Notes under the pieces: model-generated
What the model was told of the DNA's origin: nothing
The model's input: only the letters and a program-made list of their open reading frames with translations
The model's database searches: none
DNA from: Diadema antillarum
Taxonomy: Eukaryota
Length of the DNA stretch: 64,000 nt
Direction of reading: 5' to 3'
Assembly (NCBI RefSeq): GCF_040938485.1
Contig: NW_027272008.1
Span: 868,001 to 932,000, forward strand
Program-made: the position numbers and the translations under genes
Part shown: positions 1 through 64,000 of the stretch, in pieces
Numbering within the stretch: position 1 is the first letter of the stretch
Layout: every line of letters starts with the position of its first letter

Positions 1-1135
1 TGATTTTAACTGACGTATTTGCTCTCAGCCAATCAGATGCAAGAATTTCAGTTGCTTAAAGCAGTTGTAAGTGACTGGAAAGTTTCATGAATCGCTGTCC
101 TTGAAACTGTTATCAGAGACTTCACACCAATCCATTGTGGATATTTGATTAGAAAGGGGGTGGAATGGTACAGAGCCACTGCATAAAGGAATTTTGAAAC
201 CCAAGAAGGTTATCATTTTGTAGAAAGATGGGTTCATACCTTAAATGCCCTTTTTAGCTCATATACTTTTGTGACTGATTGTCATTAGAGGCTGATAATG
301 ACAGCTCATATTAAGGTCTTAAAAAATGATTTCTCCAATGCAGTCGTCTTAAGTAGGCATAAAGGGTACTAACAGTTTTCGAAACTAAAAGTGTCACATG
401 TAACCATGGTACCTTGATAACTTTCTTGCATTGATTTTTAGAAAAGCTAGCAAGCCAAAAAAAAAAAAAACTGCCAAAAAAGGGGAATCTGTCTGCAAAT
501 AAGAAAGTCTGATAAATTTTACTTTACAGATAAATGTTTTCAAAGATCTTTTCACGGCTTGTATACTTGATTGCTAATTCAATCACTTGTTAAGTTTCTG
601 TTTTCAGATTAACTTGAAAGTAAGCAGCAAATTGCAGGAAAACTTTTGTACTCATTGTATCAGCCACATTTAGTGTCATTGAAGCATAACATTTTGCTTG
701 GTGTTGACAGTTTGTGGGCAATGCTTGTCAAGCCTTTGAATTAAGGTAAGAATAGCAATGCAATTCAAATTAGGAGTAGAATTAAATATTTTTTAGCTTG
801 TTTACACACTTTGTATAACATCCACCAGTGTGATAAGGTCTTCTGGTGTGTGGGTAGAATATATTCATCATATACTCAGTAATGATTTGCAAGCTAGTTT
901 GTCAAATTCTGAACTTCTCATTTTGAAACGTAATTCAACAAGGGCTTTTGTCAATATGTGAATGGTCCTTTTGTAGCCATTTTTTTGCATAATTGCAGGA
1001 GAAGCAGTTTTCATTATTATTATTATTTTTTTTTTTGCTTGAATGTTGACATACTCTATTTTTTATTGATTAAGACTTGATCTAATTACAGTGCTTGCGT
1101 TAAACTACATGTAGACATCTTGTTTGCCTTCTCAG

Positions 1136-1336
1136 AAATGGCAGAGTCTGGTGACTGGTCAGTGTATGACAAACTCCATGAGCTTGACAGCAAGAATGGA
1201 CTGGCGCTGATCGGTCAAGCTCAGGCCAAACTGGCCGGACACATTTTCGAGAGCGCGAAGGGAGCTGGGCAAGATTTCAAGACTGCCCTCGAAGCTAAAC
1301 AGTATTTCAAAACAGCGACAGAACTACTGGAGAATG
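1136..1336 (+). CDS. TTC37: TTC37 exon (1st in window)
   Basis: ctcag|..|gttagt; [28 protein letters not shown]. Confidence 0.85.
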
Positions 1337-4300
1337 GTTAGTACGATAATGCTGACATTTAAAAAAAAGAAAAGATGGAGCTATAAAATAATTGTGGTTG
1401 AAAATGTAATGAAATGCTTTAAAAAAATTGTGAGGGGCTGGATATTCCATATTCAGACTTCCTGTAGACAGTAGTGTTTGACTGAACCATTCTAAAAATG
1501 CTTGTTACCATGGGGATGTATTGGATACATGTATTTGTTCACAGATATCTTGGTAGTAACAGTGTGATTTGATTTTTTTTCACATATTTTCTATTTGAAA
1601 GTCATTAGACAGCTCAGTAAGAAAAGAATTGACTTTTTGATTTTTTTTTGTGCTTCGTTTTTAAATTGAGCCATGCAATGTCAAACGCTCACTTTGTTCA
1701 TGCACTATGCATAGTGGAAATCCATTCCAAGTAGTTTAACATTGCAATCTGCTTTCTCTGTCATGTTTTCTCAAATCAGAGAAAAGACACAAGATGTTCC
1801 CTTTCTACTGGCTCTTCCTGGCCCAGTGGCAACTGGTCTGCCATGCGGGAGAGAAAGCAGAAATCTCAGCCAAAAATGGTAAGAAGAGTAAAACAAGATT
1901 GCTTATCGTTAGATTTGTGTTATTGTTGTCTCCCATCAAGCAATCCCACATCTTCATCATGAAAATAAGTTTTCTTATGTCTTGTCAGCTCCCCATGATA
2001 TCCCATCCACTTGGTTTTATCATATGTGACCCGCCACAACAAAAGGATCCTAAAGTCGCTGACGGCTGAGCCAAGAAAATCAAGTTTAAACTCGAAACGA
2101 TTTCCTAGACCACTCGACATGGTCTCATAAATTCATCAATATCTCTGCAACCAAGTACTTTTATGAGTTGTGGTATATATGAAATTAAAGCGGAAGAGTA
2201 AGGGAATAATGTCATATCATTTTCAGAAAAATCAAACTCCCTCGACTTTTGGATCCTTTTGTTGTAGCGGGTCACTTATATGCATACACTGTATACATGT
2301 ATGTGTATACATATGTGTACACTATATGTGACCATTTAGGGGTAATATTTCAGACATTTGAGAAGTTGTAACTTTTTGACATTTTTATGACATATTTATA
2401 ATCTATGGCTTCACTCTGAGTTACTTCAGTTCAAACTACCATTAAGTTGTTTGTGCTGGTGTCATATTCAATTGGTCGCTGTGATATGTTTTTTTATGTA
2501 CCTTTTTTTGCAATCCATTCCTTGATGTTTACCTGATAAGTGAAGTGGAGTGAGTTTTTAAGACAAATTCTCTGTCAAATAAGGTATTAAAAGAAATCTG
2601 CCTTTTACTATAGATTTGGATGTTACATTCATTTCTTTTGTCCATTCATCAGTTGATTTATCTTTTACACAGAAAAATGTCATTCAAGTTCTATCAACTC
2701 ATGCTTTTCAACTTGCCTCATTTTCCACATATCTTGCTTTCCATGAAAAATCTGTAATATCTGCTCAGGTATCAAGGTATTGAAGAGTTACAAGCATCTC
2801 GCGCTGAGCTCAGCTCCAAAGTTGGAGGAGACATTCAGCATACTCAGAGTTCGGGCATGGCTGGTGACTGGCACCGGCGACCTGGCCGTTAGGGCAGTGG
2901 AACTCCTCAACAAGGTATTATCCCCTACACCCTTTTTGCACCGAAACATAAACACTGGACTGATAACACTGAACACAAGACTTATAATTTCATGAACCTG
3001 TTTCATAAAGAGTTGCGATTGATCTTACGCTGGATTTATTGAGCATAACTCGTTGAATCAAGTGTAAGTTCAATATTGAGGTAAGTCCTGTTTCATAAAG
3101 ACACTTATGCTTGATTTAAAAAAAAATCAAGTGTAACTTACAATAGATTGAGCGTTACTTGCGATCAATCGCAAAGTTGTTTATGAAACGCAATTGCGAT
3201 TGATTGCAACTTATGCTCAATTTGTGTGAAACAGGCCCCATGTCTGGTACCAGCCTGTGTTGTACCAGCAACCATAAAAATGTGTTGTTTTTCTCAGATA
3301 AATGTCTATGGTGTCCCTGGAAAAAAAAAGAAGAAGAAGAAAGTCTACTTGGGGGTAGTCAAGTCCATTAAATATTTCTAGACCTGACTGTGAGACCACT
3401 GGAGGTCCAGAAACATGGACACTTAATGCCAATCCACTGAGCTGTACTAGAGCACTGCATTCATGTATGGCATTTGCAGAGAAGTGCTATGTCATGCTCC
3501 CCTGCACCAACTGGTGGTCAAGAGCTGTCATTTGTAATCACTGTTACTGGACTGGCCATGTTGATCCACCTTTTACAGAATTTTGAGCTTCAGGGGTGAG
3601 GTAAAGTGTGTATCATGACTAGAGTATTATTATTTTTGATGTTTCATTATCAACCCATTGAGGACAAGGCCCAAGTATACTCGGGCAGGTGTCTATGGGA
3701 AATGCGTGTTATAGCAAAATCAGTCTGTCATCAACGGGTTAAAATGTGACAACCAAGCTTCCTTTCCACAATTGTTAACACACAGCTGAAGCCTGAAGCC
3801 AGGGACAAGACACTACTCTGTCGTCTGCTGGTCATTGCCCACTTAACCTCTGGGGATCTCACCAGTGCCAAAAAGGTATGAAAGAGTGGATGTGGGGTTT
3901 TTTTTCTTCATGTCCAAAGTCCAAGCATCATCATATTCCAAGCATGAGGCAAATTTCTCATCTTATTGTAAATCAGTGTCATGTTCATGTTGGTTGAAAC
4001 AAATTAATGCATGTGCGGCGGGCAGATGTCTCCATTCACATTCTCGCCTTATTTCCATATCTTGCTTTGTTTATGCCATTAACACAACACTATCTAGTGG
4101 ATTTAAAGGAGCCTGAGTGTGCAATTTTGGCTGCCCAGGTACAAAGATAGGAGTAAGCTGCTCTATTTCTAAATACTTGATGGCTTACTTGTACCTGGTG
4201 TGTATTGTTCTTTGAGTGTGAGAGTTACCACATTTCATTATCTTTTTGTAGATACACTTCTAGATTCTGACCATACTTGGCAGTTTCGAGACTGTTGGGA

Positions 4301-7300
4301 GCTATTTTTTTTTTTCCGAACAGATGAAGTTAAAATTTTATTTAGAAATGATGTGGTAGGGGAAGGGAGAGGAAAGGACAAGAGTATGTGATATACCTGA
4401 ACAGCCTATAAAGTGCTTCTATAATTTTAGTCTGCATATGATGATGCAATCATGCACTAATCTCATATTGGGGACTTTTGATTCTCTGCAGAGTTTTGAT
4501 GAGATTCCATCCGAGAGCAGAGATTCTTGTGCGGTCCTTGCCCTGGGGGCCTGGCTGATGTTCCATGAGGCTGACCTGAAGGGTGCAAAGGACAGGTAAG
4601 TTGCCACACCTAGGCCCCTGTCCACCTATAGTGCACCAAAGGTGGGGGGGGGGGGGGAGATTAAATATAAACATGCCTTCCTCAGGCCCAACAGACAGTC
4701 TACTGTGATTTGCTACCAAAAACATCACATTTTACTTCTGGAGTCTCAGAAAGAGACTACATAGAGAGACCCGCTTTGTGCATGCGCAGTCATACATGCA
4801 TTGCTTTTCTACGCACATGTATTTGGAAGTAACTTCCCTGTCACATGTATTCTCTTCCTACAACTCCCTCGTAAAATAAAAATCAAATTTCAAACAGGTA
4901 AGTTTTCATTTAATCTTTCTATTATGAAGAGCGAGAAGAGCAGAATTTTTTTTTGAAATGTTTACAAACATGTTTGCAATTATTTCTATGATAAGGACAA
5001 GAGACACAAACAAATATAAAAAGCAAAACAATCTCTTCCACCAGAAAGGTAGCATCACAATGTTTCTTGGAATGTGGCTCAGGAATGTAATTGTGAGAAA
5101 CTATACACTGCATTCTTATTTCTGATACTGTAGTACCTCAAACATAATCATTTTAAGTTAGATCATGGCAGTTAAAGGGGAAGTAGTACAAGGAAAATTG
5201 GACAATCTCTTCAAAAGATATGTATTTTTATAGTTTTTGATTAGTAAAGATATATGTGGAAACATTGCTTGATATGAAGACTGTGACAGTTTGTGGTGTC
5301 ACAGTATGGCAGTGATATAAAGAAAATGTAAAGGGAATTCCACAAAATTTACTTTTTTTCAATAAGAAGTATGCATCCGTTTGACTTGTTACTGACATAT
5401 GTCAAGGGTAATGTTATTGTCTATACTAAAAATCATTGGCTGAGAATGATAAGCGCGTTAAGTTGCCACTAAAGCCATAGTGTGCAAGGCACCTTAACGC
5501 CCTTCTCATTCTCAGCCGACAAAATGATTCTGATCAATGATAATTTGTGCTGTCCATCAGGTTGGAGTCTGTTCTTGAGAAGGAAAAGATGGCAGACTAT
5601 CATTACTGGCTGGGCCGTGTCTACTGGGCCATGGGAGCTAGGAATAAAGAATGCCTGTATTCATTCATCAAGGTACTTCCCTTGAGTGCTATATGCTTGT
5701 CAATGTGTGACTATAGACTGCGTAACCAATGCATAAAAATTGATATGGATACCTTTGCCACAAAGGTTGCCCGTACAGGCAGTAAACTCGCTGACCAAAC
5801 TGGATTCCATTTTATTGAAATGTGTAGGAATAGATAAACATAGGAGTAGATCTTTACCATATTCTCTAGGAAAAGAATCCATAGGTTTTAAACCTATTCT
5901 TGAAGTGATCCTTTTCGTTTATGATCCAAAATAGCACTATTCTATTCAGATCCAAAACTGTTCCCATCCTACCCAAATGTCCGCTGTAACATTAGATCAA
6001 CTGATTTGAATGCTCTGAGATGACATTATTTGTTTGCAATAGCAAATGCAATATAACCAAACAAAAATCCACTTATTGTACATAATGTCATCCAAACAAA
6101 ATACTATTCAAGTATAAACAAAGAATGCCTATTTAAAAAGTGATTTTTTTGAATACTTGCATCAATCATGTTCTGGCACTTCAGACTTCTGGCAGATATC
6201 TGTCTGACAGGAAGAAAATGTTATTGTCCCCGCCGAACGAGTTCGAGCAGGGGACTATGAAACGGGCTCCGTATGTGTGTGTGTCTGTGTGTCCGTCCGT
6301 CTGTCCGTCCGTCTGTGCGTCCGTCCGTCTGTGCGTCCGTGTGTGATCAAAATGTTCAAAATGCTACTCCTTCGCCATTTCTAACCCGATTTTGATTCTG
6401 TTTGCTTTATATGATAGCACTACATGGGAGCTTTCAAACTTCCATATAGAATTTCAGTTGTGACCTTTGACCTTGACCTTTGACCTATATTGTACATTTT
6501 GCTTCAAAATGCTACTCCTTCGCCATTTCTAACCCGATTTTGATTCCGTTTGCTTTATATGATGGCACTAGGTGAGGGCTTCAAAACTTCTACACAGAAT
6601 TTTGACCTTTGACTTCTTTGACCTTTGAACTTGTTTTTTACCTATATTGTACATTGGCTACAAAATGCTACTCCTTCGCCATTTCTAACCCGATTTCGAT
6701 TCCGTTTGATTTATGTGATGGCACTAGGTGTGGGCTTCAAAACTTGTACATAGAAGACCTTTGACTTCTTTGACCTTTGACCTTGATCTTTTTACCTATA
6801 TTGTACATTTTGCTACTAAATGCTACTTCCGGCGGGGACATATATTACGCACCGCGTAATTTCTACTTTTCCTTGTTATCTCTGTTTTTATCAACTTTAG
6901 GCAACCAAACTGGATGTCTTCCACTCAAATGCATTCCTGTACATGGGCCATTACTTCAAGGAAGTGGATGGTGAGAACAAGTAAGTATTGTAAATCAGGA
7001 AGTTTTTTTCACAATGTAGGGGAAAGGGGATAGATTAGTGTGGATGTTGTCAATTGTTGATTGTGGTATTTTGTGACAAGCTTGTGCAGAGACAAGGTTT
7101 CAGTTTAATTTGTCATCCAATCTGGACAGGAAAAAGATAAACTTGAGTTCTGGCAGCCATATTCTATTCTGATCACTCTTTTTACTTGTGAAAATTTTGG
7201 GACCGATGCAACAATAGTTTAAACCTGCACTGAAAGTATATTGTAATGCACCACCCCCTTTTTTTCTTGAAATGGCATTTAGCATTGTTTGTTTCATTTA

Positions 7301-10300
7301 CTCCAAGACAAAACTAAAAGAGTGTTCAGTGTTTTCTGTGCATACACATTTTTTTTTTCTTTTCCTAGAGCTGGGGGAGGACTGGCCTTGCAAAGAGCTG
7401 AGTTATTGTCAGGCAGTGTAACAAAAGGAGAAATAAATGAAGCAACTTGTCATCATCGTCATTCCAAATCTTACAAAGTTCAGAATGGTCCCATAATTCG
7501 ATGTGTTAAAAAAACAGAAAAAGGCTTACTTGATCGGCATATTCTGTCTGGAATTCAATTCTCCTCCACACTATTTCAGGGTTCCATCAACATTTCTGCC
7601 AGTATTTTAAGCTGAGTCTGTAGACTGCAGACTGACACAATTACTACGCACTTTTTCCCCATCATTCTCATTTACCAGGAAAGCCAAGCGTTGCTATGAG
7701 ACAGCATTTGAATTGAATCCAGCCAATGAGGGCGCTGCAATTGCCCTGGGTGACATGTGCGATACACTGGATGACAAGGTAATGCCGCTTTAATGTTTAT
7801 TCACTGTGTTGTTTGTTAATGACTTTGTTATCAACTGTGGACCGAACAAAATTTTTTAACCCATTGAGGACGTTTTGATTTTGCTACAACACGCATTTCC
7901 CATAGACACCTATCTGAGTATACTTGGGACTTGTCTTCAGAGGGTCAATCAATGTTTGCGATGCCCATTAGATGGAATTCAGTACCAAAATTGTGTGCAG
8001 TGTTAGTTTTCTCCCAGTTTCTTTTATGTCTGTATGTATGGCTTTGAATACTGAACAAAAATAGAACAGAATGGAGCAGAAAGATTTACATCAATATTCA
8101 CTTTGATAAAAGCTCAGAGCATTATAAGCTTTATTATTATGATTACTACATAATCCTTAGTCATTGACACTTAAATTTAGAGCCTTGGTACAAATTTGAA
8201 AAGAAATATTAATATCAGATATTCCAAATTTGAAGTAAAGTGCATTAGCAATCAACCCATCGTGTTGAGGGACTCCTCGATTTTATTTCCTTTCAAATTT
8301 CAATCTAGTTGTTAACTGAAGGTTTACTGTAACACAAGGAATGTTCACATGAATTTTAATTTCGCAAATTTTGTGAGAGCCAAGATTTGCGAAATTAAAA
8401 TGCACATGAAAGTTCTTGTCTACACTATGCATTGAATGCCAGTGGATATTTGGGAAAATTCTATGCCGCAAAAAAGGCCGGCGGCTCCAATTCCCAAAAA
8501 TTTCATGCCGCGAATATATCGTGTTTTACAGTACACTTCCTCAGCTATTCTCTCGTTATGGATGACCTTTGCAGGAGGGGGCTGTAAGCCTATACCAGAA
8601 GGTGACCAGTTTGGTTACTGGGGCCAGGGCCTCGTGGGCGTGGCTTAGATTGGGACTTGCTCAGCTGCGGGCGGGGGATGCTACTGACGCTGCACAAAGG
8701 TCTGTTGATCTGAAATAGCATGATTATTTAGCTGTTTTCTGTACCTGCATTGAGTTTGTAATAGTCATCATTATGTGGAAGGATTTGACTGGCTTGGTAA
8801 TGAGCTCAATTTAAAGTGATCATGTATTGTTGTTTTTAACTTTGTTGGTTATAATGTGTCACTGTGATGATGCATTTGAATGCTTTCGCTGATGCTGTAC
8901 CATTGATTTCAAAGTTCTTACCATGAGTTATAATCATTTTCCTTTATAACCTGATACTGAAACCCCTAGAGACTATGCACAGCTCTCACCAGGCTCTCAC
9001 AGTCTATGGGTTTCGTAGGTGCCGTGAAAAACCTGCTGGTTCATGCTGTGAATGGGATCAATTTGAGATCCAGTCATACATCAAAATTTAATTTGAGACT
9101 TTTTTGATGATGTCTCTAACATTAAGATGGCACTGAACTCTCTGTTCCAATCAGAACTGTCCAATTTTAACCGAGCACTAGAACTGAGTGGAAGATACAA
9201 CTGTAGTAGAAGTCTACATGCATTTCTAGCTCATGAGACTGCAACTGGTTGGACACAGAAACTGTCTAGAAAGCAGCAATCAGCCTGGTATGGAGAGCTT
9301 CTCCCAGGGGATGCTCATGAATGACAGGTTCTTTGGTGTTTAGTTGCAAGTGTATCAAAATTTAAAGCAATGTAGATATGTCTAATACTATTCATTTTCC
9401 CATCACTCCTTTCCTTCCTGCTATTTTGTGTCTTCATGTCTATGCAGTTTCCAGGAGGTTCTTCGGAAAGATCCCAATAATAAGTAAGTGAACAAGTTTC
9501 CTTCTTTCATACATTGTCTTATTTTACATTCTGCAACGAGAAAGATATTAATTGTTCAAGCGAAATTATGATCTTCAATAGACCTTAGTCCAATTAGAAA
9601 GGACAAGTCAGATAATCATGATAATTTTGTTGCAACTGATTGACAAATTGCCCTACATCGACGTAAATAAGCACTGAATTGATCAGTGTTTAGTAGTAGC
9701 CATGATAAAAAATCATGGGCGTACATACTCGAGCAGGATTCGAACCCACGACCTCCTGATCACCGTTTTTTATTTACGTCTTATTTACGTCTTATTTACA
9801 CTTATTTACGTCGATGTAGGGCAATTTGTCAATCAGTTGCAATGAAAACATCTCGACGGAAGAACTTCATAAATTACAATAACAAAGCAGTACCCGCTGC
9901 ATGCTATAAGGATTAGAACCAACACTTGCTGTCGGGCGAAAGCTCGGTGGTCTAGTGGAGATGACGCCTGTTCGGTGATCAGGAGGTCGTGGGTTCGAAT
10001 CCTGCTCGAGTATGTACGCCCATGATTTTTTATCATGGCTACTACTAAAAACTGATCAATTCAGTGCTTATTTACGTCGATGTAGGGCAATTTGTCAATC
10101 AGTTGCAATGAAAACATCTCGACGGAAGAACTTCATAAATTTGAATGATAATTTTGTATTATAAAAAAAAAAATTATTCTGAAAGTTATATTTGTTCCAG
10201 TGTTTGCGATCAGAGCTTAAAAGTCAACTTTATTTCCTCCTTTTATAGGCACTGTCTAGAATGCCTGGCAGAGGCATACCTCAGTGGTGGGAGTTATGAG

Positions 10301-13300
10301 TCTGCTCATAAGGCCTTCTCAAGAGTTCTGGAGGTGAGGCTGTTCATTCACTTGCCTGGTTTATTCTCATTGTTGTATACTGGAGATGAGGTTGACAATG
10401 TGCTCACCTTGTAGCTCATTCTTTAGATATAGGCATGACTTGAAAGCACCATTTTGCTTGCCTTCTAGCTTACCTGTTTAGAGTCAATATGAAGTTGTTA
10501 CTGTAAAACATGATATATTCGCGGCATGAATTTTTCGCGAATTGGAGCCGACGGCCTTTTATGCGGCATGAAATTTTCGCGAACTGCCACTGGCATTCAA
10601 TGCATATAGTGTAGACAAGAACTTTCGCGTCCATTTTAATTTCGCGAATCTTGGCGCTCGCGAAATTCGCGAAATTAAAATGCACGCGAAAATTCCTCGT
10701 TTTACAGTTATCTATTCAAAGTATATCTTCTTACAGTATTAGATTTGAGGTGAGGTTGGCGATATGTTTATTTTGTAACTCTACATTTCAGAATAGAGGT
10801 GTGGTTTCCTATTAGCACATTAAGTTTTTGTTTCAAACTGTAGTTGGTTTTTGTGGTCTTTGTATCTCTTGTGTAGTTCATTAAAGGTTCAAATTGTGTC
10901 AGAAATTAGACATTCAAATCAGATATTGCTTCTTTTCCAGTGGTTGGTTGTTTTTCCAAGGCCAGAAGTATGTAGTCAACCATTCAAACAAACAACTGAT
11001 TGGACATACATATATATTGAGATAGATGATTCATTATGATTTATAACAATAATGTGCTTTTCTGTTTTAATAAAATGATTTGTATTGCATACGAATGTGG
11101 TTTAGATTCAAGCATGAGTCCAATCCTAACCATATTGTCATGCATTCATTTTAATAGATGGATCCAAATTCGACATACTCCATGTTCAAGTAAGTGAGAT
11201 TGTTTCTCAGATGAAAACTGTACATCAATAGCTTTTTAAAGGTTTGAGAAAGTCTTATTCTAATAATATCCTTCTTTCATTTATCTTATTCTAATCTAGT
11301 TTTTTAAGAAAACTGAAGTAAAGTTAAGTAATGCAAGTGAACAGGTTTACAATTTGTAAAGTATTGTGATTATCAGGAAACAAGTGAATGTATCTATAAG
11401 GACAGCCATGTGACTTTACTACAAGTCTTTCATTAGTGCATTGTGCACGTCAAAACACTGGGCATTCAATCTCTGTAGTAGGTGAATTACTGTGTGTACG
11501 TTTCAGGATTGAGACCTTGTCTGTAGCAAATATTATGTAGTTTATTGTACTATATTCAAGTCCCAAAACTTCCTGACTGTAGATAGATACCAGTATACAG
11601 AAAGTGCCATATATTTCATGGGCATACTGTTTTGTGAATTGGGACTTGTGAAATATGCGACTTGGAACCATATCGATTGAATGAGAAATAACCATTATCC
11701 CTCTTGAGGAGAAGAGTTAGTGATTTCCCATCCCTCATACAACACATTATATTTTTGTGTGACAGGAGACAATATTCCATGAATTGTTCATTTTGTGTAT
11801 ATTGGTTGCTTTGCACAATTGACAAAAACAGATGCACCGTGAATTAAATGGTGTACACAGTATCAAAATTTTTTTTTCAAATCTTACATTTGATAGGATT
11901 GGCTGTATCAAGCAGACCAGGGGCTTGTACTCAGAAGCAATTACTGTCTACCAGGCCGTCCAGGAACTCTCGCCGGACTATGTCCCAGCGTTGACTGGTG
12001 AGGGCAATGTGCAGAATTTTCTTTGCTGCTTTTCACACCCACACATTTTTTGTCCCCTAAAAGGGATTATGTTCTCATCTGCTTGGGAAAATTGTATATT
12101 TTATATCCCAAGAACCCAGCTGATCTAGTTATCTCTCATTGACTCTATTTCTTAAATTTGGTAGAATTTGTGGACCCAATGCATTATTATGTAAGTATGC
12201 AAAATATGTAATATCATATGTGTTATTTTAGAGAAAGCATTTTGTGATTTTAAATTTGTAGGAGCATTTATAACTGATCGAAGTAAGTACACTGTAAGTG
12301 AAAGTGTGTGTGCATGTGTACATGGATACATGTGTGTGAACTAGTAAGTGTGTATACTGGTATCTGTGTGTGCTGGCATTTGTCCTGAATCACACACAGT
12401 CAAATTATAAAAGATTGCCATGTTTTTATAACTCTGCATGTCAAATGACATGCTGAAATCAGAGCTTGATGAAGAGTGTTCTATCCACTGTCGCACCATA
12501 CCATGTACTCTGTAGGTCAGGGTGAGACCCACCTCCTGTTGGCGAGGGCAGGCCTCAGAGAGTTCTTCCATGCCAGGGCTGTATCCCACATTCAGCAGGC
12601 TGTCAGTGTCCTCACCCGGTGAGTGCTTTGGGTCGACTGGCGATCTTCTTGATGTTAACCTGTTGAAGACGAGTCCCGAGTATACTCGCGCAGGTGTCAA
12701 TGGGAAATGCGTGTTGTAGCAAAATCAGCCCTTCCTCAACGGGTTAAGATTATTCAGGGCTGGCGGTCATAGAGTACACCCTCAAATGCTTACCTATGTG
12801 TGGCTACTTGAGGATGTCTGCAGCCTAACAGTTATCATGCTTTGTTTGCTGATGAGCATGGGCACTACTGGAGTGCTTTCTTTGCTGTATATTGGCACAG
12901 TATGTCTCAGAAACAAATTGTCAATGAATAGAGATTATCTAATCTCTATTTTGTATATGAATAGAGATTACCTAATCTCTATTTTGTCTCCATGGCCTAT
13001 CTGTTGGACTGAGGCTTATATTGCTTATACCCCAGTGGGCTTGCTAACCTTTACAATACAGGTCAAGTTTGGCTTGATCACTGAATGCCAATGAAAAGCT
13101 TGGTAACTCTAATAGGCTAAGTACAGTAGCTTGGCACATAAAGGTTGAAGTTTCACACTGAAATAGAGAGTTTAAACCTTTGGATTGATTTAGAATATCA
13201 GTAGTTCAAGCATTAAGATGAGGTAAAGAATTAGTCTTGATCACAGTTTTTGGACAGAATTTTCTGTGGCATCTTGAATGGCAGGAACTATGTAACAACA

Positions 13301-27800: not shown

Positions 27801-30800
27801 TAATTTATCTCTACAATAATTTATGATGCACAGTTGTGGAACGATATTGTAGAAAATGAAACAGAATTTGCAAAAATTTATGTTTCTAGAACATCAAGGG
27901 AGCACTTGACTTTCAACATTTGCCCTTACATATCTCCGTAGCAAGTCATTTGAATGTATTTACACATTCAAGACCAGGAAAAAAACTTGGATAGTTTGTG
28001 TATGATCATTATCCAAATCCAACCTGGCTACATCTCAGTGAACAGGTTTGGTTGTACTTGTAGGCTTGATATAGCAACATGAAGTCCTCCAAATGAGCTA
28101 CATTGCAGTTCATTCACTGCATCAGACATGCTTTCCGTGAAAAGTTTTGTGCAACTATGTTACTCTTCTGTCTTGCTTCTTGACGTTCTAGCTCCCAGCT
28201 GTCGAGACCCTGTATCCGTGGCCTGGTCACTCTCTGTGCCCTCGGACTCCGCACCGGGGACCTGGTCTTAACCAAAGCGGCCCTGGCAGAGCTTGTGAAG
28301 CAGCCAGACCAGCACAAGTGGATCCAGGAATCTGTGGTTCTGACCGCTGCATCAAAAATCCTACAGGTACATGCTCTAACTGATGAGAGAGTATTAAAGC
28401 TAGCCCTGATTGGCACTCATATTTGATTGTAGGCTTTTAGCAGGTAATAGAAACACCAAGTTCAGTATGTGGGACTAATGATGATGATTTTTTACTGGGA
28501 AGTTGCATGAACTAAAGATTACCTGTATGCATGTGTTGTATCCAAAATTTCATATTTCCCTTGATGCTGACTCTACTGTCTGTGTGTCTCATTCTCTCCA
28601 GGGTAATGGCGATGAGGCACTAAAATGTTTTATCAAGGGTCTCAAGAAGTAAGTATTCAATTGCCTATTCCTATGGGAGCATGATCAGTCCAATATAAAG
28701 TGTACAGAATTTTAAGAATCTTGTAGAGAATGGTTCACAAACTTTGTAAGACAAAGGATCCAAGTATCCCTGTGATGAAACTGAAAATAAAAATTCTCAG
28801 AAAAAAATAACTGTGCTTTTTTTCTCATTTACTGATTCTTCTGAACTCCAATAGATTTAAATCACATTAATTCAGTGCAGTTGTTGTGGTACCAAGTCAT
28901 CAGATGTGATAGCCCATGGAGGCCTCCTGTGTACTTGCAGTTCCCCTCTGTTGATACATATGGAAAATTCTGTCCCATTTCATTTTTTTTTTTCATGTTC
29001 AAAAGTAGGAGAAAATATAGATATAATGTGAATTAGCTGAGAACATGACCAGAATTTTTTTTATTCTTCCTCCAGTCCAAGACGCACCGTACAGTATGTT
29101 TACCCCGATAATCCAGAAAAGAAATGTACTTCGTTTCTTACTAATATGTGCAAAAGAATACGCAAAATAACACAGTATTCACAATCTGTGAGTGAAGGCT
29201 AGGCATATCTGTCAATGCAGAAGATATTGATTTGCTGATTATGAAATGACCTGTGTTTCATTTGGTGTGACCATTTAGGTCAAATTTTGCCCAAACATTA
29301 CTTTCGGCTTCAACAATAATTTGGAATGGAAATAAAATGGAATACCTTTTACCGATGACTTATTTGGGCCTTGAATGTTGTATTTAGAGAATTGCTTTCT
29401 TGCCTCATAATAGATAGAATTATGTGGAACTGCCTCTGTATTTGAAATATGTTGACATGAAGAATGGCTGTTGAATTTAAAACTTTTGAACTTTTAACAT
29501 CTCTTTTCAGCTGTCCCAGTGATACTCCTTTCCGAGCTCTCACAGCTGAGGTGGCTATTCTTCTAGATCCGTCTTCCACCACGGTAAGATTGAAGAAGAC
29601 TTTTTTTTTTCTTTTGATAATCATCATTCAGTGATATGTTAGACACATAATTCCCTACTTTACCACAGAACTACCAATATTTGACTTCTTCCTTGACTGC
29701 CTTCAGAATATTTCAGGATTTATTCCAGTCCCAGAATTTCTCTGGCCATTATCTGAGTGAGGTAGCAAGTTATACCAGGTAACAAATCTATTTAGATACT
29801 CTTTATTATCCTTGATAGCAAAATTGTTGCAATGGTAGTTTAGAAAATGGGACTGAATGTGTTGAACATGAACTCATACATTGACTGATGTATGGCTTGT
29901 CTCGAAGTAGTTCAGGAAACTGAAGAACTTCATATATAGGTTTTGGCCGTTGATAGTCCCAAACAATTAGGAACCCAGAATTACCGTCACCAATGTAGGG
30001 AAGTTTATCTGATGCATCAGCGAATGATGACTTTTAGCCTGTATGATGGTATCCCCGGTTCCATTACATTTGCTCTTGTGACAGTTGCTCCCATAAAAGA
30101 TCTGCACACTAAGCCAAATATAAAACCTACCCACAAACATAACCCTAGCCCTAATCCTAATCCTCACATCAAACTAAACCTAAAACCCTATCACAACCCT
30201 ATCCCTTACCCTAAGTCCATGGAGAAAATAAGACCGGAGCCATTGTCGCAGGAGCAAATGTTGTGTCACTGTTATCCCCACTTTCCTGTTCCCTGAATAA
30301 ACTCTTGACAAAGGTCCATGGGGATATTGGATGTCCCAACCAAATGAAACATGATTGTCTGAACTATCCTGAAGTGCAGGGATTGGTGGTATATTAGATA
30401 CGGAAATTAAAGTGGGTGAATTGAATTGCTGTGAAAGATATATGATAGGCCATTTTATCTTACTGTCCTTGGATTCCACTTACACGTGTTTTACATAATT
30501 AGTGGTATATAACAGTTTTTAAAAAAGTGTTAAGTTTGTGCTTCTCTCTCTGTACTTCCCCCATAAAATGCCTCCACATATGTCATGTCGAGAGTGATGA
30601 TATACATGTATATTCTTTTGGAAGTCTTCTGAAATATTCACTTTGCTATCCAATTAAAAGTTATACTTTTGCATGTCATATCGTCGCTGGGGCGACAAGA
30701 CCTGGTATTGACAAAATGTCAAATGTTCAAGAGAGCCAAGAAACATGACGGCCAAAGCACTATAGCGAATGGGATAGCCTTTAATTTGACATGCCGTGGT

Positions 30801-33800
30801 GGCTTCATTTTTGGAATAAGACAGTTGGGATTTGGACAGGACCTCACTTAACCCATTATTTGACCATTTATCCAAAAAAGTCATTTTCACCAAAATTTCA
30901 GATACAAGGTCTTGTCACCCCAGCGACGATAAGTGTTTGTAGAATTTATTTGCCTCTATTCCCCTATCCATGCAAATTGCTTCTTTTAAACACAGTTGAA
31001 AGGTTTCAAAGGTTAAAGAATATTTTTGTTTCTGTACAACTCTTTTCTTTCATTTTTATTTTCCAGCTTGCCTCGGCATGCTGTCGCGTTGCACAAAGGC
31101 TTGGCTCCACACAAATGGTATAGACTTGACACGTCAGCAACTTTTTTGTTTAATAATTAGTCTTGTTTACCAGTATATATGCACATTTGCCATGGGTACA
31201 CTTGTTTTCCGTAGACCTTGCTTCACTTGTTCCACCATATGTTACCTTTGTATTTAATCCTCCATTCTATTCATAATATTGCCTACAAATATACCAAAAG
31301 CATACCGGTACTTAATAAAACTGCCTATTTATGTTGCTCTACTCTATGTTATGATGATTATTGGTGCTTTATTGTGTAAAGCTAGGTTAGATTTGTAACA
31401 AGTCAATAATGCAGTGGTCCAAAGCTACATGAATAAAGCAAATGCTGAAAATATAGAGGCAGGATTTCAAACAGCATAAACTGGAGCTTTCTGTGTGGAC
31501 TTGCTATTTTTATTTGAGACATTTTTTCTGCATTTCATCTGTTGCCTTACACAGAGCATACTACAAGTTGATTCATCGACAGAGCTTAGCTCTGGTAACC
31601 ATGGCGACCCTTCTACATGTCGATTGTCTCCTAGCTTGATAGCAGCTCAGAAGGCAGTCCACGCCATGCCCGGTAAAAGATTCTTAACTTTCAAGAAGAC
31701 AAAATATTCAAAAGCAACTTGGAAGGTGTTTCTGTTAAATGTTTCTTATTACTCTCTACTGTCAGCTTTACACTGTAAAATCATATAAGATTTGATGTTG
31801 GTGCTATCCATAACACACAATGTAACACAGATCTTTGGAATATAAAGTTCCTGCTGGGGGGTGTTTCATAAAGCTGTTCGTAAAGTTACGAACGACTTAC
31901 GAGTGACTGGTGATCAGTTCTTGTGCTGAATTATGGAAATTCTGATAAGTATAGCACATCAGAACTGATCACCAGTCGCTCATAAGCTGTTCGTAACTTT
32001 ACGAACAGCTTTATGAAACAGGGCCCTGTAGTGTACACAACTTCTTGCATTACTATTTTGCTGTGAGATTCTTTTTATCTTCTGTAGCAATGAGTTTGCC
32101 GTAAGTGCTCACTGTGCCAATAAGAATGCTGCAACAATAACGACATGTCTTTTATCTTTTGTGGTACTAGGTGATGTGAACAACTGGGCCCTGCTGGGGG
32201 CAGCCTGCTCTGCCCAGACCACTTGGCAGGCCCTCCACCAGAAGGATGCAACTCTGTTGGATGTCAACCTTCAGATTTCCAAGTTCCTCCTCCAAATGAG
32301 TAAGGAATCTTTGTTTGTTTTGAGTGACAGGGGGGTTTGTTTGTCTGAACAGTTAACTCATTGCATCATGGAAGGAAGGCTCACCACGATAAAAGGGAGT
32401 TTAGTCCACCTTTTGGGAGCAAAGTGAAGTTGAGAGAATGTAAAAGGATTGCTCTGATCATATTGTAGGGTACATTTTCACTGGAGTGTAAAATGAGAAA
32501 GTGATCAAGTTTCAGAATTGCAAACTTGGCATTTACAGCTGTATTTGCATGCATTATTTACTTTTTGCTACATGTGCAGCTTTTCACTTCCAAGGATTGA
32601 TCCATTTACTTCACCATATCATAAGGGGCAGGAACCATATATTTCAAAGAATTTTCTGCATTAGTAGTACATTTCTGATTTGTCTTTTACCATCTCTTTT
32701 GATGATCACTCGATGTTACCATTCATCACCCCTCAGACAAGGCAGACTCCAAACTCGCCCCGTGGGTCTCCATGCACACAGTATTCTCTATGCTGCAGAG
32801 TAAGCAGTGGGATGAAGCCTCCACTCTCTCCAAACGGGTAAGACAGGATCACGCCTCTGTGCACATCAGAATTCTTGGTCTGCTTTTATCCTTCCATCTC
32901 AAATTTTTAGAGTTGGGTGGAGCGGGGACCCTCGGGAAATTCTGCCGTCAACTTTTGGTTTCTGTGTACTTTTAGTGGTGGATGGTTTCATGGTACGCCT
33001 TGTATTCTTTCTTGGATGTTATTGTGGTCCACATTTTGCATCTGGAAAAGAATGTTTTGTGTACAGTGACAACATCCACCACTAGATGTTCTACTGTTGT
33101 GGAAACTTTCAAAGAATACATTTTCTATGCTGTAATTCATCAGCACTGTTTTGTACCTACTTCATATTTATTCATATGCCAATCTAGAGTGACATCAAAT
33201 TTGATTTTAATTCTATATGAATCGATTTGCTTCGTGCAACCCCTAAAGAAGCAATTGATAGCAACCATAAGATCAATTGCATTTAAAGTTACCTCCAAAG
33301 GGTTATAGGCAATGAGGATAAAATGCCTTGCCCATAGAGCACAACAGCTGCAGCCTGGGGAGTCAGACCAGGGACCTCTTCTTCATGTGCAAAATTAATG
33401 TACTCTTACTATCATTAAAGGGATAGTACAGTATTGGTGGAGATGAGAATTGGGCTTGTAACTTTTTGTGAGATACCAAGAAAACACTTATGATATAGTA
33501 CAGAGCATACCATTTTAAGAGGAATTCAAAGTTTATTTGATGAAAATCGGGTTTGGAATGACTGAAACATCCAAAAACAAAGTAAAACAGAGCGATTGTA
33601 ATAAAGTGTGGGTCCCACACTTTATTAGAATTGCTCTTTTTTGGATATCTCAGCCATTTCAAAACCAATTTTCATCAAATAAACGTTGAATTCCTCATAG
33701 AATTACATGCTCTTTCATATTTCATAAGATGTTTCTCATTATCTCACCAAAAAATGTTAGAAACCTGAAATTAGGTCTCAACCAAAACTATACGATCCCT

Positions 33801-36800
33801 TTAACAGTGATGCTGAAGTATTTGTGTTCTCTTTTATCCAAAGTGTCAGGATGCTTACATTTGATATACACAGTTATCCACACAAACATGTTTGAAGTGT
33901 TTCTTGAGTGGAGTCGATGAAGCTGCCTGTCTCAATTCTGCAGGACAGTGCTCCAAATAAAATGGTTCCATTTCATTTGCTCCTGCGACAATTCCTCCCA
34001 TGAAATATCTACACGCTTAGCCAAACATGAATTCTACCCACAAACATAACCTTACATGTAACTCTAATCCTAGTCCTCACATCAAACGAAACCTACATTT
34101 GTAAAACCCTATCACAACCCTAACCCCAACCCTAAGTCCTTAAGAAAATAAGACAGGAGCAATTGTCACAGGAGCAAATGTCGTGTCACTGTTCCAAATG
34201 CTGGAAGCAAACAACATAACAGACTCAAGATTTAATGTTGGGGTACATGACATGTTTACTAAACGCTGTAACTCACATCCTGCCAGATTGAAATTCTATA
34301 TATTTCATACAATTTCCTCTGACAGGTAATCGATTGGTGTGACTACGGAGAGGAGGCAAATGCCAACCTCCGTTTGCTCCACTGTCTAAGCGGCTGGATG
34401 AAGACTAGGAAGTCATCTGGATTCGGTCCAATCAGGGACGTCGTGGCACAGTCTCAGTCGCTCTGGGCGTGGCAGGTAGGATGATATGAGTGCAGTGTTC
34501 TCCACGCTCTTATACTGTAAGTGACAGATTTTGTCTGTCAGTGGAAGTGGCAAGGAAATAGCATCAGTCAATAGTAAGATTTGCCTGAAAAATGAGGGGG
34601 GGGGGGAATCTTCTTTTTTTTTTCTTCTTCTTTTTGTGTGAACATGTTGGATACTGTTTTTTGCTTCCAGGGAATCTTACCAGTGTTTATTTTAGATATT
34701 TCATCTTGCATATCACTTCAGGTTATTGTAGTTTTCGTTGGTTTATTTGTTCTGGTCGTTGTTACTCTTGTTATTATCTTTACCATCTCATATTATTATT
34801 ACCGGTACTACTAATAGTACCACTGTAAAACCAGAAATTTTCTTGCGCATTTGAATTTTGCAAATTTTACAAGAGCCTAGATTTGCAAAATTAAATGTAC
34901 ATGCAAGTTCTTGTCTACACTATATGCATTGAATGCCAGTGGCAATTCGCAAAAATGTCATGCCCCAGAAAGGCCGTCAGTGCCAATTTGCAAAGATTTC
35001 ATGCCACGAAAATGTCTTGCTGTACAGTAGCTATTGTTATCATCATCATTATCCCACTATTTTATTTCTGTCATCATTATCATTGCTGATGTTCTTTGTG
35101 TTTGTTGAAATTATCGCGATGATTATTCATCATTCTAATCCTTCTGCACCAACCCACATAATGTAGACTCTGGGCAAAATCTACTCTGAGCGTGGGATGG
35201 CGCTGGCTGCAGAGGCCTGCTACCGGAACTGCCTGCAGCTAGCCGGGGAGAGGAGGCAGACCACTCTGCACCATCAGCGAGCTCACATTGCCCTCATGGG
35301 CCTCAGGGTAAACAACATATATTTAATATGTTTTTTTTTTTTTTTTTTTTTTGTTTTTTGGTTTTTTTTGCATAAAGAGCCACCTCAGGATAATGCTGCA
35401 TATTTTCAAAAGCTTAATATTTATTCATATCATTTATATTAATCTATATAAATGCAAAAATGAAGACGTATTTTATGATCATGTATATGTACATGTACCT
35501 CAGTGATATGGAGTGTGAAGTGAGTAGTATCCTTTTTTTGAGCAGTGAAGTTAGTAATGTCCACCACGGAGACAATATACATTATATTTGTGTCATGGGA
35601 GGCAATATTTTGACACATTAATTTAATTTCATGACTATTGGTCTACTCATGAAATAAAATCCAGTGCAAAAAAATGTGGCATTTACAGTAGTCTTGGGCT
35701 TCTGTTGGAAGTTGGCATTGTTTTGAAATATGAACACTTTTTATTTCACTTGCTGTAATTAATTGCCTGGACCCAAACATTGCATTTGAAACCCAGTTTT
35801 GCCCCCAAACCCCCCATCCTCAAAACTTATCTATATAATCATCAACTGATATTTATGGTGTTATCCAGAAAAGTATGATTTTTCGTTTATATATATATAT
35901 TTTTAATAATGTAATCTGATGTAAGCAGGGGGGAACGGATGTGGACCTGTGGACCAACCTGGGCCAGGAAACTCTGGACAAGCTTGATCATCAACCCATC
36001 AGCCACCTCTTCAAGGCCCTCATGTTCCAGCTCCTTGGCAAGCACGAAAAGTGAGTTTTTCTGCTTTAAGTCTTGTTTTTTGTTTTGTTTTGTTTTGTTT
36101 TTGTTTTTTTTTTTGCTTGTATCTAAGGTCAGGTGGTTGGATGTATCCATTCTGTCTATTCCGTGAGTGCAGTCAACCTGTAATATTTCTTGTCTGTTAA
36201 TTCTACAATCTGTTTATCTGCATCCAAATAATGCATTTCACTAGTTTTTTACATCCTCACTCCATTGATAGAGTTGCCAATTTGACTCACATAATGATAT
36301 GTTTACAGCATGCATGACTGCATTCCTCTAGCACGCTAACAGCCTGATTGACTGGATGAGCACACGAAAACACAAGCACACACGCATGCGAGCTGCAGTC
36401 CAGTATCTCACTCAGTGGTTTCGAAATGAGTGTCCTTTTTACTAAACCCCCGAAACTCCTACATTACTTGTTAAACCCACAATAATTTTTTATTTGTTTA
36501 ATCCACATTATTTTTATGCATCTTCTGTGCCTCTCATAGAAGCATATGTTTAAGAGGGGTATTTACTTTTTATTGCTACTAGTGTGCAGGTAATTATTCT
36601 TTATACCTAAAATCTGCTTCCACAATCATCTGATTAGATGGTGATGTACTCCTAATCCAGCTACTTAATTTGGAGTATGCAACAGTACATAGCCATTTTT
36701 AAAGAAAATTTGAGGATGCCACATTATGAGGAAGAGAAAAGATGGGATATGAGAGAAGAGGATATGTTTTTTTGAAGAGCTTCATATATCTGTTGTGTTT

Positions 36801-37831
36801 GTGTTATGTTCTGTAATCCATGAGGTTTAATTATTAGCTGCATTTGCACATCATCTGAAAGTTGATGCAGTGCAAGTATTTGCGCTACCGGTACTTGTTT
36901 CAGGCGTCAAGTATGACCGACATGCAGCATTTATTCAGTCTGTATAGCAATATGAAGATGTCCTCTCATGCTGATGTTTGCACAATTAAGTATCGATGGT
37001 TGGCATCAATCAATGACTTTAAAAAAAAATGATATATTCATGGAGATTCTTGCACAAAGTGATGTGTTAACATTTATGCAATGCAATATTAACAGCCACT
37101 GCTTTCTGCCTTGTTTTACTGAAGAGTGATTCGGAAAGAACTCGACCGTGGAATGAAAAGCATCGAAACACCTGGCAGAGGAGGCTACACAGAGTCCATA
37201 TTGCGCTACCACCTGGTAGAAGTCCTCCAGAAAAAGGACAAGGATGCAGCACAGGTAAGACCTCTGCTGGCAGTGGTAGTCATGTCTCTAGCATTACCAT
37301 GGGGTGAACTGTGAGGTATTCCATTGCTTATGGGAACCGTCTGTGTCATGCATCAATTATACAGGAAAATCATGCGAGAGTCAACATTTTTGCTTGAATG
37401 TACCTCCTCCTTGTTTATAACCATCCAACATCTGTAGGCTTGAAGAAAACCTTCAAGCACATGACGAGATATGCTTTGACAGGACTAGGTTAACTGTGAA
37501 AAATTAGCGTGATCAAATAACTCAAACACTTTGGAAGACAGAAGATGATCTCACACAACAATTTGTCACCCCATTCAATCATACTTAACCCAAACTTGAC
37601 TTTTAGGATGCACTATTTTCATTTGTAGCCAATGTACTACTGATATGGAATTTGTTCAGCCTTTTAAAACTTATCAAAAAAAATGAATGTTTGTATCATA
37701 TCTAAAGTTTGGAGAAATAAAAGAAAGATTATTATTACTTTCATGTCTGCTTCTCTTTACAGGCTCTGGTTGATGATGCCATCAAGGAAGAGGACCCTCT
37801 CTGTATGAGGTTGCAGGAGCTAATACGGTGA
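1136..37831 (+). CDS. TTC37: SKI complex subunit TTC37/SKIC3 (TPR protein); 5'-incomplete, 37 coding exons in window
   Basis: 37 AG/GT-bounded exons join with matching phases (3836 nt = 2 + 1278 codons incl. TGA). Recalled TTC37 motifs: [83 protein letters not shown]. Start lies upstream of the window. Confidence 0.95.
2024..2277. mobile_element. MITE with about 35-bp TIRs (TGTGACCCGCCACAACAAAAGGATCC)
   Basis: Inverted termini at 2024-2058 and 2243-2277; termini resemble the element at 21784. Confidence 0.75.
2769..2914 (+). CDS. TTC37: TTC37 exon
   Basis: ctcag|..|gtatta; [22 protein letters not shown]. Confidence 0.8.
2996..3239. mobile_element. MITE, probably PIF/Harbinger-like
   Basis: cctgtttcataaag .. 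gtgaaacaggccc termini; TIR motif repeated internally. Confidence 0.55.
3651..3742. mobile_element. About 92-bp TTAA mini-MITE family, copy 1 (others at 7856-7948, 12655-12747, 20930-21022, partial 24945-24995)
   Basis: ttaaCCCATTGAGGAC..CTCAACGGGttaa termini; shared core gtatactc..ggtgtctatgggaaatgcgtgttgtagcaaaatcag. Confidence 0.75.
3786..3875 (+). CDS. TTC37: TTC37 exon
   Basis: cacag|..|gtatga; [30 protein letters not shown]. Confidence 0.8.
4492..4595 (+). CDS. TTC37: TTC37 exon
   Basis: tgcag|..|gtaagt; [34 protein letters not shown]. Confidence 0.85.
5561..5672 (+). CDS. TTC37: TTC37 exon
   Basis: atcag|..|gtactt; [30 protein letters not shown]. Confidence 0.92.
6222..6866 (+). mobile_element. 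Helentron-associated non-autonomous element (HINE/DINE-1-like) with 3 x about 150-bp internal repeats
   Basis: 5' subTIR tgtccccgccg (6225) plus short IR, (GTCY)n microsatellite, tandem units at 6361/6509/6665/6820, 3' subTIR cggcggggaca (6830), hairpin attacgc-acc-gcgtaat, T-rich flanks. Confidence 0.8.
6901..6980 (+). CDS. TTC37: TTC37 exon
   Basis: tttag|..|gtaagt; [26 protein letters not shown]. Confidence 0.92.
7679..7778 (+). CDS. TTC37: TTC37 exon
   Basis: accag|..|gtaatg; [25 protein letters not shown]. Confidence 0.92.
8327..8531. mobile_element. TA-flanked about 205-bp MITE family (CTGTAAAAC termini), copy 1 (others at 10501-10707, 27413-27619, 34823-35027, 49082-49254)
   Basis: ta|CTGTAA..TTTTACAG|ta; shared core gttcttgtctacactatatgcattgaatgccag. 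Confidence 0.85.
8575..8699 (+). CDS. TTC37: TTC37 exon
   Basis: tgcag|..|gtctgt; [31 protein letters not shown]. Confidence 0.92.
9448..9483 (+). CDS. TTC37: TTC37 exon (36 nt)
   Basis: tgcag|..|gtaagt; [11 protein letters not shown]. Confidence 0.88.
9631..10144 (+). mobile_element. tRNA-containing retroposed insertion with inverted and tandem duplication (Penelope-like geometry)
   Basis: 13-bp TSD atgataattttgt (9618-9630, 10145-10157); 136-bp inverted copy; 74-bp direct repeats; A/B boxes. Confidence 0.75.
9943..10014 (+). other. tRNA-like cloverleaf inside a mobile element (not called a functional tRNA)
   Basis: A box TGGTCTAGTGG, B box GGTTCGAATCC, acceptor/D/anticodon/T stems can be drawn; C at position 33 and a mismatch in the anticodon stem. 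Confidence 0.55.
10249..10333 (+). CDS. TTC37: TTC37 exon
   Basis: tatag|..|gtgagg; [28 protein letters not shown]. Confidence 0.92.
10501..10707. mobile_element. CTGTAAAAC MITE copy 2 (reverse orientation, CpGs retained)
   Basis: Reverse complement of the 8327 family. Confidence 0.85.
11158..11189 (+). CDS. TTC37: TTC37 exon (32 nt)
   Basis: aatag|..|gtaagt; [10 protein letters not shown]. Confidence 0.88.
11897..11997 (+). CDS. TTC37: TTC37 exon
   Basis: gatag|..|gtgagg; [26 protein letters not shown]. Confidence 0.92.
12516..12618 (+). CDS. TTC37: TTC37 exon
   Basis: tgtag|..|gtgagt; [23 protein letters not shown]. Confidence 0.9.
13345..13506. mobile_element. PIF/Harbinger-like MITE
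   Basis: aat|GGCCCGAATTCACAAAG..CTTTGTGAATTTGGGCC|aat (3-bp TSD). Confidence 0.7.
13583..15331 (+). mobile_element. HINE/Helentron-type element carrying an about 330-bp tandem array
   Basis: 5' agctcacctgag plus IR ctcaagtgagct, CGTC-type microsatellite, units at 13796/14120/14461/14798/15130, 3' ctcaggtgagc plus hairpin agacccgcgggtct, T-rich insertion site. Confidence 0.85.
15641..15733 (+). CDS. TTC37: TTC37 exon
   Basis: ctcag|..|gtacgg; [21 protein letters not shown]. Confidence 0.92.
15779..15825. repeat. (GT)n microsatellite
   Basis: Direct reading; about 45 nt downstream of a TTC37 donor. Confidence 0.95.
16676..16762 (+). CDS. TTC37: TTC37 exon
   Basis: tgcag|..|gtaaga; [28 protein letters not shown]. 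Confidence 0.88.
16781..17032. mobile_element. MITE with nested inverted repeats
   Basis: tctagagtaatt/aattactctaga termini; gtgcctatttgcagcaggggca/tgcccctgccgcaaataggcac. Confidence 0.7.
17507..17630 (+). CDS. TTC37: TTC37 exon
   Basis: attag|..|gtgagg; [23 protein letters not shown]. Confidence 0.92.
17946..18480. mobile_element. TA-type MITE (CAGTCAACCTTGC) interrupted by a TTAA foldback element
   Basis: Uninterrupted copy at 40717-40896. Confidence 0.8.
17963..18313. mobile_element. 351-bp near-palindromic TTAA-flanked element (Kolobok-like AGGG termini, inferred)
   Basis: ttaa|AGGGGATGGC..GCCATCCCCT|ttaa; arms about 160 bp. Confidence 0.85.
18561..18639 (+). CDS. TTC37: TTC37 exon
   Basis: tgcag|..|gtgagt; [26 protein letters not shown]. 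Confidence 0.92.
18940..19260 (+). repeat. Pyrimidine-rich dispersed repeat, homologous to 41340-41600 (minus)
   Basis: Shared words tgttgttccttatcttg, ggatcatcactg, cctctgc, ctttaatccc. Confidence 0.65.
19866..19927 (+). CDS. TTC37: TTC37 exon
   Basis: ttcag|..|gtaaga; [20 protein letters not shown]. Confidence 0.92.
20261..20386 (+). CDS. TTC37: TTC37 exon
   Basis: ttcag|..|gtaaag; [24 protein letters not shown]. Confidence 0.93.
21333..21407 (+). CDS. TTC37: TTC37 exon
   Basis: cctag|..|gtaagt; [25 protein letters not shown]. Confidence 0.93.
21784..22473. mobile_element. About 690-bp non-autonomous DNA transposon
   Basis: TIRs gtgaccctgcatcacaaaaccaacaaaaagtcgc / gcgactttttgtttgttttgtgatgcacggtcac. 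Confidence 0.8.
22968..23200. mobile_element. MITE with 14-bp TIRs and internal inverted repeat
   Basis: gaagtatctggata / tatccagatacttc; gccgccatcttacca / tggtaagatggcggc. Confidence 0.7.
23276..23420 (+). CDS. TTC37: TTC37 exon
   Basis: tgcag|..|gtacgt; [28 protein letters not shown]. Confidence 0.92.
24578..24671 (+). CDS. TTC37: TTC37 exon
   Basis: gccag|..|gtaagg; [30 protein letters not shown]. Confidence 0.9.
25244..25321 (+). CDS. TTC37: TTC37 exon
   Basis: ttcag|..|gtacac; [25 protein letters not shown]. Confidence 0.9.
25529..26079. mobile_element. Tigger/pogo-like MITE (related short copy at 38890-39085)
   Basis: ta|CAGTGCACTCC..GGAGTGCACTG|ta; repeated subterminal gttataacgaa; internal (AT)n. 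Confidence 0.85.
26354..26481 (+). CDS. TTC37: TTC37 exon
   Basis: accag|..|gtatgt; [33 protein letters not shown]. Confidence 0.88.
27243..27366 (+). CDS. TTC37: TTC37 exon
   Basis: agcag|..|gtaagg; [24 protein letters not shown]. Confidence 0.9.
28192..28366 (+). CDS. TTC37: TTC37 exon
   Basis: tctag|..|gtacat; [24 protein letters not shown]. Confidence 0.9.
28602..28648 (+). CDS. TTC37: TTC37 exon
   Basis: tccag|..|gtaagt; [15 protein letters not shown]. Confidence 0.85.
29511..29583 (+). CDS. TTC37: TTC37 exon
   Basis: ttcag|..|gtaaga; [24 protein letters not shown]. Confidence 0.82.
30067..30269. mobile_element. TIR element with degenerate CCCTAA-like core (second copy 33974-34189)
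   Basis: catttgctc..gaca / tgtcgcaggagcaaatg; aaccctagccctaatcctaatcc core in both copies. Confidence 0.65.
30679..30931. mobile_element. MITE
   Basis: tatcgtcgctggggcgacaagacct / aggtcttgtcaccccagcgacgata. Confidence 0.75.
31067..31117 (+). CDS. TTC37: TTC37 exon
   Basis: tccag|..|gtatag; [17 protein letters not shown]. Confidence 0.8.
31555..31672 (+). CDS. TTC37: TTC37 exon
   Basis: cacag|..|gtaaaa; [20 protein letters not shown]. Confidence 0.85.
31856..32025. mobile_element. Palindromic Harbinger-like MITE
   Basis: tgtttcataaagctgttcgtaaagttacgaac / gttcgtaactttacgaacagctttatgaaaca. Confidence 0.75.
32171..32299 (+). CDS. TTC37: TTC37 exon
   Basis: actag|..|gtaagg; [16 protein letters not shown]. 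Confidence 0.88.
32737..32837 (+). CDS. TTC37: TTC37 exon
   Basis: ctcag|..|gtaaga; [33 protein letters not shown]. Confidence 0.85.
33419..33800. mobile_element. TTAA-flanked about 385-bp MITE (copy at 62796-63188; relative at 52851-54983)
   Basis: ttaa|AGGGAT..ATCCCT|ttaa; internal palindrome aataaagtgtgggtcccacactttatt. Confidence 0.85.
34326..34475 (+). CDS. TTC37: TTC37 exon
   Basis: gacag|..|gtagga; [26 protein letters not shown]. Confidence 0.85.
35167..35307 (+). CDS. TTC37: TTC37 exon
   Basis: tgtag|..|gtaaac; [26 protein letters not shown]. Confidence 0.92.
35929..36050 (+). CDS. TTC37: TTC37 exon
   Basis: agcag|..|gtgagt; [34 protein letters not shown]; weak pyrimidine tract so the 5' edge is less certain. 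Confidence 0.78.
37125..37254 (+). CDS. TTC37: TTC37 exon
   Basis: tgaag|..|gtaaga; [29 protein letters not shown]. Confidence 0.82.
37763..37831 (+). CDS. TTC37: TTC37 last coding exon
   Basis: tacag|[25 protein letters not shown] at 37829-37831. Confidence 0.88.
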   Translation, partial: ALVDDAIKEEDPLCMRLQELIR

Positions 37832-38620
37832 ACTGAAGGAGGCAGATGGAATCAAGCGTCATCATAAAATCTGATAGTGTTAGCGTCAACCACAATGCCA
37901 TGATGTGATAGAGCCAAATTTTTCAAGAGCTCCTACTGGAACCTTTTGTTTCAAAGGAAGAAATCATGAAAGCAAAAACAGATTTTACAAGATACACTAA
38001 ATAAATAATTATGTACTAAGGATGTTTAAAATGCTTGTGAAAGGGCTGTCATAGTACTTTTTGTTTTGAAGAGAGACAAAATGAAATTACATGTGTGCTG
38101 CAAGAATATAATGTATCATCTGACTGTGGTAAAGCCTTGTTCCTGTTTAATGTTTTGTTGAAAAAGTCTGAAATCTGATTATACTCTCAACTCTTACATC
38201 CCTGATGTAGAGAGCTGGCAAGAGAAGGAATTTGATTGGTGTATCTGCAGATACTGCCTTTTGACATAAAGATTATAATGTGGCACTTGTCAGGTTTTGG
38301 TGGCAGAAGGGTGTATCTAGATAAAACAGACTCTAATCCTGGTAATGAATAGTTTTAAAAGACTATGAGATGATAGATAATTTTCATTTGCAATATTGTG
38401 TTCCGTGAAAAATGGCCGGATATTAATAGCATTAACGTTTGAGTACTGAACTTCACTTTCACGTTTCAAGTTATAGTTTGCTCATAAAATTTCTTATTGT
38501 AGCTGTGAGTAGGAGTGTGGCAGTGACAGTATGTCTATACAAATCATGTGAAATGTGAAATCATGGGGGAAAAAAGAAAATTCAAAAACTATTTTTTACC
38601 GATTACAATACACTGTATTG

Positions 38621-38626
38621 AATAAA
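38621..38626 (+). terminator. Candidate polyadenylation signal of TTC37
   Basis: AATAAA about 790 nt after the stop, followed by a T/GT-rich stretch (tatttttttttgttt). Confidence 0.5.
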
Positions 38627-38889
38627 ATACTACAAACCTATATTTTATTGACTATTTTTTTTTGTTTATAGGGGATACTGTGTCTCCTTTCTTACACTCT
38701 GTAGCTAATAGGGTGAATTGAAACACTGATTACTAATAGCCCTATCCTGCAGGAAAATCTACTACAGGGGAACCTTGGTATAACTCATTTCCCCGGCACG
38801 GATGTGTTTTCTTAACACACTTGTCTGTGGAACAACTCACTCTCTATATCTTTGGTGCATTTGAAATTTACTGCATGAGCAATACAATA

Positions 38890-39085
38890 CAGTCAACTCC
38901 CGTTATAACAAAGTCCTCGGAACATGCAGCTTTCTTTCATTACATCGAAATTTTGCTATTACACGTACTGAACAAATAAACTATTAAAAAATATAGAGCT
39001 GATAATGTTGGGGCCGTAATTCATACAAAACTTTCTTGTAACTGGAATTTGTTATAACTGTGTTTGTTATAACGGGAGTGCACTG
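38890..39085. mobile_element. Tigger-like MITE between the convergent genes
   Basis: ta|CAGTCAACTCCCGTTATAAC..GTTATAACGGGAGTGCACTG|ta. Confidence 0.8.
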
Positions 39086-39860
39086 TATGGAACAAAGCTG
39101 AGACAGTGTTGCAATCTCTTTCTTTCAAATGCATACACACATAAACACACACAAGGCAAAATGATGCAAACTTACAGGTGTAGTTAATATTACATATATG
39201 ATATTTAATGTCCATGCCAAAAGCAATGGGAGGAGTATATCAATTTCACTTTACAAGGGAAGAACATCATTATGACAGATTTCTTTCTGCCAAGTACATC
39301 CAGCTCTTTGTTATGTTACAACTAGACAGCCGAAAGCATTGAGCAAAAATATATCAATGTGGGATCTGCCATGAAAAATGTTAAAATCAGTTTATTTAAA
39401 GCATGAAATGAGAAGTCCATTAAGTAAAGAAACTATGAATGCCAATGCGTACGCAAATACAATGCTGTGTACAGTCAATTGAAGAAGACATGATTGGGCC
39501 TGGGCTCAAGCAATAATACTAGTATAGTACGGTGCATCTTGCTACAAGGCACTTCTGGTCTTTTCCAAATCAATCAAATACTTTTGAGTTATGATAGTTC
39601 AATTTATCCTGAAAGGAAATTACTGCATGTATAAATGACATTTTTCAAAATCTTCAAAATGTAAGTGAAATCTTACGAAATAGTATAGAAGTTATGACCA
39701 TCTCAATGTCAGAATTTATATATGTAATGTGATGCCTGTGATCACACTCTCCTTTGTTCATGCAGTCATTATGTTAACTGCATGGGAAAAAAATATTTTC
39801 CAAGTGCTTTATACGTATCATACGTGAATAAAAACCAACAAAACAAGTATTTATCATGTG

Positions 39861-39864
<4 letters not shown>

Positions 39865-39915
<51 letters not shown>
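39865..39915. repeat. (GT)n microsatellite
   Basis: Direct reading. Confidence 0.95.
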
Positions 39916-39917
<2 letters not shown>

Positions 39918-40285
39918 TGTGTATCATGAGTTTGTATGAAGATGCTATACTGATGAATCTGTCAAGGAAGATGCCTTGGAACAAGCCAGCAGCTTTATCA
40001 TGCTGGGATTTGTCTCTTTGACTGAAGTGAATATCTTTTTAAAGAGAGACTCGTGGCGTGAAAGGTGAAGAAATGGCAATGATACTGTAAAATAGCAACA
40101 TACATATGTATTTTCGATGTGAGCTTAAGCCACGGTGTCAATGCCACTTATGTCTAGACCAAGCACAAGATTGAGTATTGAAAGAGAAAAGAGAAAGAAA
40201 GAGAGATAAAGAAGTGGAGCTAGAGAGGAGAGAGAAGATACTGAATATGCAATGTTTGCTGTGCATTCCATAAACGTATCACTGT

Positions 40286-40429
40286 TCATAATTTGAGTTG
40301 GACACCAGACACTTGTTTCTTCTTTTTCTTCTTCTCCTTCAGTCCCTGTACTTGTGTCACGACTTCCTCCTGCAGCTTGCTGAAGAAAGCTTTGGAGGAT
40401 TTCAAATTCCCTCTGGCACTGTCCGTATC
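40286..40429 (-). CDS. MPHOSPH10: MPHOSPH10 exon 9 (last)
   Basis: tccag|[30 protein letters not shown]. Confidence 0.93.
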   Translation of the reverse strand, partial: DTDSARGNLKSSKAFFSKLQEEVVTQVQGLKEKKKKKKQVSGVQLKL

Positions 40430-43400
40430 CTGGATGATGAAATTCAGAGAGGGGAAACACATTTTACATAATTGAAGGAAATTGTATGCTTTCGGGAAAT
40501 GACCGCACTTGATTTGATAATGAACTTTAATTTTTCTGCTAAAGCTGATTACATCTTGACACAAAATGGATCTCTAAACCATTTATATAATGAAGTCAAG
40601 TCATTGGAGAATTTACTCTCTGATCGCATTGTAATCAGACAAAAATATATCTACACAGTATTTAGGTACCTTGTAGAGTCGCAAAGACTTACATCAGTAA
40701 CCCGATTTTGAACATACAGTCAACCTTGCTCAAGTTGACCTCGCATAAGTCAAATAATCACCTAAGTCGAAGGTTTTCTCAGGTCCTCTTCTCTTTGTAT
40801 TCCTTTGATTTTAATCCCTCATAAGTCAAATTTTCTTTTAAGTTGATGCTATTTCTTCAGTCCAAATAGATTCGACTTCATAGGCAAGGTTGACTGTACA
40901 TTGTTTCACCATGACCACAGGGTGTCAACGGACGCACATCAACTGATATTTCAGTTATGCCAAAAGTTGCTCCTATAACATGTGGAGGACTTGCATCCTC
41001 AACACCACTGCGTATTCTTCAAAGTCCCTTACACTGTTCTCAGAATCATTTCTGTCTGCAATTTGTATATCCTGCTGAGCCATACATCATCCATCCTCAA
41101 ATGTTGGTCCACCTTTCCACCTATGAGGGGGTTCACTGAGGGATCAAGCTTAAGTATGTAAAGTATACTTGTATACTTATCCAATAGTGACAAGCCAGTG
41201 GAGTAAAATGTAGACAAAAGGGGCCTGAGCTTATGATCCTAGCAGAATCTTCATCAGAGGCAAAATGACATGTAATTATGGACTACACAAAGCAAGCACA
41301 ATCTGAGGAGGGCTTCTGCTAGGGACACAGAACAATGGAAACAAAGGGGCAGGTTAGAAGTCAAAGGTAGTTAGCCAAACAGTTAAGGAAGGGGGATTAA
41401 AGCAGGGGGGTGAAGAGACAAAGGCAGAGGTGAGCCAGTGATGATCCCAAGGATCATAGGGGTAACCTGTGAAGGGTAAAGATAAATAGAGAGGCAAGAT
41501 AAGGAACAACACATGGATAAGGAATAGGAACAGAGTGAAATGGAAGAGGGCCCTTAACCTGGTGTACAAAGATGTGGCAAAAAAAGAAAGAGAGAGAGAG
41601 AGCCAACCAACAAATAAAAAGTGCAAAACATATCAATGTATATCAAAAATGGTGCTTTACTCTCTTAGGATGTACCCACCTTGATAACAGTCGTGTTGCT
41701 GGAGGGCATCTTGCTGTTCTTTTCCAGCCGAGCGAGGGCAGCCTTTTTGCTGTACTTGTTCCCCATGCCGGGATTCAACTTCTGCACCGCCTTCTCGCGC
41801 TTCAGCCGCTCCTGGGCCCTCGCCCGCTGCTGCTGCTTCTTCCGGCGCAGCTCGCGCTTCTTGTCCGTCAGCGTCTTCTCCGCCTTTCCTTTCAGCTCCC
41901 CTTTCTCCTTGCCCTGAGGATGGCAAACGTTGTGAAGTCATTTTCAAAGTGTGTAAATACTAATTACCACCAGGGATGTGAATACAAAATCTGAGAGTCA
42001 ACCAATCTTAGATAACATCATGGGGGGGGGGGAGTAAAATATTGTAAGATGAGATTGCTTGCCATATTCGTTACATCAACATACTTCTCTATCTGCAGCT
42101 TGTAGTGCCTGAAATGTTACCACAATAAAAATCCCCAATACACACATTTTATATCTTTAATACAGACAGAATCTATTAACTCTTAATGTGCCAGGCCCAA
42201 AACCCCTAATGTGCCAGAGGTTTTTACCTAACGCCAGAACGTTTCGAAACTGGACTGACAATGAAATTTATAACCGCCATATCTCTGAAACTATTGACTG
42301 TTCTGAATTGAGTTCTACACAACATATATCAAGAAATGTTTGTTCTTTCGTGTCATGCAGTCAGTTTGCCACAATATCTATCTGAACCTGAAATATTGCA
42401 GAAATAATTGATACATCAAAAAAATAAGAAGAAATATTTGTGTAGTATGGAAAAAAAGAGTCAGTCATGTTTTTTCTTCAATGAAACGCTCCCTTGACTC
42501 TGTGAGAAAGGTTTAGAGCAACATCTCCTCTTTCAAATGATAACAAAATTGCCTTCTAGAATTGTATGATTCCAAAGATAATAGCAGTTTATTTTGTCTT
42601 GGCAATTTCTCTTTCTGCCTCAGTAATTCATTCCCAAATCTGAGTCCTTTAGTCCCAGATCCTGTATTTGAAACTAAAGTAATTGTCCCGGGCCCTGGAA
42701 TAGTGTCTTTTGTCCACCTGAGAAGGAAGAACCTGCTAATCCTCCTTTTGTCTAAGCAGACTGCGGGAGGGCGTACTCTATTGAAATCGGCAGGCCTTTG
42801 TCCACGCGCAATTCCTATGCTAGCGTGGGGACGATTAGTGACGTTCACCAAAACAAAAGGATGAAAGACTTGACTGACAAACGAAAGCTGACCCTTTCTG
42901 AGGGACAAAGTCAAAGCAGCTTCCGGCAGGACAGTAGGCCAAGCGGAACAATGCGAGTGGAACCGCATAGACAATACACGCAGATTCAATAGCATACACA
43001 CGCGTGGTTTACCTATGAGACTTTTGATCCTTACACATCTCGCATCTAGCTGAAAAATTGTGTATTTACTCAAAATTTTCCAATGTAAGCATGCTCATAT
43101 TTTTAGTGGAAACGATGGCTATGTTAATCAGCTACCAGTACATATCATTGGCAGTTGCTTGGTGTAACACATTATGGTACCAAGGAACTTAAATGATTAA
43201 CGCTTTTCTTGCTCTTCTTAGTCGCCGATCGGCGACCATGGCACGTCAGGACTAAGGTCGCCGTTCGGCAACCATGGCACGTTAAGAGTTAAAAGTATGT
43301 TAATCCTAAGTTTTATATATAGAGAGAAAGAGCCGGGGACTACAGGAGGTCACCTGAATTTCTTCTGGAGCCAGGAGGGAGGATTCAGTGACAGTGAGGG

Positions 43401-46400
43401 GGATGACCTCTTCCATGGAGATGGCCGGGGTGTTGGTGATGACCTTGACCTCTGGCCGGACAGGCTTGGGTGTGAAGTGGTGTTGGGAGAGTGCGTCCAG
43501 CTTCATGAAGAGAGATTTCATCGACCTCTTGATGTCGGCGTGCATCGGGTCCTCCTTCTCTTCTGTTTGTCCTTGCTAGATCATATAAAAGTCGGAAGAA
43601 AACAAAAATAAAGCAAAAGGAAATGGTGAATCTCATATTTTCCTTTCTTCTGCTTCCTCGAGTGTGGCAGTGTATGTTTCGGGATGTTGCTCAAAGGAAG
43701 ACCTTATTCTACAAATCAGTAGCGGAGGACTTGAATGAATCCTTTTATTTGTGCTAATGATATACCATTCAGTGAAGAAGTCTACTGCTCTTGACTAAGA
43801 AGAGCATGGAAAGAAAATCAAGCAAGTTTTTTTCACTCTTTATGCACACATTTTCAGAGACTGTTGCACTCATGATTGGTTTCATTCTACTCTGCCACTT
43901 GCAATTCTATAGAAAAGTGGGGGAAGGAGGTCCTTTAAGAACTACATGCTAAAATTCCCATATCCATGCATGCCATGTGGACATTGTCTACATGGGGAAT
44001 TAAAGTTCATGCTGTCTTGCCATTAGAGGGCATTCTAAAGGAATTAGATGCATGCTACCATAGGCAAAGCCAAGGTAATGAATATGTCAATAAAAGTCTA
44101 AAGAAAACAGAGCCATTTATGCACAAGCAAAGCTTTAGGCACCCTTCTTGTGTGGACCCACATTCCTGGAACCGGGATCTGAGACGGGAGCTGTACCTGA
44201 GTCTGTTTGATGAACTCTTGCTCGTAGATCTCCCCCAGGCTGAGCTTGCTCTTCTCCTGGTCCAGTGTGATGCGCTTCTTGAACTCGTAGGCCTCCTCCT
44301 TGGGCTTGGTCTTGCGCTGGACGTCGTCCCAGGCCTGGTCCAGGACCCGCTGCTTGATGATGTCCTCCAGAGTTCGGGTGGTCTCCTCCGTGATGATGGG
44401 AGCTGTGTGCAATTGGCGATGGCAAGATGAGAAAAAACATCTTCAGAAATTTCACAAGAATGAGGATAATGAAAAAAAAAAGAAGCTTTCTGAAAGAATG
44501 CCTGAATGCTCAATCTATACCTTCAAATACACAAGTTTGTAATTCCACTTTGCACACGAGCAGAAAAAGGTCATTTATACCAACAGGCACGTTGGTTTGT
44601 AAATTCACTGAGATAAGCATCTGTGATGTGATGATTATTTATGTGATCTTTACAAATAATGCTTTCTAGCACATCAACCAGACAGTAAGCCTGGTATTTG
44701 GCAGTATTACTAGAAAAAATATATATATCTTTATATATCAAAAAAATATATATCTTCATATATTATTATTAAGGGAAAACAATGAAATATACACTTCCCC
44801 AGGTGTTAATTGACAGATCATTTTGGTAACCTGCTCTGCACAGGTTTATTCTTTGTTTGAACATGAACTCTATAAATTGTTACGTCAGGCAAGCTTATGC
44901 ATTATGCTGCTTTCAGAATAAGTGAAGTGCCTAGCCAACTGAGAAAAAAAGAACAAGTACACTTGTAAAGCATCATAGCACTGAGATGACTTCAGGGATG
45001 CCATCCTACCTGGCCTTGTTGTCACATCAAAATCCAGATTCTCCTCCAAGAGACTGTTCTCCGGCCTCTTTGCAGCTCCGACCTCCCCAACAAGCTGCCA
45101 GGACTTCTCGGCAATGTTACCCTGCTCCAGTTCACTGATTCTCTGTCGCAACTGCGTGTAGCAAAGTCACAGATGATGTGATATAGGGTGAAACACATGG
45201 CATTTAGACTTAAATCTTAACGTTTGCCTAACGCTGGCCTGTTACATAAACAGCATTGATATTATTGCATGTTGCAGTAACTAGTTACCATGGCAGCTGC
45301 CAGGAAACAACCAATCAGCTGTAAGCATTTCAGCCATTGCCACCATATCTTGCAATGCTGCAACTTAAAGTTCTGCAAACATCTTTATGAAACAGGCCTC
45401 AGTATGACTAAATAATTATATTATCAAGACACAATTTACATATGTAAAACATAAAGATAGTATACAAATGGTGAATGGTCACGAGTGCGATGGCACAAGA
45501 TTTTGCATTTGGTGAAAGACGGAGGTGCTCTACTCCATGAGGCAAAGCCAAGTTGAATAGTGCGCCTTACCTTTCACCCAGTGTGAAATCTTGTTCCATT
45601 GCACGAGTAAAGACCATACACTATTTGTTTTATACAACACCTCGGACGTCAACAGATGTACAATGTAGTCCACACAGATTCTTGAATTTAGCACAGAAAT
45701 GGCAACTATTTTTGTGATGATGGCGAATGAGTAGCTGCACAGTCACATTCAGTCATCAAGTGTTAAGTACGTACATGAAACTGTATCGGTGGAAGTTATT
45801 TACAAAAATGAGTAACAAAAGTATGTGCTTTTTCTAAAACCTTAGAGAAAACTAGCAATATTGAAATGGGATGATAATTGGAAACATCATCTTTCTTCCC
45901 TTTCTTATAAATAGGCACTAACCTGGCAACTTTTAATTTGTCTGCCTAATCAGTGGCAATTTTTTGTACAAAAACTGCTGATTCATAGTCGATAAAAAGA
46001 AAATAACGACTAAAACCAGATGAGTGGATATAGGCGATTGATGCTTCCACTGTTTGCAGTCTTGCCGCATCAGACATATCGCTTTATGGCAAAGGCAACA
46101 TTCTCGCCGCATCAGACATATTGCTCTATAGCAAAGGCAATATTCTTGCCGCATCTGACGTTTTAATAGCGTTACAGCAACGACAAAAGCTGCATCCTCT
46201 GCCTAGTCTATAGGCTAGTTTAGAGGCTGTCCACCAATACACATTGACATAGACAGCAGGTTTAGATACCAGTCATCAATGTATTTTTGACAAAGCAGGT
46301 TTAGATGCCGTTCATTGATACCTTTTCTTGACGCTTTTCAAAGGAAGACTGCTCCCCTCCATCTTTTCTCTTCTTCTGAGGCCCTCCCAAGATGTCTCCA

Positions 46401-49400
46401 TAGTCCTCCCCCTCACTCTCACTGCTTCCTCCAAACAAGTTGTCCTTGTTCCCTGTGGCTGAGGACTTCCTCAGCTCCTCCAGTAAGTCCTCATCTGCAT
46501 CTTCAAAGCTTGATGATTGTGGGCGAAAACGGAATAGGAATTTGAAACATCCATGGGTTTTAAGTTATGTTTCGACATACACAGTAACAGTGCAAGAAAA
46601 TGACCATGAATACAATTTCCCTTGTGTGAGCACTAGAGTGGTAAAAGGCTTGGATCATAGTTCAAAGAGGTAAACAACTTTGTCGACCTAAGAAACCCCA
46701 GACAACATCACACACAAATGTAATACTGTCTGTGATCTTAAGATGTCAGATATGTGTGCCAAATCACTTCTGGTATACATGAGTATGACCTCATGAGCTA
46801 ACTCAACTTGCTAGTAAGTTTTGTCTCCCAGACATTAATACATAAATTACAATTAAACCCGTCTCTAGCAGCCACCCAAGGGAGACTAAAAAGTGGCCGT
46901 TACAGACAGGTGGCCACTGTAGACAGATATTCAATATGCTTTTTCTCTCAGAGAGAATTGTTTTTAGTGGTCATATACGGCAGGTGGCCACTATACAACT
47001 AACGAAATTATGGTAAGTCAAGGTGGTTGCTAAGACAGATTTGATTGTACCATGATTTTGTTGTACACAAGCAATGTCTTCAATGGATGGACAAACAATA
47101 TGCAATTACCACTTGTCTTACAGAACATGACTGATGCAAAGCAAAACAGGAACTCTGGTTCATACAAGCATTTTGCAATTGTAGTTTCAGCAAAATACAG
47201 AATTGACACAATACCTTTCCTCATCAAAATCTTTCTCCTTTTCTTGGCCACCATGTACATCCTCTTCCTTGTCTTTGTCTTCCTTATCCTCTTCTTCAAG
47301 GAAATGTACTTTCTTCTTTGTTGGCTTATTCTGGACTTGAGTTCCTGGCTCACTGAAGAAATCACTGTACATGAAATCCCTTGAACTCTTTTTCTGTTCA
47401 GTCAGAAAAAAAAACAAAAACAAAAAGCCATAAACAATATACAAATGCTACTCCAAACAGGCAGAGCCATCATCTTTTGATATTCATACACACACTGTAT
47501 CTAGGCCACGAAAGACAAGCATGCAAAACATGCTATCCCATTCCCCAGTTCACGGACAGATTTCATCTGCTGGACTTTGACAGACTTCCCTTATATCTTG
47601 CAGGGATTACAATAACACCTTGACTTGCAAATATAAATGTATTTATGAACAGATAAAACAGTTTATGAATAATAAATCAATGAACAAATAAATGATTGAA
47701 TGAACAAATGAATGAATAATTCATAAATCAACGAAAAAATCAAAATATGAGGCAGAATATTCCAAACCCTTGAAGGAAAATGCTTTCAGACAGAACATAA
47801 TTATTCTGGTTGTGAAAACTGATTGCAACCCATTGATGGGCTAAGTGACAGTGAATCATTTAAAGTTCACTCGTCAGTCCTTTGCACGGATCTCACATAA
47901 CACAAACTGCATGCAGATCCATCATACACTGAAAATGCACATACATGTACACTAGTACTGTACCTTTCCTGCTGCTATCTGACGTTCGTCTTCATCTGAC
48001 GATGCATCATCAAAATAGTCCACCATTTCATCGTCGTCTTCCTCCCCCTCATCCTCCTCCCCCTCCTCATCATCACCACCAGGCTTCCCTCCCGCTTCTC
48101 TCCGCTCCATCTGTCGAAGGCGCTTTGCCTCCCTGGCGTCCTCCATCTCCAGAAACCTCTCCATGTCATCAAGTTTGAAAAACATGTCATCCACGACTGA
48201 AGACTTAGTCCTTCCCTTACCACTATGTGCAGTGTCCTCTTTCACTGAAACTTTTCCTCTCAGTTTAGTCCTGGATTGCAGCGAATCTATGTCGAAATTG
48301 GTGTCGGACTCGTCACTGTCATCGAAATCCTCACCATCCTTTCTGTGTCTAGTTCTTTGAATGTCCGCGTCAGACACGTCAGGATCTTCTTCACCGTCAT
48401 CCTGATCATCTGAATGTTCATCCTCATCCTCTGTATGGTCACTCTCATCCGTTTCTCCCTCCTCGCCTTGTGACACCATTTCTTGCCTTCGTGCATGTCG
48501 CTGACTGCTGCTTCCTGCCACGGACTTGGAGACACGCTTCAGAAGACTGTTAATGCATGGTTCATTCTGCAGCTCAAGCTCCTGCCATATCTGCTCCTCG
48601 TCAAAGCCTTCTGTGATGAGCTCGGAGAGTGGGTTTGACGAACCAATGGTTTCTCGGCCATGACTTGCAGCCTCGTCAAACAGGGACTTGGTGCAGGATG
48701 TGAGAACAGCTTCATGCTTTGGCTGACAACTGTAATCATATCAATTATATAGTACATAAGGTTATTGTGATTGCCTATATTATACAGTGTGTATAGACTA
48801 CGCACAAGCAGTATTGTAAATCATAAATTTGAAAGCACTGATTAACTGATATGACATTGCTGACGCAGGTTTGTGAAACATAATCATTATTACACAGCCT
48901 ATTACAAGCAGCATTACTGTCTAGGATCTTAAAACTAACATATTTCCAGTTTTCAGCAACAGTGCTATCAAACACTGAAAAACAGAAATTGTAATCTACA
49001 TGTAAGAGTAAGCCCTTCTTCTTCTTCTAAATCTACAAAAGGGCTTTGTAGCCCATCACAAAGATCAACTTGACCTGCATACTGTAAAATGAGGAATGTT
49101 TACGTGCATTCTAATTTTGTGAGAGCCAAGATCCGTGAAATTAAAATGCATGCGAAGTCTCTTGTCTACACTATATGCATTGAATGCCAGAGGCACTTCA
49201 CAAATATTTCATGCCAGGAAAAAGGCAGTTGGCTCCAATTCGCGAAAATTACAGTACCTGGTGGGAGCTGGTACTTCTTGTTTTTGAGGAGGAACGTGTT
49301 CCTGCTCATACTACGTCCCTTCTATCTAGGGACAGTGGTTAAACATCCCTTTCCCCCACCCCCCTTCACAGCGGTGTCCCTGAGTACGAGTCTATGACAC

Positions 49401-52400
49401 ATTGCTGCAGATTTTCACGGACTCCGCTGGTCTCCCGAGGAGAATCGTAAATTAATAAATTGTGCAAAAAATATGGTAATCATGTACAAATGCACACCAT
49501 GCACACCTACCATTTCCTTCCTTAATTTGTCAATGAAAACTTCTTGTGGCTATCAGAAATGTCAAGATGGACCTTATCTGACGGTTTCATGAAATTTCAT
49601 AGTCAATTACAGAAGAAAAGTAGCTAATTTTGACTCAAAAGTACGCCGATCGACGGCTGTGTCAGTGTAGCATGATGAATGATCGATTATGTGGAAGAGC
49701 GACGATAATCGACGATAATCGATCGTTGTAGTCTGTGATACAGCCGCTTGTTTGGTGTTTGACCACAATAATTACGTCGGCTCGACAGTAAAATGTGGAA
49801 GAAAGAAAGTGATCTTGATGCATCTGTTTTTTATCGTTTTAGTTAATTTTCTCCTGCATGTGACTGTATATCTGTCAACATTTTTTGCTGACTAAATGAT
49901 GGACGGATCACGTACAAAACAGTAAAAGATATATGACAAATTAAATGGGAATTATCCATCATGAATATTGCACAATAAAATGGATTTTTACTACAAAACA
50001 AAAGCAAATACTGGGGTTGCAGTTTTTATATACATAATTTAAAAAATGAAATGGAAAAATAAATACTATCATGAAAACGATTACTTTCTACTATCCCTAA
50101 GATGAACTTATCAATTAAAAACATATTACCATTTTAATTTCAATATTCTGTTTCTTTTTAGGTAAAATGAGCACTTATTGAGAAGTCCACAATGTAAACA
50201 TACACTTTTTGTAATACTTTTCTCTTTAATTTATTAAATTAGGCCTATAAATTAATTATGTAGATTACTAGAAACAAATCCCCTTTGAATATAACTTCCT
50301 TCTCATCTTTTCTCTCTCTTTCTCTCTCCCTCCTAAATAGCCTAAGGGCAATTCCGCAGTTAGGTGGACATGACATGGATAAAAGAAATGTGCCTCTTTA
50401 TCTTACTCTTTAATCTAGGTATCAACTAATGCCATGGATGTTCACCAATTATTAAGGTCTTTCAAATTCAGTAGATTTTATCTTTCATATTGATCGATTT
50501 CGCGAGATCTAAAACCATCATTTAAAATGTACATGTGGGACTGGGGATGCTGAAATTCACTTAAATGCAAATTACAGTGGGTTCCTTTAACATTTTTTCC
50601 TCAAAGTTTTGCTAAAGGGTAAAAGATAAATACATTTAAATACTCCAGAAGTCATGTGACATTTTGTCAATTACAAAAGGGTGAAATGACCTGCGGAATT
50701 TCTCCGGACAAATGTAACGTTACTAACCGTAACATTACTATCCATGCTTTTGGGGGTCTAGCTAAGAAATTATTGGTCGAACTGCTAAAAAACATTGTGT
50801 GAACATTTGTCATGATGCAATAATTGAAATTAATGCAACACTTTGTTTGAAGTAACTTGAATTTTTGCACACTTTTTGTTACAAGACATCGATATTTTTG
50901 TCATGTCCTTTTTTCGTAACGTTACTAACCAGCCCTTTAAGTTGCCATAGCAATGCTATTATTTCTTGGATTGTATTCATTCTTTTCTGTATCATAAACC
51001 TGGGAATGATGAACATGTTTTTGACATAATTTTGGCTTGAAATGAATAAATGGTAATTTAGTAGTAAAAACAAATATCTAAATTTGTTCAAATGTAACGT
51101 TACTAACCGCGGAATTGCCCCTAACCTTTTTCTTCCACTTTTCCTTCAACCTCATTCTATTCCCTTCAACACTACTCAAATTATTATTATCAACTTTGTC
51201 ATGATGAAATCAATACTTGCCACAATTTTTAAAGAAAGGATCGATGTCTAAATCCTGGTATGAATAATCTGTATCAATAATATTATTGAATAGTGATAAT
51301 CATGATAGTGGCAATGAAAACAAAGAACTATCACAATAGCTCACTTGAGCCTTCAACTCAGGTGAGCTAACAATAAGAAAAAAATATGAAAAAGAAAGTA
51401 GGAGCTACACGTATTGCACGAGTCAAGTTCAATATTGTAGTAAGCGGCTAATTAGAGACTACCAGAATCGATTATAATAGTTGACATCGTTCTCTGCGAG
51501 ACTATGTTCGCGACCGACGTACTTTTCAACTCCGATTTCTCATTTTTCTTACCTTTTCGGCTTTCTAATTCCATGAAAACTCTCTGATATGGTTCAATTT
51601 AGCATCTCCAATAGCTGCACAAAATTTGATCGACAAACAGCGAAGCGAACGGTATAGGTGTGCATTTCTACATGATTACCAAAAATATTATAAAACTCCA
51701 GACTTATAAAACAGACTGATTTTTTCTGTCTATATTATTGTCTTGTCTTGTCGGTACTGCACCAACCGCCGCTGCTGGGCAATAAACATGCAGTCCCTCA
51801 TGCATACAGTTGCGGGACTTTAAAATCTTGTTTTGGACAAACAAGATTTAAAAGTATCGATATTGATTGCAGATTTTGTTTCAGCTGGCAGTGTGTTCCA
51901 AATTGGGATTGTCCTTGGGTAAAGTGAGTGATGATAACAATCTTTGTTGGTCTGAATAGTGTTGTAATTCAAGGATCGATTTGACCTGGTCGCTGGTTGA
52001 CTTCTGGCATTCCTTTTTTAAGAATAGGGGGTCTAGATGATTTATGTTTGACGGAATTAAACAGTCAATAAATTTACTGACACTCGAGTAAGAGTTGAAG
52101 TTAGGTTCTAAATTTACACCGCGGCGTAGAGTAGGCGCAGCAGTCAATGTCAAGCTACTCTACTACTAGTAAATTAGTTTCAATTTACTCTAGATCTACT
52201 AGAAACCCTACTGATATATCATTATGAATATGATTATAATTTATGAGACACGCGACACAACAGCAAGTGCATGTGTACAACACATTTTTATATATATGGG
52301 ACTACACGTGCAGGTAGAGAGGCATGTCGGCACTTAAAACACATTAATCTAATTCTATCAACAGTCTTCATACTTCATAAAAATAGGCAATGATACCACA

Positions 52401-52489
52401 TTACATTCTTACCTTATGTAGTTTTCTGGAACCTTGGTGGCACCTTCAAAAGAACGTAAAACGGCGCGTAGCTTTTTGTTATTTGCCAT
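40286..52489 (-). CDS. MPHOSPH10: U3 snoRNP protein MPP10, 9 coding exons, 718 aa
   Basis: Exons total 2157 nt in one open frame. Motifs: [113 protein letters not shown]-terminal LKL. Confidence 0.96.
40717..40896. mobile_element. 180-bp TA-flanked MITE (intact form of the 17946 host)
   Basis: ta|CAGTCAACCTTGC..GGCAAGGTTGACTG|ta. Confidence 0.85.
41680..41913 (-). CDS. MPHOSPH10: MPHOSPH10 exon 8
   Basis: ctcag|[40 protein letters not shown]|gtgggt. Confidence 0.93.
42180..43288. mobile_element. 1.1-kb TTAA-flanked element, piggyBac-like termini
   Basis: ttaa|CTCTTAATGTGCC..GGCACGTTAAGAG|ttaa; 36-bp subterminal tandem containing palindrome gtcgccgatcggcgac. Confidence 0.7.
43354..43575 (-). 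CDS. MPHOSPH10: MPHOSPH10 exon 7
   Basis: tctag|[34 protein letters not shown]|gtgacc. Confidence 0.94.
44197..44402 (-). CDS. MPHOSPH10: MPHOSPH10 exon 6
   Basis: cacag|[27 protein letters not shown]|gtacag. Confidence 0.95.
45010..45151 (-). CDS. MPHOSPH10: MPHOSPH10 exon 5
   Basis: cgcag|[34 protein letters not shown]..|gtagga. Confidence 0.95.
46061..46160. repeat. 42-bp tandem repeat, about 2.3 copies
   Basis: cttgccgcatcagacata at 46061, 46103, 46145. Confidence 0.8.
46322..46508 (-). CDS. MPHOSPH10: MPHOSPH10 exon 4
   Basis: tcaag|[24 protein letters not shown]|gtatca; AAG acceptor inferred from phase. Confidence 0.87.
47215..47393 (-). CDS. MPHOSPH10: MPHOSPH10 exon 3
   Basis: aacag|[24 protein letters not shown]|gtattg. 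Confidence 0.9.
47964..48729 (-). CDS. MPHOSPH10: MPHOSPH10 exon 2
   Basis: tacag|[34 protein letters not shown]..acidic tract..IAAGK|gtacag. Confidence 0.94.
50345..51121. mobile_element. About 780-bp MITE, probably PIF/Harbinger-like
   Basis: gggcaattccgcagttag / ctaaccgcggaattgccc; internal gtaacgttactaacc repeated three times. Confidence 0.75.
52413..52489 (-). CDS. MPHOSPH10: MPHOSPH10 exon 1 (start codon)
   Basis: aaaATGG context; [27 protein letters not shown]|gtaaga; phase 2 fits exon 2; [10 protein letters not shown] resembles recalled human ATGRPECFLT. Confidence 0.87.
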
Positions 52490-52687
52490 TTTCGCAACAG
52501 CAACATGCTTTCATACACACGTGTGTACTTATCCGCTCGCGCTCATCGGTAATGCCGCTGCGCTGGTGTGTGCACAACACAAGCGCATGCAGCGAGCCGC
52601 TTATCGGTTTCCCTGATTCAGCCAGCTATCTGCATCATCCTGCCCCTGCTGGTGGTGTATGGTCAGTCCCGTGTATAGCCAGTGTCG
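52490..52687 (-). promoter_or_regulatory. CpG-rich putative MPHOSPH10 promoter/5' UTR
   Basis: Directly upstream of the ATG; CpG-rich; palindrome tacacacgtgtgta (E-box CACGTG 52518-52523); NRF1-like gcgcatgc near 52583. Confidence 0.55.
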
Positions 52688-52849
52688 NNNNNNNNNNNNN
52701 NNNNNNNNNNNNNNNNNNNNNNNNNNNNNNNNNNNNNNNNNNNNNNNNNNNNNNNNNNNNNNNNNNNNNNNNNNNNNNNNNNNNNNNNNNNNNNNNNNNN
52801 NNNNNNNNNNNNNNNNNNNNNNNNNNNNNNNNNNNNNNNNNNNNNNNNN
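52688..52849. other. Assembly gap (162 N)
   Basis: Run of n. Confidence 1.
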
Positions 52850-52872
52850 TAAGTGAGATAATGAGAAACCTC

Positions 52873-54673
52873 AATTTTTAAGAAAGGAGATAAAGTAATC
52901 CAGGTAATTATAGGTAATTATTATGGTAATTACAGACCAATTTCGATTTTACCGATAATAAGTAAATTATTTGAAAAGTTAATCAATAAACGTGTTGTAG
53001 ATTTTTTGGAAAAATATGAAAATTTATATAAACTTCATTGATTCAGGCATGGATACAGTACCAAACTTTCACTTATAAATCTTATTAATCAAATTACAAA
53101 TAGTACTGATGAAGGGCGGTCAACGGTCGGAGTTTTCATTGATTTTGCAAAAGCTTTTGATACGATAAATCATACAATTCTTCTTAAAAAGCTTGAACAT
53201 TACGGAATCCGAGGTTTAGCTTTACAATGGTTTAGGAATTATTTAAAAGACAGGCAACAATTTGTATGTTATAATGACTGCATATCTTCAAATAAATTGA
53301 TCTCGTGTGGTGTTCGTCAAGGATCTGTTTTGGGTCCAGCACTTTTTCTCATCTGTATTAATGATTTGCCCAATTCAACTTCATATTTTAATTGTAGATT
53401 ATTTGCCGATGATTCTAATCTTTTTCATACTTTCAATACAAATGAGCACAATATAAACTTAGCAGATGTTAGTAAGAATATGAAAGATGTGATTGCATGG
53501 TGTAATTCAAACAAGCTAACAGTTAATATTAATAAATATATTTAGTATATGATTTTCAAAAGCAGGCGTAGAAAAATTGAAATATTTGGTCAATTGTCGA
53601 TTAACGAATCCGTTTTAGAGTCAGATGATTCAATATCTTTTCTCGGAATCTGTATTGATGAAAACTTAAATTGGAAGAAACACATCAATAATGTATGCAA
53701 TGTTTTAAGCAAAAAAAAAATAGGAATTTTGTACAGAATACGACACTTCGTCTCTAAACAAATACTGCTACTCTTATACAATGCTTTTATTCTACCTCAT
53801 ATAACCTACGGATTGGAGGTCCGGGGCGGAACAAACAAAACTTTCTTAAATCCTATTCTAATTCTACAAAAGAGAATGTCGAGAGTGATAACATTCCAAA
53901 GTTTCAGGCATCACTCAGCAATTTTATTGTATGAACTAAAATTATTGGATGTATTTAAGGAACATAGATACCTAATTGGACTATTTATCTATGATCTATT
54001 GAATGATAACCTACCTCATAAAGAATCGTACTATTTTTCTCATATTGACCATACATACGAAACAATTCTAAGAAACAAAGAAATTTGCAATTTTAAACTA
54101 AAAACTGTCAGAACAGAATAAGGGAAGCGATCAATAGCATATTCAGGTGTCAAAATATGGAACAATCTTTTTGATTTATGTTATACATCCTCTCGTAAAA
54201 TTTTTTTTGTAAAGTCTTCAAGAAGAATTTATTGGAAGAATACACATAATTGGAATAAATTTGTTTATTGTAATCCACAAAGCAAAACTTCAATTCTAGT
54301 AATAAGTAATGTAAGTACACTTATCAATTTCAAAATGTTAATCTTGTACATATAGTGTAGATACACTTGTTTATAATGCAAATAATTTTCTTGTTGAATT
54401 TATATATTCTTCTTCTGTATTCAAGGGCCAACGTCCACTAGCGTTGTTATTTGTTGGACCCTTTTACCAAATTTGTAAATACAGTATATGTTTGCACTTT
54501 CATATTCATATTGTTGATAAGTTTGATTCTATACTTTCATGTCTTGTATTCCTGTTAATTGTATTATTATTATTGTATTCTCAATGATTGTATAGATTGT
54601 CTGTGATTGTAAACTTGTAAACTTGAACTTAAATTTGGTAATAAAAATCATTCATTCATTCATTCATTCATTC
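52873..54673 (+). mobile_element. 5'-truncated, decayed CR1/L2-clade LINE (RT domain plus 3' UTR)
   Basis: Peptides YRPISILPIISKLFEK, VFIDFAKAFDTINH, GVRQGSVLGPALF, LFADDSN, LNWKKHI; frameshifts and stops; aataaaa then (CATT)n tail. Confidence 0.9.
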
Positions 54674-55300
54674 TTATGAAATATGAAAGAACATGTAATT
54701 TTAAGAAGGATTCAACGTTTATTTGATGAAAATTGGTTTTCAAATGGCTGGGATATCCAAAAAAGTGATAATAATAAAAGGCGACAGGCCACGCCTTTTA
54801 TTAGGATCTCTTTGTTTCACCTTGTTTTTGGATATCTCAGCCATTTCAAAACCGATTTTCATCAAATAAACTTTTGATACCCCTTAGAATTGCATGCTTT
54901 TTGACATCTCCAGAGTGGTTTCTAAATATCTCGCAAAACGTTAAAAGCTAAATCCTCACCTCAACCAGAACTGTACACACCCTTTAATTGATTAATTGGT
55001 TGATTGATTGATTGATAGATTGATTTTGTTTGAATCTTTTTCTTTTGAGCCAAATAAAAGACAGAGCTAAAAGTTACTGCTATGAAGACATTAATGACTG
55101 TAGGCCTAACGTATTTTCAAGCGTGCTTGATGGAGGATCCAGTGGTGTCCTGCGCACGGGGCCGGGAGTGGGAGATGGGGTAAAAACTGTCACATTTGCA
55201 GCTCCTTCTTGAAGACCCTATAAGAAAATATTTGTCACAAACGTGGTAGGTAGCATCCTTACAGGGAAATAGAAACTCATTTTGTTAGAAGGAGCGCCAA

Positions 55301-55844
55301 AGCCCTTTTTACACTTGTGTTTCTTAACCCCGTACTTTCTCTGACCCAGGACTATCGTTAGTCCCGTACCAACTTTTTCAGCTTTTTACACTCGCCAATA
55401 AGTCCCGTACTAACTCTTGTCCGGGGCCAAGGAGAAAATTGACCTTTTTACACTCGTATTTCTTAGTCCGGTACTTTCCAAACCACATGAATATTCATGA
55501 TTACGCTGTACACTGTACACATACACGCACACACCGGCAGCGCTTAGATTATCTCGTTTCTGATTGGTCAGTGGGGGTCGGACTACGTCTCCGTCGCTTA
55601 GCCCCGGATTATTTTTTAGTTCTGTTTACACTCGCTTGCTTGGCACCGCAATTGCGGTGCTAACCCTGCTATTTTGCAGGGCCAGATGGTACGGGAGTAT
55701 CGGTAGGGCTAGCCCACTTTGGCAAAAACGAGTGTAAACAGAAAGTGGGCTAAGGAAAGTCCGGTACCAACGGTGGGGCTAAGGCCCCCCTAGCCCCACC
55801 GTTGGTACGGGACTAAGCAAAAAATTGCAAGTGTAAAAAGCCCT
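55301..55844. mobile_element. Harbinger-like MITE with internal tttacactcg repeats
   Basis: ..tttttacacttg / caagtgtaaaaag.. termini; ttagtcccgtaccaac / gttggtacgggactaa. Confidence 0.7.
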
Positions 55845-57361
55845 CAAGTCCGGTGGAGGGGCAAAGGGATTGTTAGAAGGAAAATCGAACTATAGGTGAC
55901 GACAGACAAGAGATTTCCCATCATAGTCCTGATAGTAATGATCAGCTACAGACCCTATCATGTTCATGCAAATCAGATGAAAATGATGCCGTTGAAGCTC
56001 AAAATCATTCCCTCTCCTGCATAAATCCTCATTATTTATAATTCTTTTTTTTTTTTTTTTTTTTTGCTGATGTGAACAGACAGGTTCTGTAAATGTATAT
56101 TCCGATTTCTTGCATACTAGTACTTTGTTCACAAAAGTTGCCCTTAACAACCACAAAGCTTGTCGGAGGCTTCCCTATACCTAGCAACAACTAAGTAAAT
56201 TCCAGTCTACATAAGGAGCACGTGAATGAAATTCTTCGTTACTATAGGCTGTAGGAAACGAAACATCCATTGTAGTTGTAATACATTGAAACGGCCCCTA
56301 TTGGACGTTGAGAAAATATCAAATCCTTCACTTCACTTTTTTTGACGAATTTGAAGGTAAAGGAGACATATTTACAATATTGGTTTCCAGTATTGGTATC
56401 GATTGCGGGAAAGTTGGTTATAACAACTGTCATAATTATTTTTGTCTCTTACAGATCTATAGGTTATTCATCCAGTCTACGACGGCAGCATGCTGAGCAC
56501 CCGATGACGTGTAACCATGCGAGACTCGTCAACGCCCAGACGCCCACAGAACTGAACCATCTTCGACAACAAGGGCGTCCCCTCCTCCCACTTTTTCGCG
56601 TTGGTCAACATAATCGTGCAGACGACTTCACGATTCTTGGTAACGTATTTATAAAGGTCGCGTATAAACACTAGATCATATCAAGCCAACGCATGCCCAA
56701 CGAATTCGAATATTTGAAAATATGTTCAAATCCGTTGCTAATACTATAGTAGTTCGTAACATGTTTGACGTTCTTTGTATCCTATAGCTCTTCGTTTACA
56801 TGTATTTGTTTTTTCGTCTTGTTCAAAATAAAACATCGGCTCTAGAGAATCTCTACGAATCGCGATGTTGCGAAGTTTTCTATCATTCATGGTATTAGCA
56901 CCCGATGAGAACTTTCAAATTCGTTGGACATTCGTTGGCTCGATGTTCCGAATGTGACGATGCATTAAACAGAGCGACGTCTTAAACTCCCTCAACTCCA
57001 TCCAATATAACTTTCTACCTTGTGATGGAAATGTGAAATAAAGGATGAATAACGATTTAAAGGACAAACAAAAACGGACCATTTTCACTTGCCATCACAT
57101 TTACGTAGGGCTTCTGTTGAAATAATTTGCACGGTTTTCATGTAGGCAATACTAGTATTCAAATTTACGTTCCACTATCGATTTTGGCATTTCCTAATAC
57201 AGTAGACGATGTAAATCTGACATATTTAAGTTAAGACTGGATGAAAAACGGCTCTCCGAGCATAGACCTGTCTCTTCATTGGTTTTGATTCTGTTCCCCA
57301 GAAACCAACAAAACGAACTGGCGACGTGTTTTGTGATGCAAGGTCACGAACAGCTAATGGC

Positions 57362-57548
57362 GAACTTAAGATGTGCGACGCAAATGCTAAGACCACGCTA
57401 ATTATTTCATTTCATTTCATTGCATTTATTTCATTTCCAACAACATTTTCATGAACTTAAGATGTGCGACGCAAATGCTAAGACCACGCTAATTATTTCA
57501 TTTCATTTCATTTCATTTATTTCATTTCCAACAACATTTTCATACACA
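57362..57548. repeat. 91-bp direct duplication spanning a (TTTCA)n LINE-like tail
   Basis: gaacttaagatgtgcgacgcaaatgc at 57362 and 57453. Confidence 0.85.
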
Positions 57549-58148
57549 AAATAACACAACATCAATGCAATGTAGTAACAAAGAAAAATACGTGAAGTTG
57601 ACAATACTACGCATCACAAAAGCAAAGTAGACAATGAAAATTGAATTGAAACTAAAGTTGCAGGAAATGGAGGAGACATGCTAAAAAGCTAAGCTTGTAT
57701 TTTGCAGTCTCCTCGTGGACAAAAAGACTAAATAACATCAAAAAGCAATTAGCTAGACATAATACAAAAGGTGTATGACACATACAGACCTATACATATA
57801 AACAAACAAACAAACAGACGGACAAACAAACACAAGCAACCTCTCTTGTAAAAAGAGAAAGATAGAGAGAGAAAAAAAATTATAGACCCCGCCCCCCCAA
57901 AAAAAAAGTGATAGTGTTCTGCACATGCTCTATACAACTGTTTCTATCGTCCAACCAGGGAAGTAGCGTCGTCTTAGCGTTCGCGTCCCAGATCTAAAGC
58001 TTGCTAACTAATATCAATGACATGTTTTCAGATTATCTTCTGTCAGGTTCTTATCCACCCGCCTGAATCCGTGGTTGCCTGGAGACGTTTAGCTGAACAA
58101 CGCAGAAGAACGAGAAGCACCCACGAATGACCACAGCTTCATCTTTGA

Positions 58149-58318
58149 GGTCCCGTCACACTATAGAACAAAATGTCCAACGATTTCGAAAATTTGAAAA
58201 TACGGTCGCACCCCTCGCTTATAATAGAGTAGTGCGTAAAGTTTATGAATTCACAGAGATACGATAGCTGGTGTGGGTGTTTTTTTTTATGGATACTTTC
58301 AAAAAGTGTGACGGGGCC
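58149..58318. mobile_element. Short MITE
   Basis: ggtcccgtcacact / agtgtgacggggcc. Confidence 0.6.
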
Positions 58319-58548
58319 TTAAATGGCTGAAATTGGCCAACATCTGATGTACATCTTTACAGTAGTGTTCCATTTTATCAATCCCTGGTCAGGCATCAAG
58401 TCTTTGGTAGCATGGATTGCTTCGTGGACTTCGTGTAGACGTCTGGCATTATTGATTGCAATAAAGGAAAACAAGTTACAAATTAAAGTTCACTGTATAT
58501 AAAGAACCTCTTCAGTCTTGTAATTTGTGTGCAGGTTCTGCTATTCTA

Positions 58549-59621
58549 CAGTGCGTATCAAAAAAACGCAACAAGATTTGATTTCAAATTTGTGAAGATT
58601 GTGTTAACTTTACACCAAAGTGAGTAGCAGCATCTTAAAACCACATGTCTCCTCTTTTCAATGATATTTTATTTATTCATACATGGTCATGGATGGCTGA
58701 GTAATCATTATTTTTGGACAATGGGTCAAATTAGACTTGGGACCAAGTTTAGACACTGCAAGAATCAATGCACCTTATAAGAAATTAACTTAACAAATGG
58801 AATAATGAAATGAATACTCGCAACTTACCATTGTCTTCTTTCGGATATTTCTTTTTAACATTACATCCCATGCCCCTCAACATGGCCACCATTCCTTTCC
58901 ACACAGAGATTAGCTCTTTTCTTCATCTCACGCACAGCCCTGTGAATCATTGGGGCTTGGTGGCGTATAGAGCTTCAAACTCATCAGTGATTCTTTGTCT
59001 CGGAGTTCAGGTGGAGGGGTAATGAACACTTTGCTCTTGAGATAACCCCAAGGAAAAACTCAGAACAAGTCAGATCCGGAGATCGTGGTGGCCTCTCCAC
59101 ATCATGATACAAGGCAATCACCCAATTTTCAAATACCTCAGCCAATCTATTTCTTTGTACTGCACAGTGTAACTAGTCGATGGGCTGGTGTGCCACCCTG
59201 TGCCCACCATAGGCGTCTGAACACAGCCCTTTGTTGCACAGAAAAATTTTCCATTAATTCAGGAATCACATGTTCATTTAAAATTTGTAAGTATCCATTT
59301 CCGTTCATGTTGTTTTCAAAGAAGAAGGGCCCTAGGAGCAAACCGTTTCCACAAAGTCCAGCCCAGACATTCAGCGTTTCTCTACGAAAATCGACGTCAT
59401 AGTTAAATGCAGAAATTGAAACTTGGTCCCAAGTCCAATTTCACCCATTGTCCAAAAAGAATGATTACTCAGCCATCCATGATCGTGTAAGAAAAATTAA
59501 GATATCATTGGAAAGAGGAGATATGTAGCTTTAAGATGTTGCTACTCACTTTGGTGTAAAGTTAACACAATCTTCACAAAGTCGAAATTAAATCTTGTTG
59601 CGCTTTTTTTGATACGCACTG
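58549..59621 (-). mobile_element. Internally deleted Tc1/mariner transposon with about 200-bp TIRs and transposase remnant
   Basis: ta|CAGTGCGTATCAAAAAAA..TTTTTTTGATACGCACTG|ta; minus-strand LLGPFFFE..YLQILNEHVIPEL..WWAQGGTPAH and PDLT..GYLKSKVF..RANLCVERNGGHVEG. Confidence 0.88.
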
Positions 59622-59738
59622 TATATTATGTTTGTGTGCAGCCATTTCATTTTGTAGGGTAACAAAATGAAATGAAAGTAAAGTTTATTTTGGCCAGTCT
59701 TGTAATTTCAGGAGTGTCGTGTGACGATGCAGAGTATC

Positions 59739-60010
59739 GACCGATGTGTTGACTCAGTAAGTAGAGCGGCTGCCTCACAATCGGGAGGTCGTGGGTTCGA
59801 ACCCCGGCCGCGTCATACCAAAAGACGTTAAAAGATGGGAGTTGCTGCTACCTTGTTTGCAGCCGTTCAACAGGTGAAAAGGTTAGAGCAACGTCGATCT
59901 GGCGCTGCTCAGTGGCTGCCGGGCCCACGATCAATTGGGCAAAAAAGAATTTCCATTTTCGGACAATAAAATTTGGAGTTTATATCCAAAACAACTATTA
60001 TTATTATTAT
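59739..60010 (+). mobile_element. tRNA-derived SINE
   Basis: A-box-like tgactcagtaag, B box GGTTCGAACCC (59794), (ATT)n tail. Confidence 0.75.
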
Positions 60011-60572
60011 CCCATTTCATTTATATACAGAGTTTACAAAATGAAATGAATGGAAAAGTCTTATCATCCGACTTGTACAGTGCAGAGTGTAAAAAAATAT
60101 GACACCCATTTCATTTTGTGTACAGAGTATACAAAATGAAATGGATGAGAAATACGTCTTATCCGACTTGTACAGTGCAGTGTAAAAATGTGACATCTAT
60201 TTTATTGTGTATACAGAGTATACACAATGAAATGGATGGGGAAAACGTCTTATCATCCGACTTGTACAGTGCAGAGTGTAAAAAAAATATGACACCCATT
60301 TCATTTTGTATACAGAGTATACAAAATGAAATGGATGAGAAAAACGTCTTATCCGACTTGTACAGTGCAGTGTAAAAATGTGACATCTATTTCATTGTGT
60401 ATACAGAGTATACACAATGAAATGGATGGGAAAAACGTCTTATCATCCGACTTGTACAGTGCAGAGTGTAAAAATGTGACATCTATTTCATTGTGTATAC
60501 AGAGTATACACAATGAAATGGATGGGGAAAACGACTTATCCTCCGACTTGTACAGTGCAGGGTGTAAAATGT
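60011..60572. repeat. About 95-bp minisatellite x6, each unit with a long hairpin
   Basis: gacttgtacagtgcag at 60070/60165/60259/60355/60449/60545. Confidence 0.92.
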
Positions 60573-60574
60573 GA

Positions 60575-60772
60575 CAAGAGTGTGCCAGACCCAGGGGGTG
60601 TGGTGTGGTGTGGTGTGGTGTGCCAAGAGTGTGCCAGACCCAGGGGGTGTGGTGTGGCAAGAGTGTACCAGACCCAGGGGGTGTGGTGTGGTGTGGTGTG
60701 GCAAGAGTGTGCCAGACCCAGGGGGTGTGGTGTGGTGTGGCAAGAGTGTGCCAGACCCAGGAGGTGTGGTGT
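60575..60772. repeat. Compound minisatellite: 24-bp core plus variable (GGTGT)n, 5 units
   Basis: caagagtg at 60575/60624/60658/60702/60741. Confidence 0.9.
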
Positions 60773-60794
60773 CAACCTTCTCTTGTGCTGGTGG

Positions 60795-61235
60795 GGAGGG
60801 GGGGGGGGGGGAGAACTTCCTTGGGGGTGGGGGAATATTGTTATGGTGGGGGTGGTGTGGGGGAACATCCTCGTTGTGGGGGTGGGGGAATATCGTTATG
60901 GTGGGGGTGGGGTGGGGAAATATCCTCGTGGGGGGGGGGGCGAGAACATCCTCACGGGTGTAGTATGGGGGAAATATCCTCATGATTGGGATTGTGGGGG
61001 TGAGAACATCCTCATGGTGCAGGGGTGGCTGCGAGAATATCCTCGTGGTTGGTGGTGGGGGCGAGAACAGAGTCATGGTGGGGTGGGGTGGGATGGGGGC
61101 GAGAACATCCTCATGGCTGGATGGGATGGGGACGAGAACATCCGCATGGTTGGTGGTTGGGGCGAGAACAGCCTCATTTTGGGGGGATGGGGCGAGAACT
61201 TCCTTAGGGGCGGGCAAGAACATCCTCACGGGAGG
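60795..61235. repeat. Degenerate G-rich tandem repeat (gggcgagaacatcctc core, about 30-38 bp)
   Basis: About 12 decayed units with G runs on the + strand. Confidence 0.8.
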
Positions 61236-62795
61236 GCAAAAACATTCTCATTCACATTTCTGTGAATATTCATTTTTGATAGGAGAAAATCCAAAAATTT
61301 GACCCAAAGTGCGCACCAGGTCACTGATTTTCAGGTCTAAAAATACAAAATCTCCCTCATGTGGGAGGGGGGATACCTGGCCTCTGCCCCCTTGCAATGC
61401 ACCCCCTCCCCAGCTCCCTCGCACATTAACTTGTAAGTTTTGCCTCCAAATGTCATCATCCTTGTTTAGTGTATTGCGTGTTGGGTTTTTTCAGAGTATT
61501 GATCTATTTTATGGCATTACCTATCTATGTACTTCATGATGTACAATTATATCGATCGTCTGGAATGCCCCTTTAATTATCATTCTTGTAATCCTTACAA
61601 ATACATGTATTGCGCTTGCCAACACATCCACTAGCAGCAAACCTGGTATACACTATTGATAGGGGAAAAAAAGCCGATATTACATTCAATGCGATAGCGC
61701 TCATCGGCTATGACGTCATAAACGGCAGTAAATTAAAGTGGTGAAACATTTGTCATGTTAATTATCATTGTCCTGCCGTCTGAAAGATACCTGTACGTCT
61801 ATGTGCTCTTTCATTAAGCTGAAAATTCAAATTATTTTGAAATCATCTTTATACCGTTGCTCTACATGCTTCGAGTAAACCGAGATGATTTACGCAAGAA
61901 AGCAAATTTCAGTGTCGCGAAAATCAGTCTAAAATCAATGACAAAAACGATGATGATAATGACGACTGCTGCTGGAAAAGATGAAACAGACGAATAAAGA
62001 TAAAAGGAAGAAATGACGAAAGAAGGAAGAGAGTGGTATATTAGTAGATTTGTAAACATAAAAATTATTCATTCACTGTATATTCCAAAGAAACCGCTGA
62101 ACTATCTGGTATAAAATGACCAACACACATTTATGTCCGACATATATCATTAAAACGTCATCTCTATGTCATTGCTCCATCTCTTAGCATCTGGAAATGA
62201 AATGTGTGTGTGTGTGTGTGTGGAGGTTGGGATGTATACTTCAGCCCATTCTTATACGGTAACATGTTCGATCTTTTGTTGTTTTTGTTGTATCCCCTTT
62301 ACTTTCCGCTGAACTGAATTGTCATTAACTATCGATAACTGGAGCTTCAAGAGAATACATCGACATGGTATGCCATTCAGAGGGAGACAATAGGTTTTAT
62401 TATTTCGTATCCTTTGGTGTATCGTTATTTCTTATAAGAGTGGTCTGTTCATTCACCTGGCCCAGAAGGCCTTATTGTGTTTTGAAATGAAATGTGATTT
62501 TGAGGTCCTACCAAAAGACATTCATTTGAAATGCCGATTTTTGTTTCTCTTTTTGTATTCTGGCGAACAAAATGTTTCATTAATTTTGTTTGCATATCTT
62601 TGTTGTGACTTTGAATGGTTGTACTTTATTTGCATTGTAAAAAAGTATAAGCATAACTTATGGGTGTACTAGTATTCGAAATTGTTTTTTGTTACCCTCC
62701 ACATTCAAGATAATTATCTGCATGTAACTATGACTGAATATTGTTATCAAAATTAAAGTGTAGGACCTAGGCTAACCGATGACTTGTGAGCTTAA

Positions 62796-63188
62796 AGGGA
62801 TGGTACAGTATTGCTGGAGATGAAAATATGGCTTTAACTTTTTTTTTGCGAGATACCAAGAAAACACCTGTGAAATAGTACAGAGCATACCATTTTAAGA
62901 GGAATTCAAAGTTTATTTGATGAAAATCGGGTTTGGAATAGCTGAAACATCCAAAAACAAAGTAAAACAAAACGATCGTAATAATATGTGGGTCCCACAC
63001 TTTACTAGGATCTCTCTGTTTTGGATATCTCAGCCATTTCAAAATCAATTTTCATCAAATAAACGATGAAATCTTTATGGAATTACATGCTCTTTTATAT
63101 TTCATAAGAGGTTTCTCACTATCTCACCAAAAAAAAATTAACGATAAAAACCTGAAAGTTAAGTCTCAACCAAAACTATACAAACCCT
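62796..63188. mobile_element. TTAA-flanked MITE (33419 family)
   Basis: ttaa|AGGGATGG..ACCCT|ttaa; high similarity to 33419-33800. Confidence 0.85.
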
Positions 63189-64000
63189 TTAACTTTTCCT
63201 TACTTGCACAGAGTATAATACAACTCAATGCTTATTAAACATTGACAATAATGCGAAGAGGAAGCAATGTCATCATGCTCAAAATATTCTGTTTCCACAA
63301 CCTTCTCGGTACACTATTTTGTCGAAGCTGTCGAAGTGATTATCACAGATGGCGCTCTTCGGGTAAGTGGTTCCGAGCACTTGTCAAATTTCCTGTCAGA
63401 TGGCTGAATGATGCGGCGACAGGCTAGCTAGCTGCAGCAGCACTGCGAAACGTGAGTTCAGGATTCAACCCACCTGCGCACAGTCCATAGCTTGGGTGGC
63501 AGAAGGAATGTAACAACTCACTAGTACGTTGATCCATGCGTGCCAGCTGTGTGCGTGTGCAGTACGTACGAGCCAGTGTCAACAAACACCAAGCAGAAAG
63601 GGGTGAGCGGTACGAACTCGGGTACGTTTTAGCAGGTGCAGTGTGGCAGACTACAGGATAGAGGAGGAAGTTGAAGGGTAAAGGGCTTCGTGGAGATACC
63701 GTTGCGTTGGCCGGATCATCGTCACACCGGAGCCTATGCTGGTAGTTCTCGTACTGCTACGACTACGATAACCTCGAAAACTGGTTTAGAATCACAAATA
63801 ACACCATGTGATTATAGTTATTCCACAGTCTACAGCAGGCTATAGGTAAGTAACGAGTAGTCGACGTAATCATATTCATGGTAATGTCTATCAAATTCTA
63901 TCGACCAAGACGACATGACACTGGATTGACAGTGACAAAGACAAAAGTGAAGAATAAATACCGTACCCAGCACTGTAACAGCAGTAGACGTCTAACGTTA

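What the first reader, a model, noticed from the sequence alone, without database searches (positions are those of the whole stretch)
9618..10157. Single-event insertion combining a tRNA cassette with Penelope-like inverted-plus-tandem geometry
Seen: a 514-bp insert between 13-bp TSDs (atgataattttgt). It begins with a 136-bp inverted copy (9630-9765, one mismatch) of 9973-10108, then an 11-bp stutter (ttatttacgtc-like x3), then a 266-bp unit plus a 74-bp terminal redundancy (9802-9875 = 10068-10141). The unit holds a GAAA-capped stem (cgggc-gaaa-gctcg), a near-complete tRNA cloverleaf with A/B boxes, a hairpin around a T6 run (ccatgat-tttt-atcatgg) and a second hairpin (actga-tcaat-tcagt). Established: partial-tandem pseudo-LTRs with an inverted 5' copy are typical of Penelope-like elements, and metazoan retrozymes are short PLE-mobilised tandem units; ordinary SINEs lack this geometry. 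Inference: a non-autonomous, Pol III-driven, PLE-mobilised element, possibly copied from a circular or multimeric RNA. I could not find a canonical hammerhead core (CTGANGA..GAAA), so any self-cleavage motif would be non-standard.
Basis: partly seen in the sequence, partly recalled or inferred. Interest (0 to 1): 0.75.

Follow-up and report, generated by a model that had tools for sequence, protein, structure and literature searches.

The report
Penelope-style insertion of tRNA-bearing tandem repeat
The 514-bp insert is one young copy of an abundant 267-bp repeat that carries a tRNA-like module and no ribozyme, and it was laid down in the two-armed, "tailed" way so far described only for Penelope-like retrotransposons, so it is a passenger of those elements and not a new kind of mobile DNA.

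Summary
In detail: 13-bp target-site duplications, an inverted 135-bp arm, an 11-bp stutter, then 1.28 direct units. It is no one-off. The 267-bp unit occurs at least thousands of times in this genome (sea urchin according to earlier notes of this scan, untested here) at 98-100% identity, from single arms to head-to-head arrays of 45 units.

In 47 arms from about 30 independent insertions, every 3' end lies at one of two sites: ...CAGTTGCAA (unit 232-244, mostly 233), or about 37 nt further on (...AAATTTGAA[TAA]). All 21 two-armed insertions carry one end of each kind. TSDs are mostly 9-15 bp. This matches the published Penelope-like element (PLE) signature: partial tandems, an inverted 5'-truncated copy, a 30-40-bp "tail" at one end, and both DNA strands primed from two internal RT start sites. 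Intact RT+GIY-YIG PLEs abound here and show the same hetero-ended arms.

Not supported: Pol III as the source of the template, because a T6 terminator precedes both start sites. No hammerhead or other known ribozyme was found. No autonomous partner was identified, and circular RNA could not be tested.

Earlier follow-ups of this scan found related tRNA-like PLE passengers on other DNA of this genome. Verdict: a new variant of a known kind, of moderate interest.

The parts
9618..9630 (.). Left copy of the 13-bp target-site duplication ATGATAATTTTGT
   Evidence: the repeat finder family D4. TSDs of mostly 9-15 bp flank the other two-armed insertions of the family.
9631..9765 (-). Inverted, 5'-truncated arm (unit positions 233 down to 98). 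Its outer end is RT start site 1 (...CAGTTGCAA).
   Evidence: Inverted repeat I1 and BLAST at 99.3%. Twenty-one of 47 arms end at 232-244. The site-1 19-mer is followed by a non-consensus base 1401 times genome-wide, against 152 at an internal control position.
9766..9800 (+). Filler at the head-to-head junction: GTTTT plus about 2.9 copies of TTATTTACGTC (a re-copy of unit 192-202)
   Evidence: the repeat finder family D2. Other loci join their arms with 0-7 nt of overlap or with small extra pieces. Read here as template slippage or switching (inference).
9801..9875 (+). Direct arm, first and 5'-truncated unit (unit 192-266), which forms the pseudo-LTR-like partial tandem
   Evidence: Family D1. 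Position 192 lies in a hot spot for 5' ends: 12 of 47 arms start at 192-203.
9876..10141 (+). One full unit of the repeat (266 bp here; the family consensus is 267 bp)
9940..10014 (+). tRNA-like module (Thr-GGT-like) with good A and B boxes and an imperfect acceptor stem
   Evidence: ARAGORN. Rfam tRNA at 39.1 bits against a gathering score of 29.
10020..10040 (+). Hairpin CCATGAT-TTTT-ATCATGG, whose T6 run (10026-10031) reads as a Pol III terminator
   Evidence: Read directly from the sequence; the stem is in the predicted fold.
10074..10125 (+). Predicted stem-loop (unit 199-250). The ACGTCGATGT strand pairs with ACATCTCGACG, and RT start site 1 lies inside it. Candidate recognition element for the reverse transcriptase.
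   Evidence: RNA fold with z = -2.85. An ACGTC motif also lies 22-34 nt before the short end in PLE families C and D. No covariation test was possible.
10109..10146 (+). The 'tail': about 37 nt between RT start site 1 (after 10108) and site 2 (after TGAA/TGAAT). It is present on this arm only.
   Evidence: All 21 two-armed insertions carry the tail on exactly one arm. This matches the 30-40-bp PLE tail in PMC8557442, PMC3846280 and PMC11167929.
10145..10157 (.). Right copy of the 13-bp target-site duplication

Best explanation
The insert is one retrotransposition event of a young, non-coding, 267-bp repeat family that is copied by the machinery of endonuclease-positive Penelope-like elements (PLEs).

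Proposed mechanism (inferred): a PLE protein, probably a dimer, makes a cut staggered by roughly 9-15 bp in AT-rich DNA. It uses both 3' ends as primers on unit RNA that is longer than one unit. Copying starts internally at two fixed sites about 37 nt apart: after ...CAGTTGCAA, and after ...AAATTTGAA. One DNA end starts at each site. Both cDNAs run towards the 5' end of the RNA, stop at variable points, and are joined head-to-head by microhomology or slippage.

That sequence of events would give exactly what is seen here: TSD, inverted arm ending at site 1, stutter, partial unit, full unit ending at site 2 (the 'tail'), TSD.

Shown: the anatomy and its recurrence across the family. Inferred: which protein does the copying, the dimer model, and the nature of the RNA. 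The template is tRNA-sense and most likely a Pol II or read-through transcript, or a re-used single unit. It is unlikely to be the short Pol III product.
For: 1. The geometry at 9618-10157 is confirmed.
2. The family is large and young. There were at least 182 matches at 98-100% identity among only 38 of 776 candidate regions scored. The site-1 19-mer occurs 7392 times exactly.
3. In 47 arms from about 30 independent loci, 3' ends fall only at 232-244 or at 264-266 plus 2-10 nt, while 5' ends vary.
4. All 21 two-armed insertions have one end of each kind. TSDs are mostly 9-15 bp with different flanks at each locus.
5. Genome-wide, the site-1 19-mer is followed by a non-consensus base 1401 times, against 152 at an internal control position, and most of those 152 are variants fixed across whole arrays.
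6. Published PLE hallmarks match: partial tandems, an inverted 5'-truncated copy, and a 30-40-bp tail at one end only (PMC8557442; PMC3846280). The purified Poseidon protein nicks and extends both strands and starts at two adjacent internal sites, the stretch between them being the tail, a feature described as unique to PLEs (PMC11167929). Pseudo-LTRs (pLTRs) alone can mobilise unrelated sequence in trans.
7. This genome holds many PLEs with RT and C-terminal GIY-YIG in one open frame. Their own copies show the same hetero-ended arms. Family D in L070 has two perfect 1195-nt inverted arms, one with a 63-nt tail. Family C has a short end and an end about 55 nt longer.
8. Both arms of an insertion share variants private to that array. 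Mean differences per unit are 0.84 between opposite arms, 0.99 within an array and 4.35 between loci, so both arms were copied from one template species.
Against: - No autonomous partner was found. The unit shares no sequence above shuffled controls with the 3' regions of the five PLE families sampled. The only hit, 39 nt at C1071, is a lone family fragment.
- PLE families A, C and D, the three whose 3' ends could be read, insert into (TA)n. This family inserts into ordinary AT-rich sites, so its partner, if any, is unsampled.
- No hammerhead is present, although canonical PLE pLTRs usually carry one.
- The only shared motif (ACGTC, 22-34 nt before the short end) is short and could be chance.
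- Expression of the unit was not demonstrated. Only contigs were available, and one true RNA contig touches the unit.
Confidence: 0.85

Rival explanations
1. This concerns the template and is compatible with PLE copying. Arrays are regenerated from a single unit, either by rolling-circle reverse transcription of a circular unit-length RNA (as proposed for retrozymes) or by repeated realignment on one short RNA. They are not copied from long multimeric transcripts of existing arrays.
For: Arrays are internally almost uniform yet differ from each other (0.99 against 4.35 differences per unit). Private variants are fixed in every unit of both arms: L008, L040, L005 and L037, and C318, where 17 minus-strand and 28 plus-strand units all carry the same T>G change. 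Arms reach 28-37 units, or 7.5-10 kb. The unit junction is identical in nearly all arrays. The 11-nt stutter in the window shows that the enzyme can re-copy a short stretch.
Against: No self-cleaving ribozyme is present to make unit-length RNA with ligatable ends. Some arrays are heterogeneous inside: L005 reads A,A,T,T at one site, and L018 and L022 hold scattered variants. A uniform source array, or later homogenisation, would give the same picture. The loci studied were the best-scoring ones, which favours uniform arrays. No RNA data could separate circles from multimers.
Confidence: 0.25
2. It is an ordinary Pol III-transcribed, tRNA-derived SINE mobilised by a LINE. The inverted arm arises by twin priming and the tandem part by later duplication.
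For: The tRNA-like module has good A and B boxes. TSDs of mostly 9-15 bp and variable 5' truncation fit any target-primed reverse transcription. Junctions show microhomology.
Against: There is no A-tail or simple-repeat tail. The outer end of the inverted arm is fixed (233 +/- a few nt in 21 arms), not variable as in twin priming. All 21 two-armed insertions pair site 1 with site 2. Both arms can hold many units. The T6 terminator lies upstream of both start sites. No fixed 5' end exists.
Confidence: 0.05
3. It is a satellite or a DNA-level rearrangement (unequal exchange, a fold-back, or re-integrated circular DNA) and not a retrotransposition product.
For: Long tandem arrays and palindromic arrays exist. 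The assembly contains duplicated loci.
Against: Dozens of dispersed insertions have different flanks and clean TSDs of mostly 9-15 bp. The 3' ends are fixed and the 5' ends vary. At least 1401 dispersed site-1 ends exist genome-wide.
Confidence: 0.03

Closest known systems
Insertions of endonuclease-positive Penelope-like elements (Penelope/Poseidon; Pen2a_Av of Adineta vaga; PAc of Anolis)
   Same: Partial tandem forming a pseudo-LTR, an adjacent inverted 5'-truncated copy, a roughly 31-40-bp tail on one arm only, short TSDs (8-10 bp in the rotifer), AT-rich targets, two internal RT start sites, and priming from both strands.
   Different: No ORF: the whole unit is 267 bp. It carries a tRNA-like module and no hammerhead. 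No sequence is shared with the PLE families sampled here. The three of those families whose ends could be read land in (TA)n, while this family does not.
Metazoan non-LTR retrozymes (Cervera and de la Pena 2020, PMC7229834; Li et al. 2026 preprint, doi 10.64898/2026.07.22.740005)
   Same: Non-coding tandem units of 170-400 nt, low GC content, TSDs longer than 4 bp, and a proposed dependence on PLEs.
   Different: Retrozymes are defined by a type I hammerhead that cuts out unit RNA for circularisation. None is present here. Neither paper mentions a tRNA-like module, the tail or inverted arms.
SM-alpha SINE-like repeats of Schistosoma mansoni (Ferbeyre et al. 1998, as cited in PMC8490949)
   Same: A SINE-like unit of about 335 bp found both dispersed and in tandem. 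From my own memory of the 1998 paper, not checked here, it also has Pol III promoter boxes.
   Different: SM-alpha carries an active type I hammerhead. This unit does not.
Non-autonomous Chlamys (PLE) derivatives such as MRC1 of Chlamydomonas (PMC8557442)
   Same: Non-coding passengers that form pLTRs and multi-copy head-to-tail insertions.
   Different: Those share their 3' ends with identified autonomous families. No such partner was found here, and they carry no tRNA-like module.
tRNA-derived SINEs mobilised by LINEs
   Same: An internal Pol III promoter derived from a tRNA, short length, and TSDs.
   Different: No fixed 5' end and no A-rich or LINE-type tail. There are two fixed 3' start sites, tandem and inverted arms, and a terminator directly behind the tRNA-like part.

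Membership tests
PLE-mobilised (non-autonomous) element | Partial tandem copies forming pseudo-LTRs | tested here: met
   The window holds 1.28 direct units. Other loci hold 1 to 37 units per arm.
PLE-mobilised (non-autonomous) element | An inverted 5'-truncated copy adjacent to the upstream end | tested here: met
   Window 9631-9765. Twenty-one of about 30 independent loci are two-armed.
PLE-mobilised (non-autonomous) element | A 30-40-bp tail at one end only, reflecting two internal RT start sites | tested here: met
   The ends lie at unit 232-244 and at 266 plus 2-10 nt, giving a tail of about 37 nt. All 21 two-armed insertions are hetero-ended.
PLE-mobilised (non-autonomous) element | Short TSDs at AT-rich targets | tested here: met
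   TSDs of mostly 9-15 bp with AT-rich flanks.
PLE-mobilised (non-autonomous) element | The 3' or pLTR sequence is shared with an autonomous PLE of the same genome | tested here: inconclusive
   No similarity above shuffled controls to five sampled families.
PLE-mobilised (non-autonomous) element | Autonomous RT plus GIY-YIG elements present in the genome | tested here: met
   At least 146 GIY-YIG matches, with open frames up to 1031 aa. RVT_1 and GIY-YIG lie in one frame in four families.
Metazoan non-LTR retrozyme | A type I hammerhead ribozyme in each unit | tested here: not met
   No hammerhead or other ribozyme in Rfam at E<=10, in the window or in a canonical array. No CTGANGA core on either strand.
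Metazoan non-LTR retrozyme | Tandem non-coding units of about 170-400 nt | tested here: met
   The period is 266-270 bp.
Metazoan non-LTR retrozyme | Unit-length circular RNA in vivo | not testable with these tools
   Only assembled contigs were available. Junction-spanning sequence is also present in genomic tandems.
tRNA-derived SINE (LINE-dependent) | An internal Pol III promoter (A and B boxes) | tested here: met
   TGGTCTAGTGG and GGTTCGAATCC lie within the tRNA-like module. This was tested by sequence only.
tRNA-derived SINE (LINE-dependent) | A Pol III transcript that spans the whole element up to its 3' tail | tested here: not met
   A T6 run lies 13 nt after the tRNA-like module and 80-120 nt before both 3' ends.
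tRNA-derived SINE (LINE-dependent) | A fixed 5' end and an A-rich or LINE-derived 3' tail | tested here: not met
   The 5' ends are spread over the unit and no A-tail is present.

The most novel reading that the evidence does not exclude
In this family a host-recognised tRNA-like module has taken the place that the hammerhead ribozyme holds in other Penelope passengers. The module would be folded, and perhaps modified or cut, like a tRNA within the template RNA. Arrays would then be rebuilt from a single unit by rolling-circle or realigning reverse transcription. That would make it a ribozyme-free route to 'retrozyme-like' tandem retroposons.

Hints: 5' ends of arms cluster in the anticodon loop (11 of 47 at unit 92-106, around tRNA position 37) and at the foot of the 3' stem-loop (12 of 47 at 192-203). 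Every unit of both arms shares variants private to its array.
Probability: 0.12. Interest if true: 0.75.

Novelty: new variant of a known kind. Interest (0 to 1): 0.45.

Why it matters
How Penelope-like elements insert is still poorly understood. The two-site internal initiation and the priming of both strands were shown in vitro only in 2024, for one lizard element.

This family offers a small natural substrate: 267 bp, thousands of young copies, both start sites mapped to within a few nucleotides, a candidate stem-loop around site 1, and a strict pairing of one site-1 end with one site-2 end at each insertion. That pairing is stricter than the in vitro work reported, and it suggests that two coordinated enzymes act at one break.

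The family also shows that PLE passengers need no hammerhead, which bears on what the ribozyme is for. In practice, such two-armed arrays carrying tRNA-like modules will be mis-annotated as SINEs, fold-back elements, MITEs or tRNA gene clusters, and they break assemblies.

Tried and rejected
1. Hammerhead or other ribozymes. Rfam at E<=10 on the window locus and on a canonical array, plus a core-motif scan on both strands, found nothing.
2. Autonomous partner.
   - BLAST (word size 7) of a unit dimer against 30 PLE loci, and Smith-Waterman alignment against shuffles for five families, found no shared sequence.
   - The single 39-nt hit at C1071 looked like the 3' end of a PLE. Its 581-nt context recurs in full at only three places, and its middle belongs to an unrelated repeat of about 330 bp. 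I read it as a lone short arm of the family.
   - Of the family copies listed and the GIY-YIG matches, the only shared contig (C967) holds them about 566 kb apart, and the listed site-1 19-mer hits are not close to GIY-YIG matches either.
3. A 9-mer (GCAGTACCC) is shared between the tail of PLE family C and the unit just after site 2. It does not exceed chance.
4. RNA evidence. One search and one lay of four runs gave only contigs. One contig from a true RNA library covers 112 nt of an arm that ends at site 1 in foreign sequence. This gives no conclusion on expression, strand, ends or circles.
5. Other tRNA-like families for comparison. None occurs in the window or in 44 loci.
6. Covariation for the tRNA-like module or the stem-loop. 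Copies are too alike (98-100%). There is only one hint: G>A at 9991 in a related organism turns a G-U pair of the T-stem into A-U.
I fetched no more loci and did not try another tool for it. Later genome searches used counts and coordinates only.
Full report
**1. The observation**

Reading 9400-10400 and running the repeat finder confirms every element of the description.
- ATGATAATTTTGT occurs at 9618-9630 and at 10145-10157.
- 9631-9765 is the reverse complement of 9973-10108 with one mismatch.
- 9766-9800 holds GTTTT followed by about 2.9 copies of TTATTTACGTC.
- 9801-9875 is identical to 10067-10141.
- 9876-10141 is one full unit.
- ARAGORN calls a tRNA-like module (Thr, GGT) at 9940-10014. 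Rfam's tRNA model scores it 39 bits against a gathering score of 29, with several non-canonical pairs.
- It is the only tRNA-like sequence, and the only Rfam match at gathering score, in the 64-kb window.

**2. It is a family, not a one-off**

The 266-bp unit finds at least 182 matches at 98-100% identity in the window's own 1.75-Gb assembly, with only 38 of 776 candidate regions scored. Earlier notes of this scan call the genome a sea urchin, Diadema antillarum. I did not test that, but runs labelled as echinoderm hold the repeat.

The consensus unit is 267 bp and has no natural start. Units follow each other seamlessly through ...CATAAATT-TG-AATAAC.... The window's copy reads AC where nearly all others read TG.

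Exact-pattern counts over the whole genome:

| Pattern | Count |
|---|---|
| 19-mer just before the first end site | 7392 in total |
| that stretch reading on into the canonical tail | 2370 |
| last 22 nt of the tail | 851 |

The window's subfamily therefore belongs to a larger group that shares the site-1 region. Arrays reach 37 units in one arm (contig C2). One head-to-head array on C318 has 17 and 28 units.

**3. Anatomy across copies**

I analysed about 30 independent loci with flanks. Four further loci proved to be duplicates of others and were set aside.
- Of 47 arms, 21 end at unit 232-244 (eleven of them at 232-233, ...CAGTTGCAA). The other 26 end at 264-266 by BLAST, and the sequence then runs on 2-10 nt into TGAATAACAA, so that end lies after ...AAATTTGAA(T/TAA). 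No arm ends anywhere else.
- The stretch between the two sites is about 37 nt.
- All 21 two-armed insertions combine one end of each kind. None has two like ends. If the sites were chosen independently, about half would.
- TSDs are mostly 9-15 bp (median 13) with unrelated flanks, so these are separate insertion events.
- The 5' ends vary but are not random. Eleven of 47 lie at 92-106, in the anticodon loop of the tRNA-like module. Twelve lie at 192-203. About five would be expected in those 27 positions.
- The window's two arms start at 98 and 192, so both lie in hot spots.
- Arms meet with 0-7 nt of overlap, a few unmatched nucleotides, or small extra pieces. The window's 35-nt stutter is the largest filler seen.

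Genome-wide, the site-1 19-mer is followed by a base other than the consensus T 1401 times, mostly as dispersed single sites. An internal control 19-mer gives 152 such cases, and most of these are one variant fixed through whole arrays.

**4. What this anatomy is**

The literature held here describes exactly this pattern for Penelope-like elements.
- Insertions are strongly 5'-truncated and organised in partial tandems (pseudo-LTRs), often with an inverted 5'-truncated copy next to them. A 30-40-bp extension, the tail, is often present at one end only and is not seen in LINE insertions (PMC8557442).
- In Adineta vaga, two direct pLTRs plus one inverted pLTR are flanked by TSDs of 8-10 bp, with a 31-bp tail on one of the inverted pLTRs. 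pLTRs alone moved an unrelated gene in trans (PMC3846280).
- Purified Poseidon protein of Anolis cuts and extends both DNA strands and starts reverse transcription internally at two adjacent sites that are not homologous to the target. The tail is the stretch between those sites. The authors call this signature unique to PLEs (PMC11167929).

The family in the window meets each of these points.

**5. Comparators in the same genome**

A GIY-YIG search finds at least 146 matches, in open frames of up to 1031 aa, many of them in minus/plus pairs and tandems. [quoted passage not shown]

Their own copies show the same style.
- In L070, two perfectly identical 1195-nt arms lie head-to-head in a (TA)n tract. 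One ends at ...TTTTCACAC and the other runs 63 nt further.
- Family C has a short end (...TCTCACATA) and an end about 55 nt longer.

So the machinery that makes hetero-ended, two-armed insertions is present and looks active.

**6. What does not fit, or is open**

(a) Partner. The unit shares nothing above shuffled controls with the 3' regions of the five sampled PLE families. Families A, C and D, the three whose ends could be read, end in (TA)n, while this family uses ordinary AT-rich sites. A partner therefore remains to be found.

(b) A weak shared motif. I confirmed AGCTACGTC in family D and AGCAACGTC in one further element near two family D loci, while family C carries the variant TGCAACGTC. 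In families D and C the ACGTC core lies 22 and 34 nt before the short end. The unit has TTTACGTCG 30 nt before its short end. This is a five- to six-letter agreement and could be chance.

(c) Ribozyme. No hammerhead or other Rfam ribozyme is found at E<=10, in the window or across canonical junctions, and no CTGANGA core exists on either strand. The unit therefore fails the defining test for a retrozyme.

(d) Pol III. The A and B boxes are good, but a T6 run lies 13 nt after the tRNA-like module and 80-120 nt upstream of both start sites. A Pol III transcript would end before the part where copying begins. The template is tRNA-sense, because the fixed ends are 3' in that orientation. It is more likely a read-through or Pol II transcript. 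This is inference.

(e) RNA. Only assembled contigs were available.
- One contig from a true RNA library covers 112 nt of an arm that ends at site 1 in foreign sequence. Nothing can be said about level, strand, ends or circles.
- The same lay shows the family at very high summed depth in two runs of a related organism. That organism's single-copy flanks differ from the window by about 5-10%. The canonical TG junction is present there.

**7. Template: multimer or re-used single unit**

Units within an array differ by 0.99 positions on average. Units of opposite arms of one insertion differ by 0.84. Units of different loci differ by 4.35.

Several arrays carry a private variant in every unit of both arms: L008, L040, L005 and L037, and the 45-unit array on C318. 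Both arms were therefore copied from one template species in which all units were alike.

Copying long transcripts of uniform source arrays would explain this. So would regenerating arrays from one unit, by rolling-circle copying of a circular RNA or by realignment on a short RNA. The second reading explains more simply how a new mutation comes to occupy a whole array. However, there is no ribozyme to make circles, and some arrays are heterogeneous (L005, L018, L022). The loci studied were also the best-scoring ones. I leave this at about one in four.

**8. Structure**

The unit RNA folds better than shuffles (-80.4 kcal/mol, z = -2.85).

Besides the tRNA-like part and the two small hairpins, the fold predicts a stem-loop from unit 199 to 250. 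In it, ACGUCGAUGU pairs with ACAUCUCGACG, and site 1 lies directly 3' of an inner six-pair helix. This parallels the stem-loop in which Poseidon initiates, and it is a candidate recognition element. Copies are too alike for a covariation test.

**9. Rivals**

- LINE twin priming would give a variable outer end on the inverted arm, a tail of A's or simple repeats, and no strict pairing of two fixed sites. None of that is seen.
- DNA-level rearrangement or satellite spread cannot give dozens of dispersed insertions with clean TSDs and fixed 3' ends. Arrays may still grow by unequal exchange after insertion.

**10. Novelty**

The insertion style is known. Non-coding PLE passengers are also known: hammerhead retrozymes, SM-alpha, and the Chlamys derivatives.

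In three literature searches I found no description of a hammerhead-free PLE passenger that carries a tRNA-like module. The two retrozyme papers I read mention neither tRNA-like modules nor the tail.

Earlier follow-ups of this scan had already met related tRNA-like repeats of 305, 325 and 328 bp with Penelope-style insertions on other DNA of this genome. The kind of element is therefore not new to the scan. This report adds:
- the two mapped start sites;
- the strict hetero-ended pairing;
- the different target preference;
- the terminator argument against Pol III;
- the array uniformity shared by both arms;
- the 5'-end hot spots.

I rate it a new variant of a known kind, of moderate interest.

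Noticed in passing
G000:C140:3705262-3705773 (L002); also the pairs L005/L031, L038/L044 and L040/L041: The window's insertion exists a second time in the assembly with identical flanks and TSD, and with the canonical TG at the unit junction where the window has AC. Three other loci are likewise duplicated, one pair on the same contig C208 about 520 kb apart in inverted orientation. They look like retained haplotigs or large duplications.
   Followed up: partly
L070:689-3157 (G000:C197); L062, L064, L066 and L067 (family C); L053-L055 and L065 (family A): Three families of RT+GIY-YIG Penelope-like elements all end in (TA)n or (TC)n microsatellites. Families C and D have an AATAAA, then a GC[AT]ACGTC motif (AGCTACGTC in D, TGCAACGTC in C), then a short end at ...CACAC or ...CACATA and an optional tail of 55-63 nt. 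Family A ends ...GCAGCTTTGTTACTTA and lacks the motif.
   Followed up: partly
47 arms in loci L001-L050; in the window, 9765 (unit 98) and 9801 (unit 192): The 5' ends of arms cluster at unit 92-106, which is the anticodon loop of the tRNA-like module around tRNA position 37, and at unit 192-203, just 5' of the predicted stem-loop. This could reflect RNA cleavage, a modified base that blocks the enzyme, or structure-induced template switching.
   Followed up: partly
G000:C318:340197-351986; G000:C2:5629944-5641150: There are very long head-to-head arrays: 17+28 units on C318, all carrying the same T>G variant, and 37+4 units on C2. The C2 minus-strand arm ends at site 1.
   Followed up: no
window 9440-9490 and 10249-10332: The flanks look like exons of a host gene: open frames bounded by AG and GT. 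A related organism's contigs cover 10215-10422 with roughly 5-10% differences but not the surrounding intron-like DNA. The insertion therefore probably sits in an intron. The gene was not identified.
   Followed up: no
window 9991 (T-stem of the tRNA-like module): In runs of a related organism most copies read A where the window reads G. That turns a G-U pair of the T-stem into A-U. It is a one-sided change that keeps the pair.
   Followed up: no
L063:2288-2400 (G000:C548): A copy of PLE family C is interrupted about 490 bp after its stop codon by two tandem copies of a roughly 55-bp unit that contains the palindrome GGTGATACGCTATCAGCGTATCACC. It is unrelated to the finding.
   Followed up: no
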